IMG/VR virus record: IMGVR_UViG_3300037755_000497
Location: 1 to 64,000 of that record
DNA: 64,000 nt
From: a virus
Strand: one strand, 5' to 3'
Shown here: piece by piece, positions 1 through 64,000 of the stretch
How the letters are laid out: each line of letters starts with the position of its first letter
Numbering within the stretch: the first letter of the stretch is position 1
Translations under genes and position numbers: made by a program
The notes under the pieces: generated by a model
Told to the model about the DNA's origin: nothing
Seen by the model: only the letters and a program-made list of their open reading frames with translations
Database searches by the model: none

Positions 1-424
1 CAGATGTTAATGCTTGCCTTTCAGCTTCCCTTAAATCTTTGTGAAGACTTGTAATTTCATCTTTAAATTTTTTTGTTTCTATCCTTTCTTCTAATGTAAG
101 TGGTGGGGCCTTTTTTAATGCTAATATTTCATTTCGTTGGTCTTGTAATTGCTTTTCATAATCAAGTTTCAATTCTTGCATCTTAGCTTGTATCTTATCC
201 AGCTGCTTTGCTGATGAAATAGAAGTTTTTGATTGCTGTCTTTGGGTTCTATCTATTAATTCGTAGCCCTGTAGTTTTAATTTCCTGGCCCATCCCTTAA
301 TTGAATAATCGCTTGTGTCAAACTGGATGGCTAATGTTGCTAGGTTAGGGAACTTATTTGTGTCGTTATAGGCCTTCACAAATTCCACTTTGTCTAGTTT
401 ATCAAACTTGGTTTTTCCGCTCAA
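1..424 (-). CDS. Hypothetical protein, 3'-truncated by window edge (N-terminal HTH-like segment, then coiled coil)
   Basis: Hand translation from TTG at 424 (MSGKTKFDKLDKVEFVKAYNDTNKFPNLATLAIQFDTSDYSIKGWARKLK...), open to the window edge; AAGGAAGG RBS upstream; not in supplied track. Confidence 0.7.
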   Translation of the reverse strand, partial: MSGKTKFDKLDKVEFVKAYNDTNKFPNLATLAIQFDTSDYSIKGWARKLKLQGYELIDRTQRQQSKTSISSAKQLDKIQAKMQELKLDYEKQLQDQRNEILALKKAPPLTLEERIETKKFKDEITSLHKDLREAERQALTS

Positions 425-462
425 AACTGACCTTCCTTGGATGTATTACAATGTAAAACATT

Positions 463-490
463 ATTATAGCATACACAGTTTTACGTGCAA
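463..490 (-). promoter_or_regulatory. sigma70-type promoter
   Basis: Minus strand TTGCAC-N16-TATAAT with extended -10 TGn. Confidence 0.6.
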
Positions 491-504
491 GGAAGTGTTG
501 TTAA

Positions 505-1044
505 TTAGGCCGCATTGTCGAGTTTTTTAGTCCACATACCTTTGATGTTTTTTCGTTGGGTCTTCACGCCTTCCACATAGTCCAAATACTTCATGGTATT
601 TTTGATGTCCTTGTGGCGCAAGCTATTCTTAGTTCCATGTATATCTTTAGAATTGTTGTAATACCTAACACCGTAAGTATGCCTTAAACAGTGAAGGCCC
701 TTACTATGATTCGGTGTGAACTTATACCAAATCCTTCTAAGTGTAGATGTATTCAAAGGAAATAGGGCCTCGCTATCTGGTATTTCCCTGATGTAGGCAA
801 GAAGTTCCTTATAAAAAACTGGTGGCAATATGGCCATACCGTTATTAGAATTTTTCCTTCCTATTATGTAAACACCGCCATTGTGAATATGTTCTTTTTT
901 AATAGCTGCTAATTCACATTGTCTTGCACCAGTATAAATGAGAAGGCCCATAATTATACCATTTCTGGTGCCCTTGGCTTCGCCTCTTTTCGCAAGGAAT
1001 ATTTTTAGTTCATCATCATTTAAAAATTTATTTGGGTTTAACAT
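505..1044 (-). CDS. Tyrosine recombinase, catalytic domain only
   Basis: TGARQCE (R), HCLRH (HxxR), LRH and TMKY (catalytic Tyr) motifs. Confidence 0.88.
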   Translation of the reverse strand: MLNPNKFLNDDELKIFLAKRGEAKGTRNGIIMGLLIYTGARQCELAAIKKEHIHNGGVYIIGRKNSNNGMAILPPVFYKELLAYIREIPDSEALFPLNTSTLRRIWYKFTPNHSKGLHCLRHTYGVRYYNNSKDIHGTKNSLRHKDIKNTMKYLDYVEGVKTQRKNIKGMWTKKLDNAA

Positions 1045-1062
1045 ACCATCACCATCCTGTTA

Positions 1063-1248
1063 TTAACATTCGACTAGATTAATTGTGTACTCCATACCTT
1101 CAATTTCTCTTTTAACTTTTTCTATTTTTCCAAGTATGATTTCTTGCTGGACAGTCATTGCTATTGCATTTAATCTGTCGCACTCTTTTTCATAATCTTT
1201 TAGTTCTTGCTTTGCTTTACTTAATTCTACTTTCATCTGGTCTATCAT
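1063..1248 (-). CDS. Small coiled-coil hypothetical protein
   Basis: ORF co-oriented and tightly packed with neighbours. Confidence 0.6.
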   Translation of the reverse strand: MIDQMKVELSKAKQELKDYEKECDRLNAIAMTVQQEIILGKIEKVKREIEGMEYTINLVEC

Positions 1249-1250
1249 TC

Positions 1251-1505
1251 TTACTTACCTTCTCTTATATAATTAATTCTGTTTATTGCACCTTTAATTG
1301 TGTAGTACATACCACCAGCACAGTAATCAGTCATCGAATCATTAACATCATTTTCACGTCTAACAACAATAAACAAACAATCATTTTCTTGGTCATGGGC
1401 TTCAACTACAACACCATCAATAGTAGCAGTAAACACATTGTCATTACTAACCATTTTCTTACCAAATGCTTTTTCTATTTTTTTGATTACTGATGTTGTT
1501 TGCAT
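1251..1505 (-). CDS. Hypothetical protein
   Basis: ORF with GAAGGGGA RBS and upstream promoter. Confidence 0.65.
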   Translation of the reverse strand: MQTTSVIKKIEKAFGKKMVSNDNVFTATIDGVVVEAHDQENDCLFIVVRRENDVNDSMTDYCAGGMYYTIKGAINRINYIREGK

Positions 1506-1541
1506 TTTGTCCCCTTCGGTTGTTTTGTTAATACTATAATA

Positions 1542-1609
1542 TCCTACAATGTAGGAAAAGTAAAGCGAATTCGTGCGTGTTAAGTCACTAGAATTCTTAC
1601 AATGTAGGA
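1542..1609. promoter_or_regulatory. Paired palindromic operator-like sites TC(C/T)TACAATGTAGGA; the first lies in a minus-strand promoter spacer
   Basis: TCCTACAATGTAGGA at 1542-1556 and TCTTACAATGTAGGA at 1595-1609; TTTACT-N17-TATTAT brackets the first. Confidence 0.55.
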
Positions 1610-1629
1610 TTATTTATAGGTTTTAATAA

Positions 1630-1669
1630 GAGTGGGCCTTTGATTCGGGTTGCATGTTTAGGCCCACTC
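1630..1669. terminator. Intergenic hairpin, possible terminator
   Basis: GAGTGGGCCT...AGGCCCACTC 10-bp inverted repeat downstream of the 1763-2158 gene. Confidence 0.45.
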
Positions 1670-1762
1670 GATGCTGTTCCTTATAGATACCATCACACCA
1701 AAATAAACATGCAGTTTGTTCCCTTCTAATATTCTACCAAAGGAAATAACTGGAATAAAGGT

Positions 1763-2158
1763 TTATTTTAGGGAATTAGCTAATTCTTTTTGTCTATTTG
1801 CTAATTCAAGGTCACCTTCCAACCTTTCTATGGTTTCAGATTTAAATTGTGGTAGCATCTTAGTAACTTTATCTTCTACTGTTATGCCAGCACCCAATAA
1901 GTTTAGAAATTTTTCAAACCTACTTAAATGTACAAACAGTTCAGATTTACAATCCATACCTATCAATTCACCAAAAGGTGTCTTGTGCTTTTGCTCATAT
2001 AAGTACATCAGTAAAATACCATTTCCATATATCTTTGTTTTAAGATTGTATTGGGTATCTTCAAATTTAAAATCATACCTGGTCTTTTGTTCTGAATCAG
2101 TTTCTTTATCCTTATTAAAGTTAAGAACCTTTAAATTTTTTTCTGTGTCTTCACTCAT
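1763..2158 (-). CDS. Hypothetical protein
   Basis: ORF, start overlaps upstream stop. Confidence 0.65.
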   Translation of the reverse strand: MSEDTEKNLKVLNFNKDKETDSEQKTRYDFKFEDTQYNLKTKIYGNGILLMYLYEQKHKTPFGELIGMDCKSELFVHLSRFEKFLNLLGAGITVEDKVTKMLPQFKSETIERLEGDLELANRQKELANSLK

Positions 2159-3000
2159 TTGCCACCTTCACCTGTTGCGTCTTGAACGCCATCATTATTT
2201 GTAATTCTTTTGATACCTATATACTCAAAGCTTCCATCTTTCCTATCTACAGTATCACCACTTGCACGGCCACGTTTCATTATAGATTTATGTACATGAT
2301 TGCAGTAATATTCAACAGCGTACCTATACAGTTTTTCATTATCATTCCATTTCTTAAGTTCAGGGCCTTTATATGGGCCAGACATCCCGTAAGTACCGTC
2401 ATCATCTAAGTCATAACTATTTTCACCTTTACCAGCGTGCATAGGCGGCTTATCTATTTTTATATCAATTGATGTACCAGTTCTGTGCCATAAACCAAAA
2501 GGTACACGTGTCCTAAAGACGAACCATTTCTGGATAAATACTTTATCAAGCTGATATTCTTTCCCACGAAATATGAAATGTATCGGTGAATAGTTATCGA
2601 ACATTTCCCTACCATTGTAATGGATAGATTTACCAAAGAGTAATTCAATAGGTTTAAAATACCAATGCCAACCGAAACCAGATTCCATAGGTTTTTCACC
2701 CCAGAAAATTCTACACTCTTTTTCATACCAATAGAAACCGTACTGTTTCCCAATACCCCACTTCCACCATTTAGGTCTTGGAACTGTTAAATAAAGTGAG
2801 AAGAAAAGTAAACCAAATATGAAACTAAATGATGGCCCATAATCTTCATAATCGAATTCAACTGAAAACCTACATGCTGGGCCAGAACACAACTGGTAGT
2901 GAACTCTTGAATTGTGGTGCTTATCGTATATCCAACCACGAACATTAAACCACCTTTTTTCGTTATCTTCTTTCTTTAAATTTTGATACCTATGGTGCAT
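2155..3000 (-). CDS. Hypothetical aromatic-rich protein
   Basis: 281-aa ORF with AGGGG RBS. Confidence 0.7.
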   Translation of the reverse strand: MHHRYQNLKKEDNEKRWFNVRGWIYDKHHNSRVHYQLCSGPACRFSVEFDYEDYGPSFSFIFGLLFFSLYLTVPRPKWWKWGIGKQYGFYWYEKECRIFWGEKPMESGFGWHWYFKPIELLFGKSIHYNGREMFDNYSPIHFIFRGKEYQLDKVFIQKWFVFRTRVPFGLWHRTGTSIDIKIDKPPMHAGKGENSYDLDDDGTYGMSGPYKGPELKKWNDNEKLYRYAVEYYCNHVHKSIMKRGRASGDTVDRKDGSFEYIGIKRITNNDGVQDATGEGGK

Positions 3001-3032
3001 AATTATTTCCCCTTCTCAAATTTACAATTATA

Positions 3033-3257
3033 TTATTTTTCTTTAGTCCATTTCAATCTACCCTTTAACTTGTAGTTTATAGCTACAAGGTCTTTAGCAT
3101 ATTTAAGTGTATTGGTAATAAAATGGAATGTGCCTTGAACATCACTAACAGAATACCTATCTACACCTTGATAAGAATAATGCGTTATTTTTGCATTTCT
3201 AATATATGTATTTTCAGGGTTTAGTAATTTATACACAGCTACTACCTTCACTTGCAA
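3033..3257 (-). CDS. Hypothetical protein
   Basis: ORF packed behind ligase. Confidence 0.55.
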   Translation of the reverse strand: MQVKVVAVYKLLNPENTYIRNAKITHYSYQGVDRYSVSDVQGTFHFITNTLKYAKDLVAINYKLKGRLKWTKEK

Positions 3258-3261
3258 TCCT

Positions 3262-5163
3262 TTATTTTAATAGTTTCACAAACTGTTCTTCTGTTAAAAC
3301 TTCAACCCCTAATTTTTCGGCCTTACTTAGTTTAGAACCAGCTTTTTCACCAGCAACAAGATAATTCAAACTTGCACTAATACCCTTTATTTCACCGCCA
3401 TTTTCTTTTACTATGTTTTCAAAGTGGGGTCTACTATTACTTAATTTTCCTGTGAAACAAAAAGATTTACCTTTAAGGTTACTACTTTTTAATTTCTTTT
3501 TAACAGGTTTACTTATTGTTAAGTAATCCAAAAGTTCATCTATAACTTTTCTCTTTTTACCCAACCAATCTATAATAAGCAAGGCCCTTACCTTTCCAAG
3601 TCCAGGAACGCTGCAAATTTCTTCTTCACTCATTGATGTTATTTTTTCTAAAGTATCATAGCCAGCGTCAATTATAAATTGAAAAATTGATTCACCAACA
3701 TTCGGTATATTTAAAGCACTAAGGAAAATATGTAACGGTATAACATCATGTTCCTGGAAAGCTAGAATATTCAATGCGGCTTTTTCTTTTACACCGACTA
3801 ACCCTATATGGTCATGCTCTAATTCAGTATATATTAAATCTTCAACGCTTAATTTATAAAGGTCACTAACTGTTGAGATAATGTTAGCTTTAAACATTTG
3901 CTGTATTCTCTCTGGGCCAATCCCTTTTACCTTAAAATGATCTTTTATTTTATCTGTCCATTTACAAAGGTCACCAAGTTTTCTGGAATCACACTTTAAG
4001 TTTGTACAAACTAAGAATGGCCCGTCAACAGCTGTCTTACCTTTGCACATCGGGCACTTTCCTGGTGGCATCTGTATAGCACCCCTTTTAACCCTAGTTA
4101 TAACTTTTCTTATTTGTGGTATCACATCGCCTGACCTGAAAACTTCTACAACATCGCCTTCCATCGGTTCCCTGTTTGGCCACAATTTTTTTATTGTATC
4201 CAAGTTTGCTAATGATATATTTTCAACGGTCACACCTAAATCAACTGCTTTAACTTTTGCAACAGGTGTAATTGTTCCTACTTTTCCCATTGACCATTCA
4301 ATTGATTTTAATGTTGTAGTGGCCATTGGGTAAGGATACTTCATAGCTATAGAATATTTAGGGTTACCACTGGGGTCACGGCCTAGTGCTTTTTGAACAC
4401 TCATTTCATTAATTGTTATTACAATACCATCAGCTTCAAAATTTTCTAAGTGCTTTTTCTTATTCTTTCTATGATAGAAACTTATGATGTCATCAACACC
4501 ATCTAGCACTTCAAATGCTACATTCTTAAATCCGAGTTTCTTTAATAGTTTAAATTTATCTTCTTCGGTTTTAACATCTGTAGATAATGTTTCAATCCCA
4601 TAGTACCTTAAGGACATTAAGTGGCACTGTGATTCACCTTTAAATCTTTTTGCGATACCAGCACCAGCGTTTCTGATATTCTTATAATCTTTTTCTAAAT
4701 ATTTCTTGTACCTGTCCCTTGGTATAAGGGCTTCACTTGTTAAAGATGTCACTTGCCAATCATCAATAACTGATTTGAAGTTCTTCATTTGCATTACGTT
4801 TCTTGTAATGTCTTCACCAGTTTTACCGTCACCCCTAGTAACAGCATTTATGAACTTCCCTTCTTTATAATAAAGGACAATGGCCATGCCATCATATTTA
4901 AAGCTGGAAACGAAATTGCAGCTTTGTAACTTGTTTTGCTTTATGAATTTAAAAAGGTTATCGAAAAATGGGCCGTTGTCTTCATTGATTACATCAATTT
5001 TTTTTAATGATGCCATCGGTATAGTGTGCTTAAATTTTTTCCACGGTGTTTTTTCATCCAGTATTTTACCTGTGGCATTAATACCAAATTTTTTATCATA
5101 CTCCATATCACTCATTAGTGGTTCACCACGTTCATAAGCTAAATCTATTTTCTTTTTACTCAT
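3262..5163 (-). CDS. ligA: NAD-dependent DNA ligase
   Basis: KYDG adenylation motif, TRGDGKTGEDIT, RNAGAG, ADGIVI, RSGDVIP, C4 Zn finger, HhH repeats, C-terminal BRCT (FCFTGKL...GEKAGSKLSKAEKLGV). Confidence 0.97.
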   Translation of the reverse strand: MSKKKIDLAYERGEPLMSDMEYDKKFGINATGKILDEKTPWKKFKHTIPMASLKKIDVINEDNGPFFDNLFKFIKQNKLQSCNFVSSFKYDGMAIVLYYKEGKFINAVTRGDGKTGEDITRNVMQMKNFKSVIDDWQVTSLTSEALIPRDRYKKYLEKDYKNIRNAGAGIAKRFKGESQCHLMSLRYYGIETLSTDVKTEEDKFKLLKKLGFKNVAFEVLDGVDDIISFYHRKNKKKHLENFEADGIVITINEMSVQKALGRDPSGNPKYSIAMKYPYPMATTTLKSIEWSMGKVGTITPVAKVKAVDLGVTVENISLANLDTIKKLWPNREPMEGDVVEVFRSGDVIPQIRKVITRVKRGAIQMPPGKCPMCKGKTAVDGPFLVCTNLKCDSRKLGDLCKWTDKIKDHFKVKGIGPERIQQMFKANIISTVSDLYKLSVEDLIYTELEHDHIGLVGVKEKAALNILAFQEHDVIPLHIFLSALNIPNVGESIFQFIIDAGYDTLEKITSMSEEEICSVPGLGKVRALLIIDWLGKKRKVIDELLDYLTISKPVKKKLKSSNLKGKSFCFTGKLSNSRPHFENIVKENGGEIKGISASLNYLVAGEKAGSKLSKAEKLGVEVLTEEQFVKLLK

Positions 5164-5387
5164 TTCTTATTTCCGACTCTGTTAAAAATTCTTCTTAGGG
5201 TGTACGTTCTTAGTATTGATACAATAGTAAATATTATTGACATTGTTAAATATGCCCAATGTTCTTTGTTCGCTAAAGGGTTCTTTAAAAATGTCCCTAT
5301 CAAATAATAATTAAGTATATATGTTATTGGAAGGCCAACGATTATATTTGCTTTTGATTCCATTAATGAATGTAACTTAGTTTGCAT
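5160..5387 (-). CDS. Small two-TM phage membrane protein
   Basis: MQTKLHSLMESKANIIVG...SILRTYTLRRIFN pattern common in phages; two hydrophobic segments. Confidence 0.7.
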   Translation of the reverse strand: MQTKLHSLMESKANIIVGLPITYILNYYLIGTFLKNPLANKEHWAYLTMSIIFTIVSILRTYTLRRIFNRVGNKK

Positions 5388-5679
5388 CTTTAATCCTTTC
5401 TTCTGGCCACTTACCTTGCTTCAATCTTTCGGTTCCATCCCATCCCATTCCCTTTAAAATATCTTCAATAGGTCTAACTTTTTTACCCTGCATCTCAAAT
5501 AGGATATGGTCACGTCTAATTTCATATTCAACGGCAATATCATTTGCATCAAAATTATTTCTTCTAACCTGGTCAGCGCACCAAGCTTTCTTGCTTACTT
5601 CCTTCTTATGATTTGAGCAAAAATTATTATTAGCAAAAAAGAGACAATTAAAACAATGGTCATATTCAGTGCTTGCCAT
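5377..5679 (-). CDS. Hypothetical protein with Cys-rich N-terminus
   Basis: CxxC...C...C. Confidence 0.6.
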   Translation of the reverse strand: MASTEYDHCFNCLFFANNNFCSNHKKEVSKKAWCADQVRRNNFDANDIAVEYEIRRDHILFEMQGKKVRPIEDILKGMGWDGTERLKQGKWPEERIKDAN

Positions 5680-6028
5680 AATAGGCCTTTGCTGCTTTCA
5701 ATAATAGTTCCCTCAATTGAGTTACTTCATCTTTAGTCATCCCACCTTTAAGAAGTTCTTGAATTATATTTTTATCGTAAGGATGCAATGACTGAAAATG
5801 TTCTAGCAAAGAATTAATAGTTTTCCAAAATTTTAAGTGCCTTGCTTTTTCCATTAAATAAGTCCTTCCAGTTCTTACTGGCATCATGATAACCATTCTG
5901 GAATCTTTGTCTTCCAGGGCCTTAATAACTTCACCCATGAATTTTATGTGGTGCTTCTGAATAGGGAAGCCACTGTCTTGACACATTCTGTTAATAAATT
6001 CCTTCGGTGAAGGCCTCTGATAGCTCAT
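5666..6028 (-). CDS. Hypothetical protein with degenerate terminase-like Walker A segment
   Basis: MVIMMPVRTGRT resembles the TerL MPPRxGKS motif. Confidence 0.55.
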   Translation of the reverse strand: MSYQRPSPKEFINRMCQDSGFPIQKHHIKFMGEVIKALEDKDSRMVIMMPVRTGRTYLMEKARHLKFWKTINSLLEHFQSLHPYDKNIIQELLKGGMTKDEVTQLRELLLKAAKAYYGKH

Positions 6029-6273
6029 TTACGCTTCCCATTTTTGGCCTTGGCATTGGTACGAATTTTTGCTTTAGGCTTCTTATTCACGCTAAAATCT
6101 TGGTCTTGTGAATATATATCATCCAACCGTGGGCCATATTCCAGCATTAACCTTATATCTTTCTTTTTAAGTCCAGTAACATCATGCAAAAGAAGCACAG
6201 CAAGGTTAATTTTTTCAGGTCTGGAACACAGCTGTTTAAAATCTTCGCTGATGGTTTCTACTGTACTTGACAT
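6025..6273 (-). CDS. Hypothetical protein
   Basis: ORF with AGGAAGG RBS directly after tmRNA. Confidence 0.6.
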   Translation of the reverse strand: MSSTVETISEDFKQLCSRPEKINLAVLLLHDVTGLKKKDIRLMLEYGPRLDDIYSQDQDFSVNKKPKAKIRTNAKAKNGKRK

Positions 6274-6292
6274 ATTTACCTTCCTTATAAAA

Positions 6293-6726
6293 TGGTGGAC
6301 GTGACGGGAATCGAACCCGTGTCCAGAATCGTAATCTTAAAATCGTTTACAAGCATAGTTCTATTTAAAGTTGAACTTCTTTATGGGGGCACACCAAGGT
6401 GTACCGACTCCACCACTTTATTTTTAAGGAACAAAGAAACCTACACCCTTCTGACATTAGGTTAGTGTGAACCCTTATGACTTATTGAATCCGCTAGTCA
6501 CCAAAGCTGGTTTCCCCAATTCTGTTTCTTGGTCTGGGGAACCTCATTACCTAAAAACTAAAATTAAGCGGCCAGTAAAACTGGTTGTGCCTTTTTAGCT
6601 TTATAATCAGCAAGCGAAACTACATTGTTTTCGTTTATGTTTCGGTCAGCTTTTTACGTGGCCAACTGACCAACCACGGCTTGAAGATAATTGTCCTACT
6701 AACCCTGTCGAAACCTTAACACGCCC
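6293..6726 (-). ncRNA. ssrA: tmRNA (434 nt)
   Basis: 5' GGGCGTG...TTCGAC; 3' T-arm ACGGG-TTCGATT-CCCGT and CACGTCC-A-CCA; acceptor stem with G3.U70 Ala determinant; internal tag ORF 6564-6632 ENNVVSLADYKAKKAQPVLLAA* after a UAAAC resume context. Confidence 0.95.
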
Positions 6727-6733
6727 ATTTATT

Positions 6734-7237
6734 TTAATTGCTACTTGTATTAAAACTGTTATCAGATATTGATTTACCGAAACCACCTGTGTTCTTTTTA
6801 TCCTTCGGTATTACTTCTTCTTTAATCAAAGTAATCTGTGGTTCATCAAACCAACAAGGTTCAGCTGGCCTATACTTTTCTTTGTCCACTTTTTCTGGGG
6901 TAATACAAACTTTTGTGCATGAGTAAAGCCATTCAGCAAGACCAGTACAAATACCATCAAAACCGCTAATAGAATCTTTGCATCTATCACCCAGTTTAAT
7001 TTTAGCATCTGGAATCATGCCATCCTTATCAATAACATTTTTTTCCATAAGTTCAGCTTGCGGTAAATCAATATGTATTGCTTCGTGCGCCTTACCTTCA
7101 TGTGAACCTTCTGGTTGAATCCCGATTCTTGCAACACCGTAAAGGTAGTCATGCCTAACAACGACAATACCAACTATTTGCGTTACCTTATCTTTGGCCC
7201 TATCACCAGTTTCAACTTTTAGATTTTCTTCACTCAT
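6734..7237 (-). CDS. Protein with two tandem copies of a small SH3-like phage domain
   Basis: GDRAKDKVTQIVGIV...YLYG and GDRCKDSISGFDGIC...WLYS repeats. Confidence 0.7.
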   Translation of the reverse strand: MSEENLKVETGDRAKDKVTQIVGIVVVRHDYLYGVARIGIQPEGSHEGKAHEAIHIDLPQAELMEKNVIDKDGMIPDAKIKLGDRCKDSISGFDGICTGLAEWLYSCTKVCITPEKVDKEKYRPAEPCWFDEPQITLIKEEVIPKDKKNTGGFGKSISDNSFNTSSN

Positions 7238-7247
7238 AATTTATTCC

Positions 7248-7763
7248 CTATACTAGTTTTCCACCAGCGGCTTCACGGTTTTCTTTCTTATGGTCAGCAC
7301 GATTTGCATTGTAACTAAATTTTTCAGCTAACGAACCGCCCAGGTCTACATTAGCAGCACCAGCAACATCAAAAAGCCTGATGAATGTATCGGCTATTTC
7401 AACATCAAACATCTTACGGTGTGGTAAGTGGTCATCCATTAAACCTTTACGGATACCTTCTAGGGATTCACTAACTTCTGAATGTACTAATGATAGCTTT
7501 GTGGAAATTACCATTAGTGCTAGTTTCCTAATATCTTTTTCAGTTAAAGATTTAGACCATTCAACCATTAATGTCCTGGCCGCACTTAGTTCAGTTTCGT
7601 TTAGTGGTTCTTCCTTGTTAAAAACAAACAACCAGATTTTTTCTATCTTAGACCACCAACCAGCATCAACGTTAAATTTATGGATTAAATCTGTAAGGCT
7701 ATTTAGGTTTTCAGTTTGCCCTTGAACAAGTTCTACTCTTAATTGTTGTTTGTCATTACTCAT
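7248..7763 (-). CDS. MazG-like NTP pyrophosphohydrolase
   Basis: LVHSEVSESLEG and EIADTFIRLFD motifs; KFSYNANR. Confidence 0.85.
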   Translation of the reverse strand: MSNDKQQLRVELVQGQTENLNSLTDLIHKFNVDAGWWSKIEKIWLFVFNKEEPLNETELSAARTLMVEWSKSLTEKDIRKLALMVISTKLSLVHSEVSESLEGIRKGLMDDHLPHRKMFDVEIADTFIRLFDVAGAANVDLGGSLAEKFSYNANRADHKKENREAAGGKLV

Positions 7764-7938
7764 TATTTCCCCTTATTGTTTTTAAAGTTTTATGTTTCCA
7801 TCTTTTGCCATCTATTGTTTCACACCAGTCTAAAAAATCCATGAAGCTAATGTACTTCTTTTGCATCCTGAACATTTGGCAATACTCTGGGAAGGTGCCC
7901 TTCTTTATTTTCTTTTTCTTTAATTTTCTTTTTGGCAT
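7756..7938 (-). CDS. Small basic hypothetical protein
   Basis: ORF with AAGGGGG RBS. Confidence 0.55.
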   Translation of the reverse strand: MPKRKLKKKKIKKGTFPEYCQMFRMQKKYISFMDFLDWCETIDGKRWKHKTLKTIRGNNE

Positions 7939-8000
7939 ACCCCTTCCTTAAAATTGGTTTGCATTCGGGATGCGCATTTGGCCAAATCTTTCTAATTAAT

Positions 8001-8351
8001 TTATATTCCATTCTTCTTCTTCCTAATGTGGAAACCCTTAATTTTTAAATCACGCTGCTTATCTGTTAATTCAATTACAGCTTCTTTAATATAATTTCTA
8101 GGTTCTTCCTTGTTACCATCATCGTCTTCTTCTTCATTATCATCACTGTAGTAGTGTGGTTCTGGTTCTTTAAATATTTCATTAAAAGCATCACTCATAC
8201 ATAAATGACATGTAGTATGGGCAATATTTTCAAAATCTTCCACTTCTGTTTTTATATCATTACCAGCTAAAGCAGCATGGACAGCATGACGAAAACAAAG
8301 TGTCGAATCATTTTTATTAAGTGAATATCTTATCTGAAAATTTATGTTCAT
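8001..8351 (-). CDS. Hypothetical protein
   Basis: ORF overlapping def stop. Confidence 0.6.
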   Translation of the reverse strand: MNINFQIRYSLNKNDSTLCFRHAVHAALAGNDIKTEVEDFENIAHTTCHLCMSDAFNEIFKEPEPHYYSDDNEEEDDDGNKEEPRNYIKEAVIELTDKQRDLKIKGFHIRKKKNGI

Positions 8352-8986
8352 TTCACTTTATACAATTGCCCATTGTCTGTAAGAAGAATACCGTCTAAAT
8401 GCTCAACTTCATGCTGAACACAGATAGCTTGTACGCCAACAGCTATTGCTTCCCTTTCTTCACCGTCAACAGTTTGATATTTAAATTTTACCCTTGCCTT
8501 TCTTCTTGTCTTAACAGCGTACCCTGGAAAAGATAGACACATTTCTTCAAACTTCATTCTTCCAGTAGCTTCAACAATTACTGGGTTAATATAAACCTGC
8601 ATACCATCTTTTTGTTCGCGGCCATCTGTATCAATCATCTTGCCTTCAATACAAATCATTCTAATATTAATTCCTATCTGTGGTGCTGCTACACCATAGC
8701 ATCGGTTTACTTTTGCAGTAGCAATTAGTTCTTCGGCCCACCTTTTCAGTATGTCATCAAATGCTGTTACTTCAACACTCGGCCTTCTTAGGTTTTCTAT
8801 ATCTTCCTGGCTATTAAATTTTAGTATTCTTTTTGCTGGAACCACATTAACTTCATCTTCAAAGAAAGGAACTTTAGCGTGTGTACCATTTCCTTCATTC
8901 ATTTCAGTGCCCCTTCTATTAGCATCTAAACCATAGGCAAGTCCAAATGCTGATGTCATTAATAACATTCTTTTTGTGCTAGTCAT
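8348..8986 (-). CDS. def: Peptide deformylase (start probably ATG 8986 or later; track gives 9016)
   Basis: YGVAAPQIG, EMCLS, QHEVEHLDG motifs; short C-terminus. Confidence 0.93.
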   Translation of the reverse strand: MTSTKRMLLMTSAFGLAYGLDANRRGTEMNEGNGTHAKVPFFEDEVNVVPAKRILKFNSQEDIENLRRPSVEVTAFDDILKRWAEELIATAKVNRCYGVAAPQIGINIRMICIEGKMIDTDGREQKDGMQVYINPVIVEATGRMKFEEMCLSFPGYAVKTRRKARVKFKYQTVDGEEREAIAVGVQAICVQHEVEHLDGILLTDNGQLYKVK

Positions 8987-9155
8987 TTGATTTCTTTTTC
9001 TTCTTCTTTTTATCAATAGGGCCAGCTAATTTTTTTATTTGCCCATGCAGAAAAGATTGCCAGCTTCTTCCATCTAATTTCTTTTCAGCACGTGCTTTCA
9101 ACTTAGGGTTAACCCTAACATGTACATGTACTATATCTGTTCTTTTTTCACTCAT
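8979..9155 (-). CDS. Small ribbon-helix-helix-like DNA-binding protein (58 aa, not in track)
   Basis: Hand translation MSEKRTDIVHVHVRVNPKLKARAEKKLDGRSWQSFLHGQIKKL...; stop overlaps def start. Confidence 0.55.
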   Translation of the reverse strand: MSEKRTDIVHVHVRVNPKLKARAEKKLDGRSWQSFLHGQIKKLAGPIDKKKKKKKSND

Positions 9156-9285
9156 TTTCTTTACCCGTTATCTTTGATTTCTTAAGTTTCAGTTTCACCC
9201 CTATAATAAAGGCCCCGATGAAAGGAACCATCATTAATAAATCTACAATCATGTGGCCTAAACCTAAACCGTGTGGGCATTGCAT
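9148..9285 (-). CDS. Small membrane protein (45 aa, not in track)
   Basis: MQCPHGLGLGHMIVDLLMMVPFIGAFIIGVKLKLKK...; AAGGA RBS. Confidence 0.5.
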   Translation of the reverse strand: MQCPHGLGLGHMIVDLLMMVPFIGAFIIGVKLKLKKSKITGKENE

Positions 9286-9310
9286 ATTATATTTCCTTAC
9301 CTAATTAAAA

Positions 9311-9728
9311 AATGGGATTACCAAACAGCTTGGTGGTAAACAACGGGCCTTAATACCGATACACCCAAAAACACTTAATCCAAGATTTGAAAAATTTTTG
9401 TACCTTTAACAATCTAAACTTTGTCGGTTCCCAATATGGGTAACTCTGTACTAATCTTTTCTAATCTAAATTTTAAACCTTAACGGTTAACCTTTTACCT
9501 TTCATAGTCAGAATCAAAATCTGATGCCCACTTTTGTAGTGTAGGCTATTCTATTTGTCAGATGCTCTACCAGATTGAGCTACAACTTGATAAGTTGATA
9601 GGATTTGAACCTATAACACCCTGAACTATTTTATGGCGGGCCTTTTTATTTGTTGCCCCTCAAAGGTGCTAGTTATACCCAAACTAGCAAGGGGGTATTG
9701 TCTGTTGTATTCGTTTGGCAATCCCATT
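9311..9728 (-). ncRNA. Putative ~418-nt structured ncRNA of unknown family
   Basis: 16-bp terminal stem AATGGGATTGCCAAAC / GTTTGGTAATCCCATT followed by U tract; internal hairpins; tRNA-like domain; 7-nt periodic tract; no minus-strand ORF in the track. Confidence 0.8.
9558..9624 (-). ncRNA. Circularly permuted tRNA-like domain (YrlA/Y-RNA-type) inside the ncRNA
   Basis: Order: TCAGG, variable loop, T-arm ATAGG-TTCAAAT-CCTAT, closed acceptor CAACTT-ATC-AAGTTG, TA, D-arm GCTC-AATCTGGTA-GAGC, A, TCTGA. Confidence 0.82.
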
Positions 9729-9733
9729 AAACT

Positions 9734-10393
9734 TTATAACGTAACGTCTTCTTCAACTTCTATTTCAGTTTTTGAATTACTTTCTGAAAGAACAATGTCA
9801 ACTTCACTTTCAAAAGTATCAATCTTTTCTTCTAGTGTTTTAATCTTAGCTTCAATTTTAAGTGGGTCAATAACTCTTAATTCATTGGCCTTAACAAAAG
9901 CATTAGATATATTTTCAACTTCTTGTGTTTTGTTTTTTGAATCTGAACCAAGGTTCTGGGAAACCATAGCATCAATTTTTTCATCTAATTCTTCACGTGC
10001 TTCGGCAATCAATTTATCATTTTGCTGCTTTTGCTTTTTCAAAGTAAGTAATAGTTCTTTTTCGTACTTAACTTGATTTTTATATTCAATAGCTTCGGCA
10101 ACAGAAATTGCTTTTACACCTTTACCACTTCCAACTTTTACTTTTGTCTTAAGATTGGAAATCATAATAGCTGTCTTAATTGAAGCACGTCTTTTCTGTA
10201 ACCCAACTACAGCATCATATCTTGATTGCGCTGTTGATTCAAATTCCTTTATGTCCATATTAGAACGTAAAGCTTTGCCCTTATATTTTTCCTGGGAAAC
10301 ATCTAGTGCGTTTAATTTTGAAATAGCTGAACCAATTCTGGCATCAATAAGTTTTAATTCTCTTAGTCCACGTGTGACTGACATCTTTTGCAT
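9734..10393 (-). CDS. Coiled-coil DIP1984/septicolysin-like family protein (start probably MQKMS at 10393)
   Basis: MSVTRGLRELKLIDARI...IKTAIMISN.KTKV...SVAEAIEYK...IDPL...FESEVDIVLSESNSKTEI pattern; AAAGGA RBS before 10393. Confidence 0.7.
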   Translation of the reverse strand: MQKMSVTRGLRELKLIDARIGSAISKLNALDVSQEKYKGKALRSNMDIKEFESTAQSRYDAVVGLQKRRASIKTAIMISNLKTKVKVGSGKGVKAISVAEAIEYKNQVKYEKELLLTLKKQKQQNDKLIAEAREELDEKIDAMVSQNLGSDSKNKTQEVENISNAFVKANELRVIDPLKIEAKIKTLEEKIDTFESEVDIVLSESNSKTEIEVEEDVTL

Positions 10394-10446
10394 TTTTAAT
10401 CCTTTGTTTTTCAATTCCATCAACTATCAACACCAATTTTTTATAA

Positions 10447-10475
10447 AATATAATACCCGTAAGATTACCTGTCAA
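10447..10475 (-). promoter_or_regulatory. Strong sigma70 promoter driving the DIP1984-like gene and ncRNA
   Basis: TTGACA-N17-TATATT. Confidence 0.75.
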
Positions 10476-10479
10476 CTAA

Positions 10480-10938
10480 TTATTTGGATGCATTTGGATT
10501 TCTTTCTAGTGACACCATTCCGATAATATCAACTATTCGTACACCCCTTTGCATCGCTGCACCACATACGGTTCTAAATGTATCTTCTAAATCATCCAAA
10601 GATACGTAACCATCCTTCATTTCCAGCAATAGTTTATCCCAAACTTCTATACCATGGTGAACATCTACTATTGCGAATGGGAAGTTAGGTGCTATTTTCC
10701 TTGCCAATATTTTGTAGTCTTCCTTCCTTTCATCATCATAAGAAGGTGGCAAACTTATATTATTAATAAGGACAGAATGTTCTGATATAGCTACTTTGGG
10801 CATATCCCAAAAATACCTAGAAAGGAATCTGTCTTCTTCTACTTCTGGAATTCTCATTGGGTGTATTTTTAATTGTTTCATACTATTGAAGTGAACCTTG
10901 GCCAGCATTACTATTGTCTTCACCATCACATTCGTCAT
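10480..10938 (-). CDS. Hypothetical protein (true start likely MKQLK near 10880)
   Basis: ORF in co-oriented run. Confidence 0.55.
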   Translation of the reverse strand: MTNVMVKTIVMLAKVHFNSMKQLKIHPMRIPEVEEDRFLSRYFWDMPKVAISEHSVLINNISLPPSYDDERKEDYKILARKIAPNFPFAIVDVHHGIEVWDKLLLEMKDGYVSLDDLEDTFRTVCGAAMQRGVRIVDIIGMVSLERNPNASK

Positions 10939-11386
10939 CTTCGTTGCTGTGCTGGTAAGATAGTATCAACTGACCCAGCTTAATAACCCCATTTTCGTCT
11001 TCATTGAAATCATCTATAACAGTGTTACCTTCTTCAATGTAGGCCAATGCCTGGTTAACGAAATTAGTATTAAGTCTGTTATTTAAAACTTCAATCAATA
11101 GTTTTAGTGCTTCGTTTTCATCACGCCAAGGTTTCAGCTGGGTATCAATAACTTCGTGGCACATCTTAGATGCATTCTTATAAAAGAAACCCTGCTTACC
11201 AACCTTCATGTCATCACACCATCGGTCTATTGTTTCTTGCAGCGGTGGCCTTGGAATATCGTAATACCCTATAGGGAAAGATGCTGTCTTACCCCTGTGG
11301 TCGCAACGGTTGCAATTACTGCTACCATCAGGAATCTTCTCTGTTTCTACATCTGTTGAATTACATTTAGGGCATACAATTTTCAT
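10883..11386 (-). CDS. Zn-ribbon-containing hypothetical protein
   Basis: CPKC...CNRC at N-terminus. Confidence 0.65.
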
Positions 11387-11939
11387 TTTTAGTTCCTTCT
11401 ATCATCTTAGATTCGATTACATCCTGGCAAAGTTCTATACATTCATTGCATATATGAACTGGGTTACCCTTATCACCTTTTTGTTCGGAATAATTCGGGC
11501 CACCAGCAATTAAACTATTTACCATGCTTGCACCTTTACCGCAAAAAGAACAGTGCAATTCTTTAATTTTTATTTTGTAGCTATTAGCATTGACTGGTAC
11601 AATAGCATACTTGTCTAGGCCTAAACCCATTTGTAGGACAAGCCTTCGCATACCGCAATTTTCACCTTTAACGCTTTTATAGCTGCTATCTTCTGGGACT
11701 ATGTTTGCAAACTTTTTTAATTCCTTATCAGTTAATGGCACCCTTGGTTCAATTACCTTTACAACTTTACCTTCAACTACATACCTATCACGCCAATTAG
11801 CTATTACACCTTGGCCCACTTTAAAATGTTCCGGTGTCGGTTTACTAAAACCACATACTGAACAATCACCGCCTTCCTGTTCAATGCTTTTAGTATCCAT
11901 CCTACAGTAGTTACAAAACTCTATAATTATATTATTCAT
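11367..11939 (-). CDS. Protein with C-terminal ClpX-type C4 zinc-binding domain
   Basis: LHCSFCGK...LIAGG...[15 protein letters not shown]; additional N-terminal CxxC pair. Confidence 0.8.
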
Positions 11940-12099
11940 TTATATTTAATCCTAATTTAAAATCTTTACCCATCTAATGCACTCGCATTTTTTGCACTCA
12001 TACCTTTCATAGCTAAGTGGTAAGAATCCTTTTTCTGGGCTAAACTCGAATTTATGTTCACAGAAGATTTGTTTGATTTTTTTAATTAGACCGAACATC

Positions 12100-12459
12100 C
12101 TATTTACCAACCTTCGCATTTAAATACTTAATGATGAAATCTAAGTTACTACAGAAATTTCTAAACCCACGGCCACGACTTCTGGCATAGCTTTCACACT
12201 GTCCATTATTTTTAGCAACGTACATCTGAATCTTTTCTTCTTCACTTAGTATGGGTATGCCAGTAGCATCAACTTTTAAATTCGATTTAGCATCATGACC
12301 CATTCTTTCCCTAATAGAAATCATTATTAGTCTTCTTGAAGTATAAACATCGTCATCGGTTAAATCAGTGAACTGCCCGATGTGGCATTCAATATCCTTC
12401 ACCAATTCAGCGTGGTGTAAACTACTCCAATCATCAATGGGAATTATTTCTCTATTCAT
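12100..12459 (-). CDS. Hypothetical protein
   Basis: ORF. Confidence 0.55.
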   Translation of the reverse strand: MNREIIPIDDWSSLHHAELVKDIECHIGQFTDLTDDDVYTSRRLIMISIRERMGHDAKSNLKVDATGIPILSEEEKIQMYVAKNNGQCESYARSRGRGFRNFCSNLDFIIKYLNAKVGK

Positions 12460-12615
12460 TTATTATCATAAACACTATTTATTAATTTCTCTATTCTGAA
12501 ACTACTTAATAAATTCCCTATCGTCCAACCGATAGAAAAACCAACTATAAAAGATAGAAAGCATAGTAACCAAATCTGTACTAACATATCTTCCATTGGT
12601 TACCTCAATCACTTA

Positions 12616-13080
12616 TCAAAATCTAGTTTCACAATCTTCATCATGTTCACCTGTAAAGTTATTCAAACACGTACAGTTATATTTTTCAGCTTCCACAACT
12701 TCAATTCTAATTTTCAACTTACTACCTATAGGCATTAACTTCCTAAGCTTATTCACCCTAGCTTGATCTTTGCTATCCATAGCATTGTACAGCGATATAT
12801 GAACAGCTTTACCTATCCCTTCATTAATTACATCAACCCTTCTAGTTTCATATTCTATAACATTGGGATTCGCTGGAACAGGTTCTTTTACTGACCAATG
12901 GATAGTGCAAAGCCCATAGTGATGTACTGCACTTCTTCCTAGCTGCACCTTCTCTTCTTTGGTCAATTCCCTTGAAGTGCATACAAACACTTCATGACTT
13001 TTTTCAGCTTGACTGTCTGAAACAGAGTATTCTATTTTTAAAGAGTTTAAATAATTTATTACATCTGGTTGGTCAGTCAC
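12616..13080 (-). CDS. Hypothetical protein
   Basis: ORF with GAGG RBS. Confidence 0.6.
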   Translation of the reverse strand: MTDQPDVINYLNSLKIEYSVSDSQAEKSHEVFVCTSRELTKEEKVQLGRSAVHHYGLCTIHWSVKEPVPANPNVIEYETRRVDVINEGIGKAVHISLYNAMDSKDQARVNKLRKLMPIGSKLKIRIEVVEAEKYNCTCLNNFTGEHDEDCETRF

Positions 13081-13346
13081 TTTATTACCTCTATTAAAAT
13101 CATACTCTCATATTCAGTTACCTTTTTTATTTCCGGTATATTGTAATCATTTATTAACCCATACTTTTTTAACGACTCTAAAAGGTGAGATATGTCATGG
13201 ACTGTTTTTAGCTCTGTTCTAGTCGCTAATGGGAAATGATATACATGTTCTTCTTTTAATCGAACAAACTTAACTTCCTCGCCCTCATGCAAAACTGTTA
13301 AGCCTATAGGTTCTTCTTTCTTATATTGAATATCTAAAATTTTCAT
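13077..13346 (-). CDS. Hypothetical protein
   Basis: ORF, coupled. Confidence 0.6.
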   Translation of the reverse strand: MKILDIQYKKEEPIGLTVLHEGEEVKFVRLKEEHVYHFPLATRTELKTVHDISHLLESLKKYGLINDYNIPEIKKVTEYESMILIEVIK

Positions 13347-13799
13347 TTACTCAACCTGTTCAAATACATGCCAAACAGTTCCGTTGTCAGGGAAAACAGT
13401 ATTGACATACTTCAAAAAATTACTTGTATTATTAATAGGCCAACCAGTTCCAAATATCTGGAAAGTTCTAACTTCTGTTTTTGTTTCTTTCGGATTAACT
13501 CTTACCCATATATACATTTCATTGCCTTGTACATTAGCGCAAATAACTTCACCACCAATTGGTATGGCTACTTCACTACAACTATAACTTTCTAGTTGGT
13601 ACTTCAATATTTTTGTGAACTCCTCTTTCTTCTTTCCATGAATAACTACAGTTTCAGGTGGAACAATTTCTATTTCATGTGTCTTACTATTCATTCTTAT
13701 AACTGAAAGCCCGTAATAGTAAATGTTCTTTTCTATTTCACCTAATTTTCCTTGTAACTTTTCTCTTATGTGTGACATTATTAATCCTCTAATTCCCAA
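13347..13799 (-). CDS. Conserved phage hypothetical protein
   Basis: ILKYQL...IWVRVNP...FQIFGTGW...VWHVFE pattern frequent in phages. Confidence 0.65.
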   Translation of the reverse strand: MGIRGLIMSHIREKLQGKLGEIEKNIYYYGLSVIRMNSKTHEIEIVPPETVVIHGKKKEEFTKILKYQLESYSCSEVAIPIGGEVICANVQGNEMYIWVRVNPKETKTEVRTFQIFGTGWPINNTSNFLKYVNTVFPDNGTVWHVFEQVE

Positions 13800-14095
13800 A
13801 GTTCTTTTTCTAAATAATTAAATTCTGTTTCTGGTATCTCTTTGAATACTCTCTTTAATAAACTGATATATAATTTCTGGTTCTTATTTCTTTTTACTTC
13901 TTTATAAATCGAGCATCTTCCACCATCAACATCATAAAGCTTTAATGCATTCTTTAGAATCGAACTTCTTGCTTGATGGGTAGGATTTTCTACTAGGGCC
14001 TGGTAACAATCAAATAGGGTTATCCTTACTGGAATCATCTTTGTAACCCTAAATCTATTATCACGGCTTTTAGTAAATTTGCCCATCACCTTCAC
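13781..14095 (-). CDS. Hypothetical protein
   Basis: ORF; TTGACT-N17-TAGGCT promoter upstream. Confidence 0.55.
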   Translation of the reverse strand: MKVMGKFTKSRDNRFRVTKMIPVRITLFDCYQALVENPTHQARSSILKNALKLYDVDGGRCSIYKEVKRNKNQKLYISLLKRVFKEIPETEFNYLEKELWELED

Positions 14096-14223
14096 CTTTT
14101 TTCGTATGAAGATTAAGCCTACCAGATTAGGGCAAGTGAGTCAATATAGATGGATGCATTCGGATTGATTTTACTTAGGGTTAGGAACTATGGGCACCCC
14201 GTTATCAGGCACCCATAAGTTAA

Positions 14224-15000
14224 CTATCTAAAACTAGTTAGTCTATTTTTCTCGGCCAGCTTATAGTTATGGATTTCCCTAATCATTTCTATGTACTGTT
14301 CCCTTCTATTTTTGCGGTCAATCATGTGCCTTAAATCAAGACACTTCTGGAAGAATTTATCAACACCCATAGATGTATTCTTGGCCACTAACGCTAAAGC
14401 AAAGATGAAACCAGAATCAGCTGGGCCAACCTTGTCATCTTTACTTATCTCATTTATAAAGTGAAATAGTTTAATAGTTTCTTCCTTATAGCTCAACACT
14501 ATTTCACCTTCGTCTAACGCCCTGATGGTGCTACCACTTACATTGAATTCATGCAGTAGCCTTACAGTATTTGTGAAACTAAATTCCTTTGGTATATTCT
14601 TTTCATAAAAGGTCTTAGCTTCCTTTAGAACCGGATTACCGCTTTTTAAAAGCATAGTCACTTTGTCATTTAAGCTGTGTTTGATTCCAGCTTTATTTAC
14701 TCGATGAATGTCACGCCAATCAACATTGTTATTAGAATCAACAATATAATAAATAGGCGCACCCATTTCTTTACAGGCCGTAAATCTGTGCTGTCCATCA
14801 ATAATACTTTTGTTCTTGTCAACGATAAGTGGGAACTTATGAAATTCAAATTTTTCCTGGTTCTGGGTAATCAACTTGTTTACGTTCGCACGATTCAAAT
14901 TTCTATTGAAACTTAGAAAGTTAAATTCTTTGTAGTCTTCTGAAACACGAATCTTTCTGGGTGCTGGGTACTTACTTGTGTGGCATTTTCTTCTAGGCAT
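14224..15000 (-). CDS. ParB/Srx-like domain protein
   Basis: NRNLNRANV...PLIVD...IIDGQHRFTAC. Confidence 0.8.
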   Translation of the reverse strand: MPRRKCHTSKYPAPRKIRVSEDYKEFNFLSFNRNLNRANVNKLITQNQEKFEFHKFPLIVDKNKSIIDGQHRFTACKEMGAPIYYIVDSNNNVDWRDIHRVNKAGIKHSLNDKVTMLLKSGNPVLKEAKTFYEKNIPKEFSFTNTVRLLHEFNVSGSTIRALDEGEIVLSYKEETIKLFHFINEISKDDKVGPADSGFIFALALVAKNTSMGVDKFFQKCLDLRHMIDRKNRREQYIEMIREIHNYKLAEKNRLTSFR

Positions 15001-15159
15001 AAATTTAATCCTTGTTAATTGGTTAGTTCGTTCATGGCCTCTTTATACTTGCACCACAGACTTTTACAACAATTACAGATAAATTTTATATGCTTTTCCC
15101 ATTAAAACTTTACAATATTAAACATTGTAACCCAAAGATTACAAAATGTAATGCCACTT

Positions 15160-15459
15160 TCATTCATCATCTAAATTTCGCATAAAAGTTAGATTCATCA
15201 ATTGCTGGACAGACTTAACACCTTCTGTCCAAGCCGCAACATATTCCTTATTTGTCGAATAAGCTATAATGGTGCCTTTCTCTAAATCGTCAACTTGTGC
15301 TTGGATTTTATCATTAACGTCATCTGGTACAGACAGTAAACCATCGGGGTCTATATCCCAGTAGCAAAAAGCATCCCACTTACACTTAACTGGTTTGGAG
15401 CTATATAACCCTTCTTGCACGCTAAAGCTGTTACCATAAACTATACGTTTCTTAGCCAT
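15160..15459 (-). CDS. Hypothetical protein
   Basis: ORF with AGGGA RBS. Confidence 0.6.
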   Translation of the reverse strand: MAKKRIVYGNSFSVQEGLYSSKPVKCKWDAFCYWDIDPDGLLSVPDDVNDKIQAQVDDLEKGTIIAYSTNKEYVAAWTEGVKSVQQLMNLTFMRNLDDE

Positions 15460-16232
15460 TATTTCCCTTTATGTCTGTTTGTAGAATGGTGTTTCTCTTT
15501 TTTCTGCATTTACAACTTTAGTCCACGGGTATTTCCACTTGTAGACATACTTAATATTTTTGACCTTAAGTCCTAAAGATATGCCACTACTTAATAATGA
15601 TGCACCCATCATTTCAGCTTCGGTTATAACGCCAATACGTTGTTTCAAACCTATACTAACTAACCAATCATTACATAATTAAACTTACCCCTTCCTATGA
15701 AACATGTCAAACATAATGGATGCAGTTGGATGCTTTTTTCATGCAAAAATATCGTGCGAATATGTAGAGGGGTTGCCTTTACCCAAAACGTCATGTGGCA
15801 CCCACCAGCGAAGTACCCCCCACCCCTTCGGTTATGTTTTGAAAGCGGGCCGCGTGTGTGCGGTGCTGGGGTAGACCAACGTGGTGACAGTGACTTGGCG
15901 AAGGTGCGCACGCTAATGGTTATTCCCGTGCATGTTATGTTTTGGAAATGATTATGTTTAGGGCCATCGTATGAAACATGTTTGATAAGTAGTGCTGGAA
16001 GAAGACTTGGCACGTGTGTGGTAATAGCAAGAAGGAAGCCAAAGTTGTGTGTGAGAAAAAAGAGGCCTTTCATATACAAGCCAAGGTGACCCTCATACGT
16101 ACTGGTTGCATCCTTTTGTGTCCATTAAACATAACTGGAAACATATCATCTTTTTGTTGGTTCTTTTGATTAGTCTATTTATATATATAAATGGTTAATT
16201 GTTTTAATCATCATCGTCTTCGTTACTAGTAT

Positions 16233-16961
16233 CTATAATAGGTATGTAGGTATGTGTGCTTTGGTTGCATTTCTTCTATGCTTACTACATCTACTATATA
16301 TTGATTCAATTGGTATCATTGCTAAACAGTTATTATACTCACATGGTTTATACTGGTTATCTTCATCTATATAGTTATCATTGGTGGTATTAGTTTCCAC
16401 TGTTTTTTTAAAGTTTTTCCCTTTTGCTGGAGTATGTTTCGGTATGTTATGTTTTTCTCTTAGGTCATCTACTGTATGTTTGCTTATTGTTGATTCTAAG
16501 TCTTCTATATAGCTGGGTAGATTTGTTACATCGTTAGTAGTGAGTTCTGGAAATTGTGTTAGTGTGTCTTTATCTATATAGATGTTATGTTCTGATACTT
16601 CCTGGAAGATCACTTTCAATGATTCTACATCGCCTACTTTAGTATGTTCTATATGACTGACTCTTATTCTTAAGTCTATTTGGTATATGGCCTCTATTGC
16701 TTCTTTGATATTGTTTTTCAAAGTTTTTTCCTTTTTAGGTTTATATAATGTCTTTTTAAAGCTTTCTTCTTTTATTGGTTCTTCTGTATTGCCTGATTTA
16801 ATTATTTTTAGTTGATGTTCTGGATGTCTTCTAAGTATGTTCAACTTGTTTTCTAATAACCATTTTTCAGCTTCATCATAATCTAATGGTTCAGTTAATG
16901 TTAGCTGGTGTTCTTCTTTATGATAAAGGTCTACTGTGTACTCTCTTTTAAAGCTTTCCAT
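16233..16961 (-). CDS. Hypothetical protein
   Basis: 242-aa ORF with GAGGG RBS. Confidence 0.6.
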   Translation of the reverse strand: MESFKREYTVDLYHKEEHQLTLTEPLDYDEAEKWLLENKLNILRRHPEHQLKIIKSGNTEEPIKEESFKKTLYKPKKEKTLKNNIKEAIEAIYQIDLRIRVSHIEHTKVGDVESLKVIFQEVSEHNIYIDKDTLTQFPELTTNDVTNLPSYIEDLESTISKHTVDDLREKHNIPKHTPAKGKNFKKTVETNTTNDNYIDEDNQYKPCEYNNCLAMIPIESIYSRCSKHRRNATKAHIPTYLL

Positions 16962-17387
16962 TTATTTTCCCTCTGGCCAATTGCTAAACTGTGTTGGGTC
17001 ATCTGTTATGTATCCTGGTGGTAATGGGCAACCTTGTTGTACTCGGTATTCATCACCTTTAATATGGATAGGTTTACATCTTTCATTTTTTGATATTTGG
17101 TTTATTATTGCACCGATTATAAATGTAACTATTGCTAAGATTATAAATGATTTAAGTTTTGACCTTTTTGATTCTTTTGTTAACTGTAGTCCAGCATTTA
17201 AACCGACAATATCATTAATGGCAAAGAATCTTTCAGCATTACGTTCATAATCCCAACCGACTAAATACCACTGTTCTTCTTTATGCCATTTATTGGAACC
17301 GAAGTGAATTCCCATTGGTTTAACTGTTCTTGTTGATATTTCATTTCTATAATTGGTGTAAACAAACTTTAATATTTCGTCACTCAT
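16962..17387 (-). CDS. WYL-domain protein with C-terminal transmembrane helix
   Basis: FVYTNYRNEISTRTVKP...QWYLVGWDYERNAERFFAINDI; TM FIILAIVTFIIGAII. Confidence 0.78.
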   Translation of the reverse strand: MSDEILKFVYTNYRNEISTRTVKPMGIHFGSNKWHKEEQWYLVGWDYERNAERFFAINDIVGLNAGLQLTKESKRSKLKSFIILAIVTFIIGAIINQISKNERCKPIHIKGDEYRVQQGCPLPPGYITDDPTQFSNWPEGK

Positions 17388-17703
17388 TTATTATCCTGTA
17401 TTTTGCTACTATTGATTCTATTGATATTGTTCCCTTCTTCGGTTTTTCTTCTATTAGTTCTTTAAGTACATCATCTAAGTCATATCCAGCTGGAATAATT
17501 TGCTGGATAGCATTTCTTAGTGACATCTTTGTACCTCTATTTAAATTATCCCTAAAGATTGCTGTTTCACAATCCATTATAACCATATCGCCATCATCAT
17601 TAACGGTAAGGTTCCTATTACTACCATATAGATCGGTAAAGTCTTTTTGTGATCTAACATGGGTAACTAAGCTACTTCTAATTGAATTAAAATCTTTCAT
17701 CAA
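17380..17703 (-). CDS. Hypothetical protein
   Basis: ORF. Confidence 0.55.
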   Translation of the reverse strand: MMKDFNSIRSSLVTHVRSQKDFTDLYGSNRNLTVNDDGDMVIMDCETAIFRDNLNRGTKMSLRNAIQQIIPAGYDLDDVLKELIEEKPKKGTISIESIVAKYRIINE

Positions 17704-17721
17704 CCATCACCATTATTTAAC

Positions 17722-17964
17722 TTATTGCCAAGGTAGTAACCTATTTCTTACTAAATGTAAAAACTGAAATGGTGGTACATCTAAGATCATTTCAAAACGT
17801 CTTTTTCTTTCTAGTTCAACCATTTGTTCTATATGTTCTGGAATCCCAGGGTGTCCCGTTTTTCTACTTTTCTTAGGCCACTGTTCTTTCGGTTTCTTTA
17901 GTAGTTCGTTAATTAATCCAAGTGTTGCTACATCATTACCCATTATTATTTCCTTCGTTACCAT
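17722..17964 (-). CDS. Hypothetical protein
   Basis: ORF. Confidence 0.5.
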   Translation of the reverse strand: MVTKEIIMGNDVATLGLINELLKKPKEQWPKKSRKTGHPGIPEHIEQMVELERKRRFEMILDVPPFQFLHLVRNRLLPWQ

Positions 17965-18301
17965 CTACTGTTTTCTTAGTTTTGTTAAACATATCGAGTA
18001 TGTTTTTCCTAGCTATATTTAGTTCATTTTCAGTCATCTTCTTTGGTCTATAACGCTCAATTTTATTTTTGGGCATTTTCGGCCTATTATCACTTTTATT
18101 TTCTACTTTTTCAACCTTGTTTTCACCAGTATGTTTTTGCTTATTTCTTTTTTTATTTCGGGCACTTATACCATTCTTATTAGACTTCATTTTTAACTTT
18201 TTACCTTCCTTAGCTGGCCAACTGCAATCTTTAGGACACCATGTTTCTTGCATGGGTTCTACCCTACTTCTAGGGGGGTTGTGCTGGGGTTGTCGAAACA
18301 C
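17936..18301 (-). CDS. Basic hypothetical protein
   Basis: ORF; start uncertain. Confidence 0.5.
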   Translation of the reverse strand: MFRQPQHNPPRSRVEPMQETWCPKDCSWPAKEGKKLKMKSNKNGISARNKKRNKQKHTGENKVEKVENKSDNRPKMPKNKIERYRPKKMTENELNIARKNILDMFNKTKKTVDGNEGNNNG

Positions 18302-18337
18302 CTGTTTAAACCTTATCAGTGGCCTTTAAAACAGTTA

Positions 18338-18586
18338 TTAATGTACTCTTGGCCCCTCAATGCTGGAATCACCTACCTGAATCATTGTTGCGTTACAAGA
18401 CTTATGATTAAACCACACGCCCATTGAATTTTCACCGATGAACACTACATCTTTTTCAGTAATCAAGACACCACAGCATGAACATATTCTGTTAACAACA
18501 AACCTACTTTTATTGTTTTGATGAAAGGCCATTTGACTTAATTTCATCATATTTATTCTATGTTCTAAATCCATTTCTTTTCTCAT
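18338..18586 (-). CDS. Hypothetical protein, possible Zn-binding
   Basis: CSCC...HKSC. Confidence 0.55.
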   Translation of the reverse strand: MRKEMDLEHRINMMKLSQMAFHQNNKSRFVVNRICSCCGVLITEKDVVFIGENSMGVWFNHKSCNATMIQVGDSSIEGPRVH

Positions 18587-18596
18587 ATACCTAACC

Positions 18597-19259
18597 TTAT
18601 TTTGTATGTTTTCTTAAAGCACCATAAGCTTCTGGGAATAGTTCAACCATTTTATCGCTTAGTTCTTTTGCAATCCATTGGGCTTCAATCTGTGCATGGG
18701 CATCAATTCTTAGTTCGATGAAGTGTTGCCAGTTTCTTAGGTTCCCACTCATATAAAATCTTGTCATAAGGCTTTGTGGAAGTACAGCACGTGCCATTTC
18801 CCTAGCTACACCTTCTTTAAGAAGTTTTTCATACAATCCAACTGATTTACAGATATGGTTCTGAATGCTTGTTCTTAGTTCATCACTTTGAACTTCACCA
18901 TCACTTGCTTGCCTATTACTCTTGGCCTGCGCCCTTAACACTTCTGGAACATAGAATTCTAAATCTTCTGATGTGTACCTTCTCGAAACTTCGTTATAAG
19001 CAAATGTTCTGTGTCTATGAATCTGTGATCTAATGAAAAGTGGGCACTCGATAATAAACGTAGCAGTACAATGTTCAAAAGGTGACATGTGTTTATTCTT
19101 TGCTAGGTAATCAATAAGTTTATTATCCTTATCATCCAAAACTTCTTTTTCACCTTTGAATGATATTCTTGCTGCATTTACAACTGTTAAATCATCACCC
19201 ATGTGATTCACATAGTGAACACCCATATTATTCACAATCCCATAATTCGCATCACTCAT
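18597..19259 (-). CDS. thyX: Flavin-dependent thymidylate synthase
   Basis: NAARIS, HMSPFEH, RHRTFAYNEVSRRY, REMARAVLP, HAQIE. Confidence 0.97.
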   Translation of the reverse strand: MSDANYGIVNNMGVHYVNHMGDDLTVVNAARISFKGEKEVLDDKDNKLIDYLAKNKHMSPFEHCTATFIIECPLFIRSQIHRHRTFAYNEVSRRYTSEDLEFYVPEVLRAQAKSNRQASDGEVQSDELRTSIQNHICKSVGLYEKLLKEGVAREMARAVLPQSLMTRFYMSGNLRNWQHFIELRIDAHAQIEAQWIAKELSDKMVELFPEAYGALRKHTK

Positions 19260-19459
19260 TTTACATCCTTCTCTTTTAGTTTAGCTGTTACTTCTATTTC
19301 TTTACTGTTGCCAATTTTTACTTCTCTTATCCTTACATCCTCAACTTCATGGTACGCCATTTTAGGTTTTAAATATTCTTGAACTGCTTTTATTAAATCT
19401 TCTTTTTCTAAAACAACAATCATGTTCTTACCTTTCTTACTACTGGATGAAAAAGCCAT
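19256..19459 (-). CDS. Hypothetical protein
   Basis: ORF. Confidence 0.5.
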   Translation of the reverse strand: MAFSSSSKKGKNMIVVLEKEDLIKAVQEYLKPKMAYHEVEDVRIREVKIGNSKEIEVTAKLKEKDVK

Positions 19460-19704
19460 TTGCTATCCTGTGTTGTGAAATCATGATAAGTTGTTGCCCC
19501 GTTATCCCAATCAATCCTAATTCTTCCAGTGTCACGATAGTACATAGCAACGTGCCCCACATATTGTTTCTTAGTTTCTGGTTCTATATAAGAAACCAAC
19601 CTACCTTTAATATATTCAAGAAAAGGAAACCTATCAAAAATCTTAACTACTTTTTTGTTTTGTTGTCCTTGGTCTTGGTCTTGGCCTAAATCTGATTCCA
19701 TCAA
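19420..19704 (-). CDS. Hypothetical protein
   Basis: ORF. Confidence 0.5.
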   Translation of the reverse strand: MMESDLGQDQDQGQQNKKVVKIFDRFPFLEYIKGRLVSYIEPETKKQYVGHVAMYYRDTGRIRIDWDNGATTYHDFTTQDSKWLFHPVVRKVRT

Positions 19705-19900
19705 AGAATCCCCCTATTTTTTGAATCCAAGCATCTTGAATCAACTCTGATTTTTTATACTTGAAGTATTTATCAACAGTGTCTTCTTTGATTTCTGGTA
19801 TGTACCTGAACTTTTCTACGCCTGGTTGATTACTATGGATGAATCCTACATCCCATTTACCAAATGGCCAAACCCTAGCTAATGCTTCTCTTAAAGACAT
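19643..19900 (-). CDS. Hypothetical protein
   Basis: ORF. Confidence 0.5.
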   Translation of the reverse strand: MSLREALARVWPFGKWDVGFIHSNQPGVEKFRYIPEIKEDTVDKYFKYKKSELIQDAWIQKIGGFFDGIRFRPRPRPRTTKQKSS

Positions 19901-20565
19901 AACGTTTCCATCATCCCATCAATTAAATAATAAAGTGTTTCAAGCCCAGCATCCTTATCATTTACTATTACATGATTGTATTCAAACTTATCGCCTAAAC
20001 TAGTTTCTGAACGGTGGGTGCTATTACCAGATGTTTCCCTATTTTTAACTTGTGGACAGTCTACAAGAACTAATTGGCCACCTTTTGACCTAACAAAACT
20101 TCTTTCATTACCAAAGCGTGCATCAGCTATGGCCACATTCTCATAACCATTTTCTTTGATCTTATCGAAAACTATCATAGCGTGAATATCTGGGTCAAAG
20201 CAGTCACGCATTATTTCAGTTCCTACTTTTTGTAAAATGTCCCTTGGTGTTTCAAAAGTCATTCCCCTATTAAGAACTTCATCTACTTTTAAAATTATAT
20301 CATTAGTAATTTTCCATTTATTCACGTCCCTTATCCAAACGCAAATTAATGTACAATGTTTTTCTTCTAATTTTACTGGTGAATCGAATAATTCAAATTT
20401 ACCTTTTGTTGTGTAGCACTGTTCATGTGTTAAGTTGAAAACTTTCATTGCCATCTGTTTTAAGTTTTCAGCAAAGGCCATTTTTGTATAGCCATATTTA
20501 TTCACTAAGTAATCAGCAACGGTGTCTTTGCCAGATTCGTATTCACCACCAATACCAAGTATCAT
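19891..20565 (-). CDS. Deoxynucleoside monophosphate kinase (T4 gp1-like)
   Basis: ILGIGGEYESGKDTVADYL, FAENLK, TPRDILQKVGTE, IADARFGNE, HRSE. Confidence 0.9.
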   Translation of the reverse strand: MILGIGGEYESGKDTVADYLVNKYGYTKMAFAENLKQMAMKVFNLTHEQCYTTKGKFELFDSPVKLEEKHCTLICVWIRDVNKWKITNDIILKVDEVLNRGMTFETPRDILQKVGTEIMRDCFDPDIHAMIVFDKIKENGYENVAIADARFGNERSFVRSKGGQLVLVDCPQVKNRETSGNSTHRSETSLGDKFEYNHVIVNDKDAGLETLYYLIDGMMETLCL

Positions 20566-20634
20566 AAGTTCAAACCTTTTAAATTAAAGTTAGAAAGATA
20601 TAAGGTGGGATATTCACCCCACCTGATTTACCTT

Positions 20635-21042
20635 TTAAGCTGTAGCTGTCTGTGATGATGCTGCTTTAGCTGGGACAACAGTTTTTTGACTTTTGGTTTT
20701 CAATTTCTTTTTACCTTTAGTCTTAACTGTAGCAACGGTCTGAACCGCTTTCTTTGATTTTGAAGTTTTCTTCTTAACAACTGGTGCTAATTGTACGGCC
20801 TTCGGTGCCTTAGTTGTTTTAATAGTTGGTACTGCTTTTTTTCTTTTAACTACAATTCCACTATCAACTGCTTTCAACGTACCAATGCGGTCTGTGTTCC
20901 AAGCGTTGGTAAAGATGTTAAAAATTTTTGTAGCGTTTTCTTTGTTAACGCCACCAACATTCATAATTTCTGTTACAAGTGAATTTTGATTCACTACTTT
21001 TGTCTTAGCCATTTTGGATTCTCCAAGGTTATTAAAGCACAA
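20635..21042 (-). CDS. HU-like N-terminal helices plus histone H1-like Lys/Ala/Thr/Pro-rich tail (start probably MAKTK at 21012)
   Basis: NQNSLVTEIMNVGGVNKENATKIFNIF followed by low-complexity basic tail. Confidence 0.55.
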   Translation of the reverse strand: MCFNNLGESKMAKTKVVNQNSLVTEIMNVGGVNKENATKIFNIFTNAWNTDRIGTLKAVDSGIVVKRKKAVPTIKTTKAPKAVQLAPVVKKKTSKSKKAVQTVATVKTKGKKKLKTKSQKTVVPAKAASSQTATA

Positions 21043-21051
21043 TTGCTTTTT

Positions 21052-21426
21052 CTATTTTTCTGTAAATTCAATAAAACTAATAATGCTACCTTCACTGTCA
21101 ACCATTGCCCCTAAATTCTGTGGCATCTTATCGTTTTGTATTATTTCTAACCCAAAGAATTTACCCATATTAGGTAATACTTTGTCAAACTTTTTATCGT
21201 CCATCGCTGGTATATTGTCAATGAACCATTGCCTTCTTGATGGTGAAACCATAAGGCCCCTAGCGGTCTTATCTTCGCCTTCTTTATCCCTATAACCCTG
21301 AACGTAGGCATTGGTCAGTGCTGGGATATTAAGTGCTTTATTCTCGAAATCTTGGCCGTAAACGCTTTCCATATATTCCCACGCTTTAAGCTGTAGCTTT
21401 ATGTTTTGATTCTTCATCCTTGACAT
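21052..21426 (-). CDS. Hypothetical protein
   Basis: ORF. Confidence 0.6.
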   Translation of the reverse strand: MSRMKNQNIKLQLKAWEYMESVYGQDFENKALNIPALTNAYVQGYRDKEGEDKTARGLMVSPSRRQWFIDNIPAMDDKKFDKVLPNMGKFFGLEIIQNDKMPQNLGAMVDSEGSIISFIEFTEK

Positions 21427-21530
21427 CCTTTGCCATAATTTTTCGGATTATACCTTCAATCCTTTCAGCTGCTACTTCGTTACCACTCATTTCAAAAAGT
21501 TGTTTTTCCCACAACAGCTTTCCCATCAGT

Positions 21531-21752
21531 TCATTCTTCTTGTCCAACACCTTCATCTTCCTTGCTTAAATTATCCAGCATTATTTTGTGCAGCTGTTCT
21601 TTATTAACTACAAACTGTACTGGAATACTAAGGTCACCAACCTTCATTTCTTCTTTGGTCTTCTTATTCCTAATAATAATTTCAAATGGAACCTTTACCG
21701 TTTTTTTCATCTTCCACACCACTTCCTTGTGAATTATTAACCCATATTCCAT
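21531..21752 (-). CDS. Hypothetical protein
   Basis: ORF; start uncertain. Confidence 0.5.
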   Translation of the reverse strand: MEYGLIIHKEVVWKMKKTVKVPFEIIIRNKKTKEEMKVGDLSIPVQFVVNKEQLHKIMLDNLSKEDEGVGQEE

Positions 21753-22035
21753 ATTTGAAATTTCTTTCTTTTATTAATTTGGTTAATTGCCTTAGATACT
21801 TCTTTTGGCCAGGTTTTTTTCTTCTGTTCATATATACTTGCTGGGCAAGGTTCCTATTGACTTTCTTTACTATAACTATTTCTTCTCTTATATTAGCACA
21901 TGAAGATGCAAAGAACTCTGACCTTTTTTCTAGTTCTGCATTTCTATCATTTAAAAATTTCCAGTGTATTTGTGCCCACATGAACCAGGCCAATGAAAAA
22001 GACATACTAAATATTGTTAAACCTGTTCTTATCAT
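21682..22035 (-). CDS. Membrane-anchored coiled-coil hypothetical protein
   Basis: N-terminal hydrophobic helix. Confidence 0.55.
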   Translation of the reverse strand: MIRTGLTIFSMSFSLAWFMWAQIHWKFLNDRNAELEKRSEFFASSCANIREEIVIVKKVNRNLAQQVYMNRRKKPGQKKYLRQLTKLIKERNFKYGIWVNNSQGSGVEDEKNGKGSI

Positions 22036-22248
22036 TTACTGCACTTCTTCTGTATCGAACATACTTTCATACCATACCCCAGTTTCATCCCTAACAATCC
22101 ATTTGGAACCGAATCTTTGGAGCAATACCAAGTTGGCACCAGGGAAGTAACAAAGCTTATAATGCTCTGAACTGTTAGCTATTCGCTTCATTTCATTTAC
22201 ATGACGTATTCGCTCAATTTCTTCTTTTGTTAGACTATACATATACAA
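22036..22248 (-). CDS. Hypothetical protein
   Basis: ORF. Confidence 0.5.
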   Translation of the reverse strand: MYMYSLTKEEIERIRHVNEMKRIANSSEHYKLCYFPGANLVLLQRFGSKWIVRDETGVWYESMFDTEEVQ

Positions 22249-22566
22249 ATTGTAACTTCATTAAGTGTAAAACACAAAAGATTACTAAAATCCCGACTTT
22301 CTTAATATGTCTTCAACAGTCATCACTTCATTAACCATCAACTTAGTTTTTTCAACTAATTCATCTGTTGTTAACATCCTTAAGCTGGAAAGAAACCTTT
22401 CTAGCGTTTCCTTTTCACCATTATCAGCGCAATTAATAATCAATCTTGTACCACTCATTACAGCAACCCTTTTATTAAATAAAATACCTAATTGTTATCT
22501 CATATATAAAAATCACAATCACCAGCACAATTAAGTAAGCTGTAAGCCTACCCCATTCTTCCCAAT

Positions 22567-22794
22567 TCAAGTTGTGAATCTCATTGTATAATTAATAACA
22601 AAGTCTATTTTGTAAACTCTGTTTACTTCACTTCTTATTTTATTTTTCAACAGCATCAAGTTATTCCAATCCTGGTTATCCCTTGGTGTTTCAATATTCA
22701 TATCAATTGTGAATGTATTATTTTTCAATGTCACATCAAAACTTATGACACTAAAATTGTTGTTAAGTAATTTTTCAATTGTTTTAGTTGTCAT
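22567..22794 (-). CDS. Hypothetical protein
   Basis: ORF, coupled. Confidence 0.55.
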   Translation of the reverse strand: MTTKTIEKLLNNNFSVISFDVTLKNNTFTIDMNIETPRDNQDWNNLMLLKNKIRSEVNRVYKIDFVINYTMRFTT

Positions 22795-23273
22795 TTACTG
22801 GCCCTTCTTTTTAATTTCTTTTTACCTTTAGTAGAAACAACGTTTACTGTTTCTGGTAATTCTGCTTTATCCTTAAAGAATACAACTTTACAACCAGGGC
22901 ACTGGTGGGCCAATGGTATTTTTAATTTTACCCTTCCACTCAATTGCCAACCATTAACTGTAGATTCGCCATATTTAGAAACCATCTTTTTTCTTTCTTC
23001 AACAGATATATTTTTCATCTGTACCATTTTAGCTGGGCACTTGTGTACATGTGTTGTTACGGTGTTCGGAACTTTGTATTTTACCATTCTGGTTTCTATA
23101 AGTTTTCCTTTACCCATACTTTTCTTCTTGAAAACTTTTGTAACAATGTACGTAACATCATCAATGATAAACATTTCATTTTTCTTTAGTCTTTTAAGGC
23201 CAACTTCTTCCATGTCTATTTCAACACCAAGTTCCCTTTCAGTATCCCAAAAATCAAAAGCTGTTACTTTCAT
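22791..23273 (-). CDS. Hypothetical protein, possible Zn-binding
   Basis: HKC...CPGC; basic C-tail. Confidence 0.6.
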   Translation of the reverse strand: MKVTAFDFWDTERELGVEIDMEEVGLKRLKKNEMFIIDDVTYIVTKVFKKKSMGKGKLIETRMVKYKVPNTVTTHVHKCPAKMVQMKNISVEERKKMVSKYGESTVNGWQLSGRVKLKIPLAHQCPGCKVVFFKDKAELPETVNVVSTKGKKKLKRRASK

Positions 23274-23767
23274 TATACAATCAATCCTTTATCAATTACT
23301 TTACTTTTTTTATTCTCTTTTGCTTCCTGTGCATGTGTCAGTATTAAAGTCATTCTACCAACAAAAGTCATCAATTCAGCTTGTTCAGTTTTTATTTTAG
23401 CTCTATGTTTCCATAGGAACCGCCAAGACTTTACACAACTGGCAACAACTTTGTTTAACTCTAAATCAGTTAAATTATTTATACCAGCATTTTCAAATTC
23501 TTGTTTTACTCTTTGCTTTGTTAATTCCCACGATTCATCAAGATTACCTTCACCATCATAAGTTCTACCACAGAGCATACACGATTTATCATTGTACACA
23601 CCTGATTTTCTTTTTGCTTCAAATTTCATTCGCTGGATGGCCACAACTTTTTGTGGGTGGTGAAGTCTTCCCATTATTGTAGCAGTATCTATAACTTCAT
23701 CTGGATGAATACCAATGCAGTTTATACAACCTGTTATACCATCATCCCTTAGTTTTTCTTCACTCAT
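23273..23767 (-). CDS. Hypothetical protein, possible Zn-binding
   Basis: CINC...CMLC. Confidence 0.6.
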   Translation of the reverse strand: MSEEKLRDDGITGCINCIGIHPDEVIDTATIMGRLHHPQKVVAIQRMKFEAKRKSGVYNDKSCMLCGRTYDGEGNLDESWELTKQRVKQEFENAGINNLTDLELNKVVASCVKSWRFLWKHRAKIKTEQAELMTFVGRMTLILTHAQEAKENKKSKVIDKGLIV

Positions 23768-24064
23768 TTAATATTCCCTAAATTTCTCATTTGTAAGAAA
23801 ATTATAATTTAATGTTACTTCTTCCCATCTACCAGCAAATAGTTTTTCTATAGGGCCATCAGATTTTAACCTTCTATATAACAGGCCATCTGATAAACTA
23901 TAAAGCGTTGTTCCTATCATTTCACTTGCGCTTACAACTTGTTTATGGTGCTTGGCCTTATTTATTTCTTTACCTAATTTATTAAACGCATTAGCTGCTT
24001 TAGATGCTGATTCGGCTACAGCATTAATTACATCAGCATGTTCCTTTTTAAATCCCTTCTTCAT
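23768..24064 (-). CDS. Hypothetical protein
   Basis: ORF. Confidence 0.55.
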   Translation of the reverse strand: MKKGFKKEHADVINAVAESASKAANAFNKLGKEINKAKHHKQVVSASEMIGTTLYSLSDGLLYRRLKSDGPIEKLFAGRWEEVTLNYNFLTNEKFREY

Positions 24065-24276
24065 GAACTTACCCCTTTGAAAACTTCCATATAATCCTTA
24101 TTGCCTTTTTCTACAAAATCTAAATAAGCAATAGTAGCACGCCTTATAAGTTCATTTCTTGAAACTGGAAAACCTGTTTCTTTGCTAAGTTCTTCAACCT
24201 TTTTGTCGATGCGTTCTATTTCTCTGGGTTTCATCGAAACTGAAAAATTCTTTTTTCTTTCTATTGCCCTGTCCAT
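24061..24276 (-). CDS. Ribbon-helix-helix (CopG/Arc-like) regulator
   Basis: KNFSVSM...IERID...VSRNELIRRATIAYL. Confidence 0.8.
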   Translation of the reverse strand: MDRAIERKKNFSVSMKPREIERIDKKVEELSKETGFPVSRNELIRRATIAYLDFVEKGNKDYMEVFKGVSS

Positions 24277-24327
24277 AGTTTCCTAATTCAATGTTATTAA
24301 GTATGTTATACTATGTTATCCATTGAA

Positions 24328-24681
24328 TTATTCTTGGTCAAGTTTTTCACCCAAAGATTTTCCTAAATCTACATCTTCTTTTAAGTCAACCCTTGATTGT
24401 GCTGCATCCTTGGCCTGCTCATTTAATCTAAGGAATGCTTGAAGTTTCTTTTTATATGTATTGTCACGCATTACTGTTATCTTAACTTTCTTACCATTCA
24501 TCAACAAATCTAATGGGAATGACCTTCCTTCTCTTACGGCCATTAAAGCCGACTTAGAAAGTGTTAAGCAAAAGTTTTCACCGCTACTTCCCATTTCAAT
24601 TAATTGTACAGCATCTTCGCCTACCATTTTACTCATAAGTTTACCCCTATCTGTTATATCAACTACATTATCATTGCCCAT
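24328..24681 (-). CDS. Hypothetical protein
   Basis: ORF. Confidence 0.6.
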   Translation of the reverse strand: MGNDNVVDITDRGKLMSKMVGEDAVQLIEMGSSGENFCLTLSKSALMAVREGRSFPLDLLMNGKKVKITVMRDNTYKKKLQAFLRLNEQAKDAAQSRVDLKEDVDLGKSLGEKLDQE

Positions 24682-25064
24682 TAAAACTTCTTGGTAAAAG
24701 TCTTAGGCTTATATTCAGAAAGTATTTCAATATTAATTGCTTTGTAACCCTTCTTCTTAACACCTGTCCTTTTATCAACTATTGTTTTACCGCTTTCTTT
24801 TATATCGAATCTTACACGTTCACCTGGGAAAGCTTGAACTACAACTTCGTTACCACTTTCATCCTGCATAGTTTGGCCGCGTACCCTTCCATTGAATTCT
24901 ACGAAACCTTCACGCCCAGGTTCAACATCATTTACATGGAAGAACAAATCATCAAAGTTCCTATCATCAGGTTTTATGAAACCGTAATCTTCTTTAAAAT
25001 AGACAACATGACCTTCAACCGAATTCCTTACTAATGTTGCATCATTGCCGTTTTTTTCGTGCAT
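24681..25064 (-). CDS. Cold-shock domain protein
   Basis: GHVVYF..DYGFI (RNP1-like), DLFFHVND (RNP2-like), GERVRF, KAINI. Confidence 0.8.
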   Translation of the reverse strand: MHEKNGNDATLVRNSVEGHVVYFKEDYGFIKPDDRNFDDLFFHVNDVEPGREGFVEFNGRVRGQTMQDESGNEVVVQAFPGERVRFDIKESGKTIVDKRTGVKKKGYKAINIEILSEYKPKTFTKKF

Positions 25065-25695
25065 TTTTTTTACCCTTCTTAACTTTCTTAGGTTCTTCTA
25101 ATTTTAAATCCTCTTTAATTGCCACTTGCCAAGCACCCCATAGAGCTACTAAAGCAGCATCAACCCAACCATCATGTGCCTTCTTTGAACCTTCTGGGAC
25201 AAAGCTAACTTTCGGGAATAATCTATTTGCTGCTATTAGTGCCATTGTTTTATTATCTTTAACTTTTGGTGCTGGTTTTGGTTTCTTAGCAGCTTTCCTT
25301 TTTTCTTTTTCTTCTTTGGTTTCTCTCTTTGGATTACTTAATACTGATACCCCAACAAACATTACTTTTTGCCAAGTACCAGGTGGAACCATCATTAATC
25401 TTATATTGTTTGATTCCATCATCTGTCTTAAAGTGGCGATTGATTCACCTAAGCTAATAGATTGTGTCCTACCAGCAAAGCCGCCCCCTGTGTTTGGTTT
25501 CTCAATGAACGCATATGATATTCTTTTAGCGTACTTCTTCACCCAACTATCAACAGCGTGCCAATCAACTTCTTTTTTTAATCTTGGTGGCTTAATTTTG
25601 TCAATAAGTTTCCCAGTCTTTGCGCTTATAACTACAAGGCCACCGTCTTTCCCTGGGTCACCACCTAATATTAATTTACTCTTTTTCAACTTCAT
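25042..25695 (-). CDS. RuvC-like Holliday junction resolvase
   Basis: ILGGDPGKDGG, FIEKP, PGTWQK, HDGWVDAALVA. Confidence 0.85.
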   Translation of the reverse strand: MKLKKSKLILGGDPGKDGGLVVISAKTGKLIDKIKPPRLKKEVDWHAVDSWVKKYAKRISYAFIEKPNTGGGFAGRTQSISLGESIATLRQMMESNNIRLMMVPPGTWQKVMFVGVSVLSNPKRETKEEKEKRKAAKKPKPAPKVKDNKTMALIAANRLFPKVSFVPEGSKKAHDGWVDAALVALWGAWQVAIKEDLKLEEPKKVKKGKKNARKKRQ

Positions 25696-25891
25696 ACTTA
25701 TTCCCTTCGGTGGGTTGTTTGCATTCTTGTTTCTTGTATTTTTCAGAAGCTATTAATGCTTTCCCTTCTAAGAAATGAACTTTACCATTGATGCATCTGT
25801 ATTCAACTGGTTTACTATTTTTTGTAAGTTCATCAGCTGTACACTTTATCATTAAAAGGCATAAGCAAATTGACATGATAAAACCAATCAT
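25676..25891 (-). CDS. Small secreted/lipoprotein-like protein
   Basis: Hydrophobic N-terminus ending in Cys. Confidence 0.5.
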   Translation of the reverse strand: MIGFIMSICLCLLMIKCTADELTKNSKPVEYRCINGKVHFLEGKALIASEKYKKQECKQPTEGNKYEVEKE

Positions 25892-25892
25892 T

Positions 25893-26885
25893 TTAATACC
25901 TCTTAATCAATTTTTTCTTCTTCTTTTTTGGGGCAAACGGTAAATTTCTAAATATATGCGCTATAACATCTACAGTCCAACCATTGCCTAGCATTTTATA
26001 TCTTTGTGAATTTGAAACTCCATCTGTGTAATCTTCTGGTACAGTTTGTAACCTTTCACATTCCAATGGACTTAGTTTCCTTATGCTTTCCCTATCTAAA
26101 TCTACAACACCAGTAAATGACCTAGTTGAATAACCGGCCGCTGGTAAAGTGTGTGCTTTATCTGGGTTAGTGTAGCTTCTATCCTCTACACCATTTTCAC
26201 CACGGCCAGAGCTAGAATAATTTATTGTTACCATTGTTCTTTGGCCGTGATTATCAACACCTTTAAAATAGTTTGCATCCAAACATTGTGATTTTAATAT
26301 TCTTTGCTGCCACTTTCCATGGCTTTTTATTACCCCAAAGCCATCATCTTCAAGTATGTCCCTAAGAAATATTTTTTTATCTTTTGGTGGTTCTACATTT
26401 GGTATATTAGTCCAATAAAGTCTTCTTCTATTTTGTGCTGAAACTAGGTTTGAATTTATTTCAATAGGTTCAACACCTAAATGTTCTGTTATTATGTCCT
26501 GCCATTCCTGTTTCATCCATACATTTTCTAATAAGAAGAATTTAGGTTTTGTTTTCTTTAGTATTCTTACAAAGTCAAAAAATAATTTTGAACGTGGGTC
26601 ATCAAAATTTAATTGTTTCCCAGCTACACTAAAACCTTGGCATGGCGAACCAGCTATAAGTAAATCAATATCTTTAAATTTTTTACTTTTAGCTTTTAAT
26701 TTTGTTACATCACCTAATTGTTTTGTATCAGGGAAATTTCTTTGTGTTACTTTTATAGCATATTTGTCTATTTCAGAAGCATAGTATTTATCTATATTAA
26801 TACCAATTTTTTTAAGTGCTAATTGACCACATGACATACCATCAAATAAACTTAATACTTTTATCTTTTTTTTCTTCACTACCAA
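25893..26885 (-). CDS. DNA (cytosine-5) methyltransferase
   Basis: LSLFDGMSCG (motif I), GSPCQGFS (IV), LENV (VI), QNRRR (VIII), RYKMLGNGW (X). Confidence 0.95.
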   Translation of the reverse strand: MVVKKKKIKVLSLFDGMSCGQLALKKIGINIDKYYASEIDKYAIKVTQRNFPDTKQLGDVTKLKAKSKKFKDIDLLIAGSPCQGFSVAGKQLNFDDPRSKLFFDFVRILKKTKPKFFLLENVWMKQEWQDIITEHLGVEPIEINSNLVSAQNRRRLYWTNIPNVEPPKDKKIFLRDILEDDGFGVIKSHGKWQQRILKSQCLDANYFKGVDNHGQRTMVTINYSSSGRGENGVEDRSYTNPDKAHTLPAAGYSTRSFTGVVDLDRESIRKLSPLECERLQTVPEDYTDGVSNSQRYKMLGNGWTVDVIAHIFRNLPFAPKKKKKKLIKRY

Positions 26886-27382
26886 TGTCTCACAGTAATT
26901 TTTTCAGCGTAATCGTCATGCATACAAACATCCCAAGACCAGCTATTATCTTCTTTATTAAAAATACCGTAAGTATGAACTAATTCGCTTTTTTCACATC
27001 TTGCATTATGTAGGAACTGTTCTTCTGTTGGCGTATTTTCTCCATCGTTATCCCAACCTTCCAACCAGAATGCTTTAACAAAAGTTAGCGCATCAACGTG
27101 GCCTTTCATTAAACTAACATGCGGGCCGCTATCATCACCTAAACTTATTGTTTGTTTTGTTAAATCTAAAGAAGAAATATCAATATTAAATTCCTTATCA
27201 CGTAAAAGCTGTGCCCCACTTCTTTCATATTCAACATCTAATTCAGCTTCACACATTTCATCATACAAATCATCAAATTCTGCAAAGCATGTTGTGGTCG
27301 GGTAGATACCCGATTCATCTGGGTTACCTAACATCTTACTAATTATTTCTGTTCTTCTCTTAACAAATTCTTCCTTGTCCAT
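26879..27382 (-). CDS. Hypothetical protein
   Basis: ORF. Confidence 0.6.
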   Translation of the reverse strand: MDKEEFVKRRTEIISKMLGNPDESGIYPTTTCFAEFDDLYDEMCEAELDVEYERSGAQLLRDKEFNIDISSLDLTKQTISLGDDSGPHVSLMKGHVDALTFVKAFWLEGWDNDGENTPTEEQFLHNARCEKSELVHTYGIFNKEDNSWSWDVCMHDDYAEKITVRHW

Positions 27383-29437
27383 TTATACCCACTTTGCTGT
27401 TGCTGATTTTTTCTTTCTTAAAACTCTTAATGTATGCGGTAAATTTTCTTGTATATTATCAAAATGTGATACCCAAAATATCTGGACGAACCCAAACTTC
27501 TTAATTAAAATTGTTGTTATCAACTTCATCAATTGTTCCCTAGCATCTTTATCTAATGACGAATCTATTTCGTCTAAAAACAGTACACGGAAATTTGAAC
27601 CTGTCTGTCTTTGCTTTAACATCGTAAGTGCAATTCTTACAGCAAACGATACAAAAAATTGGCCCCCGTCACTTTCCATTTCAAATGCTGATTCGTTACC
27701 ATATTCAATTACTTTAAGGTGTAGTTCATCTTTTCTTTTAAAAAGTCTTTCTTCACCACATTCTTGACATGTGCTTTGTCTGTAACCTTTAGGAAACCGC
27801 CAACCACAACCAACACAATCTTCTTCCAATTTCCCTGTTTCTTTATACGCATTAAAAGAAACTTCCATTGGCGTGTTAAATTTTTCTAGGATGAAGTTAA
27901 CTTCACCTTCAATATCTTGAAAAGCATTTTCTACTTCTTGCGAAGGTATGCCTGATTTGCCAAACATAAAAGCCAGATATTTTAGGTCTTTTATCTCTTT
28001 ATCAAGAACTAGTATTGAGTTATCAATTTCTTCAACCCTAGATTTAGCTTTCTTAATTCTTACAAGATTTGATTGGTATTGTCCCAGTTTTTGGTTAAGT
28101 CCGTCAAGGCCTAATTTCTTCTTAGTTATCTTCAAAGAAATAGCATCTATTTTAGATTGCAGCTTGTCATCTTTACCCTTATCTATTTCAGCTTTCAGGG
28201 CCTCAAATTTGGCTTCTAATGCCTTCTTCTTTTCAGCTAATGGCTTTGTACCTTTTTTACCTTTAGTAAGCTGGGAAAGCTTGTTTTCAGCATCCTTTAA
28301 ACTAGTTTGTACTACCTTTGCACGTTCCATTTTATCAATACGGTCTTCAAAATTCTGACTGTAGGCATCAAGTTCTTTTACTTTCTTGCCCCACAATTTT
28401 ATTTGTTTAGGGTCTTTCTTTATCCTATCGCACCCTTCATTTAGTAACGGGCAAATTCCACAGAAGTTCTTTTCAACAGTTTTTAATTTCGCCCTAATTT
28501 CCTTAGCTTCATTTTCACACTTTGATTTCTCACTTATGTATTCTTTGTAAACGCTGGTGTTCATCACACCTAGCTTCTTCTTCTTTTTCTTTAGAGCATC
28601 TATCTTTAATTCAACATCAGTAATCTTATGCCTAATTTCTTCTTGGACACTTATACTGTGCTCAATTTCTCTTAACTGTTCATCAATTGTATTTAGTTCA
28701 TCCTCTAAATCATCAATTTCAGCATCAGATTTTAGTTTCTTTTCTAGCAATTTTCTTTTTGATCTTAATGCCTGGATGGACGCTTCTTTCTTAGTAATCT
28801 TTTCTTCTAATAATTTAACCTTGGCCTTTACTTTTTTCGCGTCACCAGTGTCTTCAACTATTGTTTCCCTTTTAGTTCTTATCTTATCAAGTTCTTTTAG
28901 TTTCTTTGTTAGGTCATCACTTACTGATTTATATAGTTCAATCCAATGCGTGTTATTGAATCTTTTCATTACATATTTTTGTTTTTCTGGTGGCGATAGT
29001 GTCATGAAGTCACCAGTTTCTTTTTTCTTGAAGAAGTTGGTTAATTCAAATTCTTTACCGTCACACCCAATTAATTCATCAATAGCTTTTTGCGCATCCC
29101 TTTTCTTATCAACCCAATCACATTCAAGCATAGAATGGTTCTTATAATCATGGCCCCTTTTGATTACAAACAAAGTTCCATTTTCATCAATCAAACCCAT
29201 TTCAGTCATCATAACTTCTTCGCCATGATGGATTAACTGTGTTTTTGTTTTGGCCCTAGTCTTACCTGTTAAGTTGTACTTCATGGCCTCTAAAATAGTT
29301 GTCTTCCCACCTTTATTAGATTTGTTAGGGTTATTAGCGTACTGGCAAATAATACCTATAACATCACGGTCTTTAAAATCCCAGTGACCTTCCTTATAGA
29401 GCATAAAATTTTGTATTTTTAAATAAGCTATCTTCAT
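27383..29437 (-). CDS. Rad50/SbcC/gp46-like ATPase
   Basis: NKGGKTT Walker A, long coiled coil with central CPLL..C hook, ESDGGQ signature, LFLDEID Walker B, VSH. Confidence 0.9.
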   Translation of the reverse strand: MKIAYLKIQNFMLYKEGHWDFKDRDVIGIICQYANNPNKSNKGGKTTILEAMKYNLTGKTRAKTKTQLIHHGEEVMMTEMGLIDENGTLFVIKRGHDYKNHSMLECDWVDKKRDAQKAIDELIGCDGKEFELTNFFKKKETGDFMTLSPPEKQKYVMKRFNNTHWIELYKSVSDDLTKKLKELDKIRTKRETIVEDTGDAKKVKAKVKLLEEKITKKEASIQALRSKRKLLEKKLKSDAEIDDLEDELNTIDEQLREIEHSISVQEEIRHKITDVELKIDALKKKKKKLGVMNTSVYKEYISEKSKCENEAKEIRAKLKTVEKNFCGICPLLNEGCDRIKKDPKQIKLWGKKVKELDAYSQNFEDRIDKMERAKVVQTSLKDAENKLSQLTKGKKGTKPLAEKKKALEAKFEALKAEIDKGKDDKLQSKIDAISLKITKKKLGLDGLNQKLGQYQSNLVRIKKAKSRVEEIDNSILVLDKEIKDLKYLAFMFGKSGIPSQEVENAFQDIEGEVNFILEKFNTPMEVSFNAYKETGKLEEDCVGCGWRFPKGYRQSTCQECGEERLFKRKDELHLKVIEYGNESAFEMESDGGQFFVSFAVRIALTMLKQRQTGSNFRVLFLDEIDSSLDKDAREQLMKLITTILIKKFGFVQIFWVSHFDNIQENLPHTLRVLRKKKSATAKWV

Positions 29438-30633
29438 TGCTTACCTTGGTTCTTTCTATAGTCTTCAATATATTTATTCGCTAACTTTCTTTTTCTTTTA
29501 TAATCTTTAGGCTTATTTGATTTTAACCACACCTTGACAGCTTCTTCTGGTGTAAGATTGACTGATTGCTTTTCATTTCTAACTGTTCTTGCCCTTATAA
29601 ACTTTGGTGTCACTGGTTTCACATAGTGCGCTGATTTAGTTAATTTCTTCCTAACTTCTTCCCAGTCAATTACAGGTGAATTTTCATCAAATGTTACATC
29701 CAGTTTTACAACTGCACCTTTTATTTTCTTCATATATTTTTTAGTGAAGATTTTAGTCGGTACATTATCATTTGTGTAATCAAGTTTTGTTTCAATAAAA
29801 GGTATGCAATCAGTTTTCTTATACCTTACTTTCCACTTAGTACCCAATTGGTCTGGAAGTTCTATTACTGCAAAATATTTATTCTTTTCCTTTTCACCAA
29901 AGTCTACAAAAAGTGGTGAACCGATGACACAAACATTACCTAATCGCTGTCTGGAATGGATATGTCCTTGAATTATTGTTGGGGCTATATGCCCGATGGC
30001 TAAATTACCATCAATAAAACTATCAGGTAAATATATCTCTGATTTCTTTAAAAGGTTTTCTTCTGAACCAGGTATTATGCCTTTTACATTCAAGTGACTG
30101 AATGCCAACTGATGTTGCCCCTGTCCTACTTTGTCCCAAATCTTTGAAGCTTTAGCATCAATGTATTCCTGGACAGTTTTGTATTTTGTATCTTTTAATC
30201 TTGCTTTTGAAATGTGTGGAAGGAACGTTAAATAAACGTTCCCATAATCAGCTGTAAACCATTTCATACAACTGATGTCATCTACCAATGTTATCAGCTT
30301 ATAGTCACCCTTCAATTTCTTAATAAAATCCAGGCAACCTTTTCTTTTCGTATCTGAAACAGCATCATGGTTCCCATAAAGTACATAAACTTGAATACCA
30401 TGCTTAACTGCTAGATTTAGTATCCTAATGAATTGACCTATAAGGTATTCACTGGGGTTGTTGTGGTCAAATATATCGCCACCAATAACTATTATTACAT
30501 CATCACCATTTTTTTTTAATCGAACAGCTTCTTTGATAGCATCAAGGCATATCCTAACTATTTCTTCTGTTCGATTAATGTCATTGGTAATTAACCCCAA
30601 ATGAACATCTGAAAACCACACTACCTTTTTCAT
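29434..30633 (-). CDS. Mre11/SbcD/gp47-like nuclease
   Basis: SDVHLG, GGDIFD, YGNHD, SH, GHIH phosphoesterase motifs. Confidence 0.92.
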   Translation of the reverse strand: MKKVVWFSDVHLGLITNDINRTEEIVRICLDAIKEAVRLKKNGDDVIIVIGGDIFDHNNPSEYLIGQFIRILNLAVKHGIQVYVLYGNHDAVSDTKRKGCLDFIKKLKGDYKLITLVDDISCMKWFTADYGNVYLTFLPHISKARLKDTKYKTVQEYIDAKASKIWDKVGQGQHQLAFSHLNVKGIIPGSEENLLKKSEIYLPDSFIDGNLAIGHIAPTIIQGHIHSRQRLGNVCVIGSPLFVDFGEKEKNKYFAVIELPDQLGTKWKVRYKKTDCIPFIETKLDYTNDNVPTKIFTKKYMKKIKGAVVKLDVTFDENSPVIDWEEVRKKLTKSAHYVKPVTPKFIRARTVRNEKQSVNLTPEEAVKVWLKSNKPKDYKRKRKLANKYIEDYRKNQGKQ

Positions 30634-30818
30634 CAGTTGTTTTTCTCAACGAATTTTTTAATTTCTTCCATGTGACCCAGAAGCATTTTTGCTTTAGCTA
30701 TACCAAATTTAATATCAGCTTTTACATATTCCTTTGCCCCTTCTTCATTAACGGAATGGATTGCTAACATTGGTTTACCTTCCCATTCATCTTCAAATAC
30801 TTTTGTTTTCTTACTCAT
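30633..30818 (-). CDS. Small protein, possibly PC4-like ssDNA-binding
   Basis: EWEGKPMLAI...KFGIAKAKMLLGHMEEIKKFV. Confidence 0.5.
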   Translation of the reverse strand: MSKKTKVFEDEWEGKPMLAIHSVNEEGAKEYVKADIKFGIAKAKMLLGHMEEIKKFVEKNN

Positions 30819-33052
30819 TCTTCTATCTCCAAAATTTCAGGGTTATTATCAACATAATTGTTGAATTCAGTTAGTGGTAGTTCTATCCTACCGTGTTGAA
30901 AACCTTTAACCTTTTTAGTTGTTCCCTTCTTTGCAGCTGGGACATCAACTTGGCAAAGTTTTATTACTTCTTCAACATCAAGAAGTTCGGCCAAGCCTGA
31001 ATACGGTCTAATACCTTCCTTGTATATAATTTCTGTTTCTGTTTTCATAAATGGTGGAATTTCTGGGTGTCTTGATTTTATTGTTTCCCAGTAAACTTTT
31101 CTACCAATAATTTTTTTGGAATCTTTAGTTCTTTTCAGTTTTGCACCAAGTGAACCACGCAACCTTAAAGATGCATAAAATTGGATAATTTCATCAGCAT
31201 TTGTTGTTCTACTGTCACCAAAAACTATACCGTGCTTTTTTCTTTCTTGATTTAATAATAAGAACGTCACTTTGTGTTCTTCAATGAATTGAATGAAGTC
31301 CCTCATTAAATCCGAGAATGCAGCGTTCTTTCTCATTGCTGCATAACCTTTAACATCTTTAGCTGATACTTTCCCATCTGTATCTTCCATTGATTTTAAT
31401 TCTTTTTCCAATTCCTTCATTGTCTCATTAATTTGTAACGGGTTGAATGAATCAACTCCAAGAAGTATCGGGCAATCTTTGTCATACTTTCTAATTTTTA
31501 TTACAAATTTCTGCATTAGCTTGAACAGCTTTTGCATATTACGTTCTTTTGTTTTTATAAATCTGGTCTGACCTTCTAAACCTAATTTTCTACCAATCCT
31601 TCTTTTGTAGGCACGCTCAACATCGGCTTGCAAATACCAACCACCAGCTTGAATAAACTTGGCCCCTAATTCCATCATTACATAAGATTTTCCACAATTG
31701 TGCGTAACCAAACCGTGGTCATGCAATACATATAAGTTTGTTTCGTTATCAATAGTAATATCGTAAACTTTTGCTTTTTTCCTATTAGTTACTTTTATCC
31801 CAACTCTACATGCTGGTTTCTTAGATTTTAATTTCCCATACAATTTTTTATATTTTTTTGATGGTGTGACAATATGCTTATTTAACTCTTTTAATATACG
31901 GCAAACAGTAACAGCGTCACCTATTCTGACATCATACATATCCCTTTTATCTTTCCTGGAATCAGTAATAAGTCTTGGTTTTATTTGGTATAGTTTATAA
32001 ATTAAAGTTTGAAACAAAACCGCTAAATCTTTTGATGAACTAGAAAAAGTTAAAGACAGGTATTTATTTTTTTGTAAATGCACTGAACCATCAGTATCAA
32101 TTAAACCAGCAATAAATCTTAATATAGATTCTCGATTCCAAGATAGAACTGTATCTTCTGGGAACGATTTCTGATAAGCGTATTTACCTTTTATTAAATT
32201 ATCATAATGATTGCACTTAACAGGTTCAGGTTTTACACCTTTACCTTTTTTATTAGTTATAACATAGGTGTGATTACCTTCACTAGAATTTCTATAACAG
32301 AATTTTGCCCCTAAGTCCTTCCTAACTTTTTCTGGTATTTTATCACTACTTGAAGATATATGTATTCCAGTTGTAATTTGTCTGGAACATCCATCACCAA
32401 GTATAGCACCTATTGCATAAGCGTGTTCCTCATTTTTATCACCAAACTTGTAGTCAACAAATTTCTGAACAATTTTTAACTTCTGGTTCTTCTTTATTTC
32501 ACTAATGTTACGTTCCATAACCTTGCCGTTTTTAATATTGTTTACAAGAAAAACGTGATCATCAGTTGGTGATGGCAACTGATGATGTCCATTACTCATG
32601 ATATTAACAGTTTTTATCCCATTACTATGAACTTTTTTTACTTTAGATGGTGAAACAGTTCCATCACTGTTATAACCAAAAACTTCTTCACCAATTTTAA
32701 GTTTATTAATTGGTTTTGGGCCACAAGGTGTTGCTACTAATGTTCCTTCTGCTAAACATTGGCTTGGCCCATGTATTTCCATAAAAATACCACCAGGAAT
32801 TCCACCAGTTATATACTGCAATCCTTTATGGATAAATTTAATTAGGTACGGTATAAGGTCACCAACTTTACTAGTAACAATTTCAAATTCACTTTTTAAA
32901 GATTTTAGTATAGATGCTTCGGCTTTCGTTATTTTAGCATCACCTTCGTTTTTTGAGGGTTTTTTGCTTTTTTTTGACTTGCTTTTCTTCTTCTTTACTT
33001 TCTTTTTTATTTCCAAGTTTTGTTTTGATGCTGACCTTTTTTTCACTTTCAT
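30815..33052 (-). CDS. recA: RecA/UvsX-like recombinase containing an intein
   Basis: GGIPGGIFMEIHGPSQ|CGKS P-loop split by intein; DVER, VDS, LNQER, FYASLRL. Confidence 0.9.
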   Translation of the reverse strand: MKVKKRSASKQNLEIKKKVKKKKSKSKKSKKPSKNEGDAKITKAEASILKSLKSEFEIVTSKVGDLIPYLIKFIHKGLQYITGGIPGGIFMEIHGPSQCLAEGTLVATPCGPKPINKLKIGEEVFGYNSDGTVSPSKVKKVHSNGIKTVNIMSNGHHQLPSPTDDHVFLVNNIKNGKVMERNISEIKKNQKLKIVQKFVDYKFGDKNEEHAYAIGAILGDGCSRQITTGIHISSSSDKIPEKVRKDLGAKFCYRNSSEGNHTYVITNKKGKGVKPEPVKCNHYDNLIKGKYAYQKSFPEDTVLSWNRESILRFIAGLIDTDGSVHLQKNKYLSLTFSSSSKDLAVLFQTLIYKLYQIKPRLITDSRKDKRDMYDVRIGDAVTVCRILKELNKHIVTPSKKYKKLYGKLKSKKPACRVGIKVTNRKKAKVYDITIDNETNLYVLHDHGLVTHNCGKSYVMMELGAKFIQAGGWYLQADVERAYKRRIGRKLGLEGQTRFIKTKERNMQKLFKLMQKFVIKIRKYDKDCPILLGVDSFNPLQINETMKELEKELKSMEDTDGKVSAKDVKGYAAMRKNAAFSDLMRDFIQFIEEHKVTFLLLNQERKKHGIVFGDSRTTNADEIIQFYASLRLRGSLGAKLKRTKDSKKIIGRKVYWETIKSRHPEIPPFMKTETEIIYKEGIRPYSGLAELLDVEEVIKLCQVDVPAAKKGTTKKVKGFQHGRIELPLTEFNNYVDNNPEILEIEE
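31697..32758 (-). mobile_element. Intein (354 aa) with LAGLIDADG homing endonuclease
   Basis: Begins CLAEGTLV, ends VYDITID...LVTHN before Cys+1; IGAILGDG and IAGLIDTDG motifs. Confidence 0.95.
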
Positions 33053-33965
33053 TTTTAACCTTCCTTGTTATCTTTTTAAATCTCATTTCAAATTCATCAA
33101 TCTGGTATAAAAGGCTTTGGAATTTATACTTCTTAAATATCTTCCTTACTTGGCTAAACCTTACCTTAGCCGCCTGTTCTTTTGATAACCTATATGCCTT
33201 TTGTATATCTCTTATGTCTTCGTCTTGAAGTATCGCACCTATAGCAATTAGATATTTATTTCTGTCTAAAATTTCTTGTTCATTCTGTTTTATTGGTAAC
33301 TTCTTTTTACCAGTTATCCCATTTAATATTATTCCAGTGGCCTTTACTGGGCCAATTCCATGTACACCATTAATATTATCTGATTTATCACCAACTAAAG
33401 ACTTCCAAAGTATGTAGTGTTTTGCTGGGAAACCAAGAAAAAGTTCTACTTTATTTTCACTTAACAGATATGGTCTGGATTTTTCACCTTTCTTTGCAAC
33501 AAGCCTTTTACCCTTTGGAAGGTACAGCTTAACTTTACCCTTAACTAATTGAATAAAATCTGTATCATTTGAAACAATTATTTTTTCACCTTTTAATTTT
33601 GTATTTGTAAGCCACCCAATAATGTCATCAGCTTCAATATCTTGCACCTGTATTTGTTTTACTGGAAGATGGTTGAATATTTCCATCAGTATTTCTTTAT
33701 TTTTAGCAATAGCTATTTTATCTTCTTCATTCCTGTTCTTATCTCTTTGTTGTTTGTATTCTGGGAATAGCTGTAACCTTCTTTTTGATTTCCCTAAGTC
33801 CCATGCAATAATAATACTATCTGGTTTAAATTTCTTCATTAAATTTGTTAGCATCTTCATCGAGTTAAAGGCACCGGAAATTCTTGTTCCTTTGCCATCT
33901 GTCAGCTTGGATGCGAAATGCGCCCTATAAATCAAGTTATTCGCATCAATTAATAAGTGTCTCAT
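32940..33965 (-). CDS. 5'-3' exonuclease / flap endonuclease (PolI N-terminal type)
   Basis: LLIDANNL, YKQQR, EADDII, SNDTDFIQL, LVGDKSDNINGVHGIGPVKA. Confidence 0.93.
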   Translation of the reverse strand: MRHLLIDANNLIYRAHFASKLTDGKGTRISGAFNSMKMLTNLMKKFKPDSIIIAWDLGKSKRRLQLFPEYKQQRDKNRNEEDKIAIAKNKEILMEIFNHLPVKQIQVQDIEADDIIGWLTNTKLKGEKIIVSNDTDFIQLVKGKVKLYLPKGKRLVAKKGEKSRPYLLSENKVELFLGFPAKHYILWKSLVGDKSDNINGVHGIGPVKATGIILNGITGKKKLPIKQNEQEILDRNKYLIAIGAILQDEDIRDIQKAYRLSKEQAAKVRFSQVRKIFKKYKFQSLLYQIDEFEMRFKKITRKVKNESEKKVSIKTKLGNKKESKEEEKQVKKKQKTLKKRR

Positions 33966-33968
33966 TAC

Positions 33969-36146
33969 CTAACCTTCGTCTAAACTTTCTAATAATTGGT
34001 TGAAGAAGTTTTCTTTATTATCTTGCGGCTTATCTGTCACTATTTCTTCTTCACTAATTACGTTACCTTTTTCATCATACCTTGTTATCATTGGAACGCC
34101 TTCAAACTTCCCTTTCTTAGCGTTGTTTGCCATCTTATTTCTTGCTTTTGTTTTCTTAACTTCTTCTTCAAAATAATCATAAAATTTTGATGGTAGCTTA
34201 ACACCCATTTCTTCAATATAATGTGAAGGCCTAGTCTTCATATTATTGAATCTTTCATATATCGCTGAAATATAAAGTTCTTCCTTGGCCCTAGTTACTG
34301 CAACGTAGGCAATTCTTCTTTCTTCTTCAAAGTCATCAGCTTTGTAATGTGGCATTACTTTTTCACAGCAACCAAGTATAAATACTACTGGGAATTCCAT
34401 ACCTTTTGATTTGTGAATTGTTAAGCAATGAATAGCATCATCATCTTCATTTTCTTCAAATTCCATTGATTCAACAAATAGTATAAAATCTTGAGGATTC
34501 TTAAATCTTTCAGCACCAAATAATAATGAATTTAAATTCATACCTGTATCATTATCCGGTTCTTCATCAGCACTTTCTAATTCTTTATTCAACCATCTAA
34601 GGTAACCAGTTTCTTCAATTATTTCTTCAAATATTTCCTTAGTTGTTATTTCTGATGTTTCAATTTTTTTTGAAAGCATAGTAATCATATCAACGAAACG
34701 TTTAGCTTGGCTTGATTGTGTTGCACCCATATTCAAATCTGGCCAACGTTGTAATGCTTGCCAAAAAGTTTCGTAACCGTTATCAAACATTATTTCTTCG
34801 ATTTTATCTATAAACTTACCGCCAAGGAATCTAGCTGGTCTATTTATAATTCTCCTAAAATCTTCTGGTTCGGCCATATTTGGGTGGTAACATATTTTCA
34901 AGTAAGCAAGCATGTCTTTTACTTCCTTCCTGTCATAGAAACCTTCTTTAGAGTAAACTTTGTGTGGGATGTGGTTTATAATAAAATTATCAACAATAGC
35001 CCTGGACTGGGCATTAGTTCTATAAAGGATTGCTATATCATTTAAGTTATAACCATCAACAATCATACATTCTATTTTATCAAGAATGTTCCTTGCTTCT
35101 TCTTCAACATCCATAGACATAATTACTTCTGGTTCTTTACCATTAGCATTATCAGTAAAAAGGTTTTTCCATATTTGTGTGGTGTTATGCTTAATTAACT
35201 TATTCCCAGCACTAACTATTTCTGGGCTTGATCTATAATTTTGTTCCAACTTGATAATGGTTGGTTTATATTTATCCTGAAATTCTTGTATATAACTAAT
35301 TTTTGCACCCCTGAATCCATACAAACACTGGTAATCATCAAGTACAATCGTCATATTCTTACCATTTGATATTAAATCAAATAACATAAACTGAATTTTA
35401 TTTAAGTCTTGTGCTTCATCAATAAATATATGCTCGATTCTTTTTTTTAACCTTTCTAAAAATTTAACATTCTTAGTCTTAATTAACTCATAATAAGTCT
35501 TAATTAAAAAATCGTCAAAATCAATTCGTTTCTGGGAAGACAGTTCCTTTTGATACTCTTTATAAGCTTGAATAAACGTACCTTCCCTTGTGAACTTCCA
35601 GTCCTTGTTCGTCTTAGGGTCTGAATCATATATTTCAATTTTAAATTCCTTTATATGTGCTTCCAAGTCTTTAACTCTTTTACCCTCATTCTTCCAATAG
35701 GATATTTTACTAAGTATCGACTTAATATCTTTAGTAGCAAATCTATTTCTATAATTATCATAAGAATATTTATTAATAATTTTTACCATTGTCATCCAAC
35801 GGCCACCACCCATAATAAGTTTGGGGTGTTCATGCTTATTTTGCCATTCCCTTAAATCTTTAAATATCCTTAAAAATAGCGAATGTGACGTTCCAAGTTT
35901 TAATCTATCAGTTTTATTTCCTATGATTAATTCTAACCTATCACACATTTCATCAGCTGCTTTCTTGGTAAAAGTTGTTACAAAAATGCGTGATGGTAAA
36001 CTACCATTCTTTATTATATAAGCTATTTTAGAGGTTAACATTTTTGTTTTTCCAGCCCCGGCCCCAGCAACAACCATTAATGAATTGTCTTCACTATATA
36101 CAACCGCTTCTTTTTGATTTTTGTTTAACCCTTTAAGAATTTTCAT
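33969..36146 (-). CDS. UvrD/PcrA-like SF1 helicase
   Basis: AGAGAGKT, TFTKKAA, IDEAQD, LEQNYRS, LYRTNAQ, TIHKSKGMEF, EERRIAYVAVTRAK. Confidence 0.95.
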   Translation of the reverse strand: MKILKGLNKNQKEAVVYSEDNSLMVVAGAGAGKTKMLTSKIAYIIKNGSLPSRIFVTTFTKKAADEMCDRLELIIGNKTDRLKLGTSHSLFLRIFKDLREWQNKHEHPKLIMGGGRWMTMVKIINKYSYDNYRNRFATKDIKSILSKISYWKNEGKRVKDLEAHIKEFKIEIYDSDPKTNKDWKFTREGTFIQAYKEYQKELSSQKRIDFDDFLIKTYYELIKTKNVKFLERLKKRIEHIFIDEAQDLNKIQFMLFDLISNGKNMTIVLDDYQCLYGFRGAKISYIQEFQDKYKPTIIKLEQNYRSSPEIVSAGNKLIKHNTTQIWKNLFTDNANGKEPEVIMSMDVEEEARNILDKIECMIVDGYNLNDIAILYRTNAQSRAIVDNFIINHIPHKVYSKEGFYDRKEVKDMLAYLKICYHPNMAEPEDFRRIINRPARFLGGKFIDKIEEIMFDNGYETFWQALQRWPDLNMGATQSSQAKRFVDMITMLSKKIETSEITTKEIFEEIIEETGYLRWLNKELESADEEPDNDTGMNLNSLLFGAERFKNPQDFILFVESMEFEENEDDDAIHCLTIHKSKGMEFPVVFILGCCEKVMPHYKADDFEEERRIAYVAVTRAKEELYISAIYERFNNMKTRPSHYIEEMGVKLPSKFYDYFEEEVKKTKARNKMANNAKKGKFEGVPMITRYDEKGNVISEEEIVTDKPQDNKENFFNQLLESLDEG

Positions 36147-36751
36147 ATATACCTAAGTTTAAATCTTACACCGTTGCATATACCCTCTAAATTATTTGTA
36201 ATCATTCTTGAAGCATACTTTTTGCACTTCCCTAATCTGGCACTTGCTAGATATGATGAAGCAAATTTTTCTACTTCACCCGTACTTAAATTAATTATTT
36301 CAACAGGTTTTCTTCGTTTTTGTGATTGCTTGTAAGCGGCTTGTCTTTTTTTAGTGGTTATCGTTGTTAATGCCGCATTTTCTTTTCTTTCTAATAATAT
36401 ACAATTACCAATACGGTAATTACCTAAATCATTATTTCTGGAGACAACAGGGTCAAGCCAAGTTTCTCTTTTTAATATTTCTGATAAATACCAATTTATA
36501 AACTCACGATGCCCCCATAAATGTTTTACATTTCTTGCACCATAATCTTTATATGCTATGTTCCTAATATCAGTGCATCTGCCACGTTGTGCCCTGAATG
36601 AATCATAGGCCTTTTTAATTATAAAATTTTTACTTGTAGTTGGGTTCCCAACAAAGTACCATTTTTCGTCAAACACGAAATCAGAATCAGTTTTAAAAGA
36701 AGCGATAACTTCCTTACTTGTGATCAATTTTCCATTACCGCTTCTATTCAT
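36143..36751 (-). CDS. Free-standing HNH-like homing endonuclease with NUMOD1-like tail (possibly degenerate)
   Basis: RC...YKDYGAR...SRNNDLGNYRIGNC...KEN; RRKPVEIINLSTGEVEKFASSYLASARLG. Confidence 0.7.
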   Translation of the reverse strand: MNRSGNGKLITSKEVIASFKTDSDFVFDEKWYFVGNPTTSKNFIIKKAYDSFRAQRGRCTDIRNIAYKDYGARNVKHLWGHREFINWYLSEILKRETWLDPVVSRNNDLGNYRIGNCILLERKENAALTTITTKKRQAAYKQSQKRRKPVEIINLSTGEVEKFASSYLASARLGKCKKYASRMITNNLEGICNGVRFKLRYI

Positions 36752-36760
36752 AACATTACC

Positions 36761-37951
36761 TTATTTCTTTTTCTTGCCTGACTTTGATTTAGGCTTTTTC
36801 TTATCTTTACTCTTTTTTTCTACTTTCTTTTTGCCTTTAGATTTCTTTTTAGGCTTTTCGTCTTCATCGTCATCGTCTTCATCGTCTTCATCGTCTTCAT
36901 CGTCTTCATCGTCTTCATCGTCTTCGTCATCGTCTTCGTCTTCATCATCATCGTCATCATCATCGTCATCATCATCGTCTTCATCTTCGTCATCATCATC
37001 GTCTTCATCATCATCGTCTTCATCATCATCGTCTTCATCATCATCATCTTCGTCTTCATCATCGCTATCAACTTCAACGTCATCATCTTCGTCTTCGTCA
37101 TCGCCATCAACTTCAACGTCATCATCTTCGTCTTCGTCACTTTCAACTTTTATTTTGCTACCCTTTTTTAACTCTTTTAAAAGTTTTTCAAGTGCTTTCA
37201 TAGAAAATGTTGGTTCAAGTTTTTCTAAATCTTCCATCTGGCCAATAACTTCTTCGTCACTTTCAAATGCACCTGATTTTAAAAGTTCAGCTGATTTACC
37301 CCATTTGGTATCTTTGTATCTTCTCATGACACTTTTCTTACCATTATGGGTAATAATCATTGCTTTACCCTTATCCAAATTAAAAAACTTTTTAAGGCTT
37401 GTTGTTTCGTCATCCATTTTTTCCATGAATTCTTCAAACACATCTTTAGCAAGCCTTAGAACTTGTACACATTTATCTGTAACGTCTTTAACTTTACCCT
37501 TCTTACCTTCTTTCAGTTTTACAGCGTTAACATAGTAAGAAGTTTGTTGCATAAAAGGTTTGTGCGCTTGGCTTTCCTTCTTTGACATCTTTTTGCCACT
37601 TTCTTCTTTTTCTTTAATTTTGTTATAAATTTCAAAACCGTATTCACAAACTGGACAATCTTCATCGTAGGCCCTAGCACAAGTAACTGGTTTACCAATT
37701 AATTTATTGCCCTTTCTTTGCTGGTGAATCATAGTCATTTTATAAGGTAGATCATTCTTAGAACCGGGGTAAGGTGGTAGGGGCATAACATGCGTTTCTA
37801 CACAATCTAATTTCATGTAGTCTGTACTATTACCGCTTTTCTTCTCACGTGATTTCTTAACACCACTTTTTAATTTCTTTTCATCATAATCAAATGATAG
37901 CTTGTTACTAGCTTTCTTCTTTTCTTTTTTGTCTTTTGACTTCTTAGCCAT
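36761..37951 (-). CDS. gp32-like single-stranded DNA-binding protein with very long acidic tract and basic ends
   Basis: H...CARAYDEDCPVC Zn site like T4 gp32; YYVNAV; position between UvsY-like gene and helicase. Confidence 0.75.
   Translation of the reverse strand: MAKKSKDKKEKKKASNKLSFDYDEKKLKSGVKKSREKKSGNSTDYMKLDCVETHVMPLPPYPGSKNDLPYKMTMIHQQRKGNKLIGKPVTCARAYDEDCPVCEYGFEIYNKIKEKEESGKKMSKKESQAHKPFMQQTSYYVNAVKLKEGKKGKVKDVTDKCVQVLRLAKDVFEEFMEKMDDETTSLKKFFNLDKGKAMIITHNGKKSVMRRYKDTKWGKSAELLKSGAFESDEEVIGQMEDLEKLEPTFSMKALEKLLKELKKGSKIKVESDEDEDDDVEVDGDDEDEDDDVEVDSDDEDEDDDDEDDDDEDDDDEDDDDDEDEDDDDDDDDDDDDEDEDDDEDDEDDEDDEDDEDDEDDDDEDEKPKKKSKGKKKVEKKSKDKKKPKSKSGKKKK
36858..37146 (-). repeat. GAY/GAA trinucleotide tract encoding ~95 mostly Asp/Glu residues
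   Basis: Direct reading. Confidence 0.95.
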
Positions 37952-37978
37952 TTGATACCTCTTTTTTTGTTGTTAACG

Positions 37979-38419
37979 TTATTTTTTTCTTCTTATATTG
38001 CCCTTAACTTCTGCCCTTTTGTTATTGGCTATATTTGTTAATTGTTGCCCCTTTTCTTTCATTGATGTGGTTGCTGACTTACATATATTGTAAACATAAT
38101 TTGCTTCAATAAGAAAATCTTCGGCTTCATTTACAGCACTATCTAATTCTACGTTAGCTTGAACTTGTGGTATATTTAATGGTTTCCCTTTGTTTTTCTT
38201 TTTAGACCATTTTAAAATTGCTTTGGCCCTTGCTTGTTTCAATTGCTTTTCGGCCATTTCTTTAATAGCAATGGCTTCACCAAAACTAAGACCAGTGTTG
38301 TTCATGCTGGAAGATAATTCAATTATTTCTTTGTCAATATTTGAGGCGTTTATCTTAACCCTTTCCTTAAATTTATCAACTTTCTTTTTGTATTTGTTTT
38401 TTACTTTTATAATATCCAT
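37979..38419 (-). CDS. UvsY-like recombination mediator
   Basis: Helical 146 aa, VQANVELD...KEKGQQLTNIANNKRAE; adjacent to SSB. Confidence 0.6.
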   Translation of the reverse strand: MDIIKVKNKYKKKVDKFKERVKINASNIDKEIIELSSSMNNTGLSFGEAIAIKEMAEKQLKQARAKAILKWSKKKNKGKPLNIPQVQANVELDSAVNEAEDFLIEANYVYNICKSATTSMKEKGQQLTNIANNKRAEVKGNIRRKK

Positions 38420-38420
38420 A

Positions 38421-41108
38421 TTATTTTGCCTTCTTTGCTAATTCTTCAATACTAAATTTTTCACCGTACCAGCAATCATATAAATCAAAATCTACAACTA
38501 AAGGAACTTTCCATTTCCCTTCGCCTAAAACTCTTTCCATAGTTTGATGGCAAAGTTCCTTTACAATTTTCATTTCACTTTTTGGCCCTTCACCAACAAG
38601 ACCATCGTGAATTGACAAAAGAATTCTTGATTTTAATTTTCTTTTCCTTAACTCTTTTTCTAACTTCAATTTACCCTCAACATAGATTTCATTAGCGTAA
38701 CCCTGAATTGGGAAGTTCATTGCTTGCCTATGAATAGCACCTATATCAAAATCACGCTTCTTACAGTCTTGCGAGTGTTCAGAATTGAACCATTCTGATG
38801 CAGCTGTAAATCTTCTTTTTCTACCTGTTTCTGGTAACTCAAAAAGGCCTACATCAATTGATTGGTCACATATTTCTTCACGCCAATCATGCAAGTAATG
38901 GTACTTCTCAAAGTAAATATCTATCATGTCCTGAACATCTTCAACGTCCATACTAAATTGCTGGGCTAAAGTGTTGGCATCCATACCATAGTTAAGTCCA
39001 AAACCAAGTGTTTTTGCGAAAACCCTATGTTCATCAAATATACTTGATAACAATATTTTATTTTCAATTGATTTTAATTTCTTCTTATTCTTCCTATACT
39101 TTTCTTCCCAATTTTTTGGTGGCTTGTAGCTTCTTATTTTTGCAAATTTTTCTTCTGTCATATCCTTATCAAGGAAACCCAATGTAGTGCCAAACTTAAC
39201 AACGTTCCTTGTATGTAGATCAACACCTTGTTGTATTTCTTTAATCATGGTCTTATCTTTTGATAAGAACGCACCTACCCTTAATTCCAACTGTGCAAAG
39301 TCAGCTGAAAATAGAATCCAATTCTTTTTCTTCGTTTTAAACAATTGCCTAATATTAGCATCTGGAAAAAGTGGGTTAGGCCTTGGTATATTTTGAAGGT
39401 TTGGTTCACTTGATGACATCCTTCCAGTTCTTGGCGTGTGAATATTCCAACTACCATGAATGAAACCTTTATCATCTACTGATTGGAGTAAACCGCTTTC
39501 GCCATCTTTACCATCAAGGAACGTCTTCTTCATTGTTGAAAGACTTCTATGCAATAATATCAATTTTGGTATCTTTGCGTATTTTCTTTTCCTTGCAAAT
39601 TTTTCTAAAGTATCAGCACCAACCGAGTAACCTTTTTTACCACGCTTAATTCCCATTTCTTCAAATGGGTAATCTTTAGATTCAAAGTAGGCCAGAAGTT
39701 GGTCTGGTGAATTCAGGTTTAAATCTTTTATCTTTGTTGCTTTTCTTACTTTACTTTCTATGTCAATAATTTTTGCATCAAAAAGCCTACCAATTTCTTT
39801 TAATCTTTCAACGCCAAACTTCATCCCACGGTATTCACAATCGGTCATTAATTGAGTTAATGGCATTTGCCTATCAAAAAATAATTTTTCTAGTTTTTCT
39901 TTTTTTAATTCTTTTCTAATTTTTTTCTCAAGCCTATTATTGCCACAAACGTCAATTGCAAGATATTTGCAAATCATTAAAGGTGGAATGAATTGATAGG
40001 ATTTTTTATTCTTATGTGATTTGTTTGTGTACGGCCACAGAAGTGTATCGTAAGCACCGTAGTTAATTCCCCTTAACTTCATGCAAGTATTCAAATCGTG
40101 CTTTTTGTTTTCATCAATAAGCGCATCGCCTATGATGGTATCAAAGTCAAAATTTTTATATGGAATTTTATTTTTCCTACCAAATTTTTGGTCGAACTTT
40201 CCATTATGAAGTGTCTTTTTTGCTTTAGATGCATTAACCCTTCCTACAGTAGCAAAAATTCTTTTCTTGTTCGCCTTTACAAATTTATTTATTTTCTTTG
40301 CTAACTTTCTATCTTCATCTGTCCATAGTTTGTGATTCATGTGAATATCTTCATATTCAAGCATAGGTACTATTGTTGCAAATTTTCCGTTATCAGCATA
40401 ACCAGCGTTAATTATTTTGTGCTTATAAAATTTTAATCCTGTAGTTTCGTAATCTGTGTTGAACCTTTCAACGTTTGAATAGTATTCTTCAAATTCTCTT
40501 AAATCTTTTTTTGATAACACTAATTTAAATTCTGGGTCTTTGGTTCTTCCATCATCACCAGTTTTTGCAAATTTTTTTGCTTTCTTCAAATCATTGATAA
40601 TATAATCGTCAAATTCCCATTTTGTTAAAGCTGAAACTGGTGAATAGGTTGGTATTATTTTTGTTGAAAATGTCCTTTCTTTTTTCTTATATTTGTAATC
40701 AATATCAAAATCATCAATGTGCCCCTGGAAATCACCAATGGTATTTTCATTCATTAATTGCATCAATGGTGCTTTACCCATACAAACAATTATCTTTGGC
40801 CTTACTTCCAGAATTTCTTTGGCTATATGACTTTGACAAGCTACAACGTGCTTCTTCCCAATATCACTTGGCTTGAATGCTTTACATTTAACTGCAAATG
40901 TTAAGTAAACATCATCACGATTGATTCCAGCTTTTTCTAAAAGGTAGTTTAATTTTGAACCGCCATCACCAGAAAATGGTTCACCAGTCTTGTCATCTGT
41001 AAATGAAGGGCAATCACCCACTAGCATGATACTAGCTTTAGAAGGGCCAACGCCTTCCATACAATTTGTATCACATTTATAAGCTAAATCACAATTATCG
41101 CAAAACAT
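38421..41108 (-). CDS. polA: Family A DNA polymerase with N-terminal family-4 UDG-like domain and 3'-5' exonuclease
   Basis: DYETTGL, HNGKFD, YLAID exo motifs; RTGRMSSSEPNLQNIP, DFAQLELR, AKTLGFGLNYG, NFPIQG, IHDG. Confidence 0.95.
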   Translation of the reverse strand: MFCDNCDLAYKCDTNCMEGVGPSKASIMLVGDCPSFTDDKTGEPFSGDGGSKLNYLLEKAGINRDDVYLTFAVKCKAFKPSDIGKKHVVACQSHIAKEILEVRPKIIVCMGKAPLMQLMNENTIGDFQGHIDDFDIDYKYKKKERTFSTKIIPTYSPVSALTKWEFDDYIINDLKKAKKFAKTGDDGRTKDPEFKLVLSKKDLREFEEYYSNVERFNTDYETTGLKFYKHKIINAGYADNGKFATIVPMLEYEDIHMNHKLWTDEDRKLAKKINKFVKANKKRIFATVGRVNASKAKKTLHNGKFDQKFGRKNKIPYKNFDFDTIIGDALIDENKKHDLNTCMKLRGINYGAYDTLLWPYTNKSHKNKKSYQFIPPLMICKYLAIDVCGNNRLEKKIRKELKKEKLEKLFFDRQMPLTQLMTDCEYRGMKFGVERLKEIGRLFDAKIIDIESKVRKATKIKDLNLNSPDQLLAYFESKDYPFEEMGIKRGKKGYSVGADTLEKFARKRKYAKIPKLILLHRSLSTMKKTFLDGKDGESGLLQSVDDKGFIHGSWNIHTPRTGRMSSSEPNLQNIPRPNPLFPDANIRQLFKTKKKNWILFSADFAQLELRVGAFLSKDKTMIKEIQQGVDLHTRNVVKFGTTLGFLDKDMTEEKFAKIRSYKPPKNWEEKYRKNKKKLKSIENKILLSSIFDEHRVFAKTLGFGLNYGMDANTLAQQFSMDVEDVQDMIDIYFEKYHYLHDWREEICDQSIDVGLFELPETGRKRRFTAASEWFNSEHSQDCKKRDFDIGAIHRQAMNFPIQGYANEIYVEGKLKLEKELRKRKLKSRILLSIHDGLVGEGPKSEMKIVKELCHQTMERVLGEGKWKVPLVVDFDLYDCWYGEKFSIEELAKKAK

Positions 41109-41120
41109 AAACCTACACCA

Positions 41121-41378
41121 TCACCCTTGTTCAGAGTAGTAATTTAAACGCTCTAATGTCTCAAAGTCAACATCATCTTCTGATGATAACCTTATTTTTT
41201 TCTCGGCCTTCCTAAGTGACATTTGAACTGTTTTCTTGGCCCTTTTTAACGCATCACTTACTTTTTCTTTGTTCTTGACATTAGTTGAATAAGATATGTG
41301 TACATCCCGACTTTCGTAGTCACCAATTTGCACTTTCACACCTTCGCTATAACTAATCCTATCTAATTCATCACCCAT
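41121..41378 (-). CDS. Conserved phage hypothetical protein
   Basis: VKVQIGDYESRDVHIS pattern. Confidence 0.6.
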   Translation of the reverse strand: MGDELDRISYSEGVKVQIGDYESRDVHISYSTNVKNKEKVSDALKRAKKTVQMSLRKAEKKIRLSSEDDVDFETLERLNYYSEQG

Positions 41379-43267
41379 TATCTCTTACCTTTATTTTTTA
41401 CTGACCTAGATTTCATTCCATATTTCTCTCTAAATTTTTGTACTGCTTTATCGTAAGAAAGACCCGAATCAAAATACTTTGCTTTACGGCCGTTGAAATT
41501 TAACAAGCATGAACCACCGTCACCCCATCTGGAAGTAACATGAACTTCTGTGACAGTTTCCATTTTTGATTTTGATTCTTCTGCATTGTCTTCACCGTAA
41601 TTGTCATTTGTCTTAACCCTTCTGTGCAAGATAACTAATGAATCCAAGTCTTGGTAAATTGAAGATGAATCTTTTAAATCGTTAGCTGTTGGAACTCTAT
41701 TGTTTTCAACTTTTCTTGGTTGCGCAATTAGCACAAATAATATACCAAGTTGTTCTGCTAATAATTTAAATCTTCTAGTTACTTCACCAATTTTATCTTT
41801 TACATTATCACCACGAACTAGGAAGTGTAAGTGGTCAAAACAAACTGCTTTAACACCGTAACGATGTACAACATTTGTTATCTTCTCACACATAGCTTCT
41901 AATTCAATTATCCCGTCTTCTGGGTAACCAAGGTACATAATATCCGCTGGGTTTTCAAACCTTGCTTGCCGTATTTGTAGTTCTGTTAAGTTATCGACAT
42001 GTGTAAAATCTGAAACAGCATTAGCAATAGTTTTTTCGGCCATTCTTAATTGTCTCATTTCACAACATTCAATATAAGTTGGTATCCCTTGTTTTCCCAA
42101 ATCTAAAAACCAATCAGCTACCCATGTTGTTTTACCAACTTTTGGATTCGCTGTTACTACAACAAAGTAACCAGGTTTAGAACGTGGTAAAATCCTATTT
42201 ACCCTTTCCCATCTTGTGATAAATCCAATTAGTTCATCGTCATCAGCTGTGTGCCTAAGTTTAATTAATTCCCTGTAAGCATCTGTCAACGACATTACAG
42301 ATTTTACTTGGAATTGTTTTGCTAATGTAACTAACTTCCTAAAGTCCTTTTCCGTATATCTTGGTGCTTGCTTATCTTTATCCCAAAAATACTGGTTGGC
42401 ATCTTTTAATAGTTTCTTCTCCCCTTCTTCTATTATCTCATGCTGGGGCAAAAGAACGTTGTAGCACCTGTTCATTCCAAGACGCTTGGCCATTTTTTCA
42501 GCACCATCTTGACCGTCAACATCATTATCGTAAACTAAATTAATTCTCTCAAATCTTTCAAGCCTTTCATACCATTCTGGTTGCATGGCCTTTGCACCAG
42601 TAGTAACAGCTACAACATTTTCAAAACCAGCGTTCCATAGTGCTATGGCATCAAGTTCAGCTTCACATAGGAATATTTCTTTTATTTCCTGGTTATCTAA
42701 TATTTCATCATGGAAAAGGGAAGACTTGCCACCTGTTATTCTACGCCACTTGAATTTCTTATCTTTAAACTGGATGGCCCTGAATTTTACGTTGACAAGC
42801 ACCCCATTTTCCCAGAAAGGAAGTGAAACGTATTCATACCCTTTCTTCTTCCAAGAACCTAGCATAAAATGCTTGATTGCTTTCATGGAAAAACCACGTT
42901 CATTTATTAAATAATCTTTCGCTTTCCTTTTACTATTCTCAATTTTATTAAAATATTTATGTGCCAATGTCTGGTCAATATCAGCATCTTCATGTTCATC
43001 ATTACTTGGTTTTTTAAGTTCTATATTTGCACGCTCATTGTCACCAGTTAATTTGTTAAATTCTTTCTGTAGTGACTTTATAGAACGCCCTTTAACACCG
43101 CACCCACCATTAAGACAATTCCAATAACCATAATAAGCGTGGTTGTTATTATTATTAATACCAAACCTTTGCCTATCATCATCACAGAATGGGCAATCAG
43201 CTTGCAAGTTATTACCGACTTGTAAAACCTGTAAACCTTTACCTTCTAAATATTCCCTTAAGTCCAA
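41378..43267 (-). CDS. Primase-helicase (T7 gp4/Twinkle-like)
   Basis: CPFC...C..C Zn domain, TOPRIM CEAELDA / YDNDVDG, ANPKVGKTT, FDHLH, IAQPRK, LKDSSSIYQD. Confidence 0.93.
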   Translation of the reverse strand: MDLREYLEGKGLQVLQVGNNLQADCPFCDDDRQRFGINNNNNHAYYGYWNCLNGGCGVKGRSIKSLQKEFNKLTGDNERANIELKKPSNDEHEDADIDQTLAHKYFNKIENSKRKAKDYLINERGFSMKAIKHFMLGSWKKKGYEYVSLPFWENGVLVNVKFRAIQFKDKKFKWRRITGGKSSLFHDEILDNQEIKEIFLCEAELDAIALWNAGFENVVAVTTGAKAMQPEWYERLERFERINLVYDNDVDGQDGAEKMAKRLGMNRCYNVLLPQHEIIEEGEKKLLKDANQYFWDKDKQAPRYTEKDFRKLVTLAKQFQVKSVMSLTDAYRELIKLRHTADDDELIGFITRWERVNRILPRSKPGYFVVVTANPKVGKTTWVADWFLDLGKQGIPTYIECCEMRQLRMAEKTIANAVSDFTHVDNLTELQIRQARFENPADIMYLGYPEDGIIELEAMCEKITNVVHRYGVKAVCFDHLHFLVRGDNVKDKIGEVTRRFKLLAEQLGILFVLIAQPRKVENNRVPTANDLKDSSSIYQDLDSLVILHRRVKTNDNYGEDNAEESKSKMETVTEVHVTSRWGDGGSCLLNFNGRKAKYFDSGLSYDKAVQKFREKYGMKSRSVKNKGKR

Positions 43268-43268
43268 T

Positions 43269-44420
43269 TTATTTATCCCTTAATTCTTCTATATACTCAA
43301 TAACGAATTCTTGTATGGCCTCTGTCCTTTCAGCTTGACATTGCTGGACATATAGTGCTTCAAATAATGAAGCTGTCTTCTGTCTTATTTTTTCATACCT
43401 TTTCTTATAAAGTTTGTTATCTTGTAAAGGCGTTGATTTTTCTTCATCAGTTAATTCAATTTCTTCTAATTCTTTAGTTCTTAAATAATCTAATAGCCTA
43501 TCTTCGGCACCACTAGTAGAAAGGTGGTTTGGCTTTGGAAAAACACCATTACCTTCATTAGCGAATTTCAAACCAGTAATCTGGGCCTTCAAAAACTTTT
43601 TAATCGTAGTTTCATTATCATTTATAATGTCAACTGCTAGTAAAAAGTGTTTAAAATCTTTTCCAGTCTGGGAAGGAACTCTAAGAACTTTCTGCTTATA
43701 AAATTCTTTCCTAAGTTTCGCCCAACGCTTTGCTAATTGTAACGCTTTTTTAATTCTCTTACTTTCAACATCTGTTACTATTTTTTTCTTTTTAGATTTC
43801 TTCTTCTTTTCTACAATTTCTACTTCATAAGAAGGGTGCCCCTTATTTTTCTTTAATTCATTTTCCCTATACTTTATTAAAGCATCACTCATAACTTTAA
43901 ACTCAACAGCTGTTACATTATCACCCCTAAACTTATTGCATCTACCACAACAAGGTAGGACATTATCAATTGTATATCCTTTAAAATTATCTATCCTATC
44001 TAAACCGCACCCAGCTTCAAACCCAATTGTTTTTACGTTACAATAGTAGCAATTTTTATTAATTATTTCAGTGTAATCACTCTTTTTTAGATTAAAATTA
44101 ACACCCCTTTCATTCGCCTGTGATTTCGCTCTATTAAATCTAATTAATGGTTTCTTTGTAGCATCCGTTATACAATTTATGCATCTTCCTAAGTATCCAT
44201 CCTTCCTGCTAGCATCACTGTTAAAAAAAGATACATCTTTTATTTTTTTACAAGCCGAACATTTCTTTTCTGTAACTATTAAACTACAGGCAACAGATTT
44301 TGCCTGTTCTTTCTTGCATTGCTTACATTGGTTTTTAAAACCTGTTTTACTTTTTGTACGTTTATCAAAATTACTAATTGATTGTTTCTTTTTACAAGTA
44401 GTACATTTTTGTTTCTTCAT
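43269..44420 (-). CDS. HNH endonuclease (CxxC repeats) fused in frame to an unrelated C-terminal helical phage domain
   Basis: CYYC...GLDRIDNFKGYTIDNVLPCCGRCNKFR; C-terminal ~190 aa is non-HNH. Confidence 0.75.
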   Translation of the reverse strand: MKKQKCTTCKKKQSISNFDKRTKSKTGFKNQCKQCKKEQAKSVACSLIVTEKKCSACKKIKDVSFFNSDASRKDGYLGRCINCITDATKKPLIRFNRAKSQANERGVNFNLKKSDYTEIINKNCYYCNVKTIGFEAGCGLDRIDNFKGYTIDNVLPCCGRCNKFRGDNVTAVEFKVMSDALIKYRENELKKNKGHPSYEVEIVEKKKKSKKKKIVTDVESKRIKKALQLAKRWAKLRKEFYKQKVLRVPSQTGKDFKHFLLAVDIINDNETTIKKFLKAQITGLKFANEGNGVFPKPNHLSTSGAEDRLLDYLRTKELEEIELTDEEKSTPLQDNKLYKKRYEKIRQKTASLFEALYVQQCQAERTEAIQEFVIEYIEELRDK

Positions 44421-44586
44421 ACAATTACCCTTATTAATAAGACCCAGGATGTATTTAGCACCCTGGGAATAAACGGTGTTCCACCAGCTGTCAGAATTAA
44501 ATTTGATTTCTCAATCTTCATCCTAATTTTTGGTAGCTTTTTTTGCATTGGTCGATGCACTATTTCCCCCACCGTTTAAAAGAAAA

Positions 44587-45684
44587 TTATTTTTTCTTTT
44601 TACCTTTTGATTTTTTCCCTGATTTTTTATCAGACTTCTTTTTAGTGGAAACTTTTTCTTTGTTTGATTTCCCACCTAACTTCTTCATTGCCCATTTCTT
44701 CAAGTCATCTGTTTTACCAATTGAGGTTGGTTTTTCAGCACCTAGAATTGAAACTAACATTAGCAATTCAGCATATTTTAACTTATCAACACCAGATGGG
44801 TTCTTTTTAAGTTTAGCTACACTTTTTTCCATTTCGGCCCGTTTAGCTTCCCTTTCTTTCTTCTTATCATTAGCAGTTTTACCTTTTGTGTCAGTTTTTG
44901 CTTTTGATTTTTTTCCTTTCGGTGCTTCCTTTACTTTTGACTTTTTACCTTTTTTAGGCTTTTCGTCTTCGTCTTCATCTTCATCTTCGTCTTCATCTTC
45001 GTCTTCTTCGTCTTCGTCTTCATCTTCATCTTCGTCTTCTTCTTCTTCATCTTCGTCTTCGTCTTCATCTTCGTCTTCGTCTTCATCTTCGTCTTCGTCT
45101 TCATCTTCGTCTTCGTCTTCATCTTCGTCTTCGTCTTCGTCTTCGTCTTCTTCGTCTTCTTCGTCTTCTTCTTCGTCTTCTTCTTCGTCTTCTTCTTCGT
45201 CTTCTTCGTCTTCGTCTTCTTCTTCGTCTTCTTCGTCTTCTTCATCAGAATCATCTTCATCAGAATCATTTTCATCTTCATCAGAATCATCATCTTCTTC
45301 GTCTTCTTCGTCTTCTTCGTCTTCTTCGTCTTCATCACCATCTTCTTCATCATCTTCTAAAGATTCTTTACAATATGGACAATGATCTTCACCAACTAAA
45401 ATATCAGAACCACAAACTGGGCAACCACCAAAGCTTCCAGAATCTTGGCCTTCGGCCGCTGCTAATCTTACAGTTTCAATTTGGTCAGCGAATAACCTGG
45501 AAGCAACAAGTGTGTTTGTAACACCAGCTAACTCTGTTAAGAAATGCATTAAGTTTAAATCGTCACCAGCTGGCACTTCAATTTTCTGTGCTTCACAAAA
45601 CTTTTGAAGCGCACCAAATAATTTTTCATAGTTTGGTTTTGATTTCTTTTCTTTTTTTGATTTTGTTTTTGACTTCTTAGCCAT
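44587..45684 (-). CDS. Zn-ribbon / poly-acidic / SAP-like protein, candidate histone chaperone
   Basis: CPVC...CPYC, ~130-residue D/E tract, K-rich flanks, LKYAELLMLVSILG...GKTDDLKKW. Confidence 0.75.
   Translation of the reverse strand: MAKKSKTKSKKEKKSKPNYEKLFGALQKFCEAQKIEVPAGDDLNLMHFLTELAGVTNTLVASRLFADQIETVRLAAAEGQDSGSFGGCPVCGSDILVGEDHCPYCKESLEDDEEDGDEDEEDEEDEEDEEDDDSDEDENDSDEDDSDEEDEEDEEEDEDEEDEEEDEEEDEEEDEEDEEDEDEDEDEDEDEDEDEDEDEDEDEDEDEDEDEDEEEEDEDEDEDEDEEDEDEDEDEDEDEDEKPKKGKKSKVKEAPKGKKSKAKTDTKGKTANDKKKEREAKRAEMEKSVAKLKKNPSGVDKLKYAELLMLVSILGAEKPTSIGKTDDLKKWAMKKLGGKSNKEKVSTKKKSDKKSGKKSKGKKKK
44963..45357 (-). repeat. GAA/GAC/GAT tract encoding ~130 mostly Asp/Glu residues
   Basis: Direct reading. 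Confidence 0.95.
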
Positions 45685-45723
45685 TTGATACCTCTTTTTT
45701 TTATTTGTTAAAAATCCCTGTTA

Positions 45724-45915
45724 TTAAAAATCTGTAGCTTTAACAGTTTTCCTATTATTATTAATACATCTTTGCTGGGCATCAGCTATCATAAGGTAGA
45801 CTTTTTCATTTAGCTTTTCTAATGCTTCACTTGAAACATTAAGACCAGTTGACTTAAGTGCTTCTTTTGTTTTTGAACCTATTAACAACATTTCCTTTCC
45901 TTGCTTACTTCCCAT
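45724..45915 (-). CDS. Bacterial-type histone-fold protein (short alpha3; Bd0055 / Leptospira face-to-face type)
   Basis: LLIGSKTKEALK (alpha1), NVSSEALEKLNEKVYLMIADAQQRC (alpha2), RKTVKATDF (RxTxxxxD); AGGAG RBS. Confidence 0.88.
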   Translation of the reverse strand: MGSKQGKEMLLIGSKTKEALKSTGLNVSSEALEKLNEKVYLMIADAQQRCINNNRKTVKATDF

Positions 45916-47458
45916 TTTTATTTCTCCTTTGAATTACGCTTACGCTACTGTAAGTGTTTAGAATGGTTTTACCTTTTCTTCTTAGCTTCTCACTTTTTGT
46001 ATCCCATAGAAAATCGAAAGTTGGTTTACTTTTTTTACCAAATAATTTCCTTAATACATCATCGTAGTCACGTTCTACCCTACCCTTCATCTGGTTAAAG
46101 TCTTGGATGTTTATAGGGATGGTGCATATACCATGGTCAAAAGTTTTTATACTTAAACCAGCAATACCTTTTCTTGTTGTTATTACAACATCAAATTGTT
46201 TTTTAATTCCCAGATTTATAATGTCAAAGAATTCTTTGTCAGCACTATATGCCAGCATAAATTCTTTCCAATCTTCTTTCCAATCTTCTTTATCGTTAAT
46301 TTCTTGTTTGCTAACGTTACCAACCAACAACTTCACACGCAAATTTTTATTTAATAATTTTTCTCTTAAATACAATCCTTGCCATCTTCTTTCAACAAAA
46401 ATAATTACTATTTTTTTCTTCTTGACTTTTTGAAGCGTCCTGTTGATTACAATTTTGTTCCTTTTTTTATCTCTGGCCATATTGTAAAGAAGTTCAGTGT
46501 TGTTACTTGTATCGTCATAATCATCACCATCGTAATCAGTTGGCACTAAATTTATTTTTGCTGGTAGCCTAGAACCTAAATCTGTATCAGGTATGATGTG
46601 AATTAATTTTCCAAACAAATCATAAATTAAATATTCTTTCCCATCTTTTCTTTTTTCATCAGCACTAAGTCCTATTCTAAATTTTGCTGGACATAAATCT
46701 AAACAACCATTGAATGAAGCCGCCCCATATCTTTGAACTTCATCAGCTATTAATATTCCACACACTGGGTAATATAAATCTTGGTTTGATTTGTTTCTTA
46801 AACTTTGAACCATACAAACATTTATTTTACCAACTTTCCTATTCCCAGGATAAGGTAAATCAGGGAAAGATTCTGTCCACGCTTTTTTTGTTGCGAATAC
46901 GCCACCAGCACCACCTATGTCTTCTAATTTTAAATTTAATAAATCATTTCTTAGTGCTTCTTTAATCCATTGTATCTGGTGAATCTTTTCCCATAGTACA
47001 ACTAGACCAACTTGTTCACTTCTTGCAATTGCTTCTAAACCTATTACAGATTTACCACAAGAACATGGGCCGCGAACAATTCCCTGTTTCTTTTTTAAAA
47101 TTATTTTTACAGCTTTCTCTTGGTCTTTTCTTAGGATTGTTTTTGAATCATATTCCGTTTTTTTTGTTACACGTTTAAATTTTATAACAACATCATGGTT
47201 TCGTTTTCTTAGTTCTTTTTTTATTCTTGGTAAGCAACCACGTGTGAATCTTATAACTTTTTTATCATCACTTATTTTAAAACTTTCGTAAATTTCAGGT
47301 TCATTGTCTGTTGGAAGCCCCATTCTTTCCATACGGATGTACATTGGGTTTATGTGTTTACATAATTTTTTTAGATTAAGGATTGCCCTTCTATCATCTT
47401 TTAAAAGTTTTTTGTAACTCAAACTTGCGTGTGAATCAACCTTGATTTTTACCTTCAA
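45905..47458 (-). CDS. SF2 helicase (UvsW/XPB-like)
   Basis: LRKDQ, GPCSCGKS, IADEVQ, GLSAD, QMKGRVER. Confidence 0.85.
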   Translation of the reverse strand: MKVKIKVDSHASLSYKKLLKDDRRAILNLKKLCKHINPMYIRMERMGLPTDNEPEIYESFKISDDKKVIRFTRGCLPRIKKELRKRNHDVVIKFKRVTKKTEYDSKTILRKDQEKAVKIILKKKQGIVRGPCSCGKSVIGLEAIARSEQVGLVVLWEKIHQIQWIKEALRNDLLNLKLEDIGGAGGVFATKKAWTESFPDLPYPGNRKVGKINVCMVQSLRNKSNQDLYYPVCGILIADEVQRYGAASFNGCLDLCPAKFRIGLSADEKRKDGKEYLIYDLFGKLIHIIPDTDLGSRLPAKINLVPTDYDGDDYDDTSNNTELLYNMARDKKRNKIVINRTLQKVKKKKIVIIFVERRWQGLYLREKLLNKNLRVKLLVGNVSKQEINDKEDWKEDWKEFMLAYSADKEFFDIINLGIKKQFDVVITTRKGIAGLSIKTFDHGICTIPINIQDFNQMKGRVERDYDDVLRKLFGKKSKPTFDFLWDTKSEKLRRKGKTILNTYSSVSVIQRRNKNGK

Positions 47459-47481
47459 CCAACACCCCTGTTAGAATTTTT

Positions 47482-47772
47482 TTAAACACCGAATAATTCC
47501 TTGAAAGGCAAATCAGTGTTCAACAAAATAAAATTTCCTTCGGGTTGTAGCAAGTCATCGGCCGCAAGTAAAACCTTTTCAAGTTTTTCTGCACCTGTAC
47601 CACTTAGCATAATTTTTTCATTGCGCTGTAGCAGTAAGGCCAAGTTATTCGTGAATTCACGAATTTTAGGGTGAATAATTTCAATTTCTTCAACTGCATC
47701 GACCATGCTTCTTCTTCCCATTTTTTTTCTGTGTTTAGTAATCATCAAGAAAATTTTCTTGGTTGTCAACAA
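47482..47772 (-). CDS. Hypothetical protein
   Basis: ORF. Confidence 0.5.
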   Translation of the reverse strand: MLTTKKIFLMITKHRKKMGRRSMVDAVEEIEIIHPKIREFTNNLALLLQRNEKIMLSGTGAEKLEKVLLAADDLLQPEGNFILLNTDLPFKELFGV

Positions 47773-47968
47773 AGTTTTCAGGAAAATATTCTGGCACGCT
47801 CTGCATTAAGTCCCAAACATCATCTAGGCCTTCCCATTGGCCATTAACAAAAACAAATATTTCACCGCTGAATTTATCCTGCGCATAAAGAAACCCATCA
47901 GTGCCATAGATTAAATCAAATTCATTTGCATTGAATTTTTTATTATTGAAATTTTCATGTCCCAGCAA
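47735..47968 (-). CDS. Hypothetical protein
   Basis: ORF. Confidence 0.45.
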   Translation of the reverse strand: MLGHENFNNKKFNANEFDLIYGTDGFLYAQDKFSGEIFVFVNGQWEGLDDVWDLMQSVPEYFPENFVDNQENFLDDY

Positions 47969-48113
47969 TTTTTATCTTCCTTGATTTCGGTGTGGTAATT
48001 TAATTTTATCATGCCCCAAATTTTTTGGAAGTTTAAAAGTCATTTGGTCAACTGCTATTATTTCTGGGTATCGAACTTTGATTACTTCAAACGTTTAACT
48101 AACTCCAAACTTT

Positions 48114-48478
48114 GATTGCTGGAAAACATGTTACGTTAAAACATTGGAACATTGAAACGTTGGATTGCTGGAAAACATTCAAAACATAATTTCTGGTGAA
48201 AAACAAAAACAAGAAAAAATTGTTAGAAAATTTATTTTCTATATGTATTTATTCTATAATAATATATTCTATACTTAAGACCCCCCAAAATATGTTCCCG
48301 AAAAACTTGTTTGCGGTAACAGAATATGTTCCTGAAACGGTACAAAATATGTTCCTGAAAAACATACCTTTTTCGGTAACAGAATATGTTCCTGAAAACA
48401 TGTTTTAAAACTTAATTTGTATGTTTTTCGGTAACAGATACTAGGGGGTAGTGCATAACAGGAACATAATATGTTCCT
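48114..48478. repeat. Iteron-like repeat array, candidate replication origin
   Basis: AATATGTTCC(T/C)GAAA at 48289, 48323, 48346, 48383; CGGTAACAGA at 48314, 48374, 48429; palindrome AGGAACATAATATGTTCCT 48460-48478; GATTGCTGGAAAACAT at 48114 and 48163; AT-rich 48200-48275. Confidence 0.75.
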
Positions 48479-48899
48479 AATCAATTTTAAGTTTTTTAGC
48501 TGATTTCCTTAATTTACTTTCACCAGGAACAAGAAGCACTTCCCATTTAGTAAACTTGATTCTTCTTCTACCTAAACCATTTTCACCATCAAAAACTGAA
48601 ATGTCTGTATAAGATGTTAAACCATCTTTGGTTTTGATGTAGTAATGCGGCTTAAGCATTTTCTTCTTTTCCAGTGACTTCAAAATTATTTCAACACGCT
48701 TTTTTGGGTAGCCAAATTCTTTTACTATCTGGTGAACTTGAATCATTGAAATACCCCGTTCACCTTTTTTATTTGGGAATGCGCATTCTCTTAATAGTAA
48801 GTAGAAACTAAATTCTTGATAGGTTATCAGACCTTTCCTGTAGGCATGGTGTAATGCGAATAAATTAATTCTTTGTTTCTCAAATATAGATAGCTTCAC
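48477..48899 (-). CDS. Winged-helix-like DNA-binding protein
   Basis: FSFYLLL...IVKEFGYPKKRVEIILKSLEKKKML. Confidence 0.6.
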   Translation of the reverse strand: MKLSIFEKQRINLFALHHAYRKGLITYQEFSFYLLLRECAFPNKKGERGISMIQVHQIVKEFGYPKKRVEIILKSLEKKKMLKPHYYIKTKDGLTSYTDISVFDGENGLGRRRIKFTKWEVLLVPGESKLRKSAKKLKID

Positions 48900-49303
48900 T
48901 ATTCTTCCCCTAGTTCTTTGAACAGTAGGTAAGAACGTTTCATTCCACGGATTCCAAGTTTCAAAGCTGCTTTATAATTATTTACTTTTAAAACTTTCCC
49001 TTCAACAACTTCAAATTCATAAATAGTAGATAGCAATTTTATTTTTTTCAGTTTTCTAATATGATAGTCAATTACTGAACCATCTATATTTTTTAAACGT
49101 TTTTTTGCTTGATTGATTTCTTCCAAACTTAGTTCATTAATTGGTTCTTTAATGTGGGCCAAGTCTGTTAACAGTATATAAAAGGCCGCTGTGGCCCATG
49201 ACATCGAACCCCTACTAACTAAGTTAAAAGCTACATCGGTTCTTAATTTTTTTAATTCTAACAAGTCCTGTTTGGACACTTTATTTCTTTTCATCACCAT
49301 CAC
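48899..49303 (-). CDS. Winged-helix-like DNA-binding protein, apparent paralog of neighbour
   Basis: AAFYILL...IDYHIRKLKKIKLL. Confidence 0.55.
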   Translation of the reverse strand: MMVMKRNKVSKQDLLELKKLRTDVAFNLVSRGSMSWATAAFYILLTDLAHIKEPINELSLEEINQAKKRLKNIDGSVIDYHIRKLKKIKLLSTIYEFEVVEGKVLKVNNYKAALKLGIRGMKRSYLLFKELGEE

Positions 49304-49598
49304 CGTTTAGTTTAATGTACTTAATATGTACCACATCAATATTAGATGTCCAAGAATAGATAGGATTTATTACATGGTGTGTCTGGTAATAACCAGAAAT
49401 TAAAGGATAATTTAAGGTGGTGGGTAACTCAAGGAAGATGTTAGCATTATGAGGGCCAGAATCAAGGAAGATTCACCTACCACCTTAGAAAGTATTTAAA
49501 CCTACTTTATCTTATCAACCTTTTCAAGCCGCACAAGGTGCCCGTATTTTCCCATTTTAGATCGAATAGTTAACTTTATTGCCAGAAAGTGAAAAAGT

Positions 49599-49643
49599 AT
49601 GTTATACTTAGTTATACGATGTTATTGTATAACAATGTAGAAC
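49599..49643. promoter_or_regulatory. Inverted pair of GTATAAC-N3-GTATAAC operator motifs
   Basis: ATGTTATACTTAGTTATAC (49599-49617) and GTATAACAATGTAGAAC (49627-49643). Confidence 0.6.
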
Positions 49644-49657
49644 GGGATGGTGATGGT

Positions 49658-49900
49658 ATGGCTAAGAAAAAGATTCAACGTAAGGTATCAAAAATTACAA
49701 CCCCAAAGGTCGATTTTGGGGCCAAAGACAAGATGAAGGCCTTTAGGTGTTCTAAGGTAATAGCTGAACTGCTAGACAAGGAAGATAACGCTTCTGAAAC
49801 GATAAATAAGGCCATATTAGAGTATCTAAGCAAGAAACTAATAGAATGTCCAACCTGTAAAGGTAAGGGCCAAATACGGCCCCATAAAGAGTGTAAATAA
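49658..49900 (+). CDS. RHH-like regulator with C-terminal CPTCKGKG Zn knuckle (only credible plus-strand gene; track start 49589)
   Basis: MKAFRCSKVIAELLDKEDNASETINKAILEYL; GGTGA upstream of ATG 49658. Confidence 0.7.
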   Translation: MAKKKIQRKVSKITTPKVDFGAKDKMKAFRCSKVIAELLDKEDNASETINKAILEYLSKKLIECPTCKGKGQIRPHKECK

Positions 49901-49901
49901 G

Positions 49902-50600
49902 CTATAGAGATTTAAACCATGCACAAATCTTTTGCCACAAATTTTTCTTGACTATTGGCTTAGGTTTTTGTGCTGGAATACTATTCGGAACCACATCTTT
50001 TACTGGTTCTTGGATTGGTGTATCACCTTTAAAGAAATCTTCGTGTTCAAATATTTCCCTTATAATTGTCATAGCACCCATTTGTTTACTCACAGCTGTA
50101 TCAGACCACTTACCATCAGCAATGTATTTTCCACTATCGTAGTGATTACTAAAAGACCAAAGATAAGGTGATTTTACATGTGAATGGTACTTTCTATAAC
50201 CCCACCCATTATGAGATTCAAAACAAAAACATATTTCTGGGATACCCCAGCTAAAGAATCCTAACGTTTTAAACATTTTTAAATGTAAAGTTTCCATAGC
50301 ATCCAAAGCAGCATCTTCCCAGGAATTCCACGGGCCAAGTCCTACTGGAACCAAAGTGGTTTTCTTAGACCAGCTTTCACCGTTGTGAATTTGCTTGGAG
50401 AAATTTAAACCAGCTTCCATATAATGAATACAACCAACAACATACCAAGGTACTTTGGTTTCTTTTTCAACTTTTAAATATTCTTCCTTGAGGGAAACAA
50501 TTTTATTAGCAATTATTTTGATATAACTAGTATGATACATTGGCATCATACTATCCCAAAGTTTCTGGTATTCATCACGAAGTTCTTTTGTAAGTTTCAT
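49902..50600 (-). CDS. Lysozyme-family endolysin (COG5526-like); start probably MKLTK
   Basis: VPWYVVGCIHYMEAG...HNGE...FESHNGWGY...SPYLWSFSNHYDSGKYIADG...SKQMGA. Confidence 0.82.
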   Translation of the reverse strand: MKLTKELRDEYQKLWDSMMPMYHTSYIKIIANKIVSLKEEYLKVEKETKVPWYVVGCIHYMEAGLNFSKQIHNGESWSKKTTLVPVGLGPWNSWEDAALDAMETLHLKMFKTLGFFSWGIPEICFCFESHNGWGYRKYHSHVKSPYLWSFSNHYDSGKYIADGKWSDTAVSKQMGAMTIIREIFEHEDFFKGDTPIQEPVKDVVPNSIPAQKPKPIVKKNLWQKICAWFKSL

Positions 50601-50672
50601 ATTAACCCCAAATAAGAAAGGCCCAGTTTCCCAGGCCCAACCGAACAAATCAACCCTGCAATTGATTCATTC

Positions 50673-50903
50673 TTATTTTTGAAATAGATTTGCGCCTAAA
50701 GACAATGTTGATTCATAATCAACTGATGCATTTGCCACATCAGCAAAATCAGCATCCATTTTAACCGCTAAAGCAACAACACCAGCTTTTACCGCATCCA
50801 ATTCATCACGAATGGCACCGTAAAGTTCTTTGTCAGAAGCTTGACTTTTATTAGCGTGACCTTCTGTAAGTCCAACCGCTTTTCTTTGCCCAATTTTTAA
50901 CAT
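50673..50903 (-). CDS. Small putative virion protein
   Basis: ORF with AAGGG RBS. Confidence 0.55.
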   Translation of the reverse strand: MLKIGQRKAVGLTEGHANKSQASDKELYGAIRDELDAVKAGVVALAVKMDADFADVANASVDYESTLSLGANLFQK

Positions 50904-50955
50904 GTTTTTTCCCTTGTTAAGGTTTTTAGTTTAAAGCTAAATTACAAAAAGAATC

Positions 50956-51255
50956 TTAGTTGTCAGATTCAGATTGTGTAGCAACGTAATGGAATTCCTT
51001 CGCTGTTACAGCTTCGGCCGCAATCAGTGTAAATCCATCAGCGTTGATAGTGATAGCATCAACATACGTTTTTGTACCAGCTGCTATTTCTTTTCTGGCC
51101 TTAGCAAGTGGCATTGTTTCACTTTTCTTGTAATCAGCTTGGTCAGTGATGTTGTAGACCTCAACTTTTTTAGGCTTGAAACCAAGAACAACTTTTTTGT
51201 CGGCCCCTGCACCAACGAAACTACCAGCACGTGTTTTGCTTACATTACTTGACAT
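50956..51255 (-). CDS. Small beta-rich putative virion/decoration protein
   Basis: GSFVGAG...LGFKPKKV...ADGFTL. Confidence 0.6.
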   Translation of the reverse strand: MSSNVSKTRAGSFVGAGADKKVVLGFKPKKVEVYNITDQADYKKSETMPLAKARKEIAAGTKTYVDAITINADGFTLIAAEAVTAKEFHYVATQSESDN

Positions 51256-51348
51256 TTTTTACCCCCTTAAGGTTTTTAGATTAATAGCTTTAGCACCCCT
51301 ACCAACCATCAATAGCGTCTACTATTTACATGTAGGATGAATCAAGAT

Positions 51349-51380
51349 TTATTGTATAACAATGTATAACATCAATCAAA
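51349..51380 (-). promoter_or_regulatory. sigma70 promoter with GTATAACAATGTATAACAT operator in the spacer
   Basis: TTGATT-N17-TACAAT; the 19-mer is identical to 63342-63360. Confidence 0.6.
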
Positions 51381-51626
51381 TTAAAAAAGGTGGGTCACAC
51401 CGTTATCAGATAATTCCTGGATAATCATATTATTTATTTCAGCGTATATCTGTCTCTTTTGATTGGGAATTAACATTTCTTTTTCCAGATTGTGGGATAC
51501 CTTGGCCCTAATATTTTTTAGGGCCTGTAGTACCTGTTGACTATACATTGCACACTCGAATACTTCGTTATCATCTGGAATATTAAATTCTAAATTAGCC
51601 TTCATTTTCATTTTCCGATGAAACAT
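51381..51626 (-). CDS. Conserved phage hypothetical protein
   Basis: MKANLEFNIPDD pattern. Confidence 0.6.
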   Translation of the reverse strand: MFHRKMKMKANLEFNIPDDNEVFECAMYSQQVLQALKNIRAKVSHNLEKEMLIPNQKRQIYAEINNMIIQELSDNGVTHLF

Positions 51627-52245
51627 CTTCTATCAGTGATGGATTCTTTTGAACATAAAGAAGGATGTCACGATTATAAGTTTTAGCTGTGGCCTGTGCT
51701 TCTGTGCAAGCTGATGCTAGGCTACCCATTTTCTCAACAATCATTAACTGAACTTCTTTAATCTTGCCATTAAGTTCAGCATATTCTTTTGCTACTTCAA
51801 TTTTTTTACCGACTAAATGTTTTAGAACTGGGTCAGATAGTTTACCAGATTCTTCTAATTTAAGAACTTTTGAAATAACTTGTTCCTGGAAAGGTGTTAG
51901 TTTTTCTTTTTGAAGCCCACCAACTGAATTAAATTTAGCAAGTATCTCTTTTCTTTGTTGCTCTAATTTATTATTCATGTGCTGTGATTGTGTTACTTCA
52001 ATTTTTTTCGTACCAATGTGCTTGTCAATTATTACTTCCTTTTCGTCTTTTTCTAATAATTCTTCAACTTCATCAGCGGTTTCAATAATTTCCCCAACTT
52101 CATCATTAGAAAGCCCAGATTCTTTTTCTGGTGCATTCATAATGTTAATGTCTTTGTTGATTTGTTTCATTTCTTCGTCAAATTTTTGCTTAGGTGTTTT
52201 CATTTTCTTCCTTCCAATTTTCGCTAAACGAATTGTAAAGTTCAT
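51595..52245 (-). CDS. Coiled-coil hypothetical protein
   Basis: ORF. Confidence 0.6.
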   Translation of the reverse strand: MNFTIRLAKIGRKKMKTPKQKFDEEMKQINKDINIMNAPEKESGLSNDEVGEIIETADEVEELLEKDEKEVIIDKHIGTKKIEVTQSQHMNNKLEQQRKEILAKFNSVGGLQKEKLTPFQEQVISKVLKLEESGKLSDPVLKHLVGKKIEVAKEYAELNGKIKEVQLMIVEKMGSLASACTEAQATAKTYNRDILLYVQKNPSLIEDVSSENENEG

Positions 52246-52287
52246 ACTGTTTTTAGTATAAATAATGTTTATACGCTTTTTAGTATT

Positions 52288-52548
52288 CTATTCTTCTTCT
52301 GGTTTAATAACTAGGTTTTTACCATTAAATACGTTCACACCATATTGTGTTTCAATCCAGTACGTGTTTTTTTCTGGTTTACCTTCAAACTTTTCAAGTT
52401 TTTTAACTGTACCTTCTTCTTCACTAAAATTCAAAGTTTCTGGTTCACCAGTTGAAGGATTCTTTCTTAGCACTTTTCCTGTTGCCAAAACAACATCGTT
52501 TAATTCAAAAACCATACTATAATCCTTTCTTGCATTCCATTGTTCCAT
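52288..52548 (-). CDS. Hypothetical protein
   Basis: ORF. Confidence 0.5.
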   Translation of the reverse strand: MEQWNARKDYSMVFELNDVVLATGKVLRKNPSTGEPETLNFSEEEGTVKKLEKFEGKPEKNTYWIETQYGVNVFNGKNLVIKPEEE

Positions 52549-53020
52549 CCAATAGAAATTTGTAATCTGTTATCCCATCAAGATATTTTTCAACAGTGAA
52601 TTCTTTATACTGTTTACAATATCTGGCCCTTGAAAAGAATCTTTTACCCCAACTACTGCATTCTTTATAGAATTCTTTCCTACAGAAACCAGGCTTATCT
52701 GGACAAAACCTGTATCTTTTTCCAGAAACCACGCAAGCAAAACCTAGTTCAATAAAATTTTCCCTAATCTTCTTATTGCTTAAGTCATATTCTTTTATGG
52801 ATTCCTTTTCGCAATCAGGCCCATAAAAATCTGTACATACTCTGTTGGTAAGGAACCCTTCGTGCTTAGGTCTGGGAATCAAACGCTGTTTTTCAAGTGG
52901 CCTATGGTATTGGTGAACTTCATCCATATCAGATTTTGGTTCCATAACATCTTTTGTCCACTTTTTAAAACCAGCACACGAAGAAAGCATTAAAATCGAA
53001 ATCATTAAAATCATTTTCAT
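52517..53020 (-). CDS. Cys-rich lipoprotein, possible o-spanin
   Basis: Lipobox LSSC; lysis region. Confidence 0.55.
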   Translation of the reverse strand: MKMILMISILMLSSCAGFKKWTKDVMEPKSDMDEVHQYHRPLEKQRLIPRPKHEGFLTNRVCTDFYGPDCEKESIKEYDLSNKKIRENFIELGFACVVSGKRYRFCPDKPGFCRKEFYKECSSWGKRFFSRARYCKQYKEFTVEKYLDGITDYKFLLDGTMECKKGL

Positions 53021-53028
53021 ATCGAATC

Positions 53029-53334
53029 CTATTTGTTTGCTAACATTCTTTCTAGTTCTTTTTTGGCCGCTGACTCTAAGACATCAGCAAGCTTTTCTAG
53101 TTCACGTACTTTGTCTTCAAAGTGTTCAACTACATTGTCATATTGCTGGTCTTGCGGTTTTTGTTTTTCCAGATTAACTTTATTTTCAGCTTCTAAAGCA
53201 TTTTTCTTTGCTTCCATCCATTCATCTAAATATTTCCTGGATTCTTTAGTATTACTTTTTTCAAGAACTTGTTCAGCTACACCCATACCTTTAGTTAATA
53301 AGGCCAGTACACTAGTTGTAATTAACTTTCCCAT
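53029..53334 (-). CDS. Coiled-coil protein, possible spanin component
   Basis: Hydrophobic N-terminus then coiled coil. Confidence 0.45.
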   Translation of the reverse strand: MGKLITTSVLALLTKGMGVAEQVLEKSNTKESRKYLDEWMEAKKNALEAENKVNLEKQKPQDQQYDNVVEHFEDKVRELEKLADVLESAAKKELERMLANK

Positions 53335-53429
53335 TTTGTTTCCTTGTAATAAAAAAGCCCCAGTGTTTTCCTGGATTCATTATCCAAGTTCACCAGGGGC
53401 TTGTATTTTTATTTTAATTTTTTTATCAA

Positions 53430-53888
53430 TTAGACTTTATCACACGCCTGTGCTGCAAGCTGATTGATTTTCTCACTTAAATCAGATAGTCCACATTCCC
53501 ATTTAGATGGAACCCCTTTATCTAATAGTGCTGGAATTGCAAGTGAAGCCGCTGCTTTACAAATTTCTGATGCGACACCTTCGGCCTGTGAACCTTCTGG
53601 TGCTGACTCATTAAGTGCTTTTACAACAAGTGAATTATCACTTTCAATTTTTAATAGTGCTTCAACATCAGCTTGTACAGCATCAGTGGCCTGACATTCA
53701 CCAGTTTCAACAATCGCTTTTGTGATTGCATCAGCTGCTTTTTTCTTTGCTTGCGGTACTACTGTGCTTTTGAAGTAAGAACAACTTGTCACACTCATTA
53801 GCATGACCGCTGTAATTAACATAATAAGAATCTTCATAATTTTTCCCCTTGGTTCTTTGTTTTTAAGCATTATAATGTTTGTTATCAT
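53430..53888 (-). CDS. Lipoprotein
   Basis: MKILIMLITAVMLMSVTSC signal and lipobox. Confidence 0.6.
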   Translation of the reverse strand: MITNIIMLKNKEPRGKIMKILIMLITAVMLMSVTSCSYFKSTVVPQAKKKAADAITKAIVETGECQATDAVQADVEALLKIESDNSLVVKALNESAPEGSQAEGVASEICKAAASLAIPALLDKGVPSKWECGLSDLSEKINQLAAQACDKV

Positions 53889-53894
53889 TATAAA

Positions 53895-54371
53895 TCAATC
53901 TTTCTTTTTTTCTCGCTTCTTTTCGCTGTGCATATTAAGAAACTCAAGTAATTTCAATGGAACTGGCCACCCTAAAGCACTTATATTTTCCATAATAGAA
54001 ATAGCTTCTGTGACCATCAGAAAAGTTTTCATTGTAGTGGTAGCATATTGGCCGGGAAATTCCCTGTCTAAGACACCAGCTGTACCCAGCATCATTATGT
54101 AGACAAAGAACTTCATGGCCACCCTTGACCAACCACTGGAACTAAGTTCCTTATTTTTACAGGCCTTCATAACACCTGTAATAGAGTCAAAAACAACCAG
54201 TATAAAAACTGGGACAAAGACATAGCCGTTGCCAAAAATATAAGCATAAGTACAAAAAAATAAAGCTGACACAGACTTAGGAAATGTATGGTCACCAATG
54301 CTAAAAATAATTTCCCTACATGTTTCTAATTTAAAATGTGTCAAAACGTTTCCCTTCCTTAAGTAACCCAT
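53895..54371 (-). CDS. Holin (phage holin 4/Cph1-like)
   Basis: FDSITGVMKA...LSS...KFFVY...EAISIMENISALGWPVP; multiple TM. Confidence 0.85.
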   Translation of the reverse strand: MGYLRKGNVLTHFKLETCREIIFSIGDHTFPKSVSALFFCTYAYIFGNGYVFVPVFILVVFDSITGVMKACKNKELSSSGWSRVAMKFFVYIMMLGTAGVLDREFPGQYATTTMKTFLMVTEAISIMENISALGWPVPLKLLEFLNMHSEKKREKKKD

Positions 54372-54399
54372 AGTTCCACCACGTCCTTATGGTTTCTCT

Positions 54400-55053
54400 C
54401 TATTCGTTTTCGATTGCTGTTTTTTGTGCAACATAAGTTAATATCTGTTGTTCACGCCAAATTGCATAGTCATCGGCAAGGTTAATTAATGCTGTTGAAT
54501 ACGCAAGAACTTTTTCATCCGTATTTAGAGCGTCACCAATTGATAGGCCAACAATTTCAAACCTGGCAATCAAACCTTTATCAGAATATTTTGCTGGATT
54601 CGTTTTCATTGAAAGCCAAGTTAGGTAATTGGCAACAGCACTGTCTGGATTTGTAGTGTTGTAAACTTGTTTCATTTCAACTTCAACAGCTGTATTTAAA
54701 GTTGTGAATAATTCTTGAACTCTTTGTGTTTTATCATAAGCATCGTAACCAGCTTTCTTTTGGATTTCCCAGCGTGATAGTATAGCTTCATGATAAGTCC
54801 AACCAGTTAAATCTTCTGGTTCTTCATTTACTGAATCTTCACCATTTTCCCAGTATGCTGGTTGCGCTTCAATTTTTACACCTGTAAGGATGTTTAAAGG
54901 AAGTTCTTCAAATTCTTCTGGAAAATCTATAATTACCCCGACACCACTTGAATGGGGCCATCCTTTTAAGTCCTTTTCATTTGCTGTAGGGCCTTTAATT
55001 ACATCGCCCTTTTCCCATCTATCAAAATCCCTATCTGCTATTAAAATTTTCAT
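54400..55053 (-). CDS. Putative tail fibre assembly/chaperone protein
   Basis: Position at end of fibre cassette. Confidence 0.45.
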   Translation of the reverse strand: MKILIADRDFDRWEKGDVIKGPTANEKDLKGWPHSSGVGVIIDFPEEFEELPLNILTGVKIEAQPAYWENGEDSVNEEPEDLTGWTYHEAILSRWEIQKKAGYDAYDKTQRVQELFTTLNTAVEVEMKQVYNTTNPDSAVANYLTWLSMKTNPAKYSDKGLIARFEIVGLSIGDALNTDEKVLAYSTALINLADDYAIWREQQILTYVAQKTAIENE

Positions 55054-55074
55054 ATATTATTTCTCCTTTATTAA

Positions 55075-55992
55075 TTATAGTTCTGCTTTTGCTGTAAATG
55101 AGTCAATAAAGTTTGCTCCACCTGTTGCTGTAGCTACGTGATAAACAGAAAACCCATCTACCATATTGTTAAGAAGGTTTGGTGTTGATGACATGCTAAC
55201 CACCCCTACGTTGGTTAAACTAACCGAAGGGGTAACTCTTTTATTTACCTTGTATTGATACCCCATTGAAAAGTTCTGTGCGTTAGTAGCGTAAAAATCA
55301 AACCTAATACTTCCTACTTCGTAATATCTTTGAGCATCCAATAATTCTCTACCCTGATTATACTGCTTAAAATCCCCAACAAATGAACCTTGATTAAGCA
55401 TAAAGCCAGCAACAATTAAACTCGCTGCACCTGTTGCTGCAACCTTGACTTTTATCTCTATTTCAATTCCACGCTCTACCTGACTATTTAAAATAAAGTT
55501 TTCAAACTTCACTTGTTGCCAAATACCTAATGTACTTAATTCAACTTGCTTATTAGATAATGCGGTTACAGCTGAAAAATCATCTCTTACATCAGGAATT
55601 CTAACTGTCATTGTGAATAAATCAAAATTAGTAGGCTTAACCCAAAGACCTTGAGACAAAGATTTAGAAGCATACTTTACAGCATCTTTACTTTCCATTC
55701 TGTATCTTAAATAAACTTCATCAGTATCAGCACCAGCAACACCGTCTACAAATTTAAAGCCTCTAAATAAACCAGTAAAAGGCAAATCAGTATCTTCACT
55801 TTCTAGTTCTGGTGGTGTACTCCATGTGCCTTCTCTTTTAATAGCTATTCTATCTGGCCCTACAAAATTAAAAGTAGCATTGGGTACAGCAATTGAATCA
55901 TACGGAAATCCAGAATATTGATGCAAATTCAAACCACCGTTTATAAAGTCGTTTGGTATTTGCGTTCCTAGTACATGATTTTTTAAGCCCAT
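55075..55992 (-). CDS. Tail fibre / receptor-binding protein (CBM-like)
   Basis: INGGL...DR...ELLDAQRYYE...KVNKRVTP...AEL pattern. Confidence 0.65.
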   Translation of the reverse strand: MGLKNHVLGTQIPNDFINGGLNLHQYSGFPYDSIAVPNATFNFVGPDRIAIKREGTWSTPPELESEDTDLPFTGLFRGFKFVDGVAGADTDEVYLRYRMESKDAVKYASKSLSQGLWVKPTNFDLFTMTVRIPDVRDDFSAVTALSNKQVELSTLGIWQQVKFENFILNSQVERGIEIEIKVKVAATGAASLIVAGFMLNQGSFVGDFKQYNQGRELLDAQRYYEVGSIRFDFYATNAQNFSMGYQYKVNKRVTPSVSLTNVGVVSMSSTPNLLNNMVDGFSVYHVATATGGANFIDSFTAKAEL

Positions 55993-56002
55993 AATATTTT
56001 TC

Positions 56003-57022
56003 CTATAATTCCGCGTTTATAAAAATTCTTCCATTGCCACCAGTCAGTGCTTCAAACATCCCAGATTCACCATTTCCACCAGCACCATGGGTAAAATTAG
56101 CTCTTAACCTACAATTATGCCTAGTGGTAGTATCAAAAGCAGCATTTACTGTTAGATTAGTAGCTACATTTTTACAAAAGAATCGCCACCCATTTGAAGT
56201 TTGAAATGTTGACGTTACAGCTGGAATTTTCCTTTTTTCTTTAAAATTAAGAATTCCCCAAATTGAACCCGATGACTGTATAGTTCCCACTGATATGGCA
56301 CCTGATGTTCCATACTCTAATGCTTCAAAATAGTATGAACAAACATCCCTTTCATCTAATACTGAACCAGCAAATGAAGAAAATTCATTAACGATATTCC
56401 CATTGAAACTTATATAATGTCTCATGGCCTCTATTCTGTGAATTACAGTGGAACCAGTTACAGACATATTCTCTAAGGTTAGTTCAACTTCATAGCCGTT
56501 ATTTCCAGCTAGTGATGAAATCGGAACTCCTAACCATTTTACTTCTTGATAGATTCCTACAGTTAAAGCTACTGTTTCATTAAATATTTCTGTTTGTGCT
56601 GAATGGTCATCTTCTGCATTTGCTCTAAGGATTCTTAGTCTTGCAACAGTAGCACTTTCTGAATAAACCCATCTGTGAACATTTACATTTTCGCCACCAA
56701 CTTCAAAAGAATTTTCTGATGCTATTCTTTGGGCCATTAAAAGCTTCCCATCAGAACTAGATGGTGTTCCAGAAAATTCAATGCATCTTCTAACTTTATT
56801 TTCCCCTGAAACATTTGATGATTGCTCTGATGTAGGTGCAACAGACCATGTTCCTTGATACTGTATAATGTATCTATTTATAGTATTATAGTTTTTAGAC
56901 GCTACTGGCATAATTCTAGCCCCAAACTCGGATTCTAGTCCTTGCAAAGTATGCCTGAAAAATTCTGCAAATCCATTTAATTCAATTTGTCTATCTAGTC
57001 TTGCTAATCTTTTTGAACTCAT
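56003..57022 (-). CDS. Tail fibre / receptor-binding protein, paralog of 55075-55992
   Basis: LNG...NRY...ERDVCSYYFE...EKRKIP...NAEL. Confidence 0.65.
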   Translation of the reverse strand: MSSKRLARLDRQIELNGFAEFFRHTLQGLESEFGARIMPVASKNYNTINRYIIQYQGTWSVAPTSEQSSNVSGENKVRRCIEFSGTPSSSDGKLLMAQRIASENSFEVGGENVNVHRWVYSESATVARLRILRANAEDDHSAQTEIFNETVALTVGIYQEVKWLGVPISSLAGNNGYEVELTLENMSVTGSTVIHRIEAMRHYISFNGNIVNEFSSFAGSVLDERDVCSYYFEALEYGTSGAISVGTIQSSGSIWGILNFKEKRKIPAVTSTFQTSNGWRFFCKNVATNLTVNAAFDTTTRHNCRLRANFTHGAGGNGESGMFEALTGGNGRIFINAEL

Positions 57023-57031
57023 ATATTTTCC

Positions 57032-57571
57032 TTACCAGTTTATTTTTATAAATATGTTTACTGCAATATTTCGCATTCTAGTTTCACCAGCATTGGTTGC
57101 TGATGTTCTAGCATTTGGGGAAAATGAAGAGTCGAATGAAAACTGTCTTTCAGAATTAGAACCAGTAGTTGCACGTGCAGATGTTCCACTAACTGTACTT
57201 CTTAAAGCTCCTGCACTTCCTGATAGTGCCCAGACTCTATCTAACGGGCCACCCTCAATTTTTTGCATTTGATCCATTTGATTGCTACCTAATGCTCTTT
57301 CTGTTTCATCTTCAAACCCATCATTTCTTCCATGGTTCTTACCTCTTAAAACTAATCCTCTAGCATCATCTAAAACAGTCATTCCAGTTAAACTAGCTAA
57401 GTCAGTTCCTTCAACATTTCTATCATCATAGAGAACCCAGCTATTTCCGTTTAAAGCTTGAAATTGTTCTTCTGATAGTCGGCTGTGTCTTATATCACCA
57501 ATTGAAGGGCCTAACCCTGCTTTTGCTAACAATTGACTAAACTTTTTACTTCCTATTACACCAAAATTCAT
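57032..57571 (-). CDS. Tail collar domain protein
   Basis: IGDI...WVLYD...DARGLVLRG...GSNQMDQMQ...ETRMRNIAVNIFIKIN. Confidence 0.8.
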   Translation of the reverse strand: MNFGVIGSKKFSQLLAKAGLGPSIGDIRHSRLSEEQFQALNGNSWVLYDDRNVEGTDLASLTGMTVLDDARGLVLRGKNHGRNDGFEDETERALGSNQMDQMQKIEGGPLDRVWALSGSAGALRSTVSGTSARATTGSNSERQFSFDSSFSPNARTSATNAGETRMRNIAVNIFIKINW

Positions 57572-57602
57572 ATTTAGTTACTCCAATTATTTAATTACTA
57601 CC

Positions 57603-58823
57603 TTATACATTATAAGTTAAATTTCCATAAATAGTAGAATCCGTTCTTGCTGAACCCACCCCACTATAGTTTCTATATGTCATAGTAAGGATTCCTGTAG
57701 TCGTTGTTGCCATATCAAAAACTTCACTCGCTGATGCCCTATATACATTACTTTTATCGTTAGTAGGCCTTGCCCAATCCGGTATTAAGGATGCGGCAGA
57801 GGACACCGTAACTAATGAAGCATGCGTTGGTAAACTCTCTACGCTTATAGTTACTTGATTATTCACCCTAACAATTTTAATTGTTCCAGAGATGAAGCCA
57901 CCACTCCCAGTTAAATCAATTATAATACTATTATCAGAAGTGTGTATGCTCTCTAGGTTCGATATTTTATTTTCGTTTACAAGCACTCTTTGGCCGAATA
58001 AAGCTAAATCTAAATTAGTAACCCCGTTCCATCTGGAAACATCATAACCAAATTCAGTAGCTAAATCTTGCTTCATTAAATCTATGTCACCAGCAAGCTT
58101 ATCCATAAGTAATTGATGTGAATTGCTAGGTCTATGAATAAATGCACCGATAAAATGTCCAGCAATGTTTTCACCACCAGCACCACCAGCATTTCTAAAT
58201 CTAATTAAATTGCTTCTTCCACCAGAAGTTCCAACTTCTATAAAGTCACCATCATTATTAAAATCATTACTAGAGCATCTAAACATTGGTTGCATGTTTC
58301 CGGCTTCACCACGCATAATAAAGTATTCACCAATTTGTTTTGATGGGTAAGCGTTTATTGTGAAATCTCTGGGTAATACAAAATCAGTTTCATCCTCAAG
58401 AAGCGTACCAGCAATGGACATAGGTTCAGCATCAACTGCTAAGGTGTGTGTTCTAGGTGCAAAGTCTACATAACCTAAAAATATTTCACCTTCTTGTGCT
58501 GGTTCAATTTTAAGTCTAATTTGTGAATTATCAATCCATTCATAATCATAGTAATCGTAAAGTTGTCCACCACGAATTCTTGAAACTAATTTAAATTGAT
58601 GTCTAAATTCACTTTGAGATAAACCTAGCTGAACAAATAATGAAGGTGATGATTGTTGAAACCCAACCATTGATGCTGGAAGTGTTAAATCATTCAGATT
58701 GATAACTAGTTGTCCACCTGTTGCTTCATGAGCAAACTTTATTACCTTCATTGATCTTGCTAGTGGTTTATGACCAGCAATCTCTTTTTTAGTTCCAAAA
58801 TTGTTTGATTTACTAGTAAACAT
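57603..58823 (-). CDS. Tail fibre-associated structural protein
   Basis: Beta-rich, coiled-coil linker, fibre-tip-like C-terminus. Confidence 0.6.
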   Translation of the reverse strand: MFTSKSNNFGTKKEIAGHKPLARSMKVIKFAHEATGGQLVINLNDLTLPASMVGFQQSSPSLFVQLGLSQSEFRHQFKLVSRIRGGQLYDYYDYEWIDNSQIRLKIEPAQEGEIFLGYVDFAPRTHTLAVDAEPMSIAGTLLEDETDFVLPRDFTINAYPSKQIGEYFIMRGEAGNMQPMFRCSSNDFNNDGDFIEVGTSGGRSNLIRFRNAGGAGGENIAGHFIGAFIHRPSNSHQLLMDKLAGDIDLMKQDLATEFGYDVSRWNGVTNLDLALFGQRVLVNENKISNLESIHTSDNSIIIDLTGSGGFISGTIKIVRVNNQVTISVESLPTHASLVTVSSAASLIPDWARPTNDKSNVYRASASEVFDMATTTTGILTMTYRNYSGVGSARTDSTIYGNLTYNV

Positions 58824-58834
58824 ATTTTAATTCC

Positions 58835-59521
58835 TTAATATAAATTCCAATCTGGTTCAACTGCATCAATTCCCTGTTTGAAAACTGTAATATCTACATC
58901 TAAATTTTCAAATCCGTTATCACTGAACCTGTTAACATCAAATCTAAATGTTGACGTTGTTTTCTCTCTGATAACTGTACCCCTTGAACCAACCCCTAAT
59001 TCATTTTGAGATACACTTGCTTGTATAACTGGCACCACTATAAGTGGTATATTTATAGTTCCACGAAAATCACCAGTAGCGTTTCTAGTAGCTGTTATCG
59101 CTCCTATAATATCTTCTGAACTTATAGGGATTGGACTAACTACTTGGCTACAGTCAAATCCTGTAGAAAAATTTGTCTTATTTATTTCGCTAAAAAAATA
59201 CACTTTAAAAACATCACCACTTCCATCAGTATAAAATGCACCAACTTTTTTATAAGCATTAAATCCAGAAGGTTTAATCTTACTTGTCGATGTCACTAAC
59301 CCAACTGTTCCACTTGAAACAACTAGATATACATAATAAAAAGTTGAAGCCGCAATTACACCAGAATCTAATCCACCTAAACCAGTTGTTCCTGTATTAA
59401 GTAAAAGTTGTGTTTTTTGATTAATTAAGTGCCCACCTACAACAAGCCTAGAACCTAATGGTAAGCTTATTTGCGTAGCGTTCACTTTTTCTAAATCTGT
59501 TAAAATTGTTTTTGCAAACAT
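58835..59521 (-). CDS. Tail fibre-associated structural protein
   Basis: GLGGLDSGVIAASTFYYVY pattern. Confidence 0.6.
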   Translation of the reverse strand: MFAKTILTDLEKVNATQISLPLGSRLVVGGHLINQKTQLLLNTGTTGLGGLDSGVIAASTFYYVYLVVSSGTVGLVTSTSKIKPSGFNAYKKVGAFYTDGSGDVFKVYFFSEINKTNFSTGFDCSQVVSPIPISSEDIIGAITATRNATGDFRGTINIPLIVVPVIQASVSQNELGVGSRGTVIREKTTSTFRFDVNRFSDNGFENLDVDITVFKQGIDAVEPDWNLY

Positions 59522-59529
59522 ATCTTTCC

Positions 59530-62500
59530 TTATGGTGTAAACTTACTTGTTGTTATTAAGTTATTATACTCTTTTAATTCCACAAAAGTTTGCTCTGGTG
59601 TACCATCCCCTTGGATGATTTCTGAAACATTAGGACATACTGATTGAAAAGTAATTTCTGTAGCTGTTGCTTGAAAAGTTATCAATCTTGAAAATCTATA
59701 TCTTCCTGTAACTGAACCAGTCCCACCCTCACCATTAGCTTCACATCTTAATAAGACATTACTATCGTGGTTTGCAATAAGTGAAACACCATTACCAACA
59801 TTGTATTGAGCATCGAAAGACATGTTTAATTCATACCACTTTCCAATGGTTAAGTTAGCTAATTTTAAATCGGTCACATCAGCAATACTTGTGCTTATAG
59901 GTGCGGTTAAAAACCTTCTTTGAAAATAAATAATATGCTCTTTAACTACTGCACCAACATCATCTTTAATTACAATGTTATCATCATTATCAATGGTAAA
60001 TTCCCTTACTTCACCATCATTTCTTTTACAGGCATATCCTCTACCACTAGTTTTAAATCTACCAGCATGAATTTCTGCAAGGTCACCAGAATTTTGTTCT
60101 AAATTATCTACAGCAACACCATCATTTTGAGTTAAAATAATTTCTAGTATTTCACCTGGAAATTCCAGAACACCACTTTCAAGTTTAATAGTATGAGTTT
60201 CATTATCTAATGTGAAACCAGCACCGTGCATGAAAGTTTGGCCAGTGTTATTAATTAACATTCTTAAGAAACTAGGGTGCGGTATAAACCCTGTTACTGG
60301 AATAGATTGAATATTATCGTCACCATTTACAGTTACTTTCTGATAATTTTCAACACCGACATCAGAAATATAAACGCCATTTCTTCTGAAGGCCATACTG
60401 TAACCTAAAATGGATACATCATCATTAGCAGCTGTATATTTAAACCTTAAATCATGGCTTCTACCCTCAAGTAAATGACCTATAGAATTGCCAGCTACAT
60501 CGGCCCATACTGCGCCATCGTAAACTTTTGAATCTGGTATCCCTGGTGCTGATGAATCAACTTCAATTGCAATTTCATCTACACCAGCATCATAAGATGC
60601 TTTATAATCAGCATCAGTATCAATTACGATGTGGTATTTATCACCTGGAACAAGCATTAAGTTTTGTAATGTTAATTCGATTAGGTTAGTGCCAGCACTT
60701 AGTGTAGAAACTGCAATATAACCTGAATCGTAAACAGCATTTAATAAATCAGGTTCACCAGCATCATCTTTTAGAATTAATATTCTGTATGAACCTAAAG
60801 GTGTACCAGTTTTAAATACTTCTATTGATAGTTTTCTGTAAGCACTAACTAAAGCATTACCTAAAAATTCTTGTGATCTATTAGCAAAGGCCGTTCCATC
60901 ATCAAGTGCAAGTGTAGCATCATTATTTGCTAGGCCATATTCAACTAATGATGAAATTACAGCTTCATCAGTAAATGAATGTTTAAAATACTTAACACCA
61001 TTGGCCCTGCTTTCAAATTCTACAACTTGAAATTCGTTGCCATCCCTAGTTACTTCTAGTACGCCATCATCTTCTTCAAAATCATCTGGCATTACAATTA
61101 GAAATTCCACTTCTAAAATATCTAGTATGAAATCAAGAAATTCAGATTGCACTTCTGGAAATTCCGTTGTGTCTAAATGATTAATTGATTGAAGTATGCT
61201 TCCAGTATCTAAATTGTATTGCTTATTAACAGTGTCGTAAATTGCAGTTGTTTCACCAGCATCAACATAATCGCTTCCTGAATTTGAAAATACATTTTTT
61301 GCTTGGTGAACAAATGGGCTATCCTGGAACCAATCGTCAATAACATCATCGGTTTTTGAGGCATCGCCACTACCACCACCTGAACCACCAACTGGTATTC
61401 TTATAATATTTGTTTCAACTAAATCATTAATTGCTGTTACTGATACACCACTGTCATTTTGAACAGCGATTACCGCAAAAGCAATTGAACCTTCGGCAAT
61501 AGGTGGGTTAGGTGTATTGGCCGAAGTTGTACCAAAGTTCCCAGCTTGTGTGGTGTCATTCGATAAAACTAAAATTTCGTTATTTTGAAGTAAATTAAGT
61601 GAATATTTAAACCACTTATCAGCTTGGCCCGTAAAATCAACAGGTGTAAAGGTATCACCACCACCTGTTATAATACCTGTAGCAAAATCAATATTTCCAC
61701 CAGCGTAATTTGAAAGTAATGAACCATTAGGTAAACGATATGTCGAACCATCGGCCAATGAAACAAAAGATGGCGAAATTAAAATTAATGTACTCGCTGG
61801 ATTTTCTGGCACAACTCTAAGAAGTTTTCTATTTATTGTTTCATCATAAACTTCATTTAAACTTGCAACAATAGCAATTTCTGATAAATCACTATTTTTT
61901 GCGTAGGGTGATGCACCACCTGTTAAAACATCTTTACCAGCTTTAGCACTTTCTACAGCTATCAAATCCCTACCAGCTGTTAAGTCCCTTTTAACCGTTA
62001 CATCACCAGTAGAAAGAATTTCCATTAGCAAATTAGCTGCACCGATTGCTTGGTTATAAAATTTATATGAATTTGTACCATTAGCATCAGCATCAATTAT
62101 ATAAATTAAATCTGTTAATGATCTTTGAACAGAATTAAAAGTTACTGTATCAGTATTGATGTCATCACCGAAAGTAGTATTACCAGTAACCGTTAAATTG
62201 GACTGGAAAATAGAGCTTACCGCTGCTAAATTTTGGAAGTATGCATTCCCATGGGCATCAATATAAGCAATTAAAGAACCGCCTGAATCCCTGATACCCC
62301 ATTTAATACCTTGAAGACCTGAACCACCAATTGAATTAAACAATGTATGCGAAACTGGGATGTCTGGGGTATCTTCATCGGATGCATTAACTTGTGTATC
62401 AAGTTGAAGGCCGGTTGTAGTTTGTTTTGTTGTGATCGTCTCTGGTGTAATATCGGTATGTGTACCATCAACTAAACTATGTTCAGTTCCAAAAAGTGAA

Positions 62501-63312
62501 GTGATACCAACAAGGCCAAATGAAAGATTATTTACATCAGACTGGTCAAATGTACTTGGTGAATTTCCATTATCACCTTCAATAATCCCAATGAATAAAA
62601 TATCAGGGTCAAGTCTTAGGTCAGTGTTTCTTCTTACAGTAGAACCAATTGCAAAAACTTGGTAATCACTAGGGTCAACAGATATGCTTCCAATTGTTTG
62701 CCCTAATGCTGTTAATGTTTCAATTTTATTATTTACACCATCCCAAATTACTGTTGCTTCTTCAAATGTATCAGCTTGTGAAACTGGGTTCTTTAAATAT
62801 ACTAAAACTTTTCTTCCAGCATTAGAAACACCAGCTTCAAAAATTGAATCTACAGTTATAGTTAAAGTTTCATCACCATCATCAACTACAACATCAGGTT
62901 CAGCTAGTTCACCAATTCTTTCTTGTGTGAAGGTATATTTAATTTCACCAGTTCTAACATTTATTTCCGTATTCGCTGGTATATCTTGAAATCTTAATCC
63001 TACATAGTAATCAATACCTGTTGCATTTTCAAAAGGGATGTTATTAGCATCAATCGAATCAAGATTTATTATGTGCCCAGGTGGGCCATCAGTTCCAATT
63101 AGTGGTGTTACAATATCGAATGTGTCTGGTGTATCCGAAGATAAGATTTGTACAACATTTATGTCTGGTTCAAATACGCCGTTTGATTGCCAAACCTGTG
63201 CAAAACTTTCTAAAATTAATGTATGTAAATAATCCAAAAAGTTTTCGGTTATTTGTTGCTGTGGAAGAAATTTTTTCAAATAAATTGAAACTTTTTTATC
63301 ATTTGTGGACAT
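59530..63312 (-). CDS. Large baseplate/tail fibre protein
   Basis: 1260 aa, acidic, beta-rich, GGSGGGSG linker, heads fibre cassette. Confidence 0.65.
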   Translation of the reverse strand: MSTNDKKVSIYLKKFLPQQQITENFLDYLHTLILESFAQVWQSNGVFEPDINVVQILSSDTPDTFDIVTPLIGTDGPPGHIINLDSIDANNIPFENATGIDYYVGLRFQDIPANTEINVRTGEIKYTFTQERIGELAEPDVVVDDGDETLTITVDSIFEAGVSNAGRKVLVYLKNPVSQADTFEEATVIWDGVNNKIETLTALGQTIGSISVDPSDYQVFAIGSTVRRNTDLRLDPDILFIGIIEGDNGNSPSTFDQSDVNNLSFGLVGITSLFGTEHSLVDGTHTDITPETITTKQTTTGLQLDTQVNASDEDTPDIPVSHTLFNSIGGSGLQGIKWGIRDSGGSLIAYIDAHGNAYFQNLAAVSSIFQSNLTVTGNTTFGDDINTDTVTFNSVQRSLTDLIYIIDADANGTNSYKFYNQAIGAANLLMEILSTGDVTVKRDLTAGRDLIAVESAKAGKDVLTGGASPYAKNSDLSEIAIVASLNEVYDETINRKLLRVVPENPASTLILISPSFVSLADGSTYRLPNGSLLSNYAGGNIDFATGIITGGGDTFTPVDFTGQADKWFKYSLNLLQNNEILVLSNDTTQAGNFGTTSANTPNPPIAEGSIAFAVIAVQNDSGVSVTAINDLVETNIIRIPVGGSGGGSGDASKTDDVIDDWFQDSPFVHQAKNVFSNSGSDYVDAGETTAIYDTVNKQYNLDTGSILQSINHLDTTEFPEVQSEFLDFILDILEVEFLIVMPDDFEEDDGVLEVTRDGNEFQVVEFESRANGVKYFKHSFTDEAVISSLVEYGLANNDATLALDDGTAFANRSQEFLGNALVSAYRKLSIEVFKTGTPLGSYRILILKDDAGEPDLLNAVYDSGYIAVSTLSAGTNLIELTLQNLMLVPGDKYHIVIDTDADYKASYDAGVDEIAIEVDSSAPGIPDSKVYDGAVWADVAGNSIGHLLEGRSHDLRFKYTAANDDVSILGYSMAFRRNGVYISDVGVENYQKVTVNGDDNIQSIPVTGFIPHPSFLRMLINNTGQTFMHGAGFTLDNETHTIKLESGVLEFPGEILEIILTQNDGVAVDNLEQNSGDLAEIHAGRFKTSGRGYACKRNDGEVREFTIDNDDNIVIKDDVGAVVKEHIIYFQRRFLTAPISTSIADVTDLKLANLTIGKWYELNMSFDAQYNVGNGVSLIANHDSNVLLRCEANGEGGTGSVTGRYRFSRLITFQATATEITFQSVCPNVSEIIQGDGTPEQTFVELKEYNNLITTSKFTP

Positions 63313-63340
63313 ATTAAAATTTCCTTATATTAATCAATTT

Positions 63341-63369
63341 AGTATAACAATGTATAACATGAAATACAA
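63341..63369 (-). promoter_or_regulatory. sigma70 promoter overlapping GTATAACAATGTATAACAT operator
   Basis: TTGTAT-N17-TATACT upstream of the large fibre gene. Confidence 0.6.
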
Positions 63370-63379
63370 AGCAAAATTA

Positions 63380-64000
63380 CTACAGGTCAAAACCTGGTGC
63401 TATTGTTCGTACATCAGTAGGTATTACCATCATTTCTATTTCGTCAATCTTCATAATAGTTGACGCATTAGTTTTCATCCCAAATTTCCCTTTTGTAAAG
63501 GAAGCATCTATAATTTCATGCTGTTTGTTTGAATCAACATAGGCCTTTATTACAGTGTCACCATTGGCCGCGCTTAGATCGGTTATAACAGTGAATATAT
63601 AACTTGCTTGTGGAACTATGTCTTCTGTTACTGGGGCACTAATTTGGGTGGTTACACCACCTACAACCTTGTATAAAGAAGTTTCCCTATTGACAGTATC
63701 AATTCTAAATTCGTAATAGTTATTTATGTCCTGGAAGAAGAATAAAACCGAGAATACGCCCCCAGTTGACGAAGCATTTTCTGCTTTAACTTGAAGCACA
63801 ATGTCTTGAAATTCAGTGTCACCAAAAACCGATGTATTTACTATGGTGCTTGGTGCTAATTCCATTTGAAATTCACTATTGACATTAGCTGAACCTTGTG
63901 CAACGTTAAATTGCCCGATGCCATCTACAAAATCATCAAAAAATCTAATAAATATTACATTAATTCTTTCTGATACTGGACGCATAAGATTTAAGATTCT
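63380..64000 (-). CDS. Baseplate wedge-like protein, 5'-truncated by window edge
   Basis: Frame open to edge; ...LMRPVSERINV followed by lectin/LamG-like beta domain. Confidence 0.55.
   Translation of the reverse strand, partial: RILNLMRPVSERINVIFIRFFDDFVDGIGQFNVAQGSANVNSEFQMELAPSTIVNTSVFGDTEFQDIVLQVKAENASSTGGVFSVLFFFQDINNYYEFRIDTVNRETSLYKVVGGVTTQISAPVTEDIVPQASYIFTVITDLSAANGDTVIKAYVDSNKQHEIIDASFTKGKFGMKTNASTIMKIDEIEMMVIPTDVRTIAPGFDL

What the first reader, a model, noticed from the sequence alone, without database searches (positions are those of the whole stretch)
9311..10475. Dedicated unit: DIP1984-like coiled-coil protein plus a ~418-nt structured ncRNA (candidate new ribonucleoprotein system)
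Seen: a near-consensus promoter (TTGACA-N17-TATATT, 10447-10475) precedes the gene. Five nt after its stop, a 16-bp stem opens (9713-9728) and pairs with 9311-9326, followed by a U run. Inside are a hairpin CCCCT-TGCTAGTT/AACTAGCA-AGGGG, a GCCCGC/GTGGGC stem enclosing a tRNA mimic, a TCAGA/TCTGA hairpin, a 7-nt periodic tract and a CTTGG/CCAAG-closed 3' domain. The G.U pair in the terminal stem supports the minus strand as the RNA. Recalled, unverified: DIP1984-type proteins form oligomeric rings. Inference: a protein-RNA pair, for example a ring scaffold loaded on the repeats, an RNA antitoxin, or an anti-defence decoy. I do not recognise it as a named Rfam family.
Basis: partly seen in the sequence, partly recalled or inferred. 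Interest (0 to 1): 0.88.

Follow-up and report, generated by a model that had tools for sequence, protein, structure and literature searches.

The report
Phage helical protein with partner RNA
Right behind a small helical-protein gene this phage encodes a real, intricately folded 418-base non-coding RNA with a tRNA-shaped branch and a row of 7-base units; the same gene-plus-RNA pair, not described in any paper or RNA catalogue I could search, recurs in hundreds of phages (T5 relatives included) and in some bacteria.

Summary
Window 9311-9728 (minus strand) is a structured RNA. It is closed by a 17-bp terminal stem and starts 5 nt after the stop of a helical-protein gene (9734-10393) that has an 11/12 sigma-70-type promoter.

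Relatives of the protein (phrog_1491, T5.085) occur in 656 GenBank phage records and 69 bacterial loci. A model of the RNA's 3' domain finds exactly one hit behind the gene, on the gene's strand, in 147 of 159 sources and nowhere else.

Covariation or native-versus-foreign pairing tests support the terminal stem, two long-range helices, helix b, a 5' pseudoknot and the permuted tRNA cloverleaf.

This copy is the longest of 52. It carries a YrlA-type tRNA mimic, but it is not a Y RNA: there is no Ro60 gene, no Ro60-binding stem, and the score is below Rfam's cut-off.

The protein has a DIP1984-like fold (Z 10.7) but is not a member of that Pfam family. It is predicted to form a dimer.

My best reading is an undescribed ribonucleoprotein in which the protein binds the heptad rail. 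The function is unknown, and binding was not tested.

This scan has flagged the same pair on other genomes before.

The parts
10447..10475 (-). sigma-70-type promoter, TTGACA (10470-10475), 17-nt spacer, TATATT (10447-10452)
   Evidence: Read directly from the sequence. It is the best site in 9100-10700, with 11 of 12 matches.
9734..10393 (-). Gene for a 219-aa helical protein of the phrog_1491 / T5.085 family. The probable start is the ATG at 10393, with AAAGGA 6 nt upstream. The longest ORF reaches 10423.
   Evidence: ORF list. PHROG hit at E 1.3e-55. Homologues align from MSVTR onwards. AF2 model pLDDT 85. Fold closest to 3kdq, Z 10.7.
9311..9728 (-). 418-nt structured non-coding RNA; the longest of the 52 family members compared
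   Evidence: Its 3' domain is the only R1 hit in the whole 108.9-kb record.
9712..9728 (-). P1, 5' arm of the terminal stem, ending in the conserved ..CG followed by AA
   Evidence: The arm sequence differs in every lineage.
9311..9327 (-). P1, 3' arm of the terminal stem, preceded by the conserved GC and starting UG
   Evidence: The G.T versus A.C strand test gives 45 against 4.
9704..9708 (-). P2 5' strand ACAAC; pairs with GUUGU at 9340-9344
   Evidence: Native complementarity is reached by only 2 of 10000 permutations.
9340..9344 (-). P2 3' strand GUUGU
9694..9699 (-). P3 5' strand AAUACC; pairs with GGUAUU (9352-9357) in the loop of the P5 hairpin. Together with helix b this makes a pseudoknot.
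   Evidence: No permutation out of 10000 reaches the native value.
9345..9366 (-). P5 hairpin (GGGU/GCCC) whose loop carries the P3 3' strand (9352-9357)
   Evidence: Read from the sequence. The same pattern is seen in relatives.
9667..9693 (-). 5' H-type pseudoknot: CCC-U-UGCUAGUU-U-GGG-UAU-AACUAGCA
   Evidence: found in 26 of 52 RNAs against 0.25 in shuffles, with CCG/CGG and CCU/AGG variants.
9558..9625 (-). Permuted tRNA-like cloverleaf: anticodon-stem 3' strand, variable loop, T arm, acceptor stem closed by an AUC loop, U8-A9, D arm, anticodon-stem 5' strand
   Evidence: Rfam YrlA 44.2 bits, E 1.6e-8. Covariation across 12 relatives: 15 of 20 pairs change on both sides.
9508..9545 (-). 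Two hairpins specific to this copy: GCCUAC/GUGGGC (or GUGGGC pairing with GCCCGC at 9636-9641) and UCAGA/UCUGA
   Evidence: No close relatives were available to test them.
9385..9507 (-). Rail of about 14 degenerate heptads (family consensus G-N-U-Y-A-A-A), interrupted by the small hairpin CCCAUAUUGGG at 9430-9440
9380..9384 (-). Helix b 5' strand CUUGG, directly after the conserved UUCAAAUC motif
   Evidence: 96.5% of cells paired, covariation 0.608 against 0.162.
9329..9333 (-). Helix b 3' strand CCAAG
9307..9310 (-). T run after P1 (six T together with the last two bases of P1)
   Evidence: A T-rich tail follows P1 in 22 of 52 relatives. The simple terminator scan reports nothing here.

Best explanation
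The promoter, the gene and the RNA form one module that makes a ribonucleoprotein particle.

The RNA folds into a closed, knotted body with these elements:
- terminal stem P1;
- long-range helices P2 and P3, which tie the 5' end to the 3' domain across helix b;
- a 5' H-type pseudoknot;
- a variable port, which in this copy displays a permuted tRNA-shaped branch;
- a mostly unpaired rail of about 12-14 units of 7 nt (G-N-U-Y-A-A-A).

The 219-aa helical protein has a DIP1984-like fold and is predicted to be a symmetric dimer. I propose that it loads in several copies onto the rail, one A-rich unit per subunit, in the way HutP and TRAP read spaced NAG triplets. The tRNA-shaped branch would then offer a handle for enzymes that recognise tRNA, such as RNase P, the CCA-adding enzyme and tRNA-modifying enzymes. 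The particle would therefore act somewhere in tRNA or translation biology.

What is shown: the RNA is real, its fold is under selection, and it is almost obligatorily linked to the gene. What is inferred: direct binding, the site of binding, and the cellular role.

My odds: RNA real 0.97; gene and RNA work together 0.85; protein binds the heptad rail 0.45; role tied to tRNA or translation 0.35.
For: Linkage of gene and RNA:
- CM R1 of the 3' domain gives exactly one hit per locus, on the gene strand, 200-900 nt after the stop. This holds in 76 of 83 sources at E<=0.01 (20 of the hits were not in the seed alignment) and in 71 of 76 at E<=1. There are no hits on the other strand or elsewhere.
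- In four of the five whole bacterial genomes searched (the fifth gave no hit at E<=0.01), every hit lies behind a homologous gene, including a second pair in one genome.

Fold under selection:
- P1 has a different sequence in every lineage. Its isolated mismatches are 45 G.T against 4 A.C, p 8e-10.
- Helix b: 96.5% of cells paired against 72% in shuffles, covariation 0.608 against 0.162, 0 of 500 shuffles as high.
- P2 and P3: native complementarity is reached by 0-2 of 10000 permutations.
- 5' pseudoknot: 26 of 52 RNAs against 0.25 in shuffles.
- tRNA cloverleaf: 92.7% paired against 66%, 15 of 20 pairs with changes on both sides.

Heptad rail:
- Lag 7 is the best self-identity lag in 40 of 52 RNAs.
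- The heptad block aligns with few gaps across most of the family.

Protein:
- Eight conserved K/R columns.

tRNA theme:
- The pair lies inside or beside tRNA arrays in many phages. Two relatives carry a true tRNA, or a tRNA with an unreadable anticodon, in the variable port.
- This phage places the pair 2.6 kb from its tmRNA and 300 nt from its peptide deformylase gene.
- The closed acceptor of M. smegmatis YrlA is cut by RNase P and then receives CCA (PMC4201824).
Against: - No binding data of any kind, and no expression data for this phage.
- The protein family is near neutral (median pI 6.6) and matches no known RNA-binding fold.
- The heptads in this copy are degenerate.
- The tRNA-like branch is present in only about 13 of roughly 150 loci, so it cannot be the core function.
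- The bacterial loci and this phage record have no tRNA genes nearby.
- Knock-down of T5.085 gave no fitness defect in laboratory E. coli (PMC11879866, supplement file 16), so the role is accessory there.
- Co-transcription alone could explain part of the linkage.
Confidence: 0.5

Rival explanations
1. The RNA acts on its own, as a scaffold, decoy or catalyst, or as a 3'-end structure that stabilises the upstream mRNA. On this reading the protein is only co-transcribed and does not bind the RNA.
For: - The protein has no known RNA-binding fold and is not basic.
- Large phage-linked RNAs without a partner protein are known to me (GOLLD, ROOL; from my own knowledge, not tested here).
- The RNA starts 3-62 nt after the stop, as a 3'-UTR element would.
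Against: - Gene and RNA stay together at 28-40% protein identity, across phage families and bacteria, with no solitary RNA in the genomes searched.
- A knotted RNA of 250-420 nt with a fixed-size heptad rail is far more than a 3' stabiliser needs.
Confidence: 0.2
2. The RNA, with or without the protein, is a tRNA-mimic decoy. It would soak up tRNA-cleaving or tRNA-sensing host defences such as anticodon nucleases or PARIS-type systems.
For: - tRNA-shaped branch or embedded tRNA.
- Position in phage tRNA arrays.
- Dispensable in a laboratory host.
- One bacterial pair lies next to a TOTE conflict-system gene.
Against: - Most family members lack any tRNA-like branch.
- The branch has no anticodon loop, which is what anticodon nucleases cut.
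- The Lysinibacillus locus that I examined lies among ordinary chromosomal genes, which argues for a cellular role.
Confidence: 0.15
3. It is an enlarged Y RNA that recruits a host Ro60 (Rsr) and PNPase, as YrlA does.
For: - Rfam YrlA hit on the tRNA-like module.
- The overall plan of a terminal stem plus a tRNA-like module.
- The conserved CGAA at the inner end of P1 overlaps the GNCGAAN0-1G motif of YrlA.
Against: - The score of 44.2 is below the gathering score of 69, and only model positions 23-88 match.
- No TROVE gene in the record.
- Relatives live in T5-type coliphages, and E. coli lacks TROVE in the control search.
- Most members have no tRNA module.
- The RNA is 3-4 times the size of a Y RNA.
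Confidence: 0.04
4. It is a type III toxin-antitoxin pair, with a protein toxin neutralised by a repeat RNA.
For: A protein gene next to an RNA that contains short repeats.
Against: - The RNA lies downstream of the gene, not upstream.
- The units are 7 nt and sit inside a large non-repetitive fold.
- No PADLOC-type family or nuclease fold was seen.
- T5.085 knock-down is neutral.
Confidence: 0.03
5. The terminal 'stem' is a DNA-level inverted repeat, such as the ends of a miniature mobile element or a recombination site, and not an RNA helix.
For: Inverted repeats of 12-21 bp flank 250-420 bp.
Against: - One copy per genome, always behind the same gene.
- The arms differ between lineages but stay complementary.
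- Mismatches are strand-specific: 45 G.T against 4 A.C.
Confidence: 0.01

Closest known systems
YrlA-type bacterial Y RNA with Ro60/Rsr (Rfam RF02553; Chen et al. 2014, PMC4201824)
   Same: - Permuted tRNA-like module (T arm, closed acceptor, D arm) joined to the rest of the RNA through the anticodon stem.
- 5' and 3' ends paired in a long stem.
- CGAA near the 5' strand of that stem.
   Different: - 418 nt rather than 80-130 nt.
- No Ro60 gene.
- The Ro60-binding part of the model is not matched, and the score is below the cut-off.
- The module is optional in this family.
- This RNA has extra pseudoknots and a heptad rail.
- The partner gene is a helical protein of about 210 aa.
RAGATH-27 RNA motif (Rfam RF03100, orphan 86-nt candidate sRNA)
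   Same: Its consensus begins ..CGAAAACUUuAAAC.., which is the 5' junction of this family. It hits the first ~85 nt of several relatives (L070 29.1 bits, also L057, L079 and L008).
   Different: - All hits are far below the cut-off of 76 bits, and there is none in this window at E<=10.
- The motif models one hairpin only.
- It has no terminal stem, heptads, 3' domain or linked protein.
tmRNA with SmpB (smpB-ssrA gene pair)
   Same: A small protein gene followed by a pseudoknot-rich RNA of about 360 nt with paired ends and a tRNA-like part. This comparison rests on my own knowledge of the smpB-ssrA pair. This phage also has a true tmRNA 2.6 kb away.
   Different: - No acceptor end.
- No tag reading frame.
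- No match to the tmRNA model.
- The protein is helical, not an SmpB barrel.
HutP-hut RNA and TRAP-trp leader (oligomeric proteins that read spaced NAG triplets)
   Same: A row of evenly spaced A/G-rich units in otherwise unpaired RNA. The HutP sites have a 7-nt period (from my own knowledge).
   Different: - The protein fold is unrelated.
- The rail sits inside a large folded RNA rather than an mRNA leader.
- Binding has not been shown.
DIP1984 / Pfam DUF6847 (PDB 3kdq, function unknown)
   Same: - Best structural match: Z 10.7, 151 of 153 residues aligned.
- Shared SN.T.V..T[VL]A[ED]A[IL] motif.
   Different: - No Pfam or NCBIfam hit.
- About 65 residues longer.
- hhalign probability 7.6%.
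- The one true DUF6847 gene checked has no such RNA behind it.

Membership tests
YrlA / bacterial Y RNA (RF02553) | tRNA-like domain with T arm, closed acceptor-like stem and D arm | tested here: met
   cmscan aligns 9557-9622 to model positions 23-88. The cloverleaf covaries in 12 relatives.
YrlA / bacterial Y RNA (RF02553) | Reaches the family's curated score, including the stem with the GNCGAAN0-1G Ro60-binding motif | tested here: not met
   44.2 bits against a gathering score of 69. Model positions 1-22 and 89-114 are not matched. Only CGAA is shared.
YrlA / bacterial Y RNA (RF02553) | Encoded within a few kb of a Ro60 (TROVE) gene on the same strand | tested here: not met
   No TROVE match in the 108.9-kb record, which is 76% complete.
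YrlA / bacterial Y RNA (RF02553) | Size 80-130 nt | tested here: not met
   418 nt between the ends of P1.
RAGATH-27 (RF03100) | Match to the covariance model at or above the gathering score | tested here: not met
   No hit in 9150-9850 at E<=10. Relatives reach at most 29.1 bits against 76.1.
DIP1984 family (Pfam PF20935 DUF6847) | Match to the Pfam profile | tested here: not met
   No hit at E<=0.1. One of 44 relatives hits at E 0.0067. The link between PF20935 and 3kdq was confirmed.
DIP1984 family (Pfam PF20935 DUF6847) | Same fold as PDB 3kdq | tested here: met
   Foldseek rank 1, probability 0.87. VIA Z 10.7, rmsd 4.2, 151 of 153 residues aligned, next hit Z 8.2. Z below about 13 is not decisive for helical proteins.
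phrog_1491 / T5.085 protein family | Full-length match to the PHROG profile | tested here: met
   E 1.3e-55, residues 11-224 against profile positions 2-210 of 211. T5.085 is phrog_1491 in PMC11879866 supplement file 8. The label 'tail fiber' is an annotation only; the original GenBank records say hypothetical.
Heptad-rail RNA behind phrog_1491 genes (unnamed family defined here and in earlier notes of this scan) | Terminal stem ending 5'-CG|AA and GC|UG-3', helix b, 3' domain, position behind the gene | tested here: met
   R1 hit at 50.9 bits, E 4.3e-7, at 9316-9398. Junction motifs. Helix b.
tmRNA (RF00023) | Match to the model; acceptor end and tag reading frame | tested here: not met
   cmscan and ARAGORN find a tmRNA only at 6293-6726.
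Type III toxin-antitoxin (ToxIN-like) | Tandem repeats of about 30-40 nt upstream of an endoribonuclease toxin gene | tested here: not met
   The RNA is downstream of the gene, the units are 7 nt, and TRF finds no tandem array. The protein is a helical bundle.

The most novel reading that the evidence does not exclude
This is a widespread, unrecognised class of ribonucleoprotein, found in phages from T5 relatives to Bacillus phages and in Bacillota chromosomes. In it, dimers of a DIP1984-fold protein line up on a fixed-length heptad rail of a knotted RNA, and the RNA's variable port displays a tRNA or a permuted tRNA. In copies like this one, RNase P would open the closed acceptor loop, as it does in M. 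smegmatis YrlA. That would give a two-piece RNA that can receive CCA and so enter the translation machinery, making it a new kind of tRNA-linked device alongside tmRNA.
Probability: 0.12. Interest if true: 0.95.

Novelty: categorically new. Interest (0 to 1): 0.8.

Why it matters
If the pair is a particle, it adds a new large structured RNA with a dedicated protein to the short list that includes tmRNA-SmpB, Y RNA-Ro60, 6S RNA, SRP and RNase P. It is present in a classical model phage: T5 gene T5.085 and the unannotated gap 43063-43504. Function can therefore be tested directly with ordinary genetics and biochemistry.

This copy adds three things:
- It shows that the variable port can hold a YrlA-type permuted tRNA, supported by covariation.
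- It shows that the pair can exist in a phage record with no tRNA genes.
- It lies in a stretch that also holds the phage's tmRNA and peptide deformylase, which points to translation.

It also gives the orphan DIP1984 fold a first functional lead and explains the orphan Rfam motif RAGATH-27 as a fragment of a larger RNA.

Tried and rejected
The closest relatives (74-80% protein identity, P0002-P0007) could therefore not be fetched, and the hairpins specific to this copy remain untested.
- blastn of the RNA against GenBank phages found no match. The first protein-pattern scan of viral contigs found none either; the profile scan then worked.
- Column-wise covariation for P2 and P3 on the MAFFT alignments was blurred by register shifts. 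I replaced it with tests of native against foreign partners.
- My first strand test, which allowed both G.T and A.C pairs, was uninformative, and the second was circular. The third, which counts isolated mismatches flanked by Watson-Crick pairs, is the valid one.
- The whole-RNA fold is not striking (z -1.81), as expected for a pseudoknotted RNA.
- A homodimer model of the protein (complex prediction) scored ipSAE 0.64 against a best control of 0.06. That mark was reached by 20 of 30 proteins solved as pairs of one chain and by 1 of 23 solved as single chains. The three runs agree in at least 92% of contacts and the partner's pLDDT is at least 85. This supports self-association in the model only and says nothing about RNA binding or rings.
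- Pfam, NCBIfam and the protein Atlas gave no family for the protein.
I did not see a convincing register here, by eye only.
- Literature searches for DIP1984, RAGATH-27, T5.085, T5p083, phrog_1491 and phage tRNA-like ncRNAs found no description of the pair. The library lacks most subscription journals.
- The simple scan finds no intrinsic terminator at the RNA's 3' end. The nearest is at 9229-9211.
Full report
**What is in the window**

On the minus strand, a TTGACA-N17-TATATT promoter (10475-10447, 11 of 12 matches) precedes an ORF ending at 9734. The likely start is the ATG at 10393, with AAAGGA 6 nt upstream, because homologues align from MSVTR onwards.

Five bases after the stop codon, 9712-9728 pairs with 9311-9327. 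This gives 17 bp with two G.U pairs, followed by a T run. The enclosed 418 nt have no ORF of note.

Rfam at its curated thresholds finds only a tmRNA, at 6293-6726. A permissive scan of the region gives one meaningful hit: YrlA, 44.2 bits, E 1.6e-8. It covers model positions 23-88 of 114 only, which is the T arm, the closed acceptor and the D arm.

**The protein**

- It has no Pfam or NCBIfam family.
- It is a full-length member of phrog_1491 (E 1.3e-55). The label 'tail fiber' is annotation only; the original GenBank records say hypothetical.
- tblastn finds the family in 656 GenBank phage records. These include T5-like phages (T5.085 in DT57C), rV5-like phages, Bacillus Bastille-like phages, Pseudomonas, Lactococcus and Vibrio phages.
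- AF2 gives a confident helical model (pLDDT 85).
- Its best match in the PDB is 3kdq (DIP1984): profile E 0.07, Foldseek rank 1 with probability 0.87, and VIA Z 10.7 with 151 of 153 residues aligned, the next hit at Z 8.2.
- I confirmed that Pfam DUF6847 is the DIP1984 family: a DUF6847 protein from P. cellulosolvens hits 3kdq at 1.3e-29.
- The window's protein does not match DUF6847. hhalign gives only 7.6% probability, though an SN.T.V..TVAEAI motif is shared.
- 'DIP1984-like' therefore holds at the level of fold, not of family membership.
- A homodimer model passes its controls (ipSAE 0.64 against 0.06). That shows the model's confidence only.

**The RNA is real and conserved**

- *Terminal stem.* In 80 viral loci encoding relatives at 32-41% identity, most have a stem of 13-21 bp that opens a few bases after the stop and closes 250-420 nt later. 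Shuffled controls mostly reach 9-10 bp.
- *Arm sequences.* They differ in every lineage, but the inner end is constant: 5'-..CG|AAAA and ..GGC|UG..-3'.
- *Strand.* Isolated mismatches inside these stems are 45 G.T against 4 A.C (p 8e-10). Selection therefore acts on an RNA made from the gene's strand, not on a DNA inverted repeat.
- *Helix b* (CUUGG/CCAAG in this copy). 96.5% of cells are paired against 72% in shuffles. Covariation is 0.608 against 0.162, with 0 of 500 shuffles as high, and slid controls reach at most 0.166.
- *P2 and P3.* Two further long-range helices join the 5' end to the 3' domain. In this copy they are ACAAC/GUUGU and AAUACC/GGUAUU. Native partners pair better than foreign ones, with 0 and 2 of 10000 permutations reaching the native value. 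With helix b they form a pseudoknot.
- *5' pseudoknot.* An H-type pseudoknot (CCC, hairpin, GGG in the loop) occurs at the same place in 26 of 52 RNAs against 0.25 in shuffles. It has CCG/CGG and CCU/AGG variants.
- *Heptad block.* Between the variable region and helix b lies a block of about 12 heptads (consensus G-N-U-Y-A-A-A). Lag 7 is the best self-identity lag in 40 of 52 RNAs.
- *This copy.* The periodicity is weak here: 0.40, reached by 9 of 2000 shuffles, and TRF finds nothing.

**Linkage to the gene**

- A covariance model of the 3' domain (R1, 80 positions) finds one hit per locus. Every hit is on the gene's strand, 200-900 nt after the stop.
- This holds in 76 of 83 sources at E<=0.01, with 20 hits that were not in the seed alignment. 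It also holds in 71 of 76 bacterial and leftover loci at E<=1. There are no hits elsewhere in about 1 Mb searched.
- The bacterial relatives are mainly Lysinibacillus, Sporosarcina, Solibacillus and Clostridium.
- One Lysinibacillus locus lies among ordinary chromosomal genes. One Pseudobacteroides locus lies beside a TOTE conflict-system gene.
- In four of the five whole bacterial genomes searched, every R1 hit lies behind a homologous gene. This includes a second pair in Paenibacillus. The fifth genome gave no hit at E<=0.01.
- The window's own record has one copy of the RNA, no tRNA gene and no TROVE gene.

**The tRNA-shaped branch**

- About 13 loci carry the same permuted cloverleaf at the same place in the RNA.
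- On 12 of them the four helices are 92.7% paired against 66% in shuffles. Fifteen of 20 pairs change on both sides, and all six acceptor pairs covary.
- One relative carries a complete normal-order tRNA, and another carries one with an unreadable anticodon. Most relatives carry nothing there.
- The branch is therefore an optional cargo of a variable port.
- It is not evidence for a Y RNA. The Ro60-binding part of the model is unmatched, the score is below the cut-off, no Ro60 gene is present, and T5-type relatives infect E. coli, which lacks TROVE in the control search.
- The YrlA paper shows that RNase P can open such a closed acceptor and that CCA is then added (PMC4201824). That makes a two-piece processed form conceivable here.

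**Relation to what is catalogued**

- RAGATH-27 (RF03100) weakly hits the first ~85 nt of several relatives. Its consensus contains the family's CGAAAAC..AAAC junction.
- It is best read as a fragment of one subgroup of this RNA. It does not hit this window.
- I found no paper on the pair.
- In the CRISPRi-ART data for T5, T5.085 is phrog_1491 and is scored 'Not Fit'. The 442-nt gap behind it carries no listed gene (PMC11879866 supplement files 8 and 16).

**Earlier notes of this scan**

Seven follow-up notes on other genomes describe the same gene-plus-heptad-RNA pair. I used them as leads and re-tested three points here: RAGATH-27, the bacterial copies and the comparison with YrlA.

**Reading**

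- The best explanation is a dedicated ribonucleoprotein: one transcription unit, a knotted RNA body, a heptad rail loaded by several copies of the dimeric protein, and a port that can show a tRNA shape.
- Shown: the RNA, its fold and the linkage to the gene.
- Inferred: binding, stoichiometry and any role in tRNA or translation biology.
- The rivals are listed with their odds.
- This copy is the longest of the 52 compared (418 nt against a median of 324.5). It lies in a stretch that also holds a tmRNA and a peptide deformylase gene.

Noticed in passing
window 6293-6726 (-): Complete phage tmRNA (Rfam 132 bits; ARAGORN tag ENNVVSLADYKAKKAQPVLLAA), 2.6 kb downstream of the RNA on the same strand. 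The 108.9-kb record has no tRNA gene at all.
   Followed up: partly
window 8348-9016 (-): Phage-encoded peptide deformylase (Pfam E 1.7e-35), 300 nt downstream of the RNA. Two tiny ORFs (45 and 58 aa) lie between them.
   Followed up: no
L002 3733-3807 and L062 3713-3787: In two relatives the variable region of the RNA holds a normal-order tRNA: tRNA-Ser(UGA) in L002, and one with an unreadable anticodon in L062. These take the place of the permuted module.
   Followed up: partly
L039, L040 and L042, first 400-900 nt after the gene: AGGAAAC-rich inverted repeats of 17-68 bp are inserted between the gene and the RNA. The RNA's 3' domain follows only 760-900 nt after the stop.
   Followed up: no
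L082 5069-5627 (Escherichia phage DT57C 30992-31627): The record annotates 'rnaX, stable RNA with unknown functions' 2 kb from the pair. Rfam sees a tRNA-like stretch inside it.
   Followed up: no
L116 4537-6336 and 850-1986: In Pseudobacteroides cellulosolvens the pair lies beside a TOTE conflict-system primase-helicase gene and a SUKH-1 protein.
   Followed up: no
L153 2751-3685 (Paenibacillus xylaniclasticus): A second gene-plus-RNA pair in the same genome as L107. The protein-pattern scan missed it; the RNA model found it.
   Followed up: yes
L001, L003, L007, L013, L023, L025, L041, L046, L080: A divergent subfamily of the RNA (5' CGAAGAGCAAAUUGACCG, no CCC/GGG pseudoknot), partly from bins labelled as giant-virus MAGs.
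   Followed up: no
window 9843-9870 (-): A weaker promoter-like site (TTGACC-16-TAAGAT, 9 of 12) inside the 3' end of the gene could drive the RNA on its own. The match is at chance level.
   Followed up: no

Follow-up and report, generated by a model that had tools for sequence, protein, structure and literature searches.

A predicted HLp-like histone gene beside a poly-acidic protein gene in the replication module of a phage

Histones of bacteria have been recognised only recently. The closest described counterpart of the protein treated here is HLp from Leptospira perolatii (PDB 9QT0/9QT1/9QT2), for which residues involved in tetramerisation, in an RD clamp and in DNA contact have been assigned (PMC12701072). 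A second relative is HBb (Bd0055) from Bdellovibrio bacteriovorus (PDB 8CMP, 8FVX; PMC11317129, PMC10627809); histones of the HBb type are devoid of dimer–dimer residues of the R48/N52 type (HMM numbering; PMC11390915). Histone folds have also been found in phages: a survey of IMG/VR (Hlife 2025, PMC13681535) yielded 84 proteins of Caudoviricetes with a bacterial-like histone fold, and the ‘phage histones’ of Schwab et al. 2024 combine an N-terminal α3 fold with a C-terminal tetramerisation helix and do not contain the RxTxxxD motif (PMC11390915). The locus presented here bears on the handling of histones during replication and on how viruses of histone-bearing bacteria cope with histones or make use of them.

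Acidic tails and tracts, the hallmark of the second protein encoded at this locus, are known from two very different settings. In phages, the acidic disordered tails of T4 gp32 and of T7 gp2.5 and gp4 contact basic surfaces of the replisome and compete with DNA, and T7 has this tail design on two of its proteins. In eukaryotes, long D/E tracts are typical of histone chaperones and occur in nucleoplasmin, NAP1, nucleolin and DEK, the last of which also has a SAP-type DNA-binding domain.

We analysed a window of 64,000 nucleotides (positions 1–64,000 of the IMG/VR record IMGVR_UViG_3300037755_000497, which comprises 108,875 bp in total and has a CheckV completeness of 76%). An original prediction made from the letters of this window had paired two adjacent genes as a phage histone and its dedicated chaperone. 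On balance, we lean slightly towards a different reading, namely that the two genes are separate neighbours, a captured face-to-face (FtF) histone gene and an older acidic gene of the replication module.

The histone gene and its setting

The 63-residue and 365-residue ORFs lie on the same strand with a gap of 39 nt (45685–45723), and the peptides originally quoted for them are present in the sequence. Their predicted location in a replication module was borne out by Pfam and PHROG matches, with the SF2 helicase gene upstream and genes for an HNH protein, a primase-helicase (phrog_239) and PolA downstream. The histone gene, with its ATG at 45913–45915, overlaps the 3' end of the helicase gene by 11 nt. 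The relevant features are:

45905..47458, minus strand: SF2 helicase gene (ResIII-type, phrog_16), first gene of the unit, from Pfam and PHROG matches
45924..45929, minus strand: AAGGAG, Shine-Dalgarno sequence of the histone gene, inside the final codons of the helicase gene and 8 nt 5' of the ATG, read from the sequence
45724..45915, minus strand: ORF for the 63-residue histone, read from the sequence
45667..45701, minus strand: translation-initiation cassette of the acidic gene (RBS, ATG and first codons, MAKKSK), from DNA alignment with the start of the SSB gene
44587..45684, minus strand: ORF for the 365-residue acidic protein, from ORF and composition
44443..44467, minus strand: putative terminator hairpin (stem of 9 bp with 6 GC pairs, T-rich tail), from a consensus scan only
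36761..37951, minus strand: gene for a gp32-like SSB (phrog_224), from PHROG, translation and composition

The putative hairpin from the consensus scan is located 120 nt past the stop codon of the acidic gene and possibly marks the end of a helicase–histone–acidic protein transcription unit. The minus strand holds the true frame of the acidic gene, a plus-strand poly-Ser ORF being its shadow, since homologues from other samples retain both the N- and the C-terminal domain. Contigs from two sediment runs carried the same sequence and no histone-less variant; the D/E repeat region, which the procedure skips, was without cover.

The original prediction had matched the 63-residue protein to short-α3 bacterial histones, citing Bdellovibrio Bd0055 and the Leptospira face-to-face type, and the histone reading was confirmed, including the face-to-face subtype. 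A phmmer search against the PDB retrieved HLp (9qt0_A) with an E value of 9.3e-11 and 45% identity, residues 4–63 being aligned free of gaps. The AF2 model (pLDDT 72.6) has α1 at residues 14–22, α2 at 29–52 and a one-turn α3 at 60–62, and Foldseek, proposed along with the prediction as a check of the fold, put HLp, HBb and HTkC on top (TM 0.70–0.78, rmsd 1.5–2.0 over 54–57 columns). The RxTxxxD motif reads R55-K-T57-V-K-A-T-D62, with R55/D62 as the RD clamp, and R55, T57 and D62 are invariant among 21 histone homologues. In the alignment with HLp, all residues of the tetramer interface (R49, N53, R55, T61 and F63, HLp numbering) are present, and R49, N53 and R55 are also invariant in the alignment of homologues (A1). 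K17 and K21 occupy DNA-contact positions of HLp in the phmmer alignment, and the pI of the protein is 9.5. As judged from sequence and model, the 63-residue protein is a genuine HLp-like FtF histone with truncated α3.

Assignment to the ‘bacterial dimer’ (HBb-type) histones was rejected on the grounds that R49 and N53 are present and that the match to HBb is weak (E ~0.05, 30% identity). The ‘phage histone’ type of Schwab et al. 2024 was rejected as well, since the protein ends at F63 after α3 and possesses the RxTxxxD motif. The Pfam model CBFD_NFYB_HMF (PF00808) scored 14.5 bits (E 0.046), under its gathering threshold of 21.4 bits. As the precomputed Pfam annotation is empty for all 34 histone homologues, too, this model seems to be insensitive to the subfamily.

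Besides these 34 homologues, 168 genome loci were retrieved for the histone. The best cellular matches are encoded in MAGs of Bacteriovoracaceae (80–82% amino-acid and 77% nucleotide identity), and in the phylogenetic tree the phage histone falls inside a clade of 29 rows (support 96/87), all taxon-labelled rows of which but one are Bacteriovoracia and which also includes unlabelled metagenome contigs. Because the closest cellular relatives belong to the Bacteriovoracaceae and the phage protein is nested among them, the gene was likely taken from a host of this lineage of predatory bacteria. Its GC3 equals that of the neighbouring genes, which argues for a gene that has long been resident and maintained. 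The closest homologues of all are found on contigs of 94–123 kb that are probably related phages. Neither the histone nor the helicase had a match among GenBank phages. The histone is the single gene on which the host assignment of the window phage is based: at the DNA level the phage tmRNA was unmatched in 5 Bacteriovoracia genomes, and the phage NAD ligase is only ~30% identical to the ligases of 61 Bacteriovoracia genomes.

The acidic protein, its family and the SSB

The architecture originally described for the neighbouring protein was recovered, i.e., the CPVC/CPYC ribbon, the D/E tract, the SAP/Rho-N-like C-terminal domain and Lys-rich ends:

residues 1–16 of 365, minus strand: Lys-rich N-terminal tail, from composition
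residues 17–85, minus strand: helical N-terminal domain of two helices, from AF2 (pLDDT ~76–79)
45361..45636, minus strand: N-terminal domain plus Zn ribbon, from alignments A2, A3 and A5
44962..45357, minus strand: poly-acidic tract, residues 110–241, predicted to be disordered, from composition and AF2
between the acidic tract and the C-terminal domain, and after that domain, minus strand: Lys-rich linker and Lys tail, from composition
44677..44874, minus strand: folded C-terminal domain, residues 271–336, from AF2 (pLDDT ~95)

The tract consists of 127 D/E in 132 residues and is encoded by an imperfect tandem array of GAA, GAT and GAC; the pI of the whole protein is 4.1. Length and composition of the tract differ between homologues, and the assemblies of relatives break at this very region. 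A putative C4 Zn ribbon (residues 86–108) contains CPVC at position 88 and CPYC at position 102. Zn-ribbon matches in Pfam remained sub-threshold (14 bits in the window protein; 22 bits versus a cut-off of 25 in the homologue P0035), and since some members have lost the cysteines, the family does not depend on the binding of metal. The N-terminal domain and the ribbon region provide the family signature, comprising F29, C30, ‘D.FNL..FL’ and ‘GGCP.CG’.

The model of the C-terminal domain shows a long helix followed by a helix-extension-helix (HeH) arrangement resembling SAP and Rho-N domains. VIA-align related it to the Rho N-domain (1a62, Z 5.0, rmsd 2.0, 45 residues aligned) and to the SAP domains of Ku70 (1jjr, Z 5.0) and of 1zrj (Z 4.3), these scores being typical of common helical arrangements. 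Atlas leads comprised Rho_N, SAP and Ish1 with TM values of 0.43–0.57, and Pfam gave no SAP or Rho_N match for the domain at E<=1. The modelled domain presumably tethers the acidic protein to nucleic acid.

A search for homologues of the acidic protein returned only 16 matches at E<=1e-3 among 1.84 billion representatives, which characterises it, at the level of sequence, as a member of a rare orphan phage family. Members sit on short contigs of 0.7–7 kb, and homologues from other samples keep the same architecture. The search with the full-length protein was swamped by low-complexity D/E matches, some of which bear nucleoplasmin-like or SAP Pfam domains, and true homologues were restricted to P0035–P0038. 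Fold searches with the N-terminal domain gave nothing beyond coiled coils and Zn ribbons, Foldseek with the full-length model nothing at E<=0.001, and profile and sequence searches of both domains against the PDB nothing significant. A word search restricted to residues 1–112 produced no scoring match, and the N-terminal domain had insignificant matches only among GenBank phages. Neither did chaperone families appear: none was listed by Pfam at E<=1 for the window protein and five homologues, and no chaperone-core fold was among the listed matches of the fold searches.

The possibility that the acidic protein is itself the SSB of the phage was rejected, as a separate gp32-like SSB gene is present; the Pfam SSB model had no match in the phage record. 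The product of this separate SSB gene starts with MAKKSK and has a tract of 97 residues with 89 D/E, which is followed by a Lys-rich tail beginning ‘EKPKK...’. The likeness to the acidic protein extends to the DNA. The start cassette of the acidic gene and the start of the SSB gene (37934–37968) share ~36 identical consecutive bases, and in the window both proteins have in common the MAKKSK start, giant D/E tracts and an ‘EDEKPKK’ junction. The same holds true for relatives. In G001, a sister phage, acidic protein and SSB both carry ‘EDEKPAKGKKAK’, and in G006, a distant relative, the acidic tail of either protein is short and ends in FDLD. Sequence comparison across these three genomes shows that the acidic tract and basic tail of the acidic protein change in step with the tail of the SSB from their own genome. 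SSB-like proteins of other phages (phrog_378) also bear poly-D/E together with SAP.

One conceivable role follows from composition. K-rich, D/E-rich and K-rich blocks in succession could drive coacervation with Lys-tailed replication proteins and DNA and so generate a replication compartment, and two genomes indeed have this block-polyampholyte layout on two replication proteins. The reasoning is purely compositional, however, and the homologues in G006 are short-tailed; we regard such a scaffold as quite improbable.

Co-occurrence and possible roles of the two genes

Two relatives with the acidic gene were available for a comparison of synteny. Sister phage G001 (98.7 kb, 94% complete) has a helicase that is 57% identical to that of the window. 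The ATG of its acidic gene is located 4 nt past the helicase stop codon, the contig ends meet within the acidic gene, and no histone was detected on the whole contig at E<=1. On the 38% fragment of G006, the order is helicase, a 75-residue non-histone ORF, the Zn-ribbon acidic protein (homology at E 8e-9) and primase-helicase. In a metagenome scan only the JGI copy of the G001 contig was matched, and a scan with the single helicase sequence found nothing. As an orthologue occupies the same position in these two relatives, which have no histone gene there, the acidic gene appears to be older than the insertion of the histone gene.

The converse comparison started from histones. A homologue of the acidic family was found at none of 84 other histone loci, and within ±8 kb of those histone genes there was only one acid-rich ORF of any kind. 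The family was likewise absent from all four other histone-bearing viral records (G002–G005), one of which is 100% complete, and from 201 Bacteriovoracia genomes, positive controls of the search being detected. Among the viral records, both genes occur together just once, in the window, the acidic gene occurs without a histone gene in G001 and G006, and the histone gene without the acidic gene in G002–G005; the 94–123 kb contigs encoding the histones P0002, P0006, P0013, P0025 and P0030 are left out of this comparison, and a subclade in which the two genes stay paired may exist among them.

These results bear directly on the original prediction, according to which the phage chromatinises its replicating DNA with its own histone while the acidic protein, as a dedicated chaperone, holds and deposits the histone. 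The two genes are adjacent on one strand with no terminator between them, their products have complementary charges (pI 9.5 versus 4.1 with 127 D/E), the SAP-like domain could carry a chaperone to DNA, and long D/E tracts as such recall eukaryotic chaperones. Against this stand the orthologous gene at the same position in the near-complete, histone-less G001 and in G006, the lack of the acidic family at the other histone loci, in the four viral records and in the Bacteriovoracia genomes, the same acidic tract on the SSB, and the fact that no known chaperone fold appeared among the listed matches of the Pfam and fold searches. At the loci compared, the acidic gene is not kept beside homologous histones, it is kept where histones are missing, and the dedicated pair was consequently not upheld; we consider it very unlikely. 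Where related phages indicate that the neighbour was there before the histone, adjacency and opposite charge are no evidence of a chaperone.

A looser connection can be envisaged, in which the D/E tracts of the Zn-ribbon/SAP-like protein and of the SSB bind FtF histones of host or phage, which would then be cleared, buffered or redeposited at the replication fork. In the host lineage to which the histone points, histones serve as chromatin proteins (PMC11789641, PMC10627809), and the two closest phages have giant tracts on two replication proteins each, far longer than the tails in G006. That G001 is without a histone of its own does not contradict the model, and if the hosts of G001 and G006 bear histones, little can be concluded about such handling from the lack of a phage histone. 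On the other hand, the host of the window phage was assigned from one gene, with the ligase so distant from those of Bacteriovoracia and the tmRNA unmatched there, and poly-D/E with SAP occurs on SSB-like proteins of unrelated phages, too. We consider this replisome-coupled handling unlikely. If true, a chaperone activity for histones would be on record for the first time in bacteria or phages.

Nor need the target of the tract be a histone. It might act as a DNA-mimicking decoy that sequesters restriction enzymes, nucleases or nucleoid proteins of the host in the course of anti-defence or host takeover, given its extreme density of negative charge and the DNA-targeting basic and SAP-like parts on its flanks. 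Acidic DNA mimics are a known class of phage proteins, exemplified by the HU inhibitor Gp46. The known mimics, however, are small folded proteins and not disordered tracts, the gene belongs to the replication-module core, where synteny is conserved, and not to the variable early genes, and the tail co-varies with that of the SSB. A decoy thus has little probability in our view.

The reading of two separate neighbours, which we slightly prefer, can be put as follows. The module would have had a conserved order of helicase, acidic protein, a small conserved protein (HNH-fused in the window), primase-helicase and PolA. A histone gene from a Bacteriovoracia-type (Bdellovibrionota) host would have been inserted into the replication operon exactly between the SF2 helicase gene and its downstream neighbour, carrying its own strong RBS. 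By homology, histone dimers would pair face-to-face into tetramers and bind DNA non-specifically, with ~60 bp being wrapped or bridged. Being expressed together with the replication genes, the histone would probably cover or organise the phage DNA under replication, or else mix with host histones, to which it is closely related. The acidic protein, in turn, may serve as an SSB-tail-like electrostatic docking site or DNA-mimicking hub for basic replisome proteins that is itself anchored to DNA. This role is suggested by analogy and by three genomes, in each of which the acidic tract and basic tail of the protein follow the design of the SSB tail; the SAP/Rho-N-like domain and the Lys tails are features of its closer relatives. 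The acidic protein may still bind the basic histone incidentally, and the shared operon, the short intergenic gap and the strongly opposite charges are compatible with an interaction, too. A complex prediction for two copies of the histone and residues 17–140 of the acidic protein (ipSAE 0.00) speaks neither for nor against binding.

Read in this manner, the locus would be a concrete case of a Bacteriovoracia-type FtF histone that has been captured and fixed within the replication operon of a phage. Beyond this, the locus delineates a rare orphan family of the replication module, whose extreme acidic tract, evolving with the SSB tail, offers a clue to the organisation of the replisome in an uncultured phage group.

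Comparison with known systems

HLp has 63 residues just like the window histone and shares with it the α3-truncated fold, the R55–D62 clamp, R49/N53/R55/T61/F63 and the α1 lysines K17/K21. The two differ in loop contacts (S52N, K54N, T56K, R59K and T27V), and the window histone differs further in that it is phage-encoded within a replication operon and is known here from sequence and model. With HBb, the window histone has the α3 superfamily and RKTxxxD in common, and the organism from which HBb originates and the likely source of the phage gene belong to one phylum, Bdellovibrionota. While the folds agree at a TM of ~0.72–0.78, identity is only ~30% with a sequence E value of ~0.05, and the dimer–dimer residues (R49, N53) are present in the phage protein.

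Phage-encoded histone folds have been mined from metagenomes before and their acquisition from hosts has been proposed (PMC13681535, PMC11390915), as we do here. Compared with the ‘phage histones’ of Schwab et al., the window histone is a plain FtF singlet with the RxTxxxD motif, and in neither of the two publications is a setting in a replication operon or an acidic neighbour described.

The likeness of the acidic protein to eukaryotic chaperones is compositional only, considering that the listed matches of the Pfam and fold searches include no chaperone core and that it does not co-occur with histone genes.

A parallel is provided by phage replication proteins. Like T7, each of three genomes encodes a pair of proteins with a common tail design, in this case the Zn-ribbon protein and the SSB. 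The Zn-ribbon protein does not have an OB-fold core. The tracts of the window phage span 97–132 residues compared to ~20–50 residues in the tails of T4 and T7, and unlike these they are followed by Lys-rich tails, to which the Zn-ribbon protein adds a SAP-like domain.

Locus architecture and identity of the 63-aa protein

The window is part of a linear IMG/VR record of 108,875 bp (CheckV completeness 76%), whose genes lie nearly all on the minus strand and include phage replication and tail functions (PolA, primase-helicase, SbcCD, a UvsX-like recombinase, a Dda-like helicase, NAD ligase and a tail fibre). Reading of the ORFs confirmed two predicted neighbors on the same strand, separated by 39 nt:

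45724..45915, minus strand, histone gene, 63-aa ORF
44587..45684, minus strand, acidic gene, 365-aa ORF
44467-44443, 3' of the acidic gene, terminator-like hairpin (consensus scan only)

The histone gene begins within the SF2 helicase gene, with an overlap of 11 nt at the helicase 3' end; an AAGGAG site is located 8 nt 5' of the histone ATG.

The original prediction took the 63-aa product for a bacterial-type histone, and this was borne out. The Pfam histone model stayed below threshold (14.5 bits); a sequence search of the PDB retrieved HLp from Leptospira perolatii (E 9.3e-11, ungapped over residues 4 to 63), followed by HBb (Bd0055, E about 0.05). An AlphaFold2 model calculated with 21 homologues (pLDDT 72.6) comprises alpha1, a long alpha2 and an alpha3 of one turn, and with this model Foldseek ranked HLp, HBb and the archaeal face-to-face histone HTkC on top (TM 0.70-0.78), followed by nucleosomal histones. 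In HLp, R49, S52, N53, R55, T61 and F63 form the tetramer interface, R55-D62 the RD clamp, and K17 and K21 contact DNA (PMC12701072). Numbering is identical in the PDB alignment, and the phage protein has R49, N53, R55, T61, D62, F63, K17 and K21; most of its HLp-type key residues are invariant across its homologues. Dimer-dimer residues divide face-to-face histones from HBb-type 'bacterial dimers' (Schwab et al., PMC11390915) and set the phage protein apart from the latter, while the 'phage histones' of the same authors differ from it by an extra C-terminal helix and the lack of RxTxxxD (PMC11390915). It thus falls outside both groups, and sequence and model together support its assignment as a face-to-face alpha3 histone.

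Several further features of the window were recorded. An intergenic stretch upstream of the replication operon (48196-48484) is internally repeated, with repeated peptide words (e.g., 'VTEYVPE') in overlapping ORFs on both strands, and may be a regulatory or origin-like repeat array. ARAGORN called a tmRNA gene within the phage genome (6293-6726, minus strand; tag peptide ENNVVSLADYKAKKAQPVLLAA), for which five Bacteriovoracia genomes gave no DNA match. The PolA gene (38421-41108, minus strand) encodes a Cys-rich N-terminal extension that is also present in the distant relative G006 (locus L094, 8669-) and that, judged by eye, we presume to resemble a family-4 uracil-DNA-glycosylase-like domain.

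The acidic gene and the histone across phages and bacteria

The sister phage G001 (IMGVR_UViG_3300025018_000113; 98.7 kb, CheckV 94%) is syntenic with the window (helicases 57%, primase-helicases 65% identical). Its acidic gene starts 4 nt after the helicase stop; one contig end lies in the D/E repeat and the other opens with the remainder of the acidic gene, followed by a 237-aa protein and the primase-helicase. As both ends fall inside the acidic gene, the genome is essentially closed, and a profile of 21 histones found no histone in this near-complete genome at E<=1. In G006, a 38% fragment whose helicase is 33% identical to that of the window, the helicase is followed by a 75-aa non-histone ORF, a 174-aa Zn-ribbon/acidic protein homologous to the acidic family (E 8e-9), a 225-aa protein, the primase-helicase and PolA.

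A survey of histone neighborhoods gave the complementary picture. A homologue of the acidic family was encoded within +-8 kb of the histone at none of 84 loci (80 bacterial, 4 viral), and only one acid-rich ORF of any kind was present in these intervals. Nor was the family found in four other histone-bearing viral records, one of them a complete genome, or in 201 genomes sampled from the class Bacteriovoracia; the positive controls (G001, G006 and G000, apparently the record of the window phage) all gave matches. Among the records retrieved, the window alone has both genes. The proposal that the acidic protein is a dedicated histone chaperone is therefore not supported by the comparative evidence, and our literature search found no report of a prokaryotic or phage histone chaperone. 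In the simplest history, the histone gene would have been inserted between the helicase gene and a pre-existing acidic gene, the latter by gene order appearing older than the insertion. Adjacency, a common transcription unit and opposite charge are compatible with an interaction of the two proteins.

Neighboring genes also differ among these phages. The 383-aa HNH protein of the window (43269-44420, minus strand) is a fusion, the C-terminal half of which is a stand-alone conserved protein in G001 (L099 574-1287, 237 aa) and G006 (L094 5688-6365, 225 aa), so it is the window phage that gained an HNH module. In the G001 primase-helicase (L099 1294-2061, G001:C1:1294-4248), about 1 kb of intein- or homing-endonuclease-like sequence is inserted in frame after the N-terminal Zn-finger region; the window enzyme lacks it.

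Origin of the histone gene

Metagenomes yielded 34 close homologues of the phage histone, the closest of them on contigs that probably belong to phages, and a scan with one genome per species yielded 168 histone loci, with identities to the phage histone of at most 82% (amino acids) and 77% (nucleotides). MAGs and isolates of the Bacteriovoracaceae or Halobacteriovoraceae account for almost all of the best 80 loci among the 168, and some come from Gemmatimonadota and Omnitrophota; none of the 80 has another protein in common with the window, and they thus represent cellular contexts. In a maximum-likelihood tree, the resolution of which is limited by its 62 columns, the phage protein pairs with its close homologue P0002 (123-kb contig), with a Bacteriovoracaceae sequence as sister. 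The surrounding supported clade (96/87; 29 rows) is made up of loci from Bacteriovoracia genomes, a single MAG row that carries no taxon label, and metagenome contigs that have no taxonomy. All sequences of a second supported clade come from contigs that are either short or 94-104 kb long, and this clade may represent a further phage lineage. The GC3 of the histone gene (0.20) equals that of its neighbors, which argues against a very recent arrival. We infer capture from a Bacteriovoracia-type host, the histone gene being the sole basis for this host assignment.

Face-to-face histones are already known in Bdellovibrionota (PMC12701072, PMC11390915), and 84 bacterial-like histone-fold proteins of Caudoviricetes, with host acquisition proposed, have been described in IMG/VR 4 (PMC13681535). 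A search of GenBank found no isolated phage with the window histone. The protein type is thus known, and it is its context, a phage replication operon, that is noteworthy.

Many Bacteriovoracia genomes encode two paralogous face-to-face histones that fall into two separate clades. A MAG labelled Sulfitobacter (JBLHVN01) has histones on two contigs (L021/L031, L049/L050) identical to those of a Halobacteriovorax MAG; it is probably wrongly labelled or mis-binned. The complete 47.9-kb viral genome G004, with terminal repeats, encodes two tandem histone folds (G004:C1:40430-40789; L003 7998-8351), about 36% identical to the window histone. The profile matched 40430-40603, within which a TAA is flagged, and 40625-40789; the tandem represents either a doublet or a pair of adjacent genes.

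The acidic protein and its relation to the SSB

The predicted composition of the 365-aa protein, a CPVC/CPYC pair and about 130 D/E residues, was confirmed:

residue 88, CPVC
residue 102, CPYC
residues 110-241, acidic tract with 127 D/E, encoded by an imperfect GAA/GAT array

When residues 1-110 were searched exhaustively with HMMER against 1.84 billion representatives, only 16 proteins reached E<=1e-3. Full-length members have the entire architecture in common: an N-domain with the signature 'FC...I.VP.GD.FNL..FL', a Zn ribbon (cysteines missing in some members), D/E tracts of variable length with Lys-rich spacers, and a conserved C-terminal domain. In the AlphaFold2 model, the C-domain (residues 271-336) reaches a pLDDT of about 95 and the N-domain about 77, while the tract is disordered. 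Structure comparison of the C-domain gave modest but mutually consistent matches (Rho N-terminal domain and Ku70 SAP domain, both Z 5.0; another SAP domain, Z 4.3), the Atlas leads were Rho_N, SAP and Ish1, and Pfam returned no match; a SAP/Rho-N-like fold is therefore plausible, not proven. Fold and sequence searches revealed no recognisable relative of the N-domain beyond the Zn ribbon. The acidic protein is an orphan, uncharacterised replication-module family.

A parallel in design lies in the same genome:

36761..37951, minus strand, gp32-like SSB (phrog_224)

Both proteins start with MAKKSK, and their genes (37934-37968 for the SSB, 45667-45701 for the acidic gene, both minus strand) have about 36 identical bases over the RBS, ATG and first codons. 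This start cassette is not common to the two genes in G001, pointing to a recent gene conversion, or to translational control common to both genes, in the window phage. In the window SSB, 89 of the 97 residues of the tract are D/E and the protein ends in 'EKPKK...KKKK'; the junction 'EDEKPKK' is common to both window proteins. The SSB of histone-less G001 has the same giant D/E tract, with a junction identical to that of its acidic protein ('EDEKPAKGKKAK'), and in G006 the acidic tails of the two proteins are short, with FDLD at their ends. Within each of these genomes the pair is alike; the tail design thus tracks the genome and not the presence of a histone, and the sequences indicate that the two tails co-evolve. 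The tracts of the window (36761-37951, minus strand) and G001 (L100 1531-2667) SSBs are unusually long (about 100 aa, with a Lys-rich cap), whereas the acidic tail of the G006 SSB (L101 1390-2238) has only about 40 aa. A poly-D/E tract and a SAP domain are also found joined to a core in other SSB-like proteins of phages (phrog_378).

In a broader form of the chaperone idea, phages that infect bacteria with histones, such as the proposed Bacteriovoracia-type host, would use the acidic tracts to handle histones of the host; we consider this rather improbable. By analogy, we favor a role of the acidic protein as an SSB-tail-like electrostatic hub that would be anchored to DNA via its C-domain and Lys tails. 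Its tract can be likened to the acidic tails by which T4 gp32 as well as T7 gp2.5 and gp4 dock onto basic surfaces of replisome partners.
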